DNA from: Patescibacteria group bacterium
GTDB taxonomy: Bacteria > Patescibacteriota > Patescibacteriia > WFTA01 > S139-112
Assembly (NCBI GenBank): GCA_015485715.1
Contig: WFTA01000033.1
Coordinates: forward strand, 1-36,054
Direction of reading: 5' to 3'
DNA length: 36,054 nt
The notes beneath the pieces were generated by a model, which ran no database searches, had not been told where the DNA came from, and worked only from the letters and a program-made list of their open reading frames with translations. How positions within the stretch are numbered: position 1 is the stretch's first letter; every line of letters begins with the position of its first letter. The position numbers and the translations under genes were made by a program. Shown here one piece after another: positions 1 through 36,054 of the stretch.

Positions 1-31
1 ACTGTATATTGACCAACTTGTCAAGCTCCAT

Positions 32-135
32 CCAGCTCCACTTTTCAACATTATCTGCAGATATGTTGCTTTAAATCAAATTATACACCCTATGGTTTTA
101 TAGCAAGATTTACCTCAAAAAGTGGGGCTGGGTTG
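32..135. mobile_element. MITE-like ~105-110 bp repeat, copy 1
   Basis: CCAGCTCCACTTTT...AAAAGTGGGGCTGG terminal inverted repeats and internal palindrome TATCTGCAGATA; near-identical to copies at 20530, 27723 and 30259. Confidence 0.8.
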
Positions 136-285
136 AATTTGACATTTGAGCTTTGGAATTTGGCATTTATTAGATTGGGTTATTGGGAAATTAGTTAGAG
201 TAATCAGGAATTTTTTAATTGGTTTAAAAATTAGAACATTTAAAATTGTTTATAAAATTAAAAATTACAAAATTAAAAATTATCA
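136..285 (+). repeat. AT-rich heptamer cassette (3' part)
   Basis: Closely matches 18725-18900 (CTTTGGAATTTG.CATTTAT.AGATTGGGTTATTGG...AAAATTACAAAATTAAAAATTAT). Confidence 0.75.
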
Positions 286-289
286 TTGT

Positions 290-469
290 ATGTCTAAAAT
301 AACAAAAGATCTTTTAGAGCAACTGCTAAGAGAAGCAGAAGAAAAGTATAAAGACGAATCTCCAGATACTTCATGGATTGAGTATTATGCAGAATATATC
401 TATAAAAACTTGTGTGAAGATGATGATGGAGGATGTTGCGGCGGAGGATGTTGCGGCGGGCAGGATTAA
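290..469 (+). CDS. Small acidic protein (59 aa) with C-terminal CCGGGCCGG Cys-rich tail
   Basis: ATG at 290 preferred because the 146-289 extension in the ORF track is repeat DNA; a 15-bp perfect tandem duplication (428-457) encodes GGCCG twice. Confidence 0.6.
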   Translation: MSKITKDLLEQLLREAEEKYKDESPDTSWIEYYAEYIYKNLCEDDDGGCCGGGCCGGQD

Positions 470-523
470 ATTTCTAATGAATAAAAGGTCATTTTAATTA
501 TATGAAATTAAGATAAGAACTAT

Positions 524-697
524 ATGGCGCATTATTTTTGTCCATATTGCGGCGGCGTTTCTGATGAACCAAAAAATTGTGAGATGGACGGATGCGAAGG
601 ACAGGGAACACCTTTACAGGAGTGCAATTGCTCTGATCCTGCATCACATAGCGCACCTGTATCTGATCAGAATGATGATCTTAACCAAGATCTCTAA
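524..697 (+). CDS. Small Cys-rich putative metal-binding protein (57 aa), absent from the ORF track
   Basis: Manual translation MAHYFCPYCGGVSDEPKNCEMDGCEGQGTPLQECNCSDPASHSAPVSDQNDDLNQDL; CxxC, Cx4C, CxC and His. Confidence 0.7.
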   Translation: MAHYFCPYCGGVSDEPKNCEMDGCEGQGTPLQECNCSDPASHSAPVSDQNDDLNQDL

Positions 698-769
698 AGA
701 TAATGAATGTAAATAAAAATAAGATGAAGGTATAATCTCTTGGAAATGTGAGAGATGTGTGTTTTATTT

Positions 770-798
770 TTGACAATAAAAAAAACTTTTGATAATAT
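770..798 (+). promoter_or_regulatory. Sigma70-type promoter of secDF
   Basis: TTGACA(770-775)-17 nt-TAATAT(793-798), 9 nt before the ATG. Confidence 0.6.
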
Positions 799-807
799 TA
801 TCCCTGT

Positions 808-2469
808 ATGACAACAAAGAAGAAAAATATAAGTCTTTTTATTTTTATATTAATAGTTGCAATAATTGCTGCTTTTTTTGATTTTGGTGTTCCAGACAAT
901 TTTCCAGCAGCCAATATACTAAATGCACGGGAGTATAAGCTGGGACTTGATCTTAAAGGAGGTGCACATTTGGTATATGAAGCTGATATGTCTGATATTC
1001 CGGCCCGGGATAGAGATTCCCTTATTCAAGGTGTAAGAGATGTTATAGAAAGAAGGGTGAATGCCATAGGTATATCTGAGCCTGTGGTACAGACTAACAA
1101 AACAACCAATGGAAATTACAGGATTATAGTAGAGTTGGCAGGGGTTTTTGATGTTAATGAAGCAATTCAGATGATAGGAGAAACTCCTCTTTTAGAATTC
1201 AAAGAGCTTGATGAAAGCGCTCCACAAAGTACTCAAATAGATAATGAAAAAGAAGAGGAAATCAGAAAAAAGGCTGAGGAAGTACTTCAAAGAGCATTAA
1301 ACGGTGAAGATTTTGCTGCACTTGCTGAAGAGTTTTCAGAAGATCCCGGATCTCGTGATAAAGGAGGAGATTTAGGATTTGTATCCAGAGGTGTTTTTGT
1401 GGAGGAATTTGACAATGTTCTGTTTAATGAGGATTTTAAAGAGGGAGAAGTCTGGCCTGAATTGGTAAAAAGTCCTTTTGGCTGGCATATTATAAAAAAG
1501 GAGAATGAAAGGACAGAAAACGGAGAAAAGCAGATTAGAGCCAGACATATACTTTTTTCAACTGCGTCTGCTGCTCAACAGACTGTTGAGTGGAAAGATA
1601 CAGAACTTACAGGAAGGTATTTAAAGAGAGCAGAGGTATTGTTTAACCCGGCAACTGGAGAGCCTGAGGTTGGAGTTGAGTTTAATAAGGAAGGCAGAGA
1701 ACTTTTTAAGGAGATTACAGCCAGAAATATAGGCAAGCCTGTTGCTATATTTTTGGATGGTCAAATCATATCCACACCTGTAGTTCAGCAGGAGATTACA
1801 GGAGGAAGAGCAGTGATAACTGGTCAGTTTACAGTCAAAGAGGCTCAAAAACTGGCGCAGAGACTTAATGCAGGAGCTCTTCCTGTGCCAATTACGCTTA
1901 TCAGTCAGCAGACTGTTGGAGCATCTCTCGGGCAAGATGCGCTTTCTAAAAGCATAAAAGCAGGTATTTTGGGTCTTATTGTTGTCTCTTTGTTTATGAT
2001 TTTATTCTATAGATTGCCGGGTGTGATATCTGTGATTGTTCTTGCTATTTACTCTGTTCTTTTACTTGCTGTGTTTAAGCTTATAGGAATCACGCTCACA
2101 CTGGCAGGAGTTGCAGGTTTTATTCTTTCTCTTGGACTGGCTGTAGATGCTAATGTGCTCATTTTTGAGCGTATGAAGGAAGAGCTTAGAGATGGTAAGT
2201 CGTTTGATGTAGCAGTAGAAGACGGATTCAAAAGGGCATGGACATCTATTCGTGATTCCAATGTATCATCTATTTTAACAGCATTGATTTTATACTGGTT
2301 TGGTACATCTTTGATAAAAGGTTTTGCCATAACCCTCACACTTGGAATACTTTTGTCTATGTTCTCTGCAATAGTTATCACCAGAATGATATTGAGATTT
2401 GTACCTCATCAGGATAAGATGATGTGGTTTTATGGAGTTTCCAAAAAATCAATTAAGAGTATAGAATAA
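808..2469 (+). CDS. secD: Protein translocase subunit SecD with inserted parvulin-type PPIase domain
   Basis: LGLDLKGG, ERRVNAIG, AVDANVLIFER motifs; insert at aa ~146-252 with FAALAEEFSEDPGS..GGDLG..FGWHII. Confidence 0.95.
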   Translation: MTTKKKNISLFIFILIVAIIAAFFDFGVPDNFPAANILNAREYKLGLDLKGGAHLVYEADMSDIPARDRDSLIQGVRDVIERRVNAIGISEPVVQTNKTTNGNYRIIVELAGVFDVNEAIQMIGETPLLEFKELDESAPQSTQIDNEKEEEIRKKAEEVLQRALNGEDFAALAEEFSEDPGSRDKGGDLGFVSRGVFVEEFDNVLFNEDFKEGEVWPELVKSPFGWHIIKKENERTENGEKQIRARHILFSTASAAQQTVEWKDTELTGRYLKRAEVLFNPATGEPEVGVEFNKEGRELFKEITARNIGKPVAIFLDGQIISTPVVQQEITGGRAVITGQFTVKEAQKLAQRLNAGALPVPITLISQQTVGASLGQDALSKSIKAGILGLIVVSLFMILFYRLPGVISVIVLAIYSVLLLAVFKLIGITLTLAGVAGFILSLGLAVDANVLIFERMKEELRDGKSFDVAVEDGFKRAWTSIRDSNVSSILTALILYWFGTSLIKGFAITLTLGILLSMFSAIVITRMILRFVPHQDKMMWFYGVSKKSIKSIE

Positions 2470-2470
2470 T

Positions 2471-3397
2471 ATGGCTGAATTAAAGATAATCCAAAAAAGA
2501 AAATGGTATCTGGCAATTTCTTCTTTATTGATTATTGCAAGTTTTGTGATGATAGCTCTATATGGGTTGAATTTTGGAATAGATTTTACCGGAGGGTCAC
2601 TGCTGGAGATAAAGATAGAGTCATCACAGCAAATAAGTCAGGATATGATAAAGTCGTATTTCAAATCTGATGAATTAAATGTCAGAGAGTATAAGCTTCA
2701 GCAGGTAGATACAAACAGGTTTATAATCAGGACAGAAAGTCTTACAGAAGAGGAACACCAGAAGCTGCTTGACATTCTTTCCTCAAAAGTGGCATCTGAT
2801 ATTGAAGGAGCAGAAGTCCAGCAGATTAGATTTGAATCTGTGGGGCCTGTGATTGGACAGGAACTTAAAAGAAAGGCAGGTATTGCACTTTTGATCGCAT
2901 CAGTGGTTATTATTTTATATATAGCTTTTTCATTTCGAAAAGTATCCAAACCTGTTGCTTCATGGAAGTATGGTCTGGGCGCTATTGTAGCTCTTGTTCA
3001 TGATGTATTTATTACAGTTGGCATATATACTTTGATTTCGCACTTCACTGATTTTAAAATAGATTCTCTCTTTATTACAGCACTTCTTGTAATACTTGGT
3101 TACTCGGTAAACGATACCATAGTGGTATATGACAGAATAAGGGAGAATCTTCTTAAAGAGACAGAATATGATTTTGAGGATTTGATAAACAAGAGTGTAA
3201 ATCAGACTCTTGTCAGATCTGTGAATACATCATTGTCCACGCTTTTGGTATTGATCGCAATGTATTTGTTCGGAAGCGAGATTTTGCAGGGATTTGTTTT
3301 GGCTTTGATTATAGGTATTGCTATAGGTACGTATTCATCAATATTTATTGCCAGCCCTTTGATATATATATTTGCTGGCAAACAAAAAGTCTCATAG
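2471..3397 (+). CDS. secF: Protein translocase subunit SecF
   Basis: GIDFTGG, VGPVIGQEL, GYSVNDTIVVYDRIRE motifs; directly follows secD. Confidence 0.96.
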   Translation: MAELKIIQKRKWYLAISSLLIIASFVMIALYGLNFGIDFTGGSLLEIKIESSQQISQDMIKSYFKSDELNVREYKLQQVDTNRFIIRTESLTEEEHQKLLDILSSKVASDIEGAEVQQIRFESVGPVIGQELKRKAGIALLIASVVIILYIAFSFRKVSKPVASWKYGLGAIVALVHDVFITVGIYTLISHFTDFKIDSLFITALLVILGYSVNDTIVVYDRIRENLLKETEYDFEDLINKSVNQTLVRSVNTSLSTLLVLIAMYLFGSEILQGFVLALIIGIAIGTYSSIFIASPLIYIFAGKQKVS

Positions 3398-3398
3398 T

Positions 3399-4241
3399 AT
3401 GAAAAGTTTTTTTATTGTTTTATTTATTGCTATATTTTCAGGCTGGGGCCTACAGCAAGTCTATGCAGGTCAGGATGAGGCAAGGAATTTAGACAGGCTT
3501 TATATTGATGAGGCTACTATATCAAGAGGATATACATTATCTACAGATGAAGGCAATTTTAAGGTGGGAGTAATTCCGTATGCAATATCAGATCCTGTAT
3601 TGGTGGTTGCCAAGGAAATTCCTGCTTCACATTTTCCGGAAAAGTCCACTCAAGGGAAGGTAAGTCTTATATATGAATATGATATCAGAAAAATAAAGGA
3701 CAACCTTCAGGGAGTAAAGAAAAAGGCATCTGATATATCTATGCAGGATACTGAAAGTCTTGGAGCCTTGGAGAAGCCTATATATGTAGCCTTGAAGTAT
3801 GATTCAGACACACTTAATAAAAAAGTTGTACATTTTTGGAATAAGCCAACTCAAAGCTGGATTCCACTTCCATCAAGTACAGATTTTAAAAACAAGCTTG
3901 CCAGGGCTGTAATACACCTTCCTTATGCCAGGCTTGCTGTGTTTGAGGATGATAATGTCTATGAAGGTGCAGCCAGTTGGTATGCTTATAAAAATTGCCT
4001 ATGTGCGGCCTCTACCATTTACCCTAAAGGAAGTTTTGTGAGAGTAACCAATATACATCCAACAAGCGGGAAAATAGGCAAGAGTATAATTGTAAGAATA
4101 AACGACTATGGTCCTGACCCTAATATCCATCCTGATAGGGTAATAGACCTTGATAAAGTTGCCTTTTCTGAACTTGCTGTGTCTTTGGGAAGCGGACTTA
4201 TGATGGTGAGGGTTGAGGAGGTTGAACATACGCCTCATTAA
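3399..4241 (+). CDS. Secreted protein with C-terminal RlpA-like double-psi beta-barrel domain
   Basis: Signal peptide from ATG 3399; GAASWY...VRVTN...VRINDYGP...RVIDL. Confidence 0.75.
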   Translation: MKSFFIVLFIAIFSGWGLQQVYAGQDEARNLDRLYIDEATISRGYTLSTDEGNFKVGVIPYAISDPVLVVAKEIPASHFPEKSTQGKVSLIYEYDIRKIKDNLQGVKKKASDISMQDTESLGALEKPIYVALKYDSDTLNKKVVHFWNKPTQSWIPLPSSTDFKNKLARAVIHLPYARLAVFEDDNVYEGAASWYAYKNCLCAASTIYPKGSFVRVTNIHPTSGKIGKSIIVRINDYGPDPNIHPDRVIDLDKVAFSELAVSLGSGLMMVRVEEVEHTPH

Positions 4242-4250
4242 AGATTTTGT

Positions 4251-5468
4251 ATGAAAAAAGCGCTTGCAAGTGTTTTGAAAATTCTATCCAGACTTGTCCT
4301 GAAAGTACACAGACCCTATGTAGTGGCAGTAACAGGGTCTTATGGAAAAACCACTACAAAAGATTTTATTTACGAAATATTGAAGGAAAAATATTTTGTC
4401 TGGAGAAGTGAGGGTAATCTAAATACAGAGCTTGGACTTCCTTTGGCTATTGCTGGCGTGAGAGTGTTTCCTGAAAAAAAAATTTTTAAGTGGATTTTTA
4501 CTCTTGCAAGGTTTATTTACTTTCTTCTGCCTTTTATATCCTACCCTAAGTATCTTGTGCTTGAAATGGGAGCTGATAAACCGGGAGATATATCTTATTT
4601 GTTGAGTATTGCACAACCTAAAATATCGGTTATCACTGCTGTTGGACCCACACATCTTCATCTTTTTGGATCTGTAGAAAATGTGCTTAAGGAAAAAGTC
4701 AAGCTTATTTATGCCCTGCCCCCAGAAGGCGTAGCTGTTATCAATAAAGACAGTTATGTCTTGTATGATTTTATTACTAAAACAGATCGACATTATCTGA
4801 CATACAGTACAGCTTCAAGCGATGCAAATATATATGCAGATAATATAGAATTTATAGTAAATACCTCAGATGAAAATATAGGAGGCACTAAATTTGATGT
4901 ATGTTTTCAGGAAAAGAGAAAAAAAATATATTTAAAAGGAGTTGTGGGTATTGGATACATATATGCAAGTTTGGCTGCCATTGGTGTGGCTTTGCATTGT
5001 GGATTTACATTTGATGAGTGCGCAAACCTGCTTTCAAAAAGAGAGATAATGGTCAAGGACAGAATGATCTTGAAAAAATACATAAAAGGTAGTATCATTA
5101 TTAATGATGTTTACAATTCGTCTCCAGATGCTCTAAGGTCAGCACTTAGTATATTATCCAGTATTAAGTGGCAAGGCAGAAAAATAGCGGTCCTTGGAGA
5201 TATGCTGGAGCTTGGTGTACATTCACAAAAATATCATATAGAAGCAGGAAAGCACGCAGCAGATGTGTGCGATATGGTGATAGGTATTGGTGAGGAGGCA
5301 AAGATGCTGGTTGATGAAGCTGGTAAAAAACTGGGTGAGGAAAAGGTAAAATGGTTTCCCAAAGAGGATTTGGAGGGACTAAAACAATATTTGTATCAGG
5401 TAATTGCAGAAGATGATCTGGTATTGATGAAAGCATCACGGGGAATACATTTGGAGAGGATAATATGA
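4251..5468 (+). CDS. murF: UDP-MurNAc-tripeptide:D-Ala-D-Ala ligase, short form lacking the usual N-terminal domain
   Basis: VTGSYGKTTTK, NLNTELGLP, LEMG, NDVYNSSP, LGDMLELG, KASRG. Confidence 0.9.
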   Translation: MKKALASVLKILSRLVLKVHRPYVVAVTGSYGKTTTKDFIYEILKEKYFVWRSEGNLNTELGLPLAIAGVRVFPEKKIFKWIFTLARFIYFLLPFISYPKYLVLEMGADKPGDISYLLSIAQPKISVITAVGPTHLHLFGSVENVLKEKVKLIYALPPEGVAVINKDSYVLYDFITKTDRHYLTYSTASSDANIYADNIEFIVNTSDENIGGTKFDVCFQEKRKKIYLKGVVGIGYIYASLAAIGVALHCGFTFDECANLLSKREIMVKDRMILKKYIKGSIIINDVYNSSPDALRSALSILSSIKWQGRKIAVLGDMLELGVHSQKYHIEAGKHAADVCDMVIGIGEEAKMLVDEAGKKLGEEKVKWFPKEDLEGLKQYLYQVIAEDDLVLMKASRGIHLERII

Positions 5469-5471
5469 TAG

Positions 5472-5826
5472 TAATTTTCAATTTTCAACCCCAGTCATCC
5501 CAGTTATACGACCATGTCATGCGACATGGCAAGCGGGACAAGTACGACCCCAATCATACGATAGGGCAGGCGGGGTAAAATTTTCAATTAACCAATGAAT
5601 TTACAATGATTTAATATTCTAATGGTTTAAACTATAATATACTGATACTTAGTACAGTGTTTATGGTTTGATTCATTGGATAATTAAATAATTGAAAATT
5701 TTATATTAGGATTTAGGATTTATTTATAAATTGGTTTTTGGGAAATTGTTTGTAAATTGAAAATTGAAAATTTGTAAATTACCTTTGGTCATTGTTTAGA
5801 ATTTAGAGTTTCGTATTTAGGATTTT
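5472..5826 (+). repeat. AT-rich heptamer cassette between murF and tRNA-Glu
   Basis: AATTTTC runs at the 5' end, GAAAATT runs and a TTTAG(A/G)A tail at the 3' end. Confidence 0.7.
5488..5579 (+). repeat. Four nested REP-like mini-hairpin units
   Basis: Parses as ACCCCAGTCA[TCCCAGTTATACGA{CCATGTCATGCGACATGGCAAG}CGGGACAAG]TACGA[CCCCAATCATACGATAGGGCAGG]CGGGGTAAA. Confidence 0.75.
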
Positions 5827-5839
5827 ACTACTTTTTTAT

Positions 5840-5912
5840 GCCGCGTTCGTCTAGTGGCCTAGGACGCCAGGTTCTCAGCCTGGAAACACGGGTTCGATTC
5901 CCGTACGCGGTG
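5840..5912 (+). tRNA. tRNA-Glu(CTC)
   Basis: Cloverleaf: GCCGCGT/ACGCGGT acceptor, CCAGG-TTCTCAG-CCTGG anticodon arm, ACGGG-TTCGATT-CCCGT T arm; no encoded CCA. Confidence 0.95.
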
Positions 5913-5913
5913 C

Positions 5914-7974
5914 ATGGATATGAGGCGGGGAAAAAATATCCTTGATTTAAGGGCTTTAAATAAAAGCAGGAGAGGGGCTAAGCAAGATTCGTATTTTAGA
6001 TCTGTTTCGATACATAACAAAGATGATCAGACATCTTATACTAATAACCCGGGTTCTGCGATTAAAGCCCCTAAGATAAAATTCCACATTCTTAAAGGGA
6101 TTGTGGATGATTTTATTTTTTCTGTAAAAAGGCTTTTTGATTTTAAAAAAGATAAATACACCCTTAACTTGGCTCCTGTAGAGGAGAAGGATAATATTAT
6201 ATTTTACATTGTATCACAGGCTGCTAGGTATTTATTTATAATAGTTTACTATATCTTTAAGGTTGTTAAAGGTATAGTATTTTTTCCGATAGTTTTGCTT
6301 GATAATATTTTAGATTTTATTGCCAAGCTTATATATATTCTTATAAAATATATTCTGTCTTTTATTGTTTTCATATTGAAAAAGGTATTTTATTTTTTAA
6401 GAGAACTTATCTCAATATTGGATATTCAGGTACCCTATTTTTGGTATAAAAAGTTGTTTGTTTTTGCAGTTTTTTCTTTTATTCTCATCATTCCTATAAA
6501 AATGTATTATTTAAAGGACACAGTAAATAAAGTCAGAGGCGAGGTTTTAGGAATATCAATCAAAGCTTTGTCCTACACTAACATTTTATCTTATGTAGAT
6601 GATTATTTGCCGGTTTTAAATATTGCCAAGTACTTTGCAGGTATTCCTGATAAGCGCAATATTTTGCTTATTTTCCAAAACAATGCTGAGCTTAGGCCAA
6701 CAGGAGGGTTTTTAGGATCTTATGCCTATCTGTCTGTGAAAAATGCTGAGATACTTGATCTGGATATTCCGGGTGGTGGTTTTTATGATCTTAAGGGTTA
6801 TGTTTCAAGAAAGATAGAAGCTCCGCTTCCTTTTCATATATTTTCGCCATATTGGCAGGTATGGAATGCCAACTGGTTTGCTGATTTTCCCCTATCTGCT
6901 GAGAAAATAATTAAACTTTATGAGATCTCAGGAGGGGAAACAGTTGACGGTATTATAGCTATTACCCCTGATGTTGTAGAGGATATTCTCTCTCTCACAG
7001 GTCCAATAGAAGTAAAAGATGGTCTGACTATAGATAGAAATAATTTTAGGACACTTACCCAAACTGAGGTAGAGATAAATTATGACAAAGAAGAAAACAG
7101 ACCAAAAGAGTTTATTAAAGATTTATTTGTGAAGGTGGCAGAACGGCTTATAAGCCAGCTTGATGAAAAGCAGGGAAAAAAGAAGGAAGAATATATAAAA
7201 AATCTGCTATATATTATTGATAAAAATCTAAAAGAGAAAAATATTCTTGTTTATGCTTCAGATTCTGATATAGAAAAAGAAATTATAGATATTGGATGGG
7301 GAGGTGAGTTAAAGGATGTGCCTTACGGGAATTATTTGTCAGTTGTACATACAAATATAGGAGGAGGAAAATCTGATCTGGTGATTCAAAATAAAATAAG
7401 ACATATTATGAGAGTTCAGGATCAAAAGATTATATCTGAAGTATATCTTACCCGTACCCATAATGGCAAAGAAGGAGAATTATTTTACGGGACAAATAAT
7501 TTAGATTATATCAGATTTTACACTCCATTAGGTTCAAAACTTATAGAAGCATCAGGTTTTTTATCAGATGACATTTCAGACAGGTTTGAATATATAGAAG
7601 GTATCAATCTCAAAAAAGACGAGGATCTTGAATATTCTATGAAGACTGCATCAATGGATGCTAAAAGTAAGACTGAGATATATGAGGAATCAGGAAAAAC
7701 TGTTTTTGCAAACTGGCTTAGCTTGAAGCCCGGACAAAGTAAAACTGTTTATTTAAAATATGAGACTCCTCTTGGACAAGGCGAAGATTTGATGGTTTTT
7801 TACTGGCAAAAGCAGGCAGGAGATATGAATACATATATAGAAAGTGAGATATATTTAGAAGACAGTGTTAATAAAAGTTCAGTGTTCGGCGATAATGTGT
7901 TGATTAATGGAAATAAAATTATATACTCTAATGACCTTAGACAGGATAGATATGTATTTATTTCTTTGAAGTGA
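5914..7974 (+). CDS. DUF4012-domain membrane protein
   Basis: FQNNAELRPTGGFLGSY, NWFADFP, DGIIAI motifs; several N-terminal hydrophobic segments; start may be 5920. Confidence 0.8.
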   Translation: MDMRRGKNILDLRALNKSRRGAKQDSYFRSVSIHNKDDQTSYTNNPGSAIKAPKIKFHILKGIVDDFIFSVKRLFDFKKDKYTLNLAPVEEKDNIIFYIVSQAARYLFIIVYYIFKVVKGIVFFPIVLLDNILDFIAKLIYILIKYILSFIVFILKKVFYFLRELISILDIQVPYFWYKKLFVFAVFSFILIIPIKMYYLKDTVNKVRGEVLGISIKALSYTNILSYVDDYLPVLNIAKYFAGIPDKRNILLIFQNNAELRPTGGFLGSYAYLSVKNAEILDLDIPGGGFYDLKGYVSRKIEAPLPFHIFSPYWQVWNANWFADFPLSAEKIIKLYEISGGETVDGIIAITPDVVEDILSLTGPIEVKDGLTIDRNNFRTLTQTEVEINYDKEENRPKEFIKDLFVKVAERLISQLDEKQGKKKEEYIKNLLYIIDKNLKEKNILVYASDSDIEKEIIDIGWGGELKDVPYGNYLSVVHTNIGGGKSDLVIQNKIRHIMRVQDQKIISEVYLTRTHNGKEGELFYGTNNLDYIRFYTPLGSKLIEASGFLSDDISDRFEYIEGINLKKDEDLEYSMKTASMDAKSKTEIYEESGKTVFANWLSLKPGQSKTVYLKYETPLGQGEDLMVFYWQKQAGDMNTYIESEIYLEDSVNKSSVFGDNVLINGNKIIYSNDLRQDRYVFISLK

Positions 7975-8126
7975 TTTTTAGCTAAAATAAGATAAAAAAT
8001 ATCCTTATATACAAATTAGACAAAGGGACTCTTGACAAAATCTCTTTTTTTTGCTTTTATTATATGTCAATTAAAACTCCCTTTGTTTATTTTATTTTAA
8101 GAAAAAAGGGGAGAGAGTGAAAAAAT

Positions 8127-9623
8127 ATGTATAAAACAATCAAGACAATTTATATATTCATTATCTTTAGTCTTGTCTTTTCCGGGCTTTTTTATTCTGA
8201 GCAGGTACAAGCTGTTGATATATCATCAGTTGATGTAGAGGTGACAGGGAATAAGGCAGTATTTACTTGGCAGACTGACAGGATGTCGGTTGGATGTGTA
8301 AAATATGGTCTCTCGTTTGAATACGAAAATATGATCTGTGAAGTGGGTGCAGGATATGACCATTATGTATCAGTTAAGGGACTGCTTCCCAATACTGTGT
8401 ATCACTATAAGATAGTATCAAAATATGGTAATGAGGTTGATGAGACTTTTGATGGAGTTTTTCAGACAGGAACTGTTTTTGATGAGGACGGACCAAGAAT
8501 ACTTGATATAAGATATGAATATGTTGGATCTAATTTTGTGTTAATTAAATTTAGGACTGATGAACCTGCCCGTGCGTTTATCAGATACGGTACAGACGGA
8601 AGAATGTATTCAAAAAATTATTCTTCATATTCCAGATTTACAAAAAATCATGAAGTTATACTTAAGAGATTAAAACCTGATACAACGTATTTATATAAGA
8701 TTCAGGCAGTCGACAGATCCAGAAACAGATCAGAGACAGAGATATTCAGGTTTACTACAAAAAGTCAGGAGGAGGCAGACGATTATGCTCCTTTAAAAAT
8801 AGTCAGTATAACTCCTCTTTCATATAAGGATGACCAGATTGGATATAATGATGCACTTATATCGTGGGCTCTAAACAAGCCAGCTCAGGCAACTATAAGA
8901 TTTGGTACAAATTCTCTGCGTCTTTCTGAAAAAATATCTATACCGGGGTATAACTTGCAGTCAGAGATTAGATTAAGAAACCTTAAACCAGAACAGATAT
9001 ATTACTATACACTGGAGATGAGGGATATTACAGGAAAGAGAATTAGATTTCCAAAGAGCGGTTATTTCTCTTTTAAGACTTTATCCAGAGCCAAGAAAAA
9101 GATAGTAAAAGGGGCCAGCATCAGCAGAGTGAGATTTGTGAAATCGCTGCATTCCCCTTATGTTTATATGTTGGTAAATGGAAAGAAGCACAGATTGAGG
9201 ACAGCTGAAGTAATGGCAAGTTATGGTATAACCATTAAAGATGTAGATATTGTATCTGCTGCAGAGCTTAAATATCTTGATGACGTAAGACTTGTCAAGA
9301 CTCCAAATTCTCCAACAGTTTATTTATTGTATCCTGAAAGGGGATTTAAGATCCCAATTCCTAATCCAGATATTTTTGAATCTTATCCGAAAAACAGATG
9401 GCAGGATATTGTGGTTATAACTAAAGAAGATCTGGATTCTTTTACCTCTGCCTATCTGGTGAAACCTGAAGGAGTACCTGTAATATATCTTTTGAAAGAT
9501 GGTATTGTCTATCCTTTTTACACTGAAGAAGTGCTGAAATATGAAGGATATAATCCTGACGATGTTGTAGAGATATCTCAAAAGCATTTTGAGTTTTTCA
9601 CTCAGGGTCCGTTAATTAGATAG
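8127..9623 (+). CDS. Secreted protein with three FN3/purple-acid-phosphatase-N-like domains and C-terminal VK..SP.VY.L repeats
   Basis: Signal peptide; repeated (W/F).TD....V.YG...L.P.T.Y.Y motifs; three VK(S/T/P)...VY/IY repeats. Confidence 0.7.
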   Translation: MYKTIKTIYIFIIFSLVFSGLFYSEQVQAVDISSVDVEVTGNKAVFTWQTDRMSVGCVKYGLSFEYENMICEVGAGYDHYVSVKGLLPNTVYHYKIVSKYGNEVDETFDGVFQTGTVFDEDGPRILDIRYEYVGSNFVLIKFRTDEPARAFIRYGTDGRMYSKNYSSYSRFTKNHEVILKRLKPDTTYLYKIQAVDRSRNRSETEIFRFTTKSQEEADDYAPLKIVSITPLSYKDDQIGYNDALISWALNKPAQATIRFGTNSLRLSEKISIPGYNLQSEIRLRNLKPEQIYYYTLEMRDITGKRIRFPKSGYFSFKTLSRAKKKIVKGASISRVRFVKSLHSPYVYMLVNGKKHRLRTAEVMASYGITIKDVDIVSAAELKYLDDVRLVKTPNSPTVYLLYPERGFKIPIPNPDIFESYPKNRWQDIVVITKEDLDSFTSAYLVKPEGVPVIYLLKDGIVYPFYTEEVLKYEGYNPDDVVEISQKHFEFFTQGPLIR

Positions 9624-9656
9624 TTGATAATTAACAATAAAATTAAGAATAGATGT

Positions 9657-12600
9657 ATGTTTTATAAATCAAAAAAGCAATTTAATATCAGGAAAATTTT
9701 TCAGGTAATTGCAGTATTTACTGTTGCAACATTTGTGATAATAAATACTGTATATGGGAGCAGTACTAAATACACAATGATCGCAGTCAATGATGCTGGA
9801 TCTAAAGACAGTCAGTTTTTTCAGTATAATGAAAATACTGATCTGTATGAGGTGCTGGGCCCTGAGTATGATAATTATGACATAGAGGCAAGTGATATAG
9901 ATCCTTCAACAGGAATACTTTATGCTGTATCAGGCGGTGATGGAACATCTGCATCAGGAGGACTGTTATATCAGGTGGATAAAACAACCGGAAGCCTGAC
10001 TACAATTGGTAAGGTAAATGTAACAGGTACTGATGAAATTGTGTCTGCTTCATTTGGACCTGATGGATATTTGTGGGTATTTCAGGAAGATGTGGGTCTC
10101 TGGAGAGTAAATGTATCCAATGCACAGGCTGAATTTATATGGAAAGTTACAGGATCAGGTATAGGAGATAACTGGGAAGGGCTTGCGTGGGATTTGGATG
10201 GCAAGTATTTATATGGCTCTGACGGAACCAAACTGTACAGGTATGATCCGTCAGCCAAATCTGCATCGCCGGTATGCAATAATCTTCCTTATCCTACAGA
10301 AGCTCTGGAGTTTAGGCCTGATGGTCAGCTGGTAGGCGGATGGCATTCACCAACCGATACATCAATGTCAGTGTTTTATATTGATATTGATTCTTGTAAT
10401 ATTTCGCCTGCCAATTATAAAATACCATATACAGATATAGAGACTTTAACTTATGATATTCCTGCAGATAATATAACAGAGCTTACAGTATTACCTTTGG
10501 CAGGATGTGTAGGAAATGGAACCTTGTTTGTATATAATAATCAGTTTGACTTACTTGATACAGAATTTACAGTACCTGCAGGAAATGATGAGCTGTTGAT
10601 ATTTAAAAGAAAGAAAACTAAGATTGACATTGAAGTAAATGATGTTAATGTAAGTCCAGTTAAAGTTGTAGATAAAGGATTTGCAGAAGTGCTTAGAGTA
10701 GATGTAACAGGAGGAGATACTGTGAAAGTATATGCCTCCAATTCATATAATACTGCTCGTTATGTACAAGGATATCTAACCCAAAACAGCGCAGAGCCAG
10801 TATACGATATTTCAACTTTTGAGCTGGAGGTTGGTGAAAATATTACATACACTTCATATTTGAGTGAGGGAAATTTTGACTATGTAATATTTGATAAATA
10901 TAGTTATTTTGACGACAAAAGTCCTGACAGCAGGGAAGTTGCGGTTAGCATTGATGGAGACTCAACTATTTATTCTCAATCGTTTTCATCACCATATCCT
11001 GAAGGTACGGAGGGTGTTGTTGTTGACCGATTTACTGTTTCAGAGTCGGGAAATTATACATTTAATATAACCAATGAAGATAGCATCTACACTGTATTTT
11101 TTAAGTGCCCGGTACCACCACAGGATCCTTGTGCAGAAAATCAAAAGCCAAATCCTGTTATAACATACAATAAATTGTCGGGCATGGTGGGTGATACATT
11201 TGAATTTTCTGCGTCTTCTTCTTCTGATCCTGACGGAGACAGTCTGGATTATTACTGGTATGTAGAGGGAGATAGTACCTCATATCCCGGAGTAGATTTC
11301 ACATTTACACCTACTGTTGCAGGAGAATACACAATAGTTCTAACAGCAGGTGACGGATGCGGGTATGAGGCTACTTCAGTGAAAATCAATGTTGAGGATA
11401 CACCTGCTGATGTTTGCAGGCTTGAGATAGAGAAAACAGCAAACAAAAACTATGTATATCCCGGAGATAATCTTACCTATTATGTAAATTTTGAGAACAC
11501 AGGCACAGCAGACTGTTCAAATGTCAAATTTGTGGATTTTTATGATACCCAGACATCCTTTGACAGCTCAACACCAAGTCCATCTGCAGATGATGATAAA
11601 TGGTATTTTGGAACACTGTCTCCTGATAAAAGAAAGACTGTTGAAATTTCAGTTGATGTTTCTTCAGATGCAAAAGATGGGGACAAAATTACAAATAAGG
11701 CATGTGTGTGGGCTCAAGAACTTGGAGATAAGTCAGATCCTGATAATTGGGTATGTGATGAAGTTGACGTATATGTAATCAAAGAGCCTCCAGTTGATCC
11801 ATGCGCTGGAAACTCAAAACCTCAGGCTGTTATAGATCCTGATCAGCTTAATATAACACTTGGCGAAGATGCTGTTTTCTCAGGCAAGTATTCAAACGAT
11901 CCAGACGGAGATAGTCTTACATACAGCTGGGAAGTTGTAGGTACATCTTTTACCAGCAGCAACAAAGATTTTGTATTTACTCCTTTAAATAGCGGAAATT
12001 ATACAGTAAAGCTTACGGTTTCTGATCAATGCTTTTCTTCAACAGCAGAAGCAGATTTACAGGTAAATACACCCAAACCACCTGATGTATGTGCAGGAAA
12101 CAGTGATCCGGTTGTGGTTATAAATCCTGATAATATCAAAGTGAGTCAGGGAGAGAGTATTTACTTTACATCTGATGGTACATACGATCCTGATGGAGAC
12201 AGTCTTACATACAGCTGGGAAGTAGTAGGTACTGTATTTAGCGGATCAGGTAAAGATTTTACTTATAATACAACGGGAGGAGGCAGTTATACAGTAAGAC
12301 TTACAGTCTCAGACGGATGTACGGCTAAGCAGGCTGAAGCAAAAGTGCAGGTAGATGCACCCAAACCTCCTGATGAATGTGCAGGAAATTTCCCTCCTGA
12401 AGCTGATGCCGGCCAAGATATCAAGGTAAATGTTGGGGATATTTTCACTTTAGATGCAACAGGATCTACTGATAAAGACGGAGATGTGTTGTCATATAAA
12501 TGGACACTGCCAGAGCTTGGTCTTACTTTTTACACAGCTACAGCTACAGCTACAGCAACCAAAGAGGGAGTATTTACTGCCAATCTGACTGTAGTTGATG

Positions 12601-12851
12601 GATGTGCTAGTGATAACGATTCGCTTAAAATCACTTCAGAGAAAAAGGCAGAACCTCCTGTTCCGCCCACACCACCCAAGCCAAGAGAGCCTGAAGTAAA
12701 AGGTACAACTACTGCAGTATTTGTACCTCCTAAAAAAACTCCTCGTGCTGGAAGCGCATTACCTGTTATGGAAATTATTGTTGGTATTCTAACTGGTACT
12801 TATACATCTGCCAGATTTTATCTTAAGAATAAGAGAAAAATAAATATATAG
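9657..12851 (+). CDS. Large surface protein: beta-propeller-like N-terminus, four PKD-like repeats, DUF11-like domain, sortase-type sorting signal
   Basis: Repeated S.DPDGD.L.Y.W...G.Y.V.LTV.D; C-terminus TPRAG + hydrophobic stretch + KNKRK; ATG 9657 preferred to TTG 9624. Confidence 0.8.
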   Translation: MFYKSKKQFNIRKIFQVIAVFTVATFVIINTVYGSSTKYTMIAVNDAGSKDSQFFQYNENTDLYEVLGPEYDNYDIEASDIDPSTGILYAVSGGDGTSASGGLLYQVDKTTGSLTTIGKVNVTGTDEIVSASFGPDGYLWVFQEDVGLWRVNVSNAQAEFIWKVTGSGIGDNWEGLAWDLDGKYLYGSDGTKLYRYDPSAKSASPVCNNLPYPTEALEFRPDGQLVGGWHSPTDTSMSVFYIDIDSCNISPANYKIPYTDIETLTYDIPADNITELTVLPLAGCVGNGTLFVYNNQFDLLDTEFTVPAGNDELLIFKRKKTKIDIEVNDVNVSPVKVVDKGFAEVLRVDVTGGDTVKVYASNSYNTARYVQGYLTQNSAEPVYDISTFELEVGENITYTSYLSEGNFDYVIFDKYSYFDDKSPDSREVAVSIDGDSTIYSQSFSSPYPEGTEGVVVDRFTVSESGNYTFNITNEDSIYTVFFKCPVPPQDPCAENQKPNPVITYNKLSGMVGDTFEFSASSSSDPDGDSLDYYWYVEGDSTSYPGVDFTFTPTVAGEYTIVLTAGDGCGYEATSVKINVEDTPADVCRLEIEKTANKNYVYPGDNLTYYVNFENTGTADCSNVKFVDFYDTQTSFDSSTPSPSADDDKWYFGTLSPDKRKTVEISVDVSSDAKDGDKITNKACVWAQELGDKSDPDNWVCDEVDVYVIKEPPVDPCAGNSKPQAVIDPDQLNITLGEDAVFSGKYSNDPDGDSLTYSWEVVGTSFTSSNKDFVFTPLNSGNYTVKLTVSDQCFSSTAEADLQVNTPKPPDVCAGNSDPVVVINPDNIKVSQGESIYFTSDGTYDPDGDSLTYSWEVVGTVFSGSGKDFTYNTTGGGSYTVRLTVSDGCTAKQAEAKVQVDAPKPPDECAGNFPPEADAGQDIKVNVGDIFTLDATGSTDKDGDVLSYKWTLPELGLTFYTATATATATKEGVFTANLTVVDGCASDNDSLKITSEKKAEPPVPPTPPKPREPEVKGTTTAVFVPPKKTPRAGSALPVMEIIVGILTGTYTSARFYLKNKRKINI

Positions 12852-12880
12852 CCTGTAAGTTTATTTATTCAAATAGATAT

Positions 12881-13693
12881 ATGGAACAGATGTTTTATGG
12901 AAATGTCAAAAGCGATTATCAAACTGCAAAGACGAGGCAGATAAAGCTTTTGTTCCTAAGTTTTCTGGTGGGAGCTGTGATGTTTGCAGGTGGCATGTTT
13001 GCTACTTTTGGAATAAAAGCCGCTTTTGAGATGATGAATGAAAGGGAAGTGGTAAATTCAGAAAATCTTAAAGAGGTGGAAAGAAAGACTCCTTTGATTG
13101 ATTTGACTAAAATAGATACAGATAAAGACGGGCTTTCTGACTGGTTTGAAATGACTTATGGTCTTGACAGGTATAATGCAGATACTGATTTTGACGGATA
13201 TAAAGACGGATCAGAGCTTGCTTATGGATATGATCCTACAGGCCTTGGCAGATATAAAGCTGAGATTGTGATAGATAAGATAGGCGTCAAAGCTCCTGTT
13301 GTGTTTGCCAAATCCAGAAAAGAAGCAGATATACAGGATGCAATGGCAAAAGGCGTGGCACATTATCCGGGAACCTCTGTGCCGGGAGCTAAAGGCAATA
13401 TCTATATCACCGGTCATTCATCTGATTTTGCATGGACAAAGGGTGAGTATAAGAAGGTGTTTAGAAATATATACAAGCTGGAAAATGGTGATATAGTTAA
13501 GATAAATATCAATCTTAAAAATGGCAAGGTTATAGAATATAGATATAAGGTTTATAAAAAGTATGTAGTTCCGGTTGATGATAAAGGAGTTTGGTTTGCA
13601 GACAGAGATGGATCGATATTAACCCTTGTCACCTCATGGCCTTTGGATACCACCAGAGAAAGAATGGTGGTAAGAGGATATTTAATTGAATAG
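12881..13693 (+). CDS. Sortase-family protein with TSP3-like Ca-binding repeats; catalytic Cys replaced by Ser
   Basis: GVAHYPGT..PG..GN.YI.GHSS and LTLVTSWP...R; DTDKDGLSD.E / DTDFDGYKDG.E repeats. Confidence 0.85.
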   Translation: MEQMFYGNVKSDYQTAKTRQIKLLFLSFLVGAVMFAGGMFATFGIKAAFEMMNEREVVNSENLKEVERKTPLIDLTKIDTDKDGLSDWFEMTYGLDRYNADTDFDGYKDGSELAYGYDPTGLGRYKAEIVIDKIGVKAPVVFAKSRKEADIQDAMAKGVAHYPGTSVPGAKGNIYITGHSSDFAWTKGEYKKVFRNIYKLENGDIVKININLKNGKVIEYRYKVYKKYVVPVDDKGVWFADRDGSILTLVTSWPLDTTRERMVVRGYLIE

Positions 13694-13697
13694 AAAT

Positions 13698-14378
13698 ATG
13701 GAGCATAATGATTTATCAAATCAAAATTTAGTGGAACAGGGTCCAAAAGACAAGTTTAGAATGTTATTGCGTAAGTATTTAAATCCATTTTTATTATCAA
13801 TACTAATGGCTGTTACGAGTTTACCAAAGAAAGCTGAAGGATACAGTGGTGAAGTAATAAGTTTGAAAAATAAATCATCACAAACCACCTATATTGTAGG
13901 AGAGGGGAAGGAAGAGGCAGATGAAAATGAACAAGCTCCATTGGAGGAAACATACAGGAAATTACACGCTAAAATTGATAGCCTAAAAGAAAATTTGGAT
14001 AAAAGAATAAGAAATAGGGAAGCCTTAAACCCTGAAATTGAAGATCTTATGCATGATTTGAAATCTGTATTGGATTTAATGGATGAAATGGTGAAAAATG
14101 GAGAAAAAACTCATAAGTTATTTGAAAACAAATATGAAAATTTAGCTGAGTTGATAGTAATATCTTATTTTATTATAAGTATATTGTCCGGATATCTATG
14201 GTTTATGGGTAATTTCAGGGAGAGAGCAAAAGAAAGAGCAAAGCAAAAGTTGAAAGATAGTATACAAACATTACAGGAAATGTTAGAATATGATACAGAT
14301 AAGGAGATTAGAAGAGATGAAATTATACGCTTGATTGTATATATGTATATAATACTTAAAACAATTGAAGAGTTGTAA
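13698..14378 (+). CDS. Hypothetical coiled-coil membrane protein
   Basis: Long AT-rich ORF with hydrophobic segments; no recognised motif; start uncertain. Confidence 0.55.
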   Translation: MEHNDLSNQNLVEQGPKDKFRMLLRKYLNPFLLSILMAVTSLPKKAEGYSGEVISLKNKSSQTTYIVGEGKEEADENEQAPLEETYRKLHAKIDSLKENLDKRIRNREALNPEIEDLMHDLKSVLDLMDEMVKNGEKTHKLFENKYENLAELIVISYFIISILSGYLWFMGNFRERAKERAKQKLKDSIQTLQEMLEYDTDKEIRRDEIIRLIVYMYIILKTIEEL

Positions 14379-14456
14379 TTGCTAAAAATATCAAAATGAG
14401 TTGATTGTTTTGTGTAAATAACTTCTATTGTAAATAGAATGAATAGGGCTATTTAT

Positions 14457-14579
14457 ATGGAAAAAGGGTTTGAAAAGAGGGAAGGACAGTATAATTTATT
14501 GTTAGAATTGGTAAGGAATACAGCTTACCTGCCTTTTATGTTTTTGAGGTGGATTTGGAAGAATATAAGAGGAAAATAG
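14457..14579 (+). CDS. Possible 40-aa small protein
   Basis: Manual translation MEKGFEKREGQYNLLLELVRNTAYLPFMFLRWIWKNIRGK; purine-rich coding-like strand only. Confidence 0.3.
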   Translation: MEKGFEKREGQYNLLLELVRNTAYLPFMFLRWIWKNIRGK

Positions 14580-14599
14580 GAAAATATAGGGTAAAAAAG

Positions 14600-14645
14600 T
14601 TATCCACAGGTTTTATTTGACAATATTTTGATGTTTTGATAATCT
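14600..14645 (+). promoter_or_regulatory. DnaA box plus sigma70-type promoter
   Basis: TTATCCACA 14600-14608; TTGACA(14617-14622)-17 nt-TAATCT(14640-14645). Confidence 0.55.
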
Positions 14646-14648
14646 ACA

Positions 14649-14700
14649 AATGTCCCTTCGGGGACATTCCCCTTGCCTTCGGGCGAGGGGTTTTTATTTT
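14649..14700 (+). ncRNA. Candidate ~45-50 nt RNA of two cUUCGg hairpins, the second an intrinsic terminator
   Basis: AATGTCCC-TTCG-GGGACATT then CCCCTTGCC-TTCG-GGCGAGGGG-TTTTTATTTT, immediately after a promoter. Confidence 0.5.
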
Positions 14701-14747
14701 GACAATAATTAGCTATAATAAGGCTGGCAGAGCATTAATCCATTATT

Positions 14748-16283
14748 ATGTTTTCTTTTGATGTGAAAAAACTGAGTATTTGGAAGATATTTACTGATCA
14801 GGAAACAAAGGAGAGATTTGTATACAGATTTTTTGAGATTATGCCCGGTTTTCTGGTATGGACTTCATTTGCAGTGCTTTTTGTGTTGTCTTTTATAAAG
14901 CCTGTGTGGGTGATATATTTTATTTTGGTTTATTCTATACTGTGGCTGGTCAGAGTATTTTATTTTATTTTCTATGTTTTTGTTTCTTGGAAAAAATATA
15001 GAGAAGAGATAAAAACAGACTGGATGAAGAAAGTTCAGAGTATTAAAGGATGGGAGAGGGTGTATCATGCAGTATTTCTGCCCACATATAAAGAGCCTTA
15101 TGAGGTAATCAGGCATACTTTTGAAGGGCTAAAATCATGTACTTACCCTAAAGATAAAATTATTGTGATTTTGGGAGGAGAAGGAAGAGCGGGGAAGGAT
15201 TTTTTGGAGAGAGCTGAAAAGATAAAAAAAGAGTATGAAGGTGTTTTCAAAGATCTCATCATCACAGTCCATCCGCCTGATATTCCGGGCGAGATAGTGG
15301 GCAAAGGATCCAATGTTCATTATATGGGTGTGCAGTTTAAAAAATATGTAGATGAGAAACTCAAGATTCCCTATGAAGATATCATTGTCTCTTCTTTTGA
15401 TATAGATACTGTAGTGCATCCGCAGTATTTTGCCAGATTAACCTATGCATATCTCACAGAGGAAAATCCGCTCAGGGCAAGTTATCAGCCGTTAGCTTTG
15501 TATAATAACAACATCTGGGAGTCTTACAGCTTTACAAGAGTGGTTGCCAATTCAACCACTTTCTGGCTGATGACAGAGTTATCCCGTCCTGAGCAGTTTA
15601 TGACTTTTTCTTCTCATTCTATGCCTTTTAAGGCGTTGGTTGATGTGGGTTTTTGGCAGAAGGATATAGTAACAGAGGATTCGCGCATATTCCTGCAGTG
15701 TTTCCTCAAGTATAATGGTGATTACAGATTGGTTCCTATCTATATACCTGTATCTATGGATACTGTATCTGTGAAAAGTTTTTGGCGCACTATCAAAAAT
15801 CAGTATAAACAGATGCAGAGATGGGCGTGGTCTGTAGAGCATCAGCCGTACCTGATAACTAATTTTATCAAGAACAAGTACATACCCCTGCAGGTTAAAT
15901 TGAGATATCTGTGGAAAGTAATTGAGGGACAGTATTCATGGGCTACTGCTACTATATTTTTACTTGTCTTCACAAGACTTCCTCTCTATATCACCCATGT
16001 TCGCGGAGAAACTTTTGCTTTAGTTCAAAATGCGCCGCTTATGATAGATACTCTTCTTACTTTTGCAATGGTTGGTATGTTTGTAACAGCTTTTTTTAAT
16101 ATTTTACTTTTACCCGGACCTCCTCCTAAAAATGCTGTTTTAAAGTATTTTACCATTGTCCTGCAGTGGATATTGTTACCCGTAACTTTGATAGTTTTTG
16201 GTGCTATACCAGCAATAGATGCCCAAACCAGACTTATGACAGGCAAATATTTAGGATTTTGGAATACAGAAAAAACCAGATAG
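14748..16283 (+). CDS. Membrane glycosyltransferase family 2 (processive type)
   Basis: LPTYKE, FDID, VTED and QMQRW (D,D,D,QxxRW) motifs; flanking TM helices. Confidence 0.85.
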   Translation: MFSFDVKKLSIWKIFTDQETKERFVYRFFEIMPGFLVWTSFAVLFVLSFIKPVWVIYFILVYSILWLVRVFYFIFYVFVSWKKYREEIKTDWMKKVQSIKGWERVYHAVFLPTYKEPYEVIRHTFEGLKSCTYPKDKIIVILGGEGRAGKDFLERAEKIKKEYEGVFKDLIITVHPPDIPGEIVGKGSNVHYMGVQFKKYVDEKLKIPYEDIIVSSFDIDTVVHPQYFARLTYAYLTEENPLRASYQPLALYNNNIWESYSFTRVVANSTTFWLMTELSRPEQFMTFSSHSMPFKALVDVGFWQKDIVTEDSRIFLQCFLKYNGDYRLVPIYIPVSMDTVSVKSFWRTIKNQYKQMQRWAWSVEHQPYLITNFIKNKYIPLQVKLRYLWKVIEGQYSWATATIFLLVFTRLPLYITHVRGETFALVQNAPLMIDTLLTFAMVGMFVTAFFNILLLPGPPPKNAVLKYFTIVLQWILLPVTLIVFGAIPAIDAQTRLMTGKYLGFWNTEKTR

Positions 16284-16318
16284 TTGCATTATTTTTGAAA
16301 ATATGTTAATTTATATAC

Positions 16319-16338
16319 AGCCTTTTCAGAGGCTTTTT
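16319..16338 (+). terminator. Weak intrinsic terminator-like hairpin
   Basis: AGCCT-TTTCAG-AGGCT followed by a T run. Confidence 0.35.
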
Positions 16339-16357
16339 AAAATTGGATTTAGAATAT

Positions 16358-16567
16358 ATGCAGGAAAATCAGTCTATATGGTCTAGGATTGTAAATTATG
16401 TTAAAGAGTCAAAAGCAGAACTTAAGAAAGTTCAGTGGCCCACTAAAAGAGAAACTGTAAATTATACCATACTGGTCATCGCTATATCTTTGGGCGTAGC
16501 TATATATTTAGGTGCTATTGATTATATTCTTAATATAATTTTGGAGAAAGTTATTTTAGGGAATTAA
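16358..16567 (+). CDS. secE: Preprotein translocase subunit SecE
   Basis: ELKKVQWPT motif, one TM helix, upstream of nusG. Confidence 0.93.
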   Translation: MQENQSIWSRIVNYVKESKAELKKVQWPTKRETVNYTILVIAISLGVAIYLGAIDYILNIILEKVILGN

Positions 16568-16577
16568 TAAGTACTAT

Positions 16578-17123
16578 ATGCCAAAGCAAGTACAAAACCA
16601 AGGAGTAAGATGGTATGCCATCCATACTTATTCAGGGTACGAAGAAAGTGTAGCCAGAAATTTAATGCAAAGGGTTCAGACAATGGGCATGGAAGATAAA
16701 ATATTTGAAGTTTTGGTGCCAACTGAGATAAGGTATAAGATAAAAAACGGCAAGAGAGTGAAGGTGAGAGAAAAGATTTTCCCGGGTTATGTATTGGTAA
16801 AGATGATAGTTACAGATGATTCATGGTATGTAGTACGAAATACACCTCATGTCACAGGATTTATAGGTTCTGGTGTTATCCCGACTCCTTTATCTGATGA
16901 AGAGATAAGAAGTCTGGAAAAGAGAATGGGTATGGAAGAGCCCAAGTATGATATCAATGTATCAAAGGGCACACCCGTAAGGATTGTAGACGGACCCTTT
17001 AAAGATCAGGAAGGGGTTGTATCTGATATAGATGAGATGAGAGGCAAAGTTAAGGTTATGATATCTATGTTTGGAAGAGAGACTCCAGTGGAGCTCGATT
17101 ATCTACAGATTAAAAAGTTATAA
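16578..17123 (+). CDS. nusG: Transcription termination/antitermination factor NusG
   Basis: [21 protein letters not shown] motif, FGRETPVEL. Confidence 0.98.
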
Positions 17124-17137
17124 TTAACACATTTAAT

Positions 17138-17563
17138 ATGGCCAAAAAGGTGACAGCAGTTATTAAATTACAAATTCCAGCAGGCCAGGCATCAGCGGCG
17201 CCACCTGTGGGTCCTGCTTTGGGTCAGCATGGTTTAAATATTCAAGAGGTTGTTAATAAATTCAATGAAGAGACACAAGACAAGAGGGGAGATATTATAC
17301 CTGTAGTAATAACAGTGTATGAGGACAGATCATACGATATGGTCTTCAAAACTCCACCTGCATCAAGTCTATTAGCCAAAGCTGCTGGGATTCAGAAAGG
17401 ATCAGGTAAGCCTTTAGCTGAAAAAGTCGGAAAAGTAACAAAAGCTCAGATAAGGGAGATAGCTGAGAAGAAAATGCCTGACCTAAACACGGATGATATT
17501 GAAGCAGCTATGAGAACAATAGAAGGAACTGCCAGACAAATGGGTATTGTTGTAGAGGATTAA
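17138..17563 (+). CDS. rplK: 50S ribosomal protein L11
   Basis: [20 protein letters not shown]; KMPDLN; GTARQMG. Confidence 0.98.
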
Positions 17564-17588
17564 TGTTGTTTAAAATTATATTTAAAAT

Positions 17589-17936
17589 ATGAAAACTAAA
17601 ACTGTAAGGATTATATATTTGTATCTTTTTTCTTTAGTAGGTTTGGTAATGGTTGTTATAGGTTCTGCAAGACTTGTGGATTTAGCACTCAGGACTTGGA
17701 TATTTACAGAGGCAGATAAAGATTATTCTTACATTGCCCCTGTTCCTGTATATCCTCCTGACGCAACATCCACAAAAGAAGTAGTAGAAAGAGTGGATTA
17801 TACTACCAGAAAAAGACATAGAGATTTATCATCATCGCTGGCGCAGATAATAATCGGCTTTCCTCTTTATCTTTATCATTGGAGATTGGTGAAGAGGGAG
17901 CATGAAGAAAATAAGAAAGAAGAGAAACAAGTATAA
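17589..17936 (+). CDS. Small two-TM membrane protein (DUF5671-like)
   Basis: IYLYLFSLVGL...IIGFPLYLYHWR pattern. Confidence 0.65.
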   Translation: MKTKTVRIIYLYLFSLVGLVMVVIGSARLVDLALRTWIFTEADKDYSYIAPVPVYPPDATSTKEVVERVDYTTRKRHRDLSSSLAQIIIGFPLYLYHWRLVKREHEENKKEEKQV

Positions 17937-17950
17937 TTAAAAACAGTGGT

Positions 17951-18604
17951 ATGGAGTACGATAAGAATAAAAAATATTCTATTCAGGACGCAATAAAAAT
18001 AATCAAAGAAGTATCACCCAAGAGAAATTTTGACGAATCTGTGGAGGTGCATATAGTGCTTGGCATAGATCCTAAAAAAGGAGATCAACAGGTAAGGGGC
18101 ACTGTATCTCTACCTCATGGCACTGGTAAGGATGTAAAAGTTGCTGTATTTGCAGAAGGAGAAGATGCAAAAAAGGCATCTGATGCTGGAGCAGATGTGG
18201 TGGGAGGACAGGAGCTTATAGATGAGATTAAACATAAAGGGGCTATAGATTTTGATGTGGCTGTCGCTCATCCTTCTATGATGCCTAAGATTGCACAGAT
18301 AGCTAAGATTTTGGGTCCCAAAGGACTTATGCCTTCACCTAAAGACGGAACTGTGGTAGAAAATGTTGCCAAAGCTGTGGAGGAGGTTAAAAAAGGGAAA
18401 ATATCTTTTAAAAATGATGACACTGGTAATTTACACTCCCTCATAGGAAAAAGATCTTTTGACGATCAGAAGCTTGTGGAAAACTTTGAGGCTTTTATTG
18501 ATGCTGTTAGAAAGTCCAAACCTTCTTCGTCCAAGGGAATATTTCTAAGAAGAGTGTATATATCAACAACAATGGGCCCGTCAGTAGAAGTAGAAGTAGG
18601 ATAA
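17951..18604 (+). CDS. rplA: 50S ribosomal protein L1
   Basis: FDESVE, RGTVSLPHGTGK, LGPKGLMP.PK.GT, STTMGP. Confidence 0.98.
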   Translation: MEYDKNKKYSIQDAIKIIKEVSPKRNFDESVEVHIVLGIDPKKGDQQVRGTVSLPHGTGKDVKVAVFAEGEDAKKASDAGADVVGGQELIDEIKHKGAIDFDVAVAHPSMMPKIAQIAKILGPKGLMPSPKDGTVVENVAKAVEEVKKGKISFKNDDTGNLHSLIGKRSFDDQKLVENFEAFIDAVRKSKPSSSKGIFLRRVYISTTMGPSVEVEVG

Positions 18605-18611
18605 ACTATAA

Positions 18612-18902
18612 GTTAATTTTTAATTTTCAAATTTTCAATAAATTACCTAAACAATTCCAAATACCAAAACCCCAATAACAAATCAAATCCCAAATCCAAA
18701 TGACAAATAACAATAATAATGATAGTTTGGGCTTTGGAATTTGACATTTATAGATTGGGTTATTGGAAAATTGATTAGAGTAATTGATTTAAAAATTAAA
18801 GAATTAGATATTATTTAACCCTAAACCACATGGGATTTAGGGCTGTCTAGAACCCCACGTGGTTCTGGGTAAAAATTATAAAATTACAAAATTAAAAATT
18901 AT
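18612..18902 (+). repeat. Full-length AT-rich heptamer cassette with nested inverted repeats
   Basis: Matches 136-285 directly and 23960-24150 as reverse complement. Confidence 0.75.
18818..18870. repeat. GC-rich double-hairpin insertion within the cassette
   Basis: CCCTAAA..TTTAGGG and AGAACC..GGTTCT hairpins, both with CCAC(A/G)TGG; the uninterrupted host GATATTATTTATAAAATT is seen at 25611. Confidence 0.6.
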
Positions 18903-18978
18903 TGTTGGTTCTTGGGATATTGATTAGTGTAATTAGAGTTAATTAAGGTTATTAATTTTGCATTTTGAATTTTTATTT

Positions 18979-20508
18979 ATGTCTTTTTCAGAATTTGAAG
19001 CAGTTATTGGCTTAGAGATACATATCCAACTTAAGACAAAACGCAAAATGTTTTGTTGGTGTTCCAATGACGGGGAAAACCAGCCTCCTAATACTACTAT
19101 ATGCGAGGTATGTTTGGGGCATCCCGGCACCCTTCCTGTACCCAACAAACAAGCCATTAAATGGGCAACCCTGATGGCTCTTGCGTTAAATTGCAAGATA
19201 AACCCTTATCAGTTTTTTGACAGAAAGAATTATTTTTATCCGGATCTGCCCAAGGGCTATCAGATTAGCCAGTTTTCTTATCCCATCGGCTATGACGGTG
19301 TTTTAAGCATACCTCCTGTTAAATCAAAATCTAAGACATATATTGAGGAAATGTCAGATGATATAGACATAGGTATAGAGAGGCTTCATCTTGAGGAAGA
19401 TGCGGCCAAAAATATACATGAAAGTGGGAAGATATTGGTTGATTATAACCGTGCTGGGACGCCTTTGATTGAAATAGTAACAAAGCCGGATTTTAGATCA
19501 CCTCAACATGCGAAAGCTTTTCTGCAGGATCTTCAGCTCATTGCAAGATATTTAGGTATTTCAGATGCTGACATGGAGAAAGGACATCTAAGGTGTGATG
19601 CCAATGTATCCCTTAGACCAAGAGGAGAAGATAGGCTTTATCCTAAAACTGAAATTAAAAATCTAAATTCATTTAAATCTGTGGAAAGAGCTTTGGAGTA
19701 TGAGATTCAAAGGCAATTCAAGCTTTGGCAGGAAGGAAAACAAAACACCCTCACACAGGCTACCAGACTTTGGGATGAAAATACTCAGTCAACCTATGAG
19801 ATGAGAACCAAAGAGACAAGTGAGGATTATAGGTATTTCCCTGAGCCTGATATACCTCCTTTTTATTTTGAAGGAGATAATGTCCTGTTTGATGTAGATG
19901 AGGTAAAAAAAGAAATTGGAGAGCTGCCATATGATAAAAGGAAAAGGTTTGTTAAAGAGTATGGCCTAGATATGGAGTCAGCAAGAGTGCTTACAGCAAG
20001 TGTTATACTGGCAAATTATTTTGAAGAGGTTGTGGAAATACTGCATAGTATGATAGAAGATGAGATTGAGAGCCATGATAATGTATATCAGTATATAGGC
20101 AAGCAGACATCCAAGTGGATTGTCAATAAACTGGCAGGTGTTTTGTCAGGAAAAGGAAAGTCTTTAGATGAAAATCCTGTATCTGTTGAACATATGTCGG
20201 AGTTTATGAAGCTGGTTGTAAAAAGAGAGATAAATTCAACTGTTGCTCAGAAAGTTCTGGAGAAGATGGTATCAGAGGGCCTGTCGCCACAAGAGATTTT
20301 AGAATCAGAAGATCTTGCAGGTAGAGTAGAGGATTTGAGTAAAATAGTTGATGAAGTGCTCTCAGAAAACCCTGCAGAGGTTGAGAAATATAGACAGGGA
20401 AAAACTGCTTTGCTACAATTCTTTTTAGGGCAGGTAATGAAAAAAACACAAGGCAAAGCAGATCCACAGGAGGCAACAGAACTTTTGAAAAACAGATTAG
20501 AAAAATAA
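18979..20508 (+). CDS. gatB: Asp-tRNA(Asn)/Glu-tRNA(Gln) amidotransferase subunit B
   Basis: IGLEIHIQL, RKNYFYPDLPKGYQISQ, HLEEDA, YRYFPEPD, GQVMK...GKADP. Confidence 0.97.
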   Translation: MSFSEFEAVIGLEIHIQLKTKRKMFCWCSNDGENQPPNTTICEVCLGHPGTLPVPNKQAIKWATLMALALNCKINPYQFFDRKNYFYPDLPKGYQISQFSYPIGYDGVLSIPPVKSKSKTYIEEMSDDIDIGIERLHLEEDAAKNIHESGKILVDYNRAGTPLIEIVTKPDFRSPQHAKAFLQDLQLIARYLGISDADMEKGHLRCDANVSLRPRGEDRLYPKTEIKNLNSFKSVERALEYEIQRQFKLWQEGKQNTLTQATRLWDENTQSTYEMRTKETSEDYRYFPEPDIPPFYFEGDNVLFDVDEVKKEIGELPYDKRKRFVKEYGLDMESARVLTASVILANYFEEVVEILHSMIEDEIESHDNVYQYIGKQTSKWIVNKLAGVLSGKGKSLDENPVSVEHMSEFMKLVVKREINSTVAQKVLEKMVSEGLSPQEILESEDLAGRVEDLSKIVDEVLSENPAEVEKYRQGKTALLQFFLGQVMKKTQGKADPQEATELLKNRLEK

Positions 20509-20529
20509 AAAAATTCAAAAGTCAAAATT

Positions 20530-20647
20530 CAACCCAGTCCCACCTAGCTCCACTTTTTGAGGTAAATCCTGCTATAAAGCCAATGGGTATGTAATTTGAT
20601 TTAAAGCAACATATCTGCAGATAATGTTGAAAAGTGGGGCTGGATTG
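20530..20647. mobile_element. MITE-like repeat, copy 2 (inverted relative to copy 1; partly duplicated left end)
   Basis: CAACCCAGTCCCAC-CTAGCTCCACTTTTT...AAAAGTGGGGCTGGATTG. Confidence 0.8.
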
Positions 20648-20713
20648 AAAATTGGTAAATTGATGAATTATTTTGGGGTTTGTTTAGGATTTAGGATTTC
20701 GGATTTAGGATTT
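20648..20713 (+). repeat. Heptamer tail (GTAAATT / TTTAGGA runs)
   Basis: Near-identical to 27832-27898 and similar to 5745-5826. Confidence 0.75.
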
Positions 20714-20804
20714 CATTTTTAGAATAATACAGATTAATAACGCTACTTAACAAACATTAAAAAACAATATTGATTTAATCCTCTATAACATCCTAATATA
20801 TATC

Positions 20805-21692
20805 TCAAAACTCTGATATTTCATCTATCAGAACCTGAAGTTCATCTATGGTTATGTGTTGATCAGTGTCTGTATAGGATGTTCCCACTTCTATCAAAAT
20901 ACCATCATAGAGATACCCGTCTTGCGTCTTCATCTGCATAGCCTTTACTGTTTCATCAACAATCTCGTCTCTCTTTTTAGGGCCCAGTGAATGACTGGGA
21001 TCAAAAAACAATCTGCTTCCTGTCTCAAGTTTTACTTTTTCAGCCAGTTGATGAACAGGTGCAGACCTGTAATCACCCTTATCTGGTGTATCTACACCTC
21101 TATGAATCAAAAAATAATCAGCACCTGCACTTTTAGTGTAAGATATCACGCCTTTCCAAGTTTTTTCCAAAACACTTTCTTCTGATCTATTTTCTCCATT
21201 CTGAGACAAAAGCAAATTTGACCATTTGGGATTTTTAAGACCTATCTGCCAGCTATATTCTCTGGCATATCTTGCCATCTCATATATATGCCAGCCCAGC
21301 TGGGCAGGAGCCGGGTTCCACAAAATAAATTCTCCCTCTCCCAGCTTTTTCGCGTACAAAGGAAGCTGAATATGGGGCAAAACTATCTCTGATGCAATTA
21401 CAAGCCCTGTGTCTTTTCTCACCTTTTCTGCTATTTCTATGCTTGGAAGCATATCCCACTCATCAGAGGATACACCTTTAATTGCCTTATCCAAATTTGC
21501 AAGTGCGCTTTCTACATCCATTCCCATACTTTCCGAACTTGAAGAAAAATTTGTCCTTGATTTAAGACCTACCACTCTCAGACCATATACAGCCCTTTTG
21601 CCTCCAGTCTTTAGATCAGCTATTTTATACAGCTCTTCAATATTGTTTTTATTTACAGAACACGGTCCTGCTATTATCTTTACCTCCTGCAT
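20805..21692 (-). CDS. Divergent class I DAHP synthase / KDO8P synthase family protein
   Basis: IIAGPCSV, K.RT, LKN, HRG, DPSH, DGILIEV motifs; aromatic attenuator upstream favours DAHP synthase. Confidence 0.75.
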   Translation of the reverse strand: MQEVKIIAGPCSVNKNNIEELYKIADLKTGGKRAVYGLRVVGLKSRTNFSSSSESMGMDVESALANLDKAIKGVSSDEWDMLPSIEIAEKVRKDTGLVIASEIVLPHIQLPLYAKKLGEGEFILWNPAPAQLGWHIYEMARYAREYSWQIGLKNPKWSNLLLSQNGENRSEESVLEKTWKGVISYTKSAGADYFLIHRGVDTPDKGDYRSAPVHQLAEKVKLETGSRLFFDPSHSLGPKKRDEIVDETVKAMQMKTQDGYLYDGILIEVGTSYTDTDQHITIDELQVLIDEISEF

Positions 21693-21696
21693 ATAC

Positions 21697-22626
21697 TCAT
21701 GAATTTAATTCTAAATTCCTTTCTAAAACCCTGCTCCTTATTTTATCCAAAATACCATTTTTTAAAGCTTTATTCAAATCATCACAGGAAGGAAGAGCTG
21801 AACTGTTTCCAAATTTCGTACAGTGCATAGCTGATGCAAAATTTGCAAATCTGCATGCTCTCTCCATATCAAGGCCCCTCAAAAGTGCATAAGCAAATGC
21901 TCCTCTGAACACATCTCCTGCCCCCAAAGTATCTACTGCATTAACACTATAGGCCGGAATATGCAAAATCTCTTTCTCACGGCAAATGTAAGAGCCTGAT
22001 CCACCTGCAGTGATAACCAAATCTTTCTCAACTATCCTGCGTATTGCACTGGCATTAAACATCCAATTACTCTTGGCATCAAATTGTTTAACTGCCTCTA
22101 TGGATATAACAGGATGAGTAGAATGCCTGAGCATTCTAAATGCCTTATGGCTTATCTCAACTGATGTATCTACAATTAAAATACTATTCTTTTTCCTGTG
22201 TTTTACAACATACATAAAAGCCCTGAAACTGTTTCTGTCAAAAATAAACAAATCACTTGAGGCATCTCTATATGATATCCTGACAGGTTTCCTGTATTCA
22301 ATAGGAGATTTAATTCCTGTACGGGTGCCGCTGGCAGTATTGATAAGATAGGTATGGACTTTAGTGCGTTTCTGAATATTCTCTATTACTTTTACCTTTT
22401 CCCTGACCAATGTCATCTTGGCCCTTTTTCCGTAAGCATCTCTGCCTATATTGCCGTATAGTGTTGTATCTATACCCATACGGGATAAAAAAAGTGCAGC
22501 TATAGCAGATGGTCCTCCCACAGAGTAGACAACCTTGCTTGGTGCATGTTTAAAATCTTCACGCACAAATTCATCAAGTATATATGATTGGTCTATAGTT
22601 ATATCACCTACAGCTACTGCTTTCAT
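21697..22626 (-). CDS. PfkB-family carbohydrate kinase
   Basis: GG.S..AA..L...G, IG.D..G, DTLGAGDVF. Confidence 0.9.
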   Translation of the reverse strand: MKAVAVGDITIDQSYILDEFVREDFKHAPSKVVYSVGGPSAIAALFLSRMGIDTTLYGNIGRDAYGKRAKMTLVREKVKVIENIQKRTKVHTYLINTASGTRTGIKSPIEYRKPVRISYRDASSDLFIFDRNSFRAFMYVVKHRKKNSILIVDTSVEISHKAFRMLRHSTHPVISIEAVKQFDAKSNWMFNASAIRRIVEKDLVITAGGSGSYICREKEILHIPAYSVNAVDTLGAGDVFRGAFAYALLRGLDMERACRFANFASAMHCTKFGNSSALPSCDDLNKALKNGILDKIRSRVLERNLELNS

Positions 22627-22640
22627 ATGACTTCATAAAT

Positions 22641-22668
22641 TAAAAAAGCCGCCTATATTTGGCGGCTA
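22641..22668 (-). terminator. Attenuator terminator
   Basis: Minus strand AGCCGCC-AAATATA-GGCGGCT followed by a T run, ~15 nt before the PfkB start. Confidence 0.85.
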
Positions 22669-22694
22669 TCAAAAAATCCTGAAAAATACCTAAA

Positions 22695-22799
22695 CTAGCC
22701 GCCTAAGGCGAACCAAAAATAAAAAAATCCAAAATAGAAATTTTGGTTTCCAAAACTTTTTCTACAATTATCTATCTTTTTATTATCTGCTTTTTTCAT
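22695..22799 (-). CDS. Aromatic amino acid attenuator leader peptide (34 aa)
   Basis: Manual translation MKKADNKKIDNCRKSFGNQNFYFGFFYFWFALGG; overlaps antiterminator arm GGCGGCTA. Confidence 0.85.
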   Translation of the reverse strand: MKKADNKKIDNCRKSFGNQNFYFGFFYFWFALGG

Positions 22800-22808
22800 A
22801 GCAATTTT

Positions 22809-22850
22809 ATAATATCACAAATATTAAATTATGCAATACATTTATCCACA
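22809..22850 (-). promoter_or_regulatory. Promoter of the leader peptide with adjacent DnaA box
   Basis: TTGCAT(22836-22831)-16 nt-TATTAT(22814-22809) with TGn extension; TTATCCACA at 22842-22850 on the + strand. Confidence 0.55.
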
Positions 22851-22859
22851 AAAGTCTTG

Positions 22860-23873
22860 TTATAGGCCGCATATTTTATTTACTTCTATTTTAGAAAGTG
22901 TCTCTTTCGTGGGTATTTTTTTTAAAATACCATATTTTGCGCCTATTTCAGATACTACCTGAGCAGCATTAAGCGCTGCCAATCTTAGCGCATACTCTAT
23001 ATCACCATTTTCTCTATACAGCCCTGCTACAAATGATGAACCAAAAGTATCACCAGCACCTGTTGCATCCTTCACCTCTCTGGCCAAAGATGGAACAAAG
23101 TAAATATTGTTATCAAAACCATCAACCCCATACACAGCATAGGCTCCTCTTGCTCCGTCAGTAATCACAACATATCCTGTGGTAGTAAGTATAATATCAG
23201 CAAACAGGGCCTTGATATCTGATATTTTATCCTCTCCAGCAAGCATGGCTGCCTCTCTTCTGTTTAAAATAAGAACATCTATATTTCTAAATATCGGGAG
23301 CAATTGCTTTACCCCCGCTCCGAGTTCGTCTTTTCCGGGATTTATTGCAACCTTCATACTTTTTCTCTTGGCAACAGAAATAATTTTCTCCAAAATATTC
23401 AAATCTCCTCCCAAAGATGTTATATAAATCCAGTGTGATTCAATTTTCCTTAGTGGAATATCTTTGAGCTTCATATTTCTAGACGCTCCTCTATAGATAA
23501 AAGCAGTCCTATCCCCCCATCTTGTAAGCATAACTGTAGAGTAAGCTGTATTTAAAATCTTATCCACTACTACATATTTCCTGTCTATCTTTGCTTTTTT
23601 CAGAAAATCAAGTATGGTCCTGCCTACTATATCATCTCCTATTTTTGAAATTAAGGCAGTTTTGTACCCAAAAGATCTAAATACATAAGCTGAATTAGTA
23701 CCTCCTCCACCAACAGAAAAGTGAATACTTTCTATATCTATCTTATCCCCAACATAAAAACACTCCTTTTTTGTAGTGGTAACTTCGTCCACAGGTACAG
23801 ATATATCCTCCAGTCCCTTGCAGATCAATATTACATCCTGTGTAGCTGAACCTATACTTACAAAGTCAAACAT
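22860..23873 (-). CDS. PfkB-family carbohydrate kinase
   Basis: GGGGTNSA, NPG, ILNRREA, DATGAGDTF. Confidence 0.92.
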   Translation of the reverse strand: MFDFVSIGSATQDVILICKGLEDISVPVDEVTTTKKECFYVGDKIDIESIHFSVGGGGTNSAYVFRSFGYKTALISKIGDDIVGRTILDFLKKAKIDRKYVVVDKILNTAYSTVMLTRWGDRTAFIYRGASRNMKLKDIPLRKIESHWIYITSLGGDLNILEKIISVAKRKSMKVAINPGKDELGAGVKQLLPIFRNIDVLILNRREAAMLAGEDKISDIKALFADIILTTTGYVVITDGARGAYAVYGVDGFDNNIYFVPSLAREVKDATGAGDTFGSSFVAGLYRENGDIEYALRLAALNAAQVVSEIGAKYGILKKIPTKETLSKIEVNKICGL

Positions 23874-23884
23874 AACATAAACTA

Positions 23885-24150
23885 TAAATACTAAATTCTA
23901 AATTCTAAATTCGAAACACTAAATAACCTTAAAATCCTAAATTCTAAACAATTCCAAAATTCAAAATCCTAAACAATAACCAATAACCCAGTTTAATAAA
24001 TGTCAAATGACAAAGCTCAAATGACAAATTAATGACAAATGTCAAAATCTAAACCGTCATTATTATTATTATTTGACATTTGGATTTTGGAATTTGGAAT
24101 TCTATATAGGTTTGAGTTAATTAGGAATTAGGGTAATTATATATAAAATT
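23885..24150 (-). repeat. AT-rich heptamer cassette on the minus strand
   Basis: Reverse complement of the 18630-18780 core plus a CTAAATT (TTTAG-type) tail next to the downstream start codon. Confidence 0.75.
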
Positions 24151-24170
24151 AAATCTGATTAATAATTCAT

Positions 24171-25175
24171 TTATATTTTCCTTGGTTTTATTTTAGGATA
24201 TTTTCTAATCATCTTTCTAATCCCTGCCTCTGTTAAAAGGCCTTTTTGGGCTCCTGTGTACTGAACTACAGAAGTCGCATTGGCATTGCCCCACAGCAAG
24301 GCTTCAGATACAGACTTACCTCTTATCAAAGCCGCTGTAAATCCTATGGAAAAGCTATCACCAGCACCTGTTCTCTCTTTTGCCTTCAATGGATATGCTT
24401 TTATATACCAGGTATCACTGCCGTCATGCACATAAGCACCATTGGGTCCGTCTGTTATCACCACAATATGCGGACCTAGTTCGTAAAGTCCTCTGGCAAG
24501 ATGTTTAACCCACATCTTAACTTCTCTATTTGTGGATTTTACAGAAATAGGCTTTTCATCCAAAAGTATAGCCGCCTCTTCTTTATTGAGAAGTATGAGG
24601 TATGATGAACAAAGTATTTCATACAGATTATCTCTACCCTCTCTTAATTGATATGTACCGGGTTGAAAAACCAGATTAATATTTTCTTTATCTACCAAAT
24701 CCTTTATCTGCCTATGAACTTTAGAATGATCAGGGCCAAGTGATGAATAATATATCCATTTAGTCTTTAATTTTTTGGGCAAATTATATCTCCACTTTTC
24801 ATGCTTAACTATAATAGTTCTTTCTGCACCATAATTTAAAACAACTGAGTAATTGGACGTCCTTCCTCTTTCTATCTTTACATATCTGGTGTTTACTTTT
24901 TCTTTTTGGAAAACTTTTAAAATACTCTCACCCACCAAATCATCTCCTATATGTGTATATATTGCAGTGTTCAGCCCCAGTCGTGCCGCACCAACAGCTG
25001 CATTGGCACTATTCCCTACTCCCGGAACTTGTGTTACTTTTTTGGCAGGAATTTTATCTGCCCAAGACAAGCACAAAAGGCATTTATTCGGCTTAATATC
25101 ACACAATACAGAAGCTTCATCTATTTCTACAAATGTGTCATGAGTTGAATCTCCTATAGATATTAGGTCAAACAT
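24171..25175 (-). CDS. PfkB-family carbohydrate kinase
   Basis: GNSANAAVG.ARLG, LNKEEA, ERTGAGDSF. Confidence 0.92.
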   Translation of the reverse strand: MFDLISIGDSTHDTFVEIDEASVLCDIKPNKCLLCLSWADKIPAKKVTQVPGVGNSANAAVGAARLGLNTAIYTHIGDDLVGESILKVFQKEKVNTRYVKIERGRTSNYSVVLNYGAERTIIVKHEKWRYNLPKKLKTKWIYYSSLGPDHSKVHRQIKDLVDKENINLVFQPGTYQLREGRDNLYEILCSSYLILLNKEEAAILLDEKPISVKSTNREVKMWVKHLARGLYELGPHIVVITDGPNGAYVHDGSDTWYIKAYPLKAKERTGAGDSFSIGFTAALIRGKSVSEALLWGNANATSVVQYTGAQKGLLTEAGIRKMIRKYPKIKPRKI

Positions 25176-25179
25176 ACTA

Positions 25180-25652
25180 CAGAATTTTTAATTTTTAATT
25201 TAATAATTTTATAAACAATTTTTAAATATCTAATTAAAAAATACCTAATTTTAAACATTTCTTACAATCTTGGAAAATATAAGTACAAACTGGTGTGCTT
25301 CGTCCCATAAATCCATCCATTCTATTTTTTTATCTTTCCTGGCCACTGATAACATTCTTAACCACTGTTTGGTTTCATTTGTCTCCTCTAAACAAATACG
25401 TATTTTATTTTTAAAATCCCTTTTTGAAGAAGCTTGGTTGGCTTCCATGTAATTAGCTCCTATACTAGTTGCTGATTTTACAAGCTGATTTATTAAAGGC
25501 TGGCTAACAGTATCAATTGGAATTGACTTACAAAATAATATAATATTTTCTCCAAACTTAGCAGTTCGTTCTTCTAGGTCGTATTGCATATTTTAAAAAT
25601 TAAAAATTGAGATATTATTTATAAAATTAAAAATTATAAAATTAGAAATTAT
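25180..25652. repeat. Imperfect inverted AT-rich arms (25180-25236 and 25594-25652) enclosing the four-helix-bundle gene
   Basis: AATTTTTAATTTTTAATT..AATTTTATAAACAAT...ATATCTAATT versus AATTGAGATATTATTTATAAAATTAAAAATTATAAAATTAGAAATT. Confidence 0.7.
25251..25589 (-). CDS. Four-helix-bundle protein (TIGR02436 / 23S rRNA IVS protein family)
   Basis: YDLEERT..F, QL.KS.TSIGANYMEA....SKRDF..KI.I...E..ET..WL. Confidence 0.9.
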   Translation of the reverse strand: MQYDLEERTAKFGENIILFCKSIPIDTVSQPLINQLVKSATSIGANYMEANQASSKRDFKNKIRICLEETNETKQWLRMLSVARKDKKIEWMDLWDEAHQFVLIFSKIVRNV

Positions 25653-25659
25653 CTCTATC

Positions 25660-26646
25660 TTATTTTAATTTTATTATACTTTTCACCTTTTCCACAACCG
25701 CATCTCTGTTGAGCTTGTACTCTTTCAAAAGTTCATCAGGTGTTCCTGACTCACCAAATGTATCTTCCACACCCACTCTCTCTATATAGACAGGATATTC
25801 TCTGGATAAAAATTCAGCTATAGCTCCGCCCAGACCCCCTGCCATCTGGTGTTCCTCTACTGTCACCACTGCCCCTGTTTTCTTTGCAGATCTTAAGATA
25901 GTTTTTTCATCTAAAGGCTTTATGGTATGAGAATTTATAACTTCGCAGTCTATCTTATACTTTTTATACAAATGTTCTGCAGCAGCCAGTGCCTCATACA
26001 CCAGAGGGCCACACGCAATAATACTAACATCTCCGCCTTCTCTATAAACTACAGCTTTGCCTATTTTAAAAGGGGTTTTTGGAGTTGTGATGATAGGAGT
26101 TTTCTCTCTAGCAAACCTGATATAGACAGGACCTTTTATCTTTGCTGCAGCAACAGTAGCTTTAGCAGTCTCTATAGAATCGCAAGGAGCAATAACAGTC
26201 ATATTGGGTAAAACTCTGGTAATAGCTATATCTTCCAAAGCCTGATGCGTAGCACCGTCAGGGCCTACTGATATACCGCTGTGAGCTCCCGCAATCTTCA
26301 CATTGGCATTAGAATAGCAGATAGACACTCTTATCTGATCCCAGTTTCTGCCCGGTGAAAATACAGCATAAGATGAGATAAAAGGTATTTTGCCGGCAAA
26401 AGACATACCTGCTGCTATTCCTGCCATATTCTGCTCTGCAACACCTATTTCTACAAATCTGTCTGGAAACTTATCCTCAAACATCTTAGATCTTGTAGAA
26501 TCTTTCAAATCACAGCAAAGAACTACTACATTTTTATCCCTTTTCCCGGCTTCTACCAACCCTCTTCCATAACCATTTCTGGTCGGTTCCATCTCAATAT
26601 TCTTGCTAAAAAGTTTTGGATTCAAATAAGCCTTTTTGTTCAACAT
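25660..26646 (-). CDS. Transketolase, C-terminal subunit
   Basis: GVAEQNM, G.SVGPDGATHQALED, TIKPLD, TVEEHQ..GGLG. Confidence 0.95.
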   Translation of the reverse strand: MLNKKAYLNPKLFSKNIEMEPTRNGYGRGLVEAGKRDKNVVVLCCDLKDSTRSKMFEDKFPDRFVEIGVAEQNMAGIAAGMSFAGKIPFISSYAVFSPGRNWDQIRVSICYSNANVKIAGAHSGISVGPDGATHQALEDIAITRVLPNMTVIAPCDSIETAKATVAAAKIKGPVYIRFAREKTPIITTPKTPFKIGKAVVYREGGDVSIIACGPLVYEALAAAEHLYKKYKIDCEVINSHTIKPLDEKTILRSAKKTGAVVTVEEHQMAGGLGGAIAEFLSREYPVYIERVGVEDTFGESGTPDELLKEYKLNRDAVVEKVKSIIKLK

Positions 26647-26649
26647 AAG

Positions 26650-26740
26650 AATTTTTAATTTTTAATTTTACAATTTTTAAACAAATTAAATAAATCTATT
26701 TAAAGTTTGGAAAATTGTAAATTGTGAATTTGAAAATTTA
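26650..26740. repeat. Empty inverted heptamer cassette between the transketolase halves
   Basis: AATTTTTAATTTTTAATTTTACAATTTTTAAAC...GTTTGGAAAATTGTAAATTGTGAATTTGAAAATT. Confidence 0.7.
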
Positions 26741-26746
26741 TAACTC

Positions 26747-27607
26747 CTACTCACTGTCTCCACAGACTATTCGTCCTTCCATACTGCGCAGGTGTCTGAG
26801 AGCATGCTTAGCTTCTTCTTTCTTCGGTGGTTTGCCGTGCCAATTAAAATCACGTTCCATAAAATGCACACCCTTGCCCGGTATAGTATGGCATATTATG
26901 AGCGTTGGCTTTTCGTATATAGCTTCTGCCTCGTGGCATGCATCTATAATAGCCTCTATATTATGCCCGTCCACCTCCAATACATGCCAGCCAAAAGCTT
27001 CATATTTGTCTCTCAAAGGCTCAAGCGGCATAACATCTTCAGTAAATCCGTCAATCTGGATATTGTTTCTATCCATTAAAGCTGTAAGGTTATAAAGCCT
27101 GTTTTTGGCAGCAAACATAGCAGCTTCCCAAATCTGCCCCTCCTGTTGTTCCCCGTCACTCATTACACAGTATACTCTCCAGCTCGCACCATCCATAAGA
27201 GCAGCCAGCGCCATGCCTGCAGCTTGAGATAGTCCCTGTCCCAGAGGTCCTGATGAATTTTCCACACCCGGAAGCGCTAGATTGTGAGGATGTCCCTGAA
27301 GCCTTGTTCCCAGCTTTCTCAACGTCCAAAGCTCTTTTCTTGGAAAATATCCACATCTGGAAAGTACAGCATAAAGCACAGGAGCTATATGGCCGCAAGA
27401 AAGCACCAGCCTATCCCTGTCTTTCCAATTTGGCTTTTTAGGATCATGCCTCATTACAGCAAAATATAAAGCAGTAAAAACATCTGCCATACCAAGCGGC
27501 CCTGCTGAATGGCCTGATCCTGCTTTTACAAGCATTTTTACTATATCTTGACGGACAGAATTAGCTATTTTTTTAAGCTGTTTTTCAGTGTAATTTTGCT
27601 TAAACAT
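26747..27607 (-). CDS. Transketolase, N-terminal TPP-binding subunit
   Basis: GSGH, DRLVLSCGH, LQGHP, SGPLGQG, SDGE..EG..WEA. Confidence 0.95.
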   Translation of the reverse strand: MFKQNYTEKQLKKIANSVRQDIVKMLVKAGSGHSAGPLGMADVFTALYFAVMRHDPKKPNWKDRDRLVLSCGHIAPVLYAVLSRCGYFPRKELWTLRKLGTRLQGHPHNLALPGVENSSGPLGQGLSQAAGMALAALMDGASWRVYCVMSDGEQQEGQIWEAAMFAAKNRLYNLTALMDRNNIQIDGFTEDVMPLEPLRDKYEAFGWHVLEVDGHNIEAIIDACHEAEAIYEKPTLIICHTIPGKGVHFMERDFNWHGKPPKKEEAKHALRHLRSMEGRIVCGDSE

Positions 27608-27722
27608 ACAACTCCCCTTAATAATATTTGTAATTTAAACACCCTTCCTAATCCTCTTGTAAAAAAATCAAAATTATTATAACATAAATATAGGAAAAAG
27701 AAAAAAGTAATTTCCAAATTTT

Positions 27723-27831
27723 CAACCCAGCCCCACTTTTTGAGATAAATCTATGTTATAAAACCAGAGGGTATATAATTTGATTTAAAGCAACATATCT
27801 GCAGATAATGTTGAAAAGTGGGGCTGGATTG
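27723..27831. mobile_element. MITE-like repeat, copy 3
   Basis: CAACCCAGCCCCACTTTT...AAAAGTGGGGCTGGATTG (17/18 inverted match). Confidence 0.85.
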
Positions 27832-27898
27832 GTAAATTGGAAAATTGGTAAATTATATTTGGGTTTGTTTAGGATTTAGTATTTCGTATTTAGGATTT
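27832..27898 (+). repeat. Heptamer tail directly upstream of tRNA-Met
   Basis: GGTAAATTGGAAAATTGGTAAATT...GTTTAGGATTTAGTATTTCGTATTTAGGATTT. Confidence 0.75.
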
Positions 27899-27907
27899 AC
27901 AAATCAT

Positions 27908-27980
27908 GCCGGTGTAGCTCAGCGGTTAGAGCACAGGCTTCATAAGCCTGGAGTCGTGGGTTCAAATCCCACCACCGGTA
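27908..27980 (+). tRNA. tRNA with CAT anticodon, probably elongator tRNA-Met
   Basis: GCCGGTG/CACCGGT acceptor, CAGGC-TTCATAA-GCCTG, GTGGG-TTCAAAT-CCCAC; lacks fMet features; Ile2 not excluded. Confidence 0.9.
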
Positions 27981-28034
27981 CTAGCAATGTATCATCAACA
28001 AAACATATCTACAGAAAATCACATTGTATAATGA

Positions 28035-28129
28035 GTGGGTTCACCCTGTCACCCCAGTCATTCGACGGGATAAATATGACAGGGTGCCCTGATGTATATC
28101 AGGGCAAATCCCACCACCGGTACTAGCAA
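28035..28129 (+). pseudogene. Duplicated tRNA-Met 3' fragment with a 63-nt nested hairpin insert in the T loop
   Basis: GTGGGTTC[insert]AAATCCCACCACCGGTACTAGCAA; 28105-28129 is identical to 27963-27987. Confidence 0.8.
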
Positions 28130-28193
28130 ATTTTCGCTTCGCTCAAATTTAATTACCCTAACACAAAGATAATTTGACTCTACATTATAATGA

Positions 28194-29468
28194 TTACAAT
28201 TGTAAACACTTTCTAAAACTTAAGCTTGATACCAATTCATCAAATAATCTTAAGATTGTCCTTCTTTCCTTATTCATCTTAATCCACATATCATATAATC
28301 CGCCCGTTACTCTTTTATTGCTGTCCCTATGAATAATATATTCACCTTCACTCTTTACCCCATTTTCAGACATCCATTTCTTAATTTTCCTGTCATGATT
28401 TTCAATCATCTCTTTTCTCACTATATACAACTGTCCTTTTATTTTTTTTAAACACCCATTCCACACCCTCCATACATCTTCTTCTATTCGCCAATAAGGC
28501 ATCTTTGTATTCCAAGATGTCTCTCTTACATTCTTCAAAACACTTTCAATAATTGCTTTTATTTTATTTCTATACTTTATATCTATAAAATTATATTCTG
28601 ACTCTTTTTGAATTAATAATCTCTCTAATACCTGTGAACTACTAGCTATTAAAGCATCTATTAACTTCTGTGTTTCTTGCTTCCTATACTTGCAAATATC
28701 CAATTCATTAATATTTAAAAAATATGTTCTTAGATATTGCTTTAAATTTGATATGTTATCTTTCAAAAAAATAATATCTTCAATTTCCATTTTTTGCCAA
28801 GAATCACCCAAAATTACCTCTACAATATTATGACTATATATAGCTAAGGCAGATCCAAATTTCCTCATTGCATTTACTACTGCATTATTGCAAACTTCTA
28901 TTATATTTTTATCATTTTTATATTCATCATATTCTCCCATCACATTAAATAAATTTTTAATATTACTAATTAACCCATCCAAAATCTGAATATATTTATA
29001 CAATTTAGGCAACATATCAATTTCATACTCTAATTCCAAGCCTGTATCTGTAAAACTAATAATAAAATTTTTATCTTGAGAAATATTAACAAATTCCTCT
29101 GTTTTGTATTTGTCCGCATTGCCTTTCAATATGGATACAAAACCAGCACAATTCAATTTTACTTTTTCCCCCTCCACCTTTATTGTAGACAATGCTAAAA
29201 CCTTTTCCAATGTGTCTTCTATTATAAATTTATATACACTTACTGAAAAGATTAACTCATATAAAACATGTTTATCCAAACCTCTATTCTCATTCTGGAG
29301 GCTATGAATTATTACTGCAATATGATTGCTTTCAATAATACGCGCTATATATAATAAATCTGTTTGATATTTATCTGACTTCAAAGAAGCTTCTAAATCA
29401 AAACTCATCTGTTCACTTCTATTGTCGGTTTGTGTAGGATATAAGGAATACATAACTTTATAATTCAA
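28194..29468 (-). CDS. Hypothetical protein (very AT-rich)
   Basis: 424-codon ORF, no recognised motif; start uncertain. Confidence 0.6.
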   Translation of the reverse strand: MNYKVMYSLYPTQTDNRSEQMSFDLEASLKSDKYQTDLLYIARIIESNHIAVIIHSLQNENRGLDKHVLYELIFSVSVYKFIIEDTLEKVLALSTIKVEGEKVKLNCAGFVSILKGNADKYKTEEFVNISQDKNFIISFTDTGLELEYEIDMLPKLYKYIQILDGLISNIKNLFNVMGEYDEYKNDKNIIEVCNNAVVNAMRKFGSALAIYSHNIVEVILGDSWQKMEIEDIIFLKDNISNLKQYLRTYFLNINELDICKYRKQETQKLIDALIASSSQVLERLLIQKESEYNFIDIKYRNKIKAIIESVLKNVRETSWNTKMPYWRIEEDVWRVWNGCLKKIKGQLYIVRKEMIENHDRKIKKWMSENGVKSEGEYIIHRDSNKRVTGGLYDMWIKMNKERRTILRLFDELVSSLSFRKCLQL

Positions 29469-29528
29469 TTAGATTCTCGCAATTTTAGCACAAAATTATA
29501 AAAAAATCAAGGCATAGAACCGAAATAC

Positions 29529-29556
29529 AAAAAACACACCCTTTTGGGTGTGTTTT
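29529..29556 (-). terminator. Intrinsic terminator of rpsB-tsf (potentially bidirectional)
   Basis: AAAACACACCC-TTTT-GGGTGTGTTTT hairpin flanked by A/T runs. Confidence 0.75.
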
Positions 29557-29582
29557 GTATTTGGGCGAGTTCTATTTACAAA

Positions 29583-30164
29583 CTAAACAGTAAATCTGAC
29601 AAATTTGCCAATTGTTATCTTCTCTCCCAGCTTTGCAGTTTTTTCTACAATCAGATCTTTAATCTTCTTGCTGTCATCCTGTATCCATACCTGTTCCATC
29701 AGGCATACTTCTTCATAAAATTTCTGCATCTTGCCTTCTACTATCTTTTCTATCACATCCTGCGGCTTTCCTTCTTTTTCAAACTGCTCTCTGTAAAAAC
29801 TTTTTTCTTTTTCCAGCACTTCTTCTGGAATATCTTCTATATTCACATACTGTGGATTCATGGCTGCTATTTGCATGGCTATCTGATGTGCCAACTCTTT
29901 AAACTCCTCATTTTTAGCAACAAAATCAGTCTCACAATTAAGTACTACCATGGCGCCCAATTTTCCGGGCGGATGTATATAAGCATATACAAGACCTTCT
30001 TTTGCTTCTCTCTCCTGTTTTTTGGCAGCTATCTGAGCGCCTCTTTTTTTCAAAATTTCCTTAGCTTTATCCGGATCACCTCCTGCCTCCTCTAAGGCAC
30101 TTTTAATATCCACTATACCTGCCCCTGTCTCTTCTCTTATTTGTTTGATTAAACTAGCATCCAT
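29583..30164 (-). CDS. tsf: Elongation factor Ts (short form)
   Basis: IREETGAG..D.K.AL, EG.V.AYIH, LNCETDFVA, LGEKI.I..F.RF. Confidence 0.97.
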   Translation of the reverse strand: MDASLIKQIREETGAGIVDIKSALEEAGGDPDKAKEILKKRGAQIAAKKQEREAKEGLVYAYIHPPGKLGAMVVLNCETDFVAKNEEFKELAHQIAMQIAAMNPQYVNIEDIPEEVLEKEKSFYREQFEKEGKPQDVIEKIVEGKMQKFYEEVCLMEQVWIQDDSKKIKDLIVEKTAKLGEKITIGKFVRFTV

Positions 30165-30199
30165 ACATTTATTAGTTAATTGTAAAAGATTTTTAATCT

Positions 30200-30258
30200 A
30201 TAAATACTAAATTATAAACTCTAAATTCTAAAAACAACAAGAGACAATTTTCAATTTT
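30200..30258 (-). repeat. Heptamer tail upstream of tsf
   Basis: Minus strand GAAAATTGAAAATT...TTTAGAATTTAGAGTTTATAATTTAGTATTT. Confidence 0.7.
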
Positions 30259-30368
30259 CAACCCAGCCCCACTTTTCAACATTATCTGCAGATATGTTGC
30301 TTTAAATCAAATTATATAACCCTATGGTTTTATAACATAGTTTTATCTCAAAAAGTGGGGCTGGGTTG
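30259..30368. mobile_element. MITE-like repeat, copy 4, inside the rpsB-tsf operon
   Basis: Perfect 18-bp terminal inverted repeat CAACCCAGCCCCACTTTT / AAAAGTGGGGCTGGGTTG. Confidence 0.85.
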
Positions 30369-30396
30369 GTAAATTTGAAAATTAAATACATCGTTT

Positions 30397-31125
30397 TTAC
30401 TCTTTCTCTATCTTTGGTTCTTGGTTTGACTTAGCCTTTTCTCTTCCTGCCTTGACAGCTTCTACCATTACAGAAGTTATCAGCTCCACTGTTCTAATAG
30501 AATCATCATTGGCAGGAACAGGAAAATCAACAAGTGTGGGATCTGTGTTTGTATCTGTAATTGCAACCACAGGTATCTGTCTTTTATTTGCCTCTTTAAC
30601 AGCTGTTTTTTCCTCCTTAATATCAACAATATAGATCAGGTCAGGAATCTTGGTTAATTCTCTTATACCACCCACCATCTCGTTTATTTTCTCTATCTCT
30701 CTGTCAAATATAAGCCTCTCTTTTTTGGTATATTTCTTCTCATAATCAGGATCTTCTTTTTGCTTTTCAAGATTTATAAGCTTGTCTACCAACTTTCTGA
30801 TAACTGAAAAATTAGTAATAGTTCCTCCAAGCCACCTCTCATTTACATAAGGTACACCAGCCTCTTCTGCCATGTTTTTTATTATAGATTTTATGGACTT
30901 TTTTGTTCCTACAAACAAAATAGTCTTGCCGTGTGATATTTCATCTTCCACAAACTCTGCGGCCTTTTTGAGATTATCTATGGTTTTCACCAAATCTATA
31001 ATGTGGATTTCATTTCTGGAAGTATATATATACGGAGCTGCATTTGGATGCCACTTGGATATTTTATGACCAAAATGAGCACCTGTTTTTAACAAATCTT
31101 CCATTGTGGGTATATTTACAGACAT
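30397..31125 (-). CDS. rpsB: 30S ribosomal protein S2
   Basis: GAHFGH....W.P, LFVGTK, RWLGGT.TN, DTN.DP, PANDDS; ATG 31125 preferred. Confidence 0.97.
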   Translation of the reverse strand: MSVNIPTMEDLLKTGAHFGHKISKWHPNAAPYIYTSRNEIHIIDLVKTIDNLKKAAEFVEDEISHGKTILFVGTKKSIKSIIKNMAEEAGVPYVNERWLGGTITNFSVIRKLVDKLINLEKQKEDPDYEKKYTKKERLIFDREIEKINEMVGGIRELTKIPDLIYIVDIKEEKTAVKEANKRQIPVVAITDTNTDPTLVDFPVPANDDSIRTVELITSVMVEAVKAGREKAKSNQEPKIEKE

Positions 31126-31158
31126 ATAAACATTTTTAATATTAATCAATTTGCAAAT

Positions 31159-31250
31159 AAAAAAACCTTTTGCATACGCAAAAGGGAGCTGTAATTCCCT
31201 TTTGCCTTCTCTTTTCTCACGCCCTTGACGGGAGGGAATTTGAGAAAAGA
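31159..31250 (-). promoter_or_regulatory. Structured rpsB leader with terminator, antiterminator and possible pseudoknot
   Basis: 10-bp stem 31210-19/31241-50; 10-bp stem 31178-87/31196-205; 8-bp terminator 31166-73/31178-85 plus T7. Confidence 0.7.
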
Positions 31251-31264
31251 TGCTTGATATCTAT

Positions 31265-31308
31265 AGTATAACTTATTGTTTTGAAAAATCAAGAGGTCCT
31301 GTGTATAA
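31265..31308 (-). promoter_or_regulatory. rpsB promoter with DnaA-box-like site
   Basis: TTGATT(31292-31287)-16 nt-TATACT(31270-31265); TTATACACA at 31308-31300. Confidence 0.5.
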
Positions 31309-31328
31309 GTTACTTATCTCTTTCACAT

Positions 31329-31357
31329 TTGACCTGAAGCAAAAAATATTGTATATT
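31329..31357 (+). promoter_or_regulatory. Promoter of the tRNA-Ile transcript
   Basis: TTGACC-17 nt-TATATT. Confidence 0.55.
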
Positions 31358-31375
31358 GTAAACAACATCCTGTGT

Positions 31376-31453
31376 AATTTTCAATCAACGATTTACAAAT
31401 AAGGATAATTGAAAATTTAGAGTTTAGAATTTAGTATTTCGGATTTAGAATTT
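31376..31453 (+). repeat. Minimal heptamer cassette
   Basis: AATTTTTCAAT...ATTGAAAATTT followed by TTTAGAGTTTAGAATTTAGTATTTCGGATTTAGAATTT. Confidence 0.7.
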
Positions 31454-31458
31454 GTATA

Positions 31459-31502
31459 TTTGGGTGGGTAGCTCAGGTGGTTACCCCGTCAGTCGACAGG
31501 GT
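31459..31502 (+). pseudogene. Duplicated tRNA-Ile 5' fragment ending at a mini-hairpin
   Basis: 31459-31483 identical to 31555-31579, followed by ACCCCGTC-AGTC-GACAGGGT. Confidence 0.8.
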
Positions 31503-31557
31503 TCATATCAAATCTTATTCATCTGTAAATCTCAATTCTGTAATAATAAGAATGTTT

Positions 31558-31631
31558 GGGTGGGTAGCTCAGGTGGTTAGAGCGCATCCCTGATAAGGAT
31601 GAGGTCGGAGGTTCGAGTCCTCCCTCACCCA
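31558..31631 (+). tRNA. tRNA-Ile(GAT)
   Basis: GGGTGGG/CTCACCC acceptor, CATCC-CTGATAA-GGATG, GGAGG-TTCGAGT-CCTCC. Confidence 0.96.
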
Positions 31632-31645
31632 CAGCAAATTTTCCC

Positions 31646-31863
31646 TTGCCTCGCTGAAACCTTGGTGAAAGCGGGCATCGCCTCGCCGAAGTTTTAACGA
31701 AGACGGGCATCGCCTCGCCGAAGTTTTAACGAAGACGGGCATCGCCTCGCCGTAGCTTTAGCGAAGGCGGGATTGCCTCGCTATAGTCTTGACAAAACTC
31801 GCCTTCGCACCGAATGTGCTATGGTAAAGCGCAGCTCTCCTATGCCAAGGCTTCGGCGAAGCG
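31646..31863. repeat. Tandem 32-bp GC-rich repeats (about 4.5 units) followed by two inverted relatives
   Basis: TCGCCTCGCCGAAGTTTTAACGAAGACGGGCA exact at 31678 and 31710, degenerate at 31646, 31742 and 31773; no spacers. Confidence 0.85.
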
Positions 31864-31904
31864 CTGTACTTTGTATTTGAAGTAAGGAATAAGTTTTATT
31901 TATA
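31835..31904 (+). repeat. Left arm of a 70-bp inverted repeat
   Basis: Reverse complement matches 35295-35364 at 61/70 positions (manual count). Confidence 0.8.
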
Positions 31905-32013
31905 AGCATATTTTGTCTCTCTGTCAAAAATTATATCTTCAAAGTCAATAAGAACATGTCAAAAGATAAAAAATAGGCTTTTGAAATACTGAAAATCAGT
32001 GTATAATATAAAT

Positions 32014-32829
32014 ATGGCAAAGACAACATCAAAACTAGACTCTAAAAAGCGGTATCTGCAAATAGCACTAAACAATGATCTTGTAGAGACAAGGAAAATT
32101 ATTACCAATCTTCCACTGAGTGATAGGATTATTCTTGAGGCTGGTACTCCCCTTATCAAAAGATATGGTATAGGGATAATAAGTGAAATAAAACATCTTT
32201 ATTCTCTTCGTCTGTCTGGATCAAGTCCAGATATCTACTCCAATGTTACATTTAAAGAGTTTATCTCTTTTTTTGCTGGTATGGATAAAAAAACACTAAA
32301 CAAAACACAGAATTTGGAAGCTTCTTTTAATACAAAAAATACTGACAAATTTCTTCCTTATGTAGTGGCTGATTTGAAAATGATGGATAGAGGAGAAACA
32401 GAAGCTGAATTGGCTGCTGAAGCAGGTGCAGATGCAGCAGTTGCCCTTGGCCACGCACCTGTAGAATCCCTTAATGCATTTATCCAAAAATGTAATAAGC
32501 TTGGTATAGATGCTATGATAGATATGATGAATGTAGAATATCCTCTTCACATACTCAGACAACTCAAAAAACAACCACAAGTAGTTATACTTCACAGAGG
32601 TGTAGATGAAGAAAGGTTCAATAGAGAAAAAATACTTCCACTATATGAAATAAGGCGAATAAAAGCAAACTATGATATATTAATCGCTGTGGCAGGAGGA
32701 GATTCTATAAAAGAAGTACAAAGCGCAGTGTTCAATAATGCTGATATTGTAGTGGTATGGAAAGATTTTTACCAAAGCTCAGACAAGACACTTTCTTTGG
32801 CTGAAGAATTTTTGCAAAAAATTAAATAG
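32014..32829 (+). CDS. 3-hexulose-6-phosphate synthase-like protein (OMPDC/HUMPS family)
   Basis: YLQIAL, ILEAGTPLIK.YG, VADLK..D.G..E, AGADA, LHRG.DEE, VAGG. Confidence 0.8.
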   Translation: MAKTTSKLDSKKRYLQIALNNDLVETRKIITNLPLSDRIILEAGTPLIKRYGIGIISEIKHLYSLRLSGSSPDIYSNVTFKEFISFFAGMDKKTLNKTQNLEASFNTKNTDKFLPYVVADLKMMDRGETEAELAAEAGADAAVALGHAPVESLNAFIQKCNKLGIDAMIDMMNVEYPLHILRQLKKQPQVVILHRGVDEERFNREKILPLYEIRRIKANYDILIAVAGGDSIKEVQSAVFNNADIVVVWKDFYQSSDKTLSLAEEFLQKIK

Positions 32830-33229
32830 ATCTTGAAGCAGGGGAACGCAATAATAAAAACAAAAATCCGACTAAACTCATAAAGACAGACTTATCTCTA
32901 TCCCCTGTCATAAAAAATACTATCAACCCATATATCACAACAGCCTCCAACAACGCCCACTTGACAATATCAGCCAATAGATATGCTTTCTGCTGTTCCT
33001 CAGGCAGCAGATCTTTTTCCTTTGTATTCCTTATGAAAATATTTTTTACAAAAAAAGATGCAGCAATGGTAATTGCAGACAAACCTGCAAAAATATGATA
33101 AATCTGTATATCCTCTGTCCTTATCGCTTTCCCTTCATCTATGAAAAACATTAAGCCTATTATAAATAAAGAAGAAAAAATATAGTAGATATATATAAGC
33201 TTGTATTTCACACTCTCTTTTAAATCCAT
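32822..33229 (-). CDS. Hypothetical four-TM membrane protein
   Basis: Four hydrophobic segments, WALLEA...YG motif; co-oriented with the SPFH gene. Confidence 0.7.
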   Translation of the reverse strand: MDLKESVKYKLIYIYYIFSSLFIIGLMFFIDEGKAIRTEDIQIYHIFAGLSAITIAASFFVKNIFIRNTKEKDLLPEEQQKAYLLADIVKWALLEAVVIYGLIVFFMTGDRDKSVFMSLVGFLFLLLRSPASRSI

Positions 33230-33239
33230 ACTATACAGG

Positions 33240-33998
33240 CTAATTATCTGACTTGTGCTTCAATGTCTGAGACAAAGACTTAATACCTTCCATAAACTCA
33301 ACAGGAAGTGCAAAAATAACTGTCTTGGACGGGTCAGGATTAATCTTTTCAATGGTCTGCAGGGTTCTCAGAGAGATGCCACCGGGCATAGAGCTAAGCA
33401 CTTTGGCCGCCTGAGAAAGCTTTTCAGCAGCAGTATACTCTCCTTCTGCCTGAATGATGATCGCTCTTCTTTCTCTCTCTGCTTCTGCCTGCTTGGCCAT
33501 CACTCTCTTCATATCAGCAGGAAGCTCTATATCCTGCATTTTAATGTATGAAACATTTATACCCCAGTCATCAGTTGCCTCATCCACCACTTTCTTAATC
33601 TCTTCTGCTATTTTATCTCTGGCAGACAAAAGGGTATCCAGATCCACATCACCTACAACATCACGGAGTGTGGCTTGAGCATAGAGTGCTACAGAGTGAC
33701 GAAAATCTTTTATCACCAAAACAGCCCTCTCCGCGCTTACCACATTAAAATACACAACAGCATTGATACCCACAGTTACATTGTCTTTGGTGATTACCTC
33801 CTGCTGAGGAATATCCACTGTAGTAATCCTCATATCAACTTTAATCATTCTCTGGATTCCCGGAAAAATCCATGTAAGTCCGGGTTGGCGTGTACCTGTG
33901 TATTTACCCAAAGTAAGCACCACGCCTTTTTCATATTGGTCCACCACTCTCAACCCGCCAAGGATAATGAACACTGCTATTAAAATTACAAAATACAT
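33240..33998 (-). CDS. SPFH / stomatin-like (slipin) protein
   Basis: Q.VITKDNV.V..NAVVY, TLR.V.G...LD.LL..R, WG..V, M.KQAEAERERRA, LRTLQT. Confidence 0.93.
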   Translation of the reverse strand: MYFVILIAVFIILGGLRVVDQYEKGVVLTLGKYTGTRQPGLTWIFPGIQRMIKVDMRITTVDIPQQEVITKDNVTVGINAVVYFNVVSAERAVLVIKDFRHSVALYAQATLRDVVGDVDLDTLLSARDKIAEEIKKVVDEATDDWGINVSYIKMQDIELPADMKRVMAKQAEAERERRAIIIQAEGEYTAAEKLSQAAKVLSSMPGGISLRTLQTIEKINPDPSKTVIFALPVEFMEGIKSLSQTLKHKSDN

Positions 33999-34138
33999 AT
34001 ATCCACAAGTTAATTATCTGATATAAGTATAGCATAAGAAGTATTATTAGCAAAGAACTGTATCTCCCTAACTTCAAATTATGCAACAAAGATAAACAGA
34101 CTAACCATCCTGTACAAACTGCGAGGAATTCTCTTGGA

Positions 34139-34402
34139 TTAGTACTTTGTTTTTTGAAATGTGTGTATGAAATCTAATAACTCTTGATAATCTTTGATAA
34201 TTATAGGATATTTCAGTAATGTATATCCATATTTTGAGACAGCAGCTATTAACATCAATTCGGGTTCAAGTTTTTTTATTCTATAATTAGGTGGGCCAAT
34301 AAAAGCATATTGTTTATTCCTATCAATCAACTTTACTACAAGCCTAGGTCCTAAAGAATCATACAAAAAAGCAACTATTTTGATGGGGTTTTTAAGTTCC
34401 AT
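34139..34402 (-). CDS. Hypothetical protein (87 aa)
   Basis: Start overlaps the restored stop codon of the upstream frameshifted gene. Confidence 0.55.
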   Translation of the reverse strand: MELKNPIKIVAFLYDSLGPRLVVKLIDRNKQYAFIGPPNYRIKKLEPELMLIAAVSKYGYTLLKYPIIIKDYQELLDFIHTFQKTKY

Positions 34403-35196
34403 ATCTAAAAACTTTTATATCTCTTACTGCAAAAGAAAATTTTATACCGGAGTATTTGCTTCTTAATTGTCTAATTTCAGGTAGATTCATAATTCTATTA
34501 CCTTCCTCTTGAGAATTAACACAAAACCTAATCTCTTTAATATCTCTCACATAAACACCACCAGCTATCTGAGCTTCGACATATTCCTTTCTTGTCTTAT
34601 CTCTTAACCATTTAAGTGCGGCTGCTCCTTCCCAGCCAACAACTTGATTCTGTGCAAGTTTTCCATAGCCTACATACCAATGTGAATCTCCATAAGTAAA
34701 AGGTGGTTCTATCCTTGATACTATCAGTATCCAACACTGCTATCACACTTCCATATCTATAAGCACCTCCAAACATATTATCATATGGAGTATTATGGAC
34801 AACAGCTCCATATATTAATGGAGGATCTTGCTCATCTCCTTTAGGTGCTATTCCTAATATATCTTCTACCTTCCTCCTGCTCCTATAATACAAATCAAGC
34901 ATTTTTGAAATAAAACCTTTAGGAGCTCTTGTTTCAAAATAAGAACTAAATCTTCCATTTTCAAATATACTATATAAACGATCAAATGGAAAATTTATAG
35001 TAACACCCAATGAATTAGAGACAACCTTTATCTCTTCTAAATCTGTACTATTCGGTTCTCTACCTAAAACTCTTTGAATAATTGCATAGGCCTTCCTTTC
35101 ACTATCTTTAGAAATTCCATCTATCCTATCTTTCCAAGGTTCACTATCTGTCTCAGATCTAGACCTTGTGTATTCAAATAAGAATCCTATAACCAT
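34392..35196 (-). pseudogene. DUF3626-like gene with one extra T (frameshift at 34698-34701)
   Basis: Removing one T gives RTTFTYGDS and later YVEAQIAGGV, open to a stop at 34392 (267 aa). Confidence 0.75.
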
Positions 35197-35294
35197 ATTA
35201 GCTTAGGAAATTGTAATAACATTCAGTATCAATTAAATTTTAACATAAATAAGGGATTAAACCAAACCATTATCAACTTCCAATATGTGAAAAA

Positions 35295-35383
35295 TATAAA
35301 TAAAACATATTCCTTACCCAAAGTACAAAATACAACGCTTCGCCGAAGCCTTGGTGTAGGAGAGTTTCGCTAAAGCTACGGCG
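35295..35383 (-). repeat. Right arm of the 70-bp inverted repeat plus a TTCGCTAAAGCTACGGCG unit
   Basis: Inverted match to 31835-31904; 35366-35383 is the exact reverse complement of 31748-31765. Confidence 0.8.
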
Positions 35384-35388
35384 ATAGG

Positions 35389-35632
35389 CAAAACAGAAAA
35401 ATTTTTTCACTTTTTTAATCACACACCCCCATCCCGCCTTGGCGGGACAATTAAGGAAAAGAAAAATTTCTGTTTTGTCTTCCTCTTAACAGAGGAAAAG
35501 CGGAAACGCTCCCACCCCAACCGCGCCTGCGGCGCGGAGTTCGCAAAAGGGCAAAAATTCCTTCCCTTGAGACCTCCCCTTCCTTTTTGCCCTTTTGCTT
35601 ATTCGCTCGCTTCGCGAGCGCGGCGGCGGGGA
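35389..35632. other. Cluster of at least 7 hairpins, several GC-rich
   Basis: Includes 15-bp stem 35543-57/35584-98, CCGCGCC-TGC-GGCGCGG, CGCTCGC-TTC-GCGAGCG, AGCG-GAAA-CGCT. Confidence 0.65.
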
Positions 35633-35638
35633 TTTTTA

Positions 35639-36054
35639 TTAAAATCTGCTCACTGTTTTATATTCTATGCCTTTGCAATAATCTATTTTCTTGATAAAAC
35701 TATCCCATTCTTTCTTTGTTATTTCTTGACTCAATATATATTTTACTCCCATTAAATGACTACTACTATACGAAAATAAATCGTTCTCCAAATCATGAAT
35801 TTCTTTGCATAGCTGATATTCATCTGGTCCCATTAAATTTTTCTCTTTCTTTTTTAATTCAAAAAAACTCTTGTTGAATTCCAAATATTTTTTATTCAAT
35901 TCATCTATTTTGGCAATAATCTTTTTTTCTTGTTCGGTTTTTTTAAATTTATGCAACAATAATCCCAAATATATCAATTTTTCTATTATTCGTGGGTGAT
36001 TATACCCATAACCAAGAGTTGCCTTTTCGAAATGTTGTTCTATTAACCTAACAT
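35639..36054 (-). CDS. Hypothetical protein, 5'-partial
   Basis: Frame stays open from 35977 to the window edge (..VRLIEQHFEKATLGYGYNHPRIIEKLIY..). Confidence 0.6.
   Translation of the reverse strand, partial: VRLIEQHFEKATLGYGYNHPRIIEKLIYLGLLLHKFKKTEQEKKIIAKIDELNKKYLEFNKSFFELKKKEKNLMGPDEYQLCKEIHDLENDLFSYSSSHLMGVKYILSQEITKKEWDSFIKKIDYCKGIEYKTVSRF

Follow-up and report, generated by a model that had tools for sequence, protein, structure and literature searches.

Elements of the IS200/IS605 group have two different subterminal hairpins, insert at a strict tetra- or pentanucleotide target, carry TnpA or have it nearby, and show a strong lagging-strand bias. In small AT-rich organelle genomes, such as those of yeast mitochondria and Volvox, mobile GC clusters and palindromic elements are short GC-rich hairpins that multiply in AT-rich spacers without a known enzyme. 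To our knowledge, the only published case of mobile DNA of ∼22 nt is that of the SDRs of the Nostocaceae, which is still unexplained. The families SDR4, SDR5, and SDR6, among eight SDR families of dispersed repeats, measure ∼21–27 nt and were reportedly described by Elhai et al. in 2008 (Genome Res 18:1484) as behaving like mobile DNA; they are said to have hairpin potential with compensatory changes and to include copies inserted in one another. SDR5, a 21-nt repeat of unknown function, inserts precisely between bases 3 and 4 of HIP1 according to one passage (PMC4390886), and another citing paper states, in the passage concerned, that no SDR had been found outside the Nostocaceae (PMC5861425); SDRs are cited in further passages of PMC13756078 and PMC3116915. 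For REPs, the relevant passages of Di Nocera et al. 2013 note that those with a CGTC tag “apparently lack a dedicated transposase,” that some REP families lie inserted within other palindromes, and that CGTC/TGTC-tagged REPs have stems beginning with AT, loops of 4–5 nt, and a CCA tail (PMC3733652).

The window, the whole 36,054-nt stretch of DNA analyzed here, is contig C33 in its entirety and belongs to a Patescibacteria assembly of 980,733 bp in 87 contigs (GC 34.4%, completeness 88.6%). Genomes of relatives at the class and phylum level measure ∼0.4–2.1 Mb, and the public runs that match best are labeled as hydrothermal vent metagenomes. A 371-nt spacer, bounded on one side by a Mur-ligase open reading frame (ORF; 4251–5468) and on the other by a tRNA-Glu gene (5840–5913) and a DUF4012 ORF, houses a GC-rich island at 5488–5579. 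The nearest Atlas clusters of the neighboring DUF4012 protein are from Candidatus Magasanikiibacteriota, Candidatus Moraniibacteriota, and Chloroflexota. The island splits without remainder into four modules of 22–24 nt, each a hairpin with a 4-nt tail, which are arranged as follows.

5470–5487, + strand: AT-rich flank of the AATTTTC type, belonging to a larger intergenic repeat within which the position of the island is constant
5488–5497, + strand: 5′ part of the host module, ACCCCAGTCA, terminating at insertion site a (GTCA^T)
5498–5511, + strand: 5′ part of module U2, TCCCAGTTATACGA, terminating at insertion site b (CGA^C)
5512–5533, + strand: module U3 (CCATGTC-ATGC-GACATGG-CAAG; CCATGTCATGCGACATGGCAAG), the innermost, with a perfect 7-bp stem
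5534–5542, + strand: 3′ part of module U2, CGGGACAAG
5543–5547, + strand: middle part of the host module, TACGA, terminating at site b
5548–5570, + strand: module U4 (CCCCAATC-ATAC-GATAGGG-CAGG; CCCCAATCATACGATAGGGCAGG)
5571–5579, + strand: 3′ part of the host module, CGGGGTAAA

Reassembly of the host from its three segments (5488–5497, 5543–5547, and 5571–5579) gives ACCCCAGTCATACGACGGGGTAAA, also written CCCCAGTCATACGACGGGGTAAA, and stand-alone copies at C3:10307, C46:2683, and C73:1903 are letter-identical to it. Module U2, rejoined from 5498–5511 and 5534–5542, reads TCCCAGTTATACGACGGGACAAG, and the insert U3, in the same host, is also found on contigs C1, C19, and C57. This nested parse into four units had been proposed in a preliminary description of the DNA, and its coordinates proved exact. 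Paralogs of U4 read CCCTAATC; U4 itself carries a T-to-C change, with the loss of one pair, and because of this C our parser placed the U4 boundary 1 nt off, the preliminary parse being the better one at this point. Minimum-energy folding with RNA parameters reproduced the nesting (−30.3 kcal/mol). When the 92-mer was folded as single-stranded DNA, its stability was no better than that of shuffled sequences (z = −0.47).

In anatomy, the module is a hairpin rich in GC, whose 4-bp distal stem and 3-bp proximal stem are usually interrupted by a bulged A and whose loop is a 4-nt AYNC, followed by a 3′ tail of 4 nt. The apex, (G/A)TC-AYNC-GA(C/T), is conserved, and there is no conserved 5′ tag. The parser demanded a 4+3-bp stem with an optional bulge, an AYNC loop, and any 4-nt tail, and it returned 94 simple modules from the genome compared with 7, 9, and 11 from three block-shuffled versions and 23 from the reversed genome. 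Parsed modules were then cut out and the sequence was rescanned iteratively, which raised the total to 116 modules in 0.98 Mb (9–13 in shuffles). Levels 1, 2, and 3 contributed 103, 11, and 2 modules, respectively, whereas the controls had none beyond level 1. Excision of an inner module restored a canonical host 13 times and in no case (0) in the shuffled and reversed controls. Because removal of exactly the hairpin plus 4 nt restores the canonical host, the tail is part of the module and insertion proceeds without target duplication, in agreement with what had been suggested for the island from its sequence.

Among 72 nonredundant modules, the tails were TAAA in 22, CAAG in 10, CAGG in 9, CGCC in 8, and CACC in 3, with others in the remainder. 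The preliminary description had given the tag as CARG/TAAA rather than GTAG; those tails are the commonest, and a CGCC/CACC class had gone unnoted. Stem positions covary (CG 45 and TA 12 at pair 1; CG 25 and TA 19 at pair 4; CG 40 and TA 17 at pair 7), a count that is partly circular because the modules had been selected for pairing. Counted as an 8-mer, the bare core TCATNCGA shows no excess (80 seen versus ∼116 expected), and it is the hairpin context, not the core, that is nonrandom. Sixty-five of the 73 islands are intergenic, while crude ORFs cover 87% of the genome.

Seventeen modules lie within a recognized host, 5 of them at site a (GTCA^T) and 12 at site b (NCGA^C or TCAA^C), for which the boundary could equally well be drawn one base farther right. 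Inserts at site a are of the type (T/C)CCCAGTY...(T/C)AA(A/G), and those at site b are CCCTAATC..CAGG, CCATGTC..CAAG, CCACGTC..CGGG, and CTGTGTC..CAGG. Two subfamilies with different sites are distinguished, the CCCCAGTC...(T/C)AA(A/G) type entering a and the CCCTAATC, CCATGTC, and CCACGTC...C(A/G)(A/G)G types entering b. Russian-doll arrangements form because the apex of the module itself holds both target sites, GTCA^T and NCGA^C. The insert has the orientation of its host in 17 of 17 true nests, and insertions into REP hosts, judged by eye, are of one polarity in 10 of 10. Four apparent nests of opposite orientation were discarded as artifacts of overlapping back-to-back pairs. By eye, the 17 nests represent at least 10 distinct events; independent events are far fewer than copies because many copies share long flanks and composites recur whole.

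Base −1 of the junction is A or G, and base −3 is T or C, at 66 of the 72 nonredundant junctions of this genome in each case; in other genomes a purine occupies −1 at 71 of 82 junctions and a pyrimidine −3 at 60 of 82. The CGCC-tail class favors a TTCG^ target. Pairs crossing the junction in RNAfold predictions did not separate real sites (4.60) from random ones (4.57) in this AT-rich genome. The module inserts 3′ of Y-N-R in the unpaired apex of another hairpin, singly, without target duplication, and with fixed polarity.

Hosts other than modules include TGTC-tagged REPs and terminator-like palindromes; further targets are the 5′ end of 16S rRNA and, within tRNA-gene fragments, positions in the T- and D-loops. 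The following features of the window are relevant here.

28042–28086, + strand: palindromic host hairpin CACCCTGTCA^TATGACAGGGTG, which holds a module at GTCA^TA
28052–28074, + strand: stand-alone type-A module, CCCCAGTC-ATTC-GACGGGA-TAAA
28083–28104, − strand: module of the CACC/CGCC-tail class (CCCTGAT-ATAC-ATCAGGG-CACC), back to back with the host hairpin
28107–28130, + strand: second copy of the tRNA-Met 3′ end (3′ half of the T-loop, T-stem, acceptor strand, and a few bases beyond)
31462–31505, + strand: copy of tRNA-Ile bases 1–22 (31462–31483) directly abutting a module-like hairpin, CCCCGTC-AGTC-GACAGGG-TTCA (31484–31505)

Reuse of the GTCA^TA site, which the preliminary description had placed at 28051, is borne out by the junction at 28051/28052. 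The sequence GTGGGTTCA at 28035–28043 and the tRNA-Met 3′ copy together make a pseudo T-arm with the hairpins in its loop, and a 52-nt spacer separates the module-like hairpin at 31484–31505 from the intact tRNA-Ile gene (31558–31632). In several cases a duplicated tRNA 3′ fragment stops exactly where the mature tRNA does, and duplicated pieces of 16S and tRNA-Thr extend into upstream non-RNA sequence. Back-to-back inverted pairs of modules are confined to pseudo T-loops; elsewhere modules are single or form nests of one orientation. The link between modules and duplicated ends of tRNA and rRNA genes is striking. Contigs C34, C41, C64, and C75 carry arrays of TGTCAT-stem-loop-stem-ATCCA hairpins, a family separate from the modules, which fit the CGTC/TGTC-tagged REPs of Di Nocera et al. 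These REPs host a module at TCA^AG, and empty and filled copies stand next to each other in C34.

The position of the island is fixed within a larger AT-rich repeat (..AATTTTCAATTTACAA-island-ATTTTCAATCAATTCC..). At the homologous place in its paralogs, the GC islands measure 23, 45–46, 68, or 89–91 nt, equivalent to one to four modules, and consist of the bare host, the host with one insert, or the host with two; contig C49 has the same kinds of module in another arrangement. The proposal of an ultra-short, discrete unit landing at defined sites of its own kind is upheld by these islands, which differ by whole modules, and by the 116 modules of the genome. Stand-alone units are present elsewhere, and the 90 nt do not behave as a single ncRNA that is conserved intact with covariation. 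The four-module composite recurs at C1 and C57 (91% and 97% identity) and in part at C19. Since the composite recurs whole, copies also spread passively with the larger repeat, and many copies in this genome have spread as passengers of larger AT-rich MITE-like repeats.

Contigs from one genome per species were scanned with the exact 22-mer pattern CCCAGTCATNCGACGGGRYAAR, which matched >105 stretches, 80 of them listed. Among the 80 listed are Patescibacteria (Uhr-, Roizman-, Komeili-, Falkow-, Staskawicz-, and Saccharibacteria), many Victivallis, Victivallales, and Lentisphaerota, several metagenome-assembled genomes (MAGs) of Gammaproteobacteria and Bdellovibrionales, one Verrucomicrobiota, and one Miltoncostaeaceae; no cyanobacterium is among these 80 matches. 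In an even sample of the phylum, the 17-nt core was found with ≤1 mismatch in 20 of 401 genomes, the reversed-pattern control giving 2 matches in total. Copy numbers were 25 in this genome, 46 and 36 in two Victivallales, and 4–6 in three other counted genomes, and the density per megabase here was the highest of the six. Within the phylum sample, this genome was the richest (25) and G416 was second (8). Searches of PLSDB plasmids and cultured phages yielded nothing above chance-level matches, and IMG/VR viral contigs yielded 0 exact matches.

Hairpin loops are also the usual place of the module in these other genomes. When flanks were rejoined after excision of the module, a contiguous stem of ≥5 bp was obtained in 41 of 82 cases compared with 6.5% of 3000 random places, and a stem of ≥6 bp in 31 of 82 compared with 2.0% of the 3000. 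The arms of a Victivallales palindrome, TTAGGCGGCCA..GGCCGCAA, are 0–1 nt apart in 8 cases and 22–24 nt apart in 16, with no other spacing up to 60 nt, and empty and filled palindromes occur in the same loci. The RNase P RNA of a Gammaproteobacteria MAG gave a full-length match to RF00010 (211.5 bits) in which the P3 loop is widened by the module as additional columns. Two Victivallis loci (L026 and L088) also show Russian dolls, at sites a and b as here; nesting is much rarer in these other genomes, however, with 1 restored host among 133 parsed modules. Beyond the preliminary description, then, the module crosses phyla, it generally targets hairpin apices of any kind, and its nesting has a precedent in the SDRs.

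The island is probably composed of four nested copies of a nonautonomous mobile module of 22–23 nt, which would make it a very small mobile repeat of the REP or SDR kind. The module would move as single-stranded DNA. A trans-acting enzyme would recognize the conserved apex, cut at both ends of the module, and join it into single-stranded hairpin loops, and such loops may give an enzyme of the HUH type access to its target. Alternatively, a widely conserved host enzyme could be the mover.

An HUH Y1 transposase of the RAYT or IS200 type would be, by analogy, the leading candidate for this enzyme, and we advance it tentatively. Modules would then be REP-type substrates of a RAYT or IS200/IS605-type protein that cuts single-stranded DNA beside the hairpin and moves it in trans, a possible reading, if a somewhat doubtful one. 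The anatomy fits, in that the module is a single hairpin with a short unpaired tag and enters single-stranded loops in fixed polarity and without target duplication. Many module-bearing genomes have RAYT-like genes, which in NCBIfam match REP_Tyr_transpos best, with 2 of 6 above the threshold. However, the genome with the highest module density seen, 88.6% complete, has no Y1_Tnp domain above the cut-off (best 13.2 bits), nor does it show an IS110 or RVT_1 domain or a TnpB zinc ribbon; two tyrosine recombinases are present. The gene for the enzyme may be missing from the assembly because of this incompleteness and because many contigs end in repeats. A RAYT-like match on C28 (14.9 bits, with a query from a relative) was set aside, as the ORF reads by eye like a family-2 glycosyltransferase. 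The Y1 match in G416 is weak, at 17.9 bits alone and 26.5 bits with its in-frame neighbors, and there is none at E ≤ 0.001.

The distribution of Y1 genes likewise argues against this attribution. They occur in 189 of the 401 genomes of the even sample, and in a hand cross-tabulation their frequency among genomes with modules (12 of 19) is just a little above that among the others (177 of 381). A strong link had appeared in small hand-picked samples (14 of 15 versus 2 of 10 at E ≤ 0.01), which the 401-genome sample showed to be overstated. The preliminary description, which had assigned the units to REP/RAYT or IS200/IS605 HUH systems, looked to TnpA or RAYT genes flanked by the units; at 10 loci inspected in other genomes, no module lay beside a Y1 gene, and a multi-copy RAYT-like gene in G079 is bounded by a different hairpin, GGTTCAAAGCTCCTGCTTTGAACC. 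Modules have neither a GTAG nor a CGTC tag. Targeting of the lagging strand, as in IS608, would predict a strand bias; module orientation was 45:28 relative to GC skew and 22:16 relative to co-directional neighboring genes, with no marked bias. The HUH idea is thus one of analogy, given that there is no Y1 gene in the genome, a weak association, no flanking by modules, and a weak orientation bias, and the earlier assignment is not sustained by these data.

Should the module have no transposase of its own, the host could move it by means of a conserved enzyme whose normal substrates are T-loop-like hairpins of single-stranded nucleic acid. Such an enzyme would explain why the identical 22-mer occurs in phyla as distant as Patescibacteria and Lentisphaerota and in 1-Mb genomes that lack a transposase gene, and we nevertheless regard it as unlikely. 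Were it true, the short duplications at the ends of tRNA and 16S rRNA genes would be a further product of insertion, and no smaller self-targeting genome parasite would be known than the module, which would also drive the remodeling of stable-RNA genes.

It is also improbable that the modules do not transpose themselves and that the islands are hypervariable parts of larger MITE-like repeats, built up and reshuffled without a dedicated enzyme, whether through gene conversion between similar hairpins, template switching, or replication slippage. In this genome, most copies do lie at a fixed place in larger AT-rich repeats, the composite is nearly unchanged at C1 and C57, and partly so at C19, and no transposase was found in the genome. 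In addition, a contig in the Logan assemblies of three runs joins 5506 to 5543, skipping 5507–5542 (36 nt) with a 7-nt repeat ambiguity, the locus of this joint not being assignable. Against reshuffling are the identical 22-mer in unrelated flanks in several phyla, the empty and filled host palindromes that differ by exactly one module, the module inserted in an RNase P RNA gene, and the strict polarity and defined sites. Counting against the mobile-module reading itself, no insertion polymorphism emerged at an orthologous locus. A search for an orthologous empty site, made with the Mur-ligase protein against metagenome contigs, returned only two loci at 25–29% identity. Related genomes have only tRNA and AT-rich pieces in common with the locus, and the Logan contigs of the four best runs (X1–X4, from one study) break at repeats, none spanning the island with unique flanks.

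There is little likelihood that the hairpins are instead selected functional motifs, such as a terminator, an RNA-stability element, or a binding site that mimics the tRNA T-loop, with nesting as a by-product. Consistent with such a role, the apex contains the T-loop-like TTCGA and is conserved, the stems covary, the location is intergenic, and 22 of the 73 islands lie ≤150 nt from tRNA genes compared with 1.0 expected. Whole modules are, however, present or absent at homologous places, and both orientations relative to neighboring genes occur. By reading of the sequences, no run of T follows the stem, and distribution within the phylum is patchy (20 of 401). Rfam covariance models scanned over 5300–6000 gave tRNA-Glu as the sole match, the island being without any at E ≤ 10. 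Finally, modules might enter RNA, in the loops of abundant structured molecules, and reach the genome by reverse transcription and recombination. This would suit the targets in RNase P RNA, in T- and D-loop positions of tRNA fragments, and at the 16S rRNA 5′ end, as well as the tRNA 3′ fragments that stop at the mature end, but it is very improbable given that this genome has no reverse transcriptase signature, that non-RNA sequence from upstream is part of the 16S and tRNA-Thr duplications, and that many targets are AT-rich intergenic repeats.

A mobile module of ∼22 nt would stand at the lower size limit of DNA that can be recognized and moved. The family follows clean rules, with exact boundaries, two sites in the apex, strict polarity, a preference for hairpin loops, and adjacent empty and filled sites, and its host range is wide but patchy and includes the ultra-small genomes of Patescibacteria; the question of what moves very small repeats thereby becomes testable. 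There are practical consequences as well. Repeats of this kind break assemblies, as judged from the many contigs here that end in them, and modules inside RNase P RNA and beside tRNA and rRNA genes can mislead annotation.

By description the closest kinds are the REPs and the SDRs, the latter being the nearest precedent, and the module is a very small REP- or SDR-like mobile repeat that belongs to no named family. It is kept outside these families because neither REP tag is present and because six module 17-mers had no match in the main texts searched. Nor did the literature hold anything relevant on repeats of Victivallis, on REPs in CPR bacteria, or on palindromes nested in one another.

Larger elements differ from the module in several respects. 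As with IS200/IS605 elements (passage in PMC6006769), insertion depends on a hairpin, is strand-specific, and takes place 3′ of a short target that is not duplicated, and it would involve single-stranded DNA. The module differs in having one hairpin, a loose Y-N-R target, no TnpA in the genome, and a weak bias; the left and right subterminal hairpins and the TnpA gene that mark a derivative of these elements are absent. Its length of 22–23 nt and the absence of a target-site duplication also set the module apart from MITEs, which measure 70–300 bp and have terminal inverted repeats and such a duplication. Organelle GC clusters are longer (30–50 nt) and some have target duplications, and there is no evidence of kinship between them and the 22–23-nt module.

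Like REPs, as these are characterized in the passages concerned (PMC3733652; REPINs and RAYTs, PMC3116915), modules are multi-copy palindromes, small, extragenic, and rich in GC, that carry a short unpaired tag or tail. They fall within the 20–40 bp of palindromic, extragenic, multi-copy repeats called REPs, at the bottom of that range with 22–23 nt and a 7-bp stem, but the unpaired GTAG or CGTC/TGTC at one end that defines a REP is replaced by a 3′ tag of TAAA, CAAG, CAGG, or CGCC. Modules are mostly single or nested, in contrast to the inverted doublets of REPINs, and have the same sequence across phyla. In this 88.6%-complete genome, neither a RAYT gene flanked by its REPs (a REPtron) nor an inverted doublet as the unit (a REPIN) was seen.

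SDRs, so far as the passages that cite them describe them, resemble the modules in being dispersed, noncoding repeats of ∼21–27 nt without a known enzyme that insert precisely at a short site, also within other repeats. This likeness is one of description. The hosts of SDRs are Nostocaceae, whereas modules occur in Patescibacteria, Victivallales, and others, and the target of SDR5 is HIP1, whereas that of the module is the apex of a hairpin, 3′ of Y-N-R.

In the Patescibacteria genome to which the window belongs (G000), a tRNA gene was located within 150 nt of 22 of the 73 GC-rich islands formed by single or nested hairpin modules, against 1.0 expected.

Partial second copies of tRNA genes that contain modules were observed at both gene ends, and a comparable copy accompanies the 16S rRNA gene:

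Window 27982-28130, and contigs C5, C13, C21, C34, C51 and C72 of the same genome: duplication of a tRNA 3' end.
Window 31462-31557, and contigs C34, C48, C49 and C83: duplication of a tRNA 5' end, the mirror image of the 3' case.
Contig C9, 10530-10700 (locus L125): partial copy of the 16S rRNA gene 5' end.

For nine of the 39 tRNA genes in the genome, the 3' end of the gene (the 3' half of the T-loop, the T-stem and the acceptor strand) is present again 85-128 nt downstream. The T-loop position of the duplicated piece is occupied by one or two hairpin modules, as in GGGTTCG-hairpin-hairpin-AATCCC..., and loci L052, L091 and L092 of other Patescibacteria show similar layouts, with GGTTCG followed by a module. 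At the 5' end, the first ∼22 bases of the tRNA are duplicated; the copy stops at a module within or adjoining the D-loop and is followed by a 49-57-nt spacer and then by the intact tRNA (Ile, Ser-gct, Ala-tgc and Gln-ctg). For tRNA-Thr, a 95-nt piece that includes the upstream flank is present as two tandem repeats. The copy of the 16S rRNA gene 5' end is 30 nt long, is split by a module at GGCT^CAGGAT and lies ∼100 nt upstream of the true gene start (Rfam SSU, 1129.8 bits); relative to the model, this 16S gene carries insertions of 83 and 313 nt.

Further repeats were present near the main island of the window and elsewhere in the genome:

Window 5586-5703: ∼115-nt segment on the right-hand side of the island, with inverted AATTTTCAAT/ATTGAAAATT at its ends.
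Window 5740-5835: AT-rich module (..TTGTAAATTGAAAATTGAAAATTTG..GTTTAGAATTTAGAGTTTCGTATTTAGGATTT..) directly upstream of tRNA-Glu.
C3:14176, C25:52, C41:2638, C47:21, C62:7920, C77:4243, C85:18960 and C87:7852: module CCCCAGTCATTCGACGGGGCAAG, present in eight copies.
C34:12400-13000, C64:4500-4900, C41:9300-9700 and 10950-11300, and C75:15000-15800: arrays of TGTC-tagged REPs.

The ∼115-nt segment is oriented oppositely to its copies on C1, C57, C3 and C49; it is either invertible or a MITE-like element that was inserted independently. The AT-rich module occurs at ∼90 places in the genome, often at contig ends and upstream of tRNA genes, and may represent a promoter region that is mobile or shared. 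The eight CCCCAGTCATTCGACGGGGCAAG copies, of which that on C77 has the loop ATGC, share ∼50 nt of identical flank; most lie within a ∼200-nt repeat with inverted CCAGCCCCACTTTT ends, and several occur at contig ends. The TGTC-tagged REPs are dRS3/CGTC-like (e.g. TGTCATCCCCCGCGAAAGCGGGAGATCCA) and alternate in orientation within the arrays, where some carry a module in the loop; a regular expression search of the window returned none.

The GC skew of the window is positive before ∼21 kb and negative thereafter, with a peak in cumulative skew at this point. The sign change at about 20000-21000 could mark an origin or terminus of replication, or a point at which gene orientation switches.

A multi-copy RAYT-like gene with eight Y1 matches was found in another genome, G079 (loci L132, L137 and L138). 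The gene lies inside a ∼665-nt element with inverted hairpins, GTTGGTTCAAAGCTCCTGCTTTGAACC, at its ends, and this element appears to be a REPtron-like unit belonging to a repeat family other than that of the module.

What the first reader, a model, noticed from the sequence alone, without database searches (positions are those of the whole stretch)
22641..22836. Unannotated Phe/Tyr/Trp leader-peptide attenuator in a CPR-like genome
Seen: a 34-aa minus-strand ORF (22799-22695) carries FYFGFFYFWF, i.e. 9 of 10 codons aromatic (6 Phe, 2 Tyr, 1 Trp). Directly after it lie the classic alternative pairings: 1:2 CGCC-TTA-GGCG, 2:3 GGCGGCTA/TAGCCGCC (8 bp), and 3:4 AGCCGCC/GGCGGCT plus a T run. A promoter precedes it and the operon below ends in a DAHP-synthase-like gene. 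Established: this is the trp/pheA/his-type ribosome-stalling architecture, and DAHP synthase starts the shared aromatic pathway. Inference: one attenuator senses all three aromatic amino acids in a lineage generally regarded as auxotrophic and regulation-poor. I cannot confirm it is undescribed.
Basis: partly seen in the sequence, partly recalled or inferred. Interest (0 to 1): 0.88.

Follow-up and report, generated by a model that had tools for sequence, protein, structure and literature searches.

The report
Phe/Tyr leader-peptide attenuator before DAHP synthase
A short upstream reading frame packed with phenylalanine and tyrosine codons, followed by alternative RNA hairpins and a terminator, most likely acts as a classical ribosome-stalling switch for a sugar kinase and DAHP synthase operon, and the same device precedes related genes in dozens of other tiny-genome (CPR) bacteria.

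Summary
A 34-codon minus-strand ORF (22799-22695) carries FYFGFFYFWF. It is followed by a 1:2 hairpin, an 8-bp 2:3 antiterminator and a 3:4 terminator with a T run, 20 nt before a PfkB kinase / DAHP-synthase-like operon.

It is not chance. The same layout lies upstream of the orthologous DAHP synthase operon in 47 of 80 loci by a rule-based scan and in 51 of 80 by a covariance model. The layout is a sigma-70 promoter ending 3-13 nt before an ATG, a short ORF with an F/Y run, a GC hairpin whose 3' half also pairs with the terminator's 5' arm, and a terminator 14-50 nt after the stop. Most loci are titled Patescibacteria. In many of them the gene heads aroB-aroA-pheA-tyrA operons. Synonymous TTT/TTC and TAT/TAC variation, 3-nt periodicity and strain variants all point to translated regulatory codons.

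Best reading: a Phe/Tyr-responsive, probably leaderless, ribosome-mediated transcription attenuator. Trp sensing is not supported.

The mechanism is classical (E. coli pheL, C. glutamicum aroR-aroF). No Rfam family reaches threshold, and my literature searches found no description in CPR. I rate it a new member of a known kind.

One puzzle remains. This genome, like most PfkB-DAHPS genomes examined, shows no core shikimate genes.

The parts
22831..22836 (-). -35-like hexamer TTGCAT
   Evidence: Read. It matches 3 of 6 to TTGACA and lies 16 nt upstream of the -10. The same geometry with a strong TTGACA is seen in homologous leaders.
22809..22817 (-). Extended -10: TG (22817-22816), one base, then TATTAT (22814-22809). 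It ends 9 nt before the ATG, implying a leaderless or 2-3 nt 5' UTR transcript (inferred).
   Evidence: In 37 of 50 family members a promoter scoring at least 9 of 12 ends 3-13 nt before the ATG, against 79 of 4590 control ATGs. An SD-like motif is present in only 2 of 50.
22695..22799 (-). Leader peptide ORF, 34 codons plus TAG
   Evidence: Homologous short ORFs occur in 47 of 80 loci.
22710..22739 (-). Regulatory codon run FYFGFFYFWF (codons 21-30)
   Evidence: There are no substitutions here in roughly 96%-identical strain contigs, while codons 3-12 carry 8.
22707..22711 (-). Segment 1 (UCGCC), 5' half of the 1:2 hairpin
   Evidence: The hairpin folds at -5.2 kcal/mol. The helix position is conserved and covaries in the family alignment.
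22696..22703 (-). Segment 2 (GGCGGCUA). It pairs with either segment 1 or segment 3 and overlaps the stop codon.
22661..22668 (-). Segment 3 (UAGCCGCC): antiterminator partner of segment 2 and 5' arm of the terminator
   Evidence: The 2:3 helix has 8 Watson-Crick pairs and folds at -15.2 kcal/mol. The duplex with its own arm is -14.2 kcal/mol, against a mean of -7.9 with other leaders' arms.
22641..22653 (-). Segment 4 (GGCGGCU, 22653-22647) plus the T6 run (22646-22641). With segment 3 this forms the intrinsic terminator.
   Evidence: Terminator scan. The hairpin folds at -13.4 kcal/mol.
21697..22626 (-). First regulated gene: PfkB-family sugar kinase, 309 aa, substrate unknown
   Evidence: Pfam PF00294, E 3e-31. 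It is below every NCBIfam equivalog cut-off. The same PfkB lies directly upstream of DAHPS in 12 loci, and in 2 more with a class II aldolase between them.
20805..21692 (-). Second regulated gene: divergent type I-beta-like DAHP synthase, 295 aa
   Evidence: Gene context.

Best explanation
This is a ribosome-mediated (leader-peptide) transcription attenuator that couples expression of the PfkB kinase / DAHP synthase operon to the supply of charged tRNA-Phe and tRNA-Tyr.

Proposed mechanism:
1. A sigma-70-type promoter ends 9 nt before the ATG, so the transcript starts at or just before the start codon. No Shine-Dalgarno sequence is present. This step is inferred.
2. A ribosome translates the 34-codon leader while RNA polymerase transcribes the region downstream.
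3. When Phe-tRNA and Tyr-tRNA are plentiful, the ribosome runs to the TAG, which lies inside segment 2. It masks GGCGGCUA, so segment 3 pairs with segment 4. The AGCCGCC/GGCGGCU hairpin plus U6 then terminates transcription 20 nt before the PfkB start codon.
4. When the ribosome stalls on the Phe/Tyr codons in the first eight positions of the run, segment 2 is free. It pairs with segment 3 (8 bp), the terminator cannot form, and the operon is transcribed.

Shown here: the sequence features, their conservation and covariation in orthologous loci, and the in-silico switching. Inferred: the transcription start, translation of the leader, and the response to starvation.
For: (1) All parts are present at the stated coordinates.

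(2) Conservation. A rule-based scan of 1,271,788 bases (both strands of 80 loci holding orthologues of 44-52% identity) gave 53 hits. Of these, 49 lie directly upstream of the first gene of the DAHPS operon, in 47 loci, and 4 lie elsewhere. The own genome gave 3 hits, with this locus the clear one. Covariance model R1 matched 51 of the 80 loci at that position, including 4 loci not in its seed. In the own genome it matched only this site at E<0.01.

(3) Codon-level selection. The runs hold TTT 158, TTC 44, TAT 51, TAC 48 and TGG 13 codons. C occurs 2, 4 and 99 times at codon positions 1, 2 and 3. All 50 leaders have Tyr and at least 2 Phe codons.

(4) Geometry. In 48 of 50 leaders the ATG lies 3-10 codons before the run. 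The terminator starts 14-50 nt after the stop, and within 14-28 nt in 43 of 50.

(5) Structure. For the 1:2 hairpin plus terminator, 75.2% of cells are paired against 65.1% in shuffles. All 13 pairs show changes on both sides, and 0 of 500 shuffles reach the observed covariation. That alignment was fitted to this structure. For the antiterminator, the segment-2 region pairs better with its own terminator arm (mean -11.2 kcal/mol) than with other leaders' arms (-9.1; 0 of 10,000 permutations) or with shuffled own arms (-8.0).

(6) Constrained folds of the window's leader. A stall at codons 21, 23, 25 or 28 gives the 2:3 antiterminator. A ribosome at codons 29 or 30, or at the stop, gives the terminator.

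(7) Strain contigs of about 96% identity carry 8 substitutions in leader codons 3-12 (7 non-synonymous), 2 in the terminator loop, and none in the run, segments 1-4 or the T run.

(8) Target logic. Orthologues of the last gene are followed by aroB in 34 loci, aroA in 30, pheA in 24, tyrA in 22 and aroE in 13, out of 78 loci clustered. Chorismate mutase, shikimate kinase and dehydroquinase genes also occur there.

(9) There is no room for a promoter between the terminator and the PfkB ATG (20 nt), so the terminator sits in the operon's leader.
Against: - There are no expression data. No RNA run holding this DNA was listed.
- The window's promoter match is modest at 8 of 12, with only 3 of 6 in the -35 hexamer.
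- There is no Shine-Dalgarno sequence, so translation depends on leaderless initiation, which has not been shown for this organism.
- The N-terminal part is unusually long: 20 codons before the run, against 3-10 in 48 of 50 leaders.
- Thermodynamic folding without a ribosome is ambiguous. The 241-nt fold gives the 1:2 plus terminator state. The 168-nt fold gives the 2:3 antiterminator nested in a 1:4 helix. Basal termination must therefore be kinetic.
- A stall at codon 27 gave a terminator-containing MFE.
- A fixed-register column count of the antiterminator was not significant: 56.5% paired against 54.2%, with 35 of 500 shuffles as high and the +3 slide equally good.
- Reversing the terminator arm was a weak control. 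The own arm was better in 30 of 43 cases.
- In this genome the enzymes between DAHP and chorismate were not found, so the physiological sense of Phe/Tyr control here is not explained.
Confidence: 0.85

Rival explanations
1. This is an ordinary intrinsic terminator ending the upstream PfkB/transketolase operon, and the aromatic ORF is a chance product of a T-rich spacer in an AT-rich genome.
For: Windows with at least 9 of 10 aromatic codons occur at about 9 places in this genome's six frames. No other terminator was found between the upstream genes and this one. The terminator may therefore also stop read-through from upstream.
Against: The same ORF type, with its own promoter, start, stop placement and paired segments, recurs upstream of orthologous DAHPS operons in 47 to 51 of 80 loci that have different upstream neighbours. 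The run shows codon periodicity. No promoter can fit in the 20 nt between the terminator and the PfkB start.
Confidence: 0.03
2. The element is a conserved structured RNA, either a riboswitch or a protein-binding leader. It senses a ligand or protein through the U-rich tract and hairpins, and the reading frame is incidental.
For: The hairpins and terminator are conserved. No experiment shows translation. A Shine-Dalgarno-like motif is seen in only 2 of 50 leaders.
Against: An ATG lies 3-10 codons before the run and directly after a promoter in most members. The stop codon is always placed in or near segment 2. C is confined to third codon positions, 99 times against 2 and 4. Sequence outside the run and stems is not conserved. 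No Rfam family reaches threshold.
Confidence: 0.05
3. The switch acts mainly on translation of the PfkB gene, or on mRNA stability, rather than by transcription termination. Alternatively, the 34-aa hydrophobic peptide has a function of its own.
For: The terminator ends only 20 nt before the PfkB ATG here, and 5-11 nt before the gene in several homologues, so the hairpin could also affect ribosome access. Leader peptides with functions in trans are reported in Sinorhizobium (abstracts listed).
Against: The hairpin is followed by a U run in nearly all members, which is the signature of intrinsic termination. In other members the terminator lies 90-200 nt from the gene. The peptide's N-terminus varies freely between strains and between loci. 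Its C-terminus is dictated by the stems.
Confidence: 0.08

Closest known systems
Corynebacterium glutamicum aroR leader peptide upstream of aroF (DAHP synthase). Source: Neshat et al. 2014 as described in review PMC11802643, passages read.
   Same: A short leader peptide with Phe and Tyr codons (Phe-Tyr-Phe) controls a DAHP synthase operon by ribosome stalling. The enzyme target and the sensed amino acids are the same.
   Different: It comes from a different phylum and a different DAHPS type. The run here is much longer (9 aromatic codons of 10, against a tripeptide). Sequence relatedness was not tested, because no aroR sequence was available from a tool. According to the review, Tyr availability did not affect the C. 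glutamicum operon.
E. coli pheL-pheA attenuator (Rfam RF01859 Phe_leader) and the trp/his/thr/leu leader family
   Same: It has a four-segment 1:2 / 2:3 / 3:4 architecture with a run of cognate codons and an intrinsic terminator. This is the only Rfam family with a full-length alignment resembling this site.
   Different: The score is 20.2 bits against a gathering score of 55 (E 0.8), so it is not a member. The E. coli leaders are recalled (no call) to be translated from a Shine-Dalgarno site. Here the promoter abuts the ATG. The run mixes Phe and Tyr.
Leaderless polycysteine short ORFs acting as cysteine-responsive attenuators in mycobacteria (bioRxiv 10.1101/834739, abstract seen in the listing)
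   Same: A leaderless short ORF is the first cistron, and its cognate-codon run controls downstream operon genes.
   Different: It senses a different amino acid in a different phylum. From the abstract alone I cannot say whether a terminator/antiterminator pair is involved.
T-box leaders
   Same: They sense tRNA charging upstream of amino-acid genes and end in a terminator/antiterminator switch.
   Different: No T-box match was found in the window, in the 601-nt permissive scan, or in 16 homologous loci. At about 160 nt with a translated ORF, the element is too short and of a different build.

Membership tests
Leader-peptide (ribosome-mediated) transcription attenuators | Short ORF with start and stop codons in the leader of a biosynthetic operon | tested here: met
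   ORF 22799-22695. Homologous ORFs occur in 47 of 80 loci.
Leader-peptide (ribosome-mediated) transcription attenuators | Run of codons for the amino acid(s) made by the regulated pathway | tested here: met
   9 of 10 codons are aromatic. All 50 family leaders carry Tyr and at least 2 Phe codons. Orthologous operons hold aroB, aroA, pheA and tyrA.
Leader-peptide (ribosome-mediated) transcription attenuators | Intrinsic terminator between the leader ORF and the first structural gene | tested here: met
   Terminator at 22667-22641. It is conserved, with 8 of 8 stem pairs changing on both sides.
Leader-peptide (ribosome-mediated) transcription attenuators | Mutually exclusive antiterminator whose 5' strand is masked by a ribosome at the stop codon and freed by a ribosome stalled in the run | tested here: met
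   In the window the 2:3 helix has 8 bp, the stop codon lies inside segment 2, and the constrained folds switch state. Family level: free-register tests are positive. The fixed-register column count is not significant.
Leader-peptide (ribosome-mediated) transcription attenuators | Read-through rises on starvation for the cognate amino acid and depends on leader translation | not testable with these tools
   No RNA run holding this DNA was listed. This needs reporter or in-vitro assays.
Rfam RF01859 Phe_leader | Score at or above the family's gathering threshold (55 bits) | tested here: not met
   20.2 bits, E 0.8. No hit at gathering threshold in the window or in 16 homologous loci.
T-box leader | Match to the Rfam T-box model (specifier loop and T-box sequence) | tested here: not met
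   No match, even at E up to 10, in 22400-23000.
DAHP synthase, type I (PF00793) | Pfam match above the curated cut-off | tested here: met
   28.3 bits against a cut-off of 25.5. NCBIfam DAHPS models score far below their cut-offs.
DAHP synthase, type I (PF00793) | Fold of type I-beta DAH7PS | tested here: met
   AlphaFold pLDDT 91.3. The top Foldseek hits are P. furiosus, T. maritima, Geobacillus and Listeria DAH7PS, with TM 0.68-0.70 and 18-19% identity. KDO8P synthases rank lower.
DAHP synthase, type I (PF00793) | Metal and PEP-binding residues, and condensation of PEP with erythrose-4-phosphate | tested here: inconclusive
   C11, H234, E268 and D275 are invariant in 22 homologues. The GPCS and DPSH motifs align to solved DAH7PS. 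Their identity as ligands is recalled, not tested. Activity cannot be tested here.
DAHP synthase, type I (PF00793) | Genomic association with shikimate and Phe/Tyr genes | tested here: met
   In the orthologue loci: aroB 34, aroA 30, pheA 24, tyrA 22 of 78. This is not so in the window itself.

The most novel reading that the evidence does not exclude
In this genome the Phe/Tyr-sensing attenuator controls a DAHP synthase and a PfkB kinase even though the six enzymes from DAHP to chorismate were not found, while chorismate mutase and a fused prephenate dehydrogenase/dehydratase are present. Most other genomes with the PfkB-DAHPS arrangement show the same gap. The conserved attenuator argues that the pair still serves Phe/Tyr supply. 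That would mean one of two things. Either there is an unrecognised route from DAHP, or from another product of this divergent enzyme, to prephenate-type intermediates. Or the pathway is split between the symbiont and its host. Separately, the family would be evidence that CPR bacteria couple transcription and translation on leaderless mRNAs for metabolic control.
Probability: 0.15. Interest if true: 0.85.

Novelty: new member of a known kind. Interest (0 to 1): 0.58.

Why it matters
Patescibacteria (CPR) are usually described as metabolically minimal, and I know of no described cis-regulatory system in them. This locus belongs to a conserved, testable regulatory family in that phylum and in some loci titled Elusimicrobia. 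The family has a defined promoter, a probably leaderless leader peptide, and a terminator/antiterminator switch.

If confirmed, it would show three things:
- Ribosome-RNA polymerase coupling operates in these organisms.
- The subset of CPR that keep aromatic biosynthesis regulate it by tRNA charging.
- A divergent, mostly unnamed "hypothetical" protein family is a Phe/Tyr-linked DAHP synthase.

The leader also works as a functional label. It flags the PfkB kinase, and in two loci a class II aldolase, as part of aromatic precursor supply. It also exposes an unexplained truncated pathway in this genome.

The mechanism itself is textbook, so the advance is one of distribution and annotation rather than principle.

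Tried and rejected
- Closer relatives for a fine-scale comparison. A scan of metagenome contigs with the DAHPS-like protein matched 127 stretches, but none encoded a relative. Of 60 relatives in the genome search, only one same-family genome has the gene, and its contig ends 122 nt upstream.
- Expression. No RNA holder was listed. All laid runs were DNA contigs.
- The fixed-register column count of the antiterminator on the model-fitted alignment was not significant. I relied on free-register duplex tests instead.
- phmmer of the DAHPS-like protein against PDB sequences found nothing relevant. The profile search gave only weak DAH7PS hits, E about 1e-3. The fold search was needed.
- I looked for a second leader before the genome's tyrA-pheA fusion. 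None was seen in the 150-nt spacer, and model R1 did not hit it.
- I tested whether an unannotated 326-aa protein before tyrA-pheA matches an unannotated 324-aa protein in locus L028, as a candidate for a missing step. They are not related.
- The weak R1 hits at window 35394-35467 and C26:14836-14965 (E 0.3-0.6) were not pursued. They look like plain terminators.
- Literature. Searches found no paper linking Patescibacteria or the Candidate Phyla Radiation with leader peptides or attenuation.
Full report
**What is in the window**

Read on the minus strand, the 233-nt spacer lies between a PfkB kinase gene (stop at 22860) and the next PfkB gene (ATG at 22626). It holds, in order:
- a promoter-like site, TTGCAT, 16 nt, then TG-n-TATTAT (22836-22809);
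- an ATG at 22799, 9 nt after the -10 hexamer, with no Shine-Dalgarno motif;
- a 34-codon ORF, MKKADNKKIDNCRKSFGNQNFYFGFFYFWFALGG, ending in TAG at 22697-22695;
- the hairpin UCGCC-UUA-GGCGG;
- a 26-nt spacer;
- the terminator AGCCGCC-AAAUAUA-GGCGGCU followed by U6 (22667-22641).

GGCGGCUA (22703-22696, overlapping the stop codon) is complementary to UAGCCGCC (22668-22661).

The downstream genes are a 309-aa PfkB-family kinase and a 295-aa protein. The latter just passes Pfam's DAHP_synth_1 threshold, at 28.3 against 25.5 bits. The window is contig C33 of a 0.98-Mb, 34% GC genome that is 88.6% complete. Its one same-family relative is a record titled "Patescibacteria group bacterium".

**Is it more than chance?**

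The aromatic run alone is not. T-rich DNA in this genome gives at least 9 of 10 aromatic codons at about 9 places in the six frames. Terminator-like hairpins are also common genome-wide.

The combination is rare. I scanned for an ATG-ORF with at least 5 of 7 F/Y/W, a stop within 25 codons, and a terminator 5-60 nt after the stop. This found 3 places in the whole genome. This locus is the only clean one.

**Comparative evidence**

The 295-aa protein has hundreds of relatives (837 at E<=0.001), mostly unnamed or "hypothetical" and mostly from Patescibacteria. I fetched 80 loci encoding orthologues of 44-52% identity.

The same scan over both strands of these loci (1,271,788 bases) gave 53 hits. 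Of these, 49 lie directly upstream of the first gene of the operon containing the orthologue, in 47 loci. Two loci carry two leaders in tandem. Only 4 hits lie elsewhere.

Typical peptides are MVQKASHNSFYFYFYFTASGGVGSCA, MKDTATQNFYFYFDPPCGGGCSC, MIKNQVFEFVFGFFYFTPAEAG and MQQTISKSFYFWFFGSALSG.

I built covariance model R1 from 50 leaders. It matched 51 of the 80 loci at that position, including 4 loci not used to build it. One of these is cut by a contig end, and one has its terminator masked by N. In the window's own genome it matched only this site at E<0.01.

The loci without the element include all 14 titled Bacteroidota, Bacteroidetes, Cytophagales and kin, both loci titled Rickettsiales or Deianiraeaceae, and several Paceibacteria-type loci. 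In an even sample of 150 further genomes of the phylum, 3 had a match. Two of these sit next to the orthologue. The element therefore follows the gene, which most of the phylum lacks.

**Evidence that the frame is translated, or at least selected as codons**

- In the runs, codons are TTT 158, TTC 44, TAT 51, TAC 48 and TGG 13, with 21 others.
- C occurs 2, 4 and 99 times at codon positions 1, 2 and 3.
- All 50 leaders contain Tyr and at least two Phe codons. 13 contain one Trp codon.
- The ATG lies 3-10 codons before the run in 48 of 50. The window, at 20 codons, is an outlier.
- Peptides are 15-35 residues long.
- The terminator starts 14-50 nt after the stop.
- A sigma-70 promoter scoring at least 9 of 12, often a perfect TTGACA, ends 3-13 nt before the ATG in 37 of 50 leaders, against 79 of 4590 control ATGs.
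- A Shine-Dalgarno-like word precedes the ATG in only 2 of 50.

I infer that these leader peptides are translated from leaderless or nearly leaderless transcripts. The window's promoter (8 of 12 plus an extended -10 TG, 9 nt from the ATG) fits this geometry but is one of the weaker matches.

**Structure**

On the model-fitted alignment of 55 matches, I counted pairs for the 1:2 hairpin plus terminator:
- 75.2% of cells are paired, against 65.1% in shuffles.
- All 13 pairs have changes on both sides.
- The covariation score is 0.282 against 0.127, with 0 of 500 shuffles as high.
- All slid registers are worse.

This alignment was fitted to that structure, which favours it.

For the antiterminator, a fixed-register column count was not significant. 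It gave 56.5% against 54.2%, with 35 of 500 shuffles as high, and the +3 slide was as good. The register differs between subgroups.

Free-register tests are positive:
- The region from the end of the run to just past the stop pairs with its own terminator 5' arm at a mean of -11.2 kcal/mol.
- It pairs with other leaders' arms at -9.1 kcal/mol (0 of 10,000 permutations as low).
- It pairs with composition-matched shuffles of its own arm at -8.0 kcal/mol (mean z -1.7).
- The own arm beat the reversed arm in 30 of 43 cases.

Leaders with unusual terminators carry matching segment-2 sequences:
- the window: AGCCGCC with GGCGGCUA;
- L026: AACCGAUC with GGAUCGG;
- L038: ACCCUCC with GGGAGGGU;
- L066: AACCUCCC with CGGGAGG.

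**The switch in the window**

The individual helices fold at -5.2 kcal/mol (1:2), -15.2 (2:3) and -13.4 (3:4).

I masked the RNA from the 5' end to 12 nt beyond the A-site codon, which is an assumed footprint. Results were:
- A stall at codons 21, 23, 25 or 28 gives the 2:3 antiterminator.
- A stall at codon 27 gives a terminator-containing MFE.
- A stall at codon 29 (the only Trp) or codon 30, or a ribosome at the stop codon, gives the terminator.

Without a ribosome the two states are close. The 241-nt fold shows 1:2 plus the terminator. The 168-nt fold shows 2:3 nested in a 1:4 helix.

The model therefore works on paper for Phe and Tyr codons in the first eight positions of the run. It gives no support for Trp sensing.

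**Natural variation**

Contigs about 96% identical to the window, from three coded DNA runs of two studies, differ at 17 substitution sites in 22550-22950:
- 8 fall in leader codons 3-12 (7 non-synonymous).
- 2 fall in the terminator loop.
- 2 fall in the spacer.
- None falls in the run, segments 1-4 or the U run.
- The three indels lie outside the ORF and stems.

The variants are shared between runs, so they represent few independent events.

**The regulated genes**

The AlphaFold model of the 295-aa protein (pLDDT 91.3) is most similar to type I-beta DAH7P synthases of Pyrococcus, Thermotoga, Geobacillus and Listeria, with TM about 0.7 and 18-19% identity. KDO8P synthases rank below these. 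A profile search finds the same enzymes weakly, through the GPCS and DPSH motifs.

Of the 78 loci in which the orthologue was clustered, it is followed on the same strand by DHQ synthase (34), EPSP synthase (30), prephenate dehydratase (24), prephenate dehydrogenase (22) and shikimate dehydrogenase (13). Chorismate mutase, shikimate kinase and dehydroquinase genes also occur there. The family is therefore the DAHP synthase of these organisms' aromatic operons, and an F/Y leader makes regulatory sense.

The PfkB309 type of kinase sits between leader and DAHPS in 12 loci. In two Dojkabacteria-titled loci a class II fructose-bisphosphate aldolase lies between them. A kinase plus an aldolase could supply erythrose-4-phosphate through sedoheptulose-1,7-bisphosphate. 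That route is recalled from the literature and is only an idea here.

**What does not fit**

In the window's genome I found no chorismate synthase, DHQ synthase or shikimate dehydrogenase by Pfam models. tblastn with the CPR proteins also found no aroB, aroA, aroE, aroK or dehydroquinase.

The genome does encode a type II chorismate mutase (C39) and a fused prephenate dehydrogenase/dehydratase (C47).

Among genomes with the PfkB-DAHPS arrangement, chorismate synthase was found in 2 of 10 and DHQ synthase in 1 of 10. Chorismate synthase was found in 5 of 5 genomes with DAHPS-aro operons. The completeness of those genomes was not reported. Either the core genes are systematically missed, or these organisms use DAHPS, the kinase and the terminal enzymes in a way not yet understood.

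**Comparison with what is known**

The mechanism is the classical one: trpL, pheL, hisL, thrL.

The nearest functional precedent is the aroR leader (Phe-Tyr-Phe) before aroF in Corynebacterium glutamicum (review PMC11802643, passages read). Leaderless short-ORF attenuators are reported in mycobacteria (abstract only).

Rfam 15 has no family that reaches its threshold on the window or on 16 homologous loci. Phe_leader scores 20.2 against 55 bits.

Six full-text searches found no paper connecting Patescibacteria or the Candidate Phyla Radiation with leader peptides or attenuation. Supplements could not be read.

**Verdict**

This is a real, conserved and apparently undescribed family of a known kind of regulator. 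Confidence that it is a Phe/Tyr leader-peptide attenuator is about 0.85. Trp sensing is not supported.

Noticed in passing
L016:1541-1701 (+), before genes at 1801-2430 and 2439-3731: Model R1 hit a second leader (43.7 bits) whose ORF reads ...MITLMLTERISNIITTTIITAQCVVRW. This is an Ile/Thr-rich run followed by the same kind of hairpin and terminator. It lies upstream of a P-loop (shikimate-kinase-like) kinase and a 430-aa PLP enzyme of the threonine-synthase type (PF00291). It looks like a thr-type leader-peptide attenuator, which suggests that attenuation is used for several amino-acid operons in these bacteria.
   Followed up: partly
L055:2420-2656 and L064:3740-3969: Two F/Y leader peptides, each with its own terminator, stand in tandem before the same operon. 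Only the first has a recognisable promoter.
   Followed up: no
Own genome G000 (C33, C39:3643-3957, C47:16109-17464) and genomes behind L005, L012, L023-L025, L028, L038, L061, L074: Genomes with the PfkB-DAHPS arrangement mostly lack chorismate synthase (found in 2 of 10) and DHQ synthase (found in 1 of 10). They nevertheless keep chorismate mutase and/or prephenate dehydrogenase/dehydratase, which are fused in the window's genome and in L061 and L074. Five of 5 genomes with DAHPS-aro operons have chorismate synthase. The first and last steps of the pathway are present without the middle.
   Followed up: partly
L023:3163-4002 and L024:3149-3991: A class II fructose-bisphosphate aldolase gene sits between the PfkB kinase and DAHPS under the same leader. 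This hints that kinase plus aldolase supply erythrose-4-phosphate, for example via sedoheptulose-1,7-bisphosphate.
   Followed up: no
window 22860-27607 (-): Upstream of the attenuator, on the same strand, lie a split transketolase (N-terminal part 26747-27607, C-terminal part 25660-26646), a 23S rRNA intervening-sequence protein homologue (25251-25589) and two further PfkB kinases (24171-25175 and 22860-23873). The scan found no terminator before the attenuator's own.
   Followed up: partly
window 22729-22746 (-): An AU-rich hairpin, CCAAAAU-UUCU-AUUUUGG, spans the first codons of the aromatic run. Its role (pause site or chance) is unknown, and I did not check its conservation.
   Followed up: no
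L088:1501-1607 (-) (genome G202): A promoter-proximal ORF, MYPTQAFTFFFFTSQLRGALGNL, with a terminator matched R1 (47.2 bits). It is not next to a DAHPS orthologue. The genes downstream are a 105-aa protein without a Pfam family and a xylose-isomerase-like TIM-barrel protein. It may be a Phe-only leader for another operon.
   Followed up: partly
window 1-36054: GC skew is positive from 1 to about 20 kb and negative from about 20 kb to the end. This coincides with the switch from plus-strand to minus-strand genes, at the convergent GatB / DAHPS gene ends near 20.5-20.8 kb.
   Followed up: no
L016, L006, L018, L020 (163-aa protein after DAHPS) and L028:3713-4687, L091:1640-2620: Several conserved proteins without any Pfam family sit inside or beside the aromatic operons. 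These include cluster c22 (about 160 aa, directly after DAHPS in 4 loci) and a 326-aa protein overlapping the start of the tyrA-pheA fusion in the window's genome. They are candidates for unrecognised pathway steps.
   Followed up: partly

Follow-up and report, generated by a model that had tools for sequence, protein, structure and literature searches.

A four-helix-bundle gene between inverted heptamer arms in a transketolase-PfkB operon: a probable mobile counterpart of rRNA intervening sequences

Proteins of the TIGR02436/PF05635 family were first seen within rRNA intervening sequences (IVSs), whose origin has been a question for more than 30 years, and to our knowledge the family has no assigned role outside diversity-generating retroelements (DGRs). 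The DGR protein Avd belongs to PF05635 as well, as a small protein with a four-helix-bundle fold. Tandem heptamers, the commonest long simple repeats in many bacteria, are equally unexplained.

The closest described system is the helix-45 IVS of Coxiella burnetii, which contains S23p. In the account given in PMC4990558, this IVS is closed by a 28-bp terminal stem within which RNase III cuts, and its S23p start is directly preceded by two or three GACAGAT heptamers in tandem; the same paper points by citation to ORF-bearing IVSs in Leptospira and others. PF05635 ORFs are also reported from insertions in the 16S and 23S genes of candidate-phyla-radiation (CPR) bacteria (PMC11270868). As for heptamer repeats, TAACTGA arrays are described from Beggiatoaceae, cyanobacteria and Bacteroidetes (PMC4679880), and the GGGAATC heptamers of Xanthomonas are often convergent, with 70-75 inverted pairs able to form stem-loops (PMC4692102). 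The main texts of these two papers, supplements aside, do not mention the four-helix family, and a full-text search of the literature returned no description of an arm-gene-arm four-helix cassette outside rRNA.

Here we analyze a 36,054-nucleotide stretch of DNA from a Patescibacteria group bacterium (the window), which forms contig C33 of the host genome (G000). The host genome comprises 0.98 Mb in 87 contigs with roughly 35% G+C and is 88.6% complete; its gene content is typical of a reduced CPR-type bacterium.

The arm-gene-arm unit and its insertion site

The 112-residue product of a minus-strand ORF in the window (25251..25589, start ATG at 25589) scores above the curated cut-offs of both profiles of the family named “23S rRNA intervening sequence protein”: TIGR02436 with 67.1 bits (cut-off 24), aligning residues 7-111 with profile positions 3-107 of 109, and PF05635 with 50.5 bits (cut-off 33.8). 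Chain A of PDB entry 2RLD matches residues 7-82 with an E value of 3.5e-12; we take 2RLD to be a four-helix bundle, and the fold of the 112-residue protein is thus a prediction by sequence match. The gene lies on the same strand as its two neighbors, a transketolase C-terminal half (tktC) and a PfkB-family sugar kinase (Table 1). Its position, its profile scores and the empty site in a relative described below agree with the earlier note on this DNA, in which a TIGR02436-like gene was said to split a transketolase-PfkB operon. Further along, the segment at 20805-23873 extends the string downstream of the split transketolase, which holds PfkB-family kinases at 21697-22626, 22860-23873 and 24171-25175 and a DAHP-synthase-I-family gene. 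Three such kinases in one string are an unusual sugar-kinase pile-up at such a small genome size.

Table 1. Coordinates of the genes, arms, gene-less arm pairs and element copies in the window
Feature	Position	Strand	Basis
Four-helix-bundle gene	25251..25589	-	TIGR02436, PF05635 and 2RLD_A match
Left arm (downstream in gene sense)	25183..25235		Tandem AATTTTT and degenerate copies; TRF array 25183-25210
Right arm (upstream in gene sense)	25598..25650		About 7-nt units, AAAAATT on the plus strand, TAATTTT in gene sense; TRF array 25593-25651
Transketolase C-terminal half (tktC), host gene upstream of the insertion	25660..26646	-	PF02779 and PF02780; NF004559 residues 315-625
Transketolase N-half (tktN)	26747..27607	-	Profile matches
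PfkB-family sugar kinase, host gene downstream of the insertion	24171..25175	-	PF00294, 123 bits; adjoins tktC in G001 and other relatives
Gene-less arm pair, tktN-tktC spacer	26650..26730		(AATTTTT)4 at 26650-26680 facing (AAATTGT)2.7 at 26712-26730, loop about 30 nt
Gene-less nested palindromic spacer	18613..18902		(TTAATTT)n at 18613-18635 facing (AAAATTAT)n at 18872-18902
Gene-less pair with inner palindrome	5473..5772		(AATTTTC)2.3 at 5473-5488 facing (TTGAAAA)3.3 at 5750-5772
~110-nt element copy between short heptamer arms	30245-30390	+	Spacer inverted repeat z 8.6
Other ~110-nt element copies	14-154, 20518-20662, 27702-27847	+, -, -	With 30245-30390, at four of the nine sites listed in the earlier note

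TRF finds period-7 arrays on both flanks of the gene, AATTTTT in 3.9 copies at 25183-25210 and TTAAAAA in 8.4 copies at 25593-25651, and the gene is thereby enclosed by inverted arrays of tandem 7-9-nt units, a layout that we call an arm-gene-arm cassette. The right arm (25598-25650) ends 8 nt short of the ATG, which puts heptameric repeats just upstream of the ORF start, a feature described for the Coxiella IVS. Aligning the left flank (25183-25235) with the reverse complement of the right matches 44 of 54 columns at a score of 54; dinucleotide shuffles average 27.8 (sd 5.2), and 1 in 1000 reaches this value. When flank complementarity is scored for all 181 host genes whose spacers measure 35 nt or more on each side (crude longest-ORF calls; median 16, 95th percentile 27), the window gene ranks first and the second intact family copy (C68:18428-18799) ranks second. 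Both the minimum-free-energy and the centroid fold of the 496-nt RNA pair the two arms. The arm alignment thus supplies the complementary, stem-closing termini of an IVS, at a fold energy that does not stand out from shuffles (z -0.46; 28 of 100 shuffles equally stable). Like this fold energy, three further observations count against reading the locus as a cassette: the arms consist of A and T only, among 66 other AT-rich intergenic 70-mers there are 3 that fit the left flank as well as its true partner does, and the left spacer is itself self-complementary with a score of 44. Overall, the arm-gene-arm feature at 25183-25650 is real and not a product of chance, and the imperfect inverted AAAAATT/AATTTTT arms that the earlier note had placed around the gene hold up.

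The tktN-tktC-PfkB string is conserved, with PfkB following tktC in 8 of 28 tkt loci from relatives, and the four-helix profile finds no family member across those 28 loci. In G001, the only relative belonging to the same family as the host, the tktC-PfkB spacer is about 75-90 nt long and holds neither the gene nor heptamer arms, and the tktN-tktC spacer is likewise free of arrays; two relatives carry other, unrelated small ORFs at the tktC-PfkB junction. Because the site is empty and armless in this relative, the 25183-25650 unit is an insertion, and it sits in a co-directional gene string. The C68 site is also empty and armless in G001, its two neighbor genes abutting, which makes two of the three host insertion sites empty there; the upstream neighbor of the third locus (C79) was not found in four relatives with the query used. 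This comparison of orthologous sites, proposed in the earlier note as a check, thus came out in favor of insertion at both the window and C68. G001 has two family copies of its own at other places, both broken by stops and each with arms of its own, such as (TAGGTTT)n facing (AAACCTA)n.

A family search of the host genome finds these three loci (window, C68 and C79) and no remnants beyond them. All three are bracketed by arms, each with a different repeat unit; the C79 copy is a pseudogene with two stops, its arms (CCTAATTA)n facing (TAATTAGG)n. The three proteins are 38-50% identical and have no arm unit in common, and there is therefore no sign of recent movement within the host genome: the copies are old residents and not recent duplicates. 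No transposase or recombinase lies beside any of the three loci, whose neighbors are housekeeping genes. PADLOC gives no match for the two family proteins submitted, and the host copies show no synteny with those of G001, G007 and G036.

Cassettes across the class

Of 201 genomes sampled from the class, 140 have TIGR02436 matches, the maximum being 14 copies per genome (a figure also given as per megabase). In other genomes, flank complementarity exceeds shuffles with z>6 at 14 of 28 scorable loci. Across 383 kb from six genomes other than the host, 14 of 16 family genes lie above the 95th percentile of 341 other genes (Mann-Whitney p 1.2e-7) and make up 14 of the 22 highest-ranked genes. Across the class, 44 of 53 unique loci have arms scoring 30 or more, with a median arm length of 33.5 nt; the remaining 9 loci have no clear arms, which counts against the cassette reading. 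Arms thus accompany the four-helix family far more than they do other genes, the outcome of an enrichment check that the earlier note had called for. Flank duplex energy was rejected as a genome-wide statistic: it is dominated by GC-rich spurious ORFs within rRNA and is of no use for A/T arms.

The arm period among 45 scoring rows, one locus being present twice, is 7 in 29, 8 in 10, 9 in 4 and 11 in 2. The units themselves vary between genomes (for example TAGTTTG, TAGCTTG, TAAGTGAG and CAGCAAGAC): each locus has its own repeat unit, yet its two arms stay complementary. Family genes usually lie only tens of bases from either neighbor, and 32 of 39 loci are co-oriented with both neighbors, with 2 of 39 antisense to both. 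In one genome (G013), two arm-gene-arm copies 39 kb apart at unrelated sites are 98.0% identical over 401 nt; the similarity sets in with the outer border of the upstream arm and stops within the downstream arm, the surroundings are unrelated, and the junctions of this one inspected pair show no target-site duplication. Gene and arms are thus copied together to new sites.

Arm similarity and protein similarity are correlated over 44 loci (Spearman 0.27; 1 of 2000 permutations as high), and one subgroup of the proteins has the (TAGCTTN)n arm type in several genomes. Common descent of entire cassettes suffices to produce this correlation, which is therefore not proof of recognition. Together, the 44 of 53 armed loci, the G013 pair and the arm-protein correlation support the proposal of the earlier note that the gene and its arms are one element. 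We also considered the sense-upstream arm as a three-frame stop-codon shield and rejected it, with the upstream arm blocking more frames in 16 rows, fewer in 13 and equally many in 16 (45 rows). A weaker strand bias is present in the upstream arm, with TAG outnumbering CTA 80 to 24, or 22 to 4 by loci.

The layout is also seen with other cargo. In G100 (L088:5338-5766), a GxxExxY-family gene (TIGR04256, 76.4 bits) lies between tktN and tktC, flanked by complementary arms of CACAAATG/CATTTGTG units. Operon and layout are the same, and the small cargo is of a second family. No member of the GxxExxY family is found in the host genome.

Gene-less arms, heptamer arrays and a dispersed element

Heptamer arrays detected by TRF are present at all nine places where the earlier note had seen empty sister cassettes. 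A test of seven of these places against mononucleotide shuffles, with a 700-nt spacer limit that left out 136-285 (contig start) and 31376-31453 (longer spacer), finds a spacer inverted repeat with z>4 at four: 5469-5913 (z 11.1), 18605-18957 (z 9.5), 27608-27844 and 30165-30396 (z 8.6). Spacer 26647-26746 has an inverted-repeat score of 58 and a z of 3.0, and spacers 20509-20804 (z 1.7) and 23874-24170 (z 1.1) close no better than the shuffles. Gene-less arm pairs are therefore real, the cleanest in the window being the three in Table 1. The count of about nine sister cassettes stands only in part: every site has its arrays, but four hold an unrelated element and two fail against shuffles.

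This element is about 110 nt long, with termini CCCAGCCCCAC...GTGGGGCTGGG, and has 32 full copies in the host genome that are roughly 81-94% identical. Every copy lies in a spacer, often next to the end of a contig, and most are enclosed by short inverted heptamer arms. A search of 40 relatives yielded nothing beyond a single marginal 22-nt hit, and an Rfam search gave no family above noise, only a chance-level microRNA hit. Its termini are absent beside the three four-helix genes of the host, so we regard it as a lineage-specific, MITE-like cargo in its own right rather than a product of deletion from the cassette; it resembles MITEs and REP-like palindromes in being short, intergenic and multicopy, with inverted ends and a lineage-specific burst. 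As the commonest cargo of the supposedly empty sites is this unrelated element, and the family search found no remnants beyond the three loci, the suggestion that gene-less arms derive from the gene cassette found no support.

Two further features of the element can be recorded. One of its strands carries a TGTATAAT-like extended -10 box; on a reading of the copy table by eye, this box faces a downstream gene or tRNA of the same orientation in about 19 of 29 copies. In addition, a hairpin of the host 23S rRNA (C76:~9190-9220, model positions about 1750-1780) has a CCCAGCCCCAC/GTGGAGCTGGG stem nearly the same as the element termini; we considered this hairpin as a gene-bearing IVS and rejected it as an ordinary 23S helix.

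Heptamer periodicity extends over the host spacers as a whole. Lag identity is 0.334, 0.314 and 0.311 at lags 7, 14 and 21, compared with about 0.30 elsewhere, and period 7 is the commonest TRF period, with 298 arrays of which 233 lie outside ORFs in a genome that is only 12% non-coding. Inverted repeats with z>4 occur in 44 of 300 spacers and in 5 of 300 coding controls. The genome also holds 28 inverted pairs of TRF arrays, most of them gene-less and spaced 90-280 nt apart. Similarly, only 24 of the 170 7-9-nt arrays in 383 kb of family-rich genomes lie within 200 nt of a family gene, and in G176 a gene-less heptamer pair flanks uvrB.

The density of such arrays follows the family. In untargeted samples, each taken from the first part of contig 1 (up to 20 kb; minimum locus length 9 kb), 24 7-9-nt arrays occur in 310 kb from 16 genomes without a family match, compared with 86 in 340 kb from 18 genomes with at least 5 copies (Mann-Whitney p 0.003); setting aside those near family ORFs leaves 84, about three times the family-less level. 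Arrays of other periods show no difference (0.281 vs 0.244 per kb), and inverted pairs number 0 and 7, respectively. With one sample per genome and kinship ignored, array density correlates with family copy number (Spearman 0.51).

Some arrays stand close to tRNA genes. (TTTAGGA)n/(AATTTAG)n arrays of 4-6 units are found at 5795-5825, 20683-20713, 27868-27899 and 31414-31453; tRNA-Glu, tRNA-Met and a tRNA-like fragment begin 8-15 nt beyond the ends of such arrays, and 20683-20713 precedes no called gene. Reversed arrays of this type (30201-30232 and 23885-23925) lie upstream of tsf and a PfkB gene, and overall these arrays look promoter-proximal. The first ~24 nt of tRNA-Ile with a 3-nt leader are duplicated exactly ~97 nt upstream (31458-31484 vs 31555-31581), followed by a short GC hairpin, CCCCGTCAGTCGACAGGG, and the same duplicated arrangement precedes a tRNA-Ala-like gene elsewhere in the host genome (C48, about 5890-5915). 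Such 5' duplications may have been left behind by an insertion into the D-loop region. Just downstream of tRNA-Ile, a 32-nt tandem repeat (CGGGCATCGCCTCGCCGAAGTTTTAACGAAGA; 31672-31781, 3.5 copies, 92% matches) is GC-rich within an AT-rich spacer.

Interpretation and comparison with known systems

Taking these observations together, we propose that 25183-25650 is probably one inserted, mobile unit, the operon-spacer counterpart of the ORF-bearing 23S rRNA IVS and an instance of a widespread cassette type. Such a cassette would need no promoter of its own, and would be transcribed with the tkt-PfkB operon. In the operon transcript, the arms would pair into a stem of ~50 bp with the gene in the loop, and host RNase III would then cut this stem as it does in rRNA IVSs, releasing the cassette RNA; the stem would also keep the insertion tolerable for the host transcript. 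We infer operon transcription and RNase III processing from the analogy with IVSs and from the co-orientation bias. The host genome encodes RNase III (C3:36890-37543, 241.8 bits). For the four-helix protein, our best guess is a role as an oligomer bound to the repeated arms. The suggestion of the earlier note that the protein may bind gene-less arm RNAs draws its one line of support from the correlation across genomes.

Other readings of the locus have to be weighed against this one. The arms might belong to slippage-prone heptamer arrays and palindromes already present in the host spacers, with promoter-proximal, terminator-like or structural roles for the host or with no function, and the four-helix gene would merely have landed, or survive best, within one such palindrome. 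Because heptamer arrays fill the host spacers, a gene dropped between two of them would look bracketed, and the autocorrelation at lags 7, 14 and 21, the 298 period-7 arrays (233 outside ORFs), the z>4 inverted repeats in 44/300 spacers against 5/300 coding controls, the 28 inverted array pairs, most of them gene-less, the (TTTAGGA)n-type arrays directly upstream of tRNA genes, and the neighboring tktN-tktC spacer, with the same AATTTTT/AAAATTG arms and no gene, are all consistent with such an origin. We nonetheless regard it as unlikely: the two intact host family genes rank 1 and 2 of 181, arms are gene-specific in other genomes (14 of 16 above the 95th percentile of 341), G001 has arms at its two family pseudogenes and none at its two tkt spacers, and in G013 gene and arms were copied together. 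A further reading, that the gene encodes the Avd accessory protein of a DGR, is most improbable, and the DGR connection drawn in the earlier note has no local support. The window protein has no Avd match, its neighbors are a transketolase and a sugar kinase, and a search of the 88.6%-complete genome for a PF00078 reverse transcriptase came up empty; in favor of this reading are the inclusion of Avd in PF05635 and a weak NF033474 match of the C68 paralog, whose 26.3 bits fall far below the 80-bit cut-off.

Somewhat harder to set aside, if still doubtful, is the idea that the arms act at the level of DNA. They would be the terminal inverted repeats of a small non-autonomous transposable unit, or ends of it that fold into hairpins or cruciforms; an enzyme encoded elsewhere would move the unit, and RNA pairing would be incidental. 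Presence and absence at orthologous sites, the sharp boundaries at the arms of the 98%-identical G013 pair, the frequent decay (two stops in C79, stops in both G001 copies) and the GxxExxY cargo (TIGR04256) between heptamer arms at tktN-tktC in G100 are what such a unit should show. Against it, no transposase or recombinase lies next to the three host loci, the G013 pair shows no target-site duplication, and arm units differ even within one genome, unlike ends recognized by one enzyme. Moreover, a co-orientation bias of 32 vs 2 points to dependence on transcription and not to DNA symmetry alone. We favor the operon-spacer counterpart of an IVS.

The data also hint that the four-helix family and the heptamer hairpins belong together. 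We tentatively raise the possibility, speculative at this stage, that the family and the unexplained spacer heptamer arrays form one system, in which an oligomer of the protein recognizes hairpin-arm units, as RNA or single-stranded DNA, and acts both on its own cassette and in trans, propagating or maintaining gene-less hairpins. If this were true, gene-bearing cassettes would be the autonomous members and gene-less hairpins their dependents, and rRNA IVSs would be a special case that happened to be noticed first. The window locus and the comparisons made here tie together the four-helix family, heptamer repeats and the origin of rRNA IVSs, a tie that rests on the arm-gene-arm unit in an operon spacer, on its gain, loss and copying as a unit, and on copy number tracking the density of 7-9-nt arrays. 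A vague family annotation thereby becomes a set of questions that can be tested at the bench, including whether RNase III cuts the stem and whether the protein binds the arm repeats. Genome annotation is affected too: in reduced genomes these cassettes interrupt operons and spacers, and the arms fragment assemblies.

Among the known systems, DGR Avd differs from the window gene in its defining marks: the adjacent reverse transcriptase, the template and variable repeats and an NF033474 score above the 80-bit cut-off are all lacking here. The four-helix cassette differs from MITEs and REP-like palindromes in carrying an ORF and in having tandem-array ends that change from copy to copy, and we know of no cognate transposase. 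Like the TAACTGA and GGGAATC repeats as described in PMC4679880 and PMC4692102, the arrays here repeat a 7-nt unit in tandem within spacers and often lie just before a start codon; in those reports there is one unit per genome, whereas many units occur per genome here.

The ORF-bearing 23S IVS differs from the window cassette in its setting and in its arms. The cassette lies between two protein-coding genes, tktC and PfkB, and not within 23S rRNA helix 25 or 45; both of its arms are long arrays with locus-specific units, and the RNase III step is proposed here by analogy. None of the three host family loci is inside the host 23S gene (C76:7279-11258). At 3980 nt, that gene exceeds its model of 2925 positions; its insertions add up to about 1 kb and occur near model positions 228, 290 and 583. 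The kinship with 23S IVSs that the earlier note had drawn is nonetheless apt. As far as the account in PMC4990558 extends, the two share the same protein family in the loop, complementary stem-closing termini, decay of the ORF, a dependence on the host transcript that is presumed for the cassette and, as in the Coxiella IVS, heptamers right before the start codon, whose number varies between strains.
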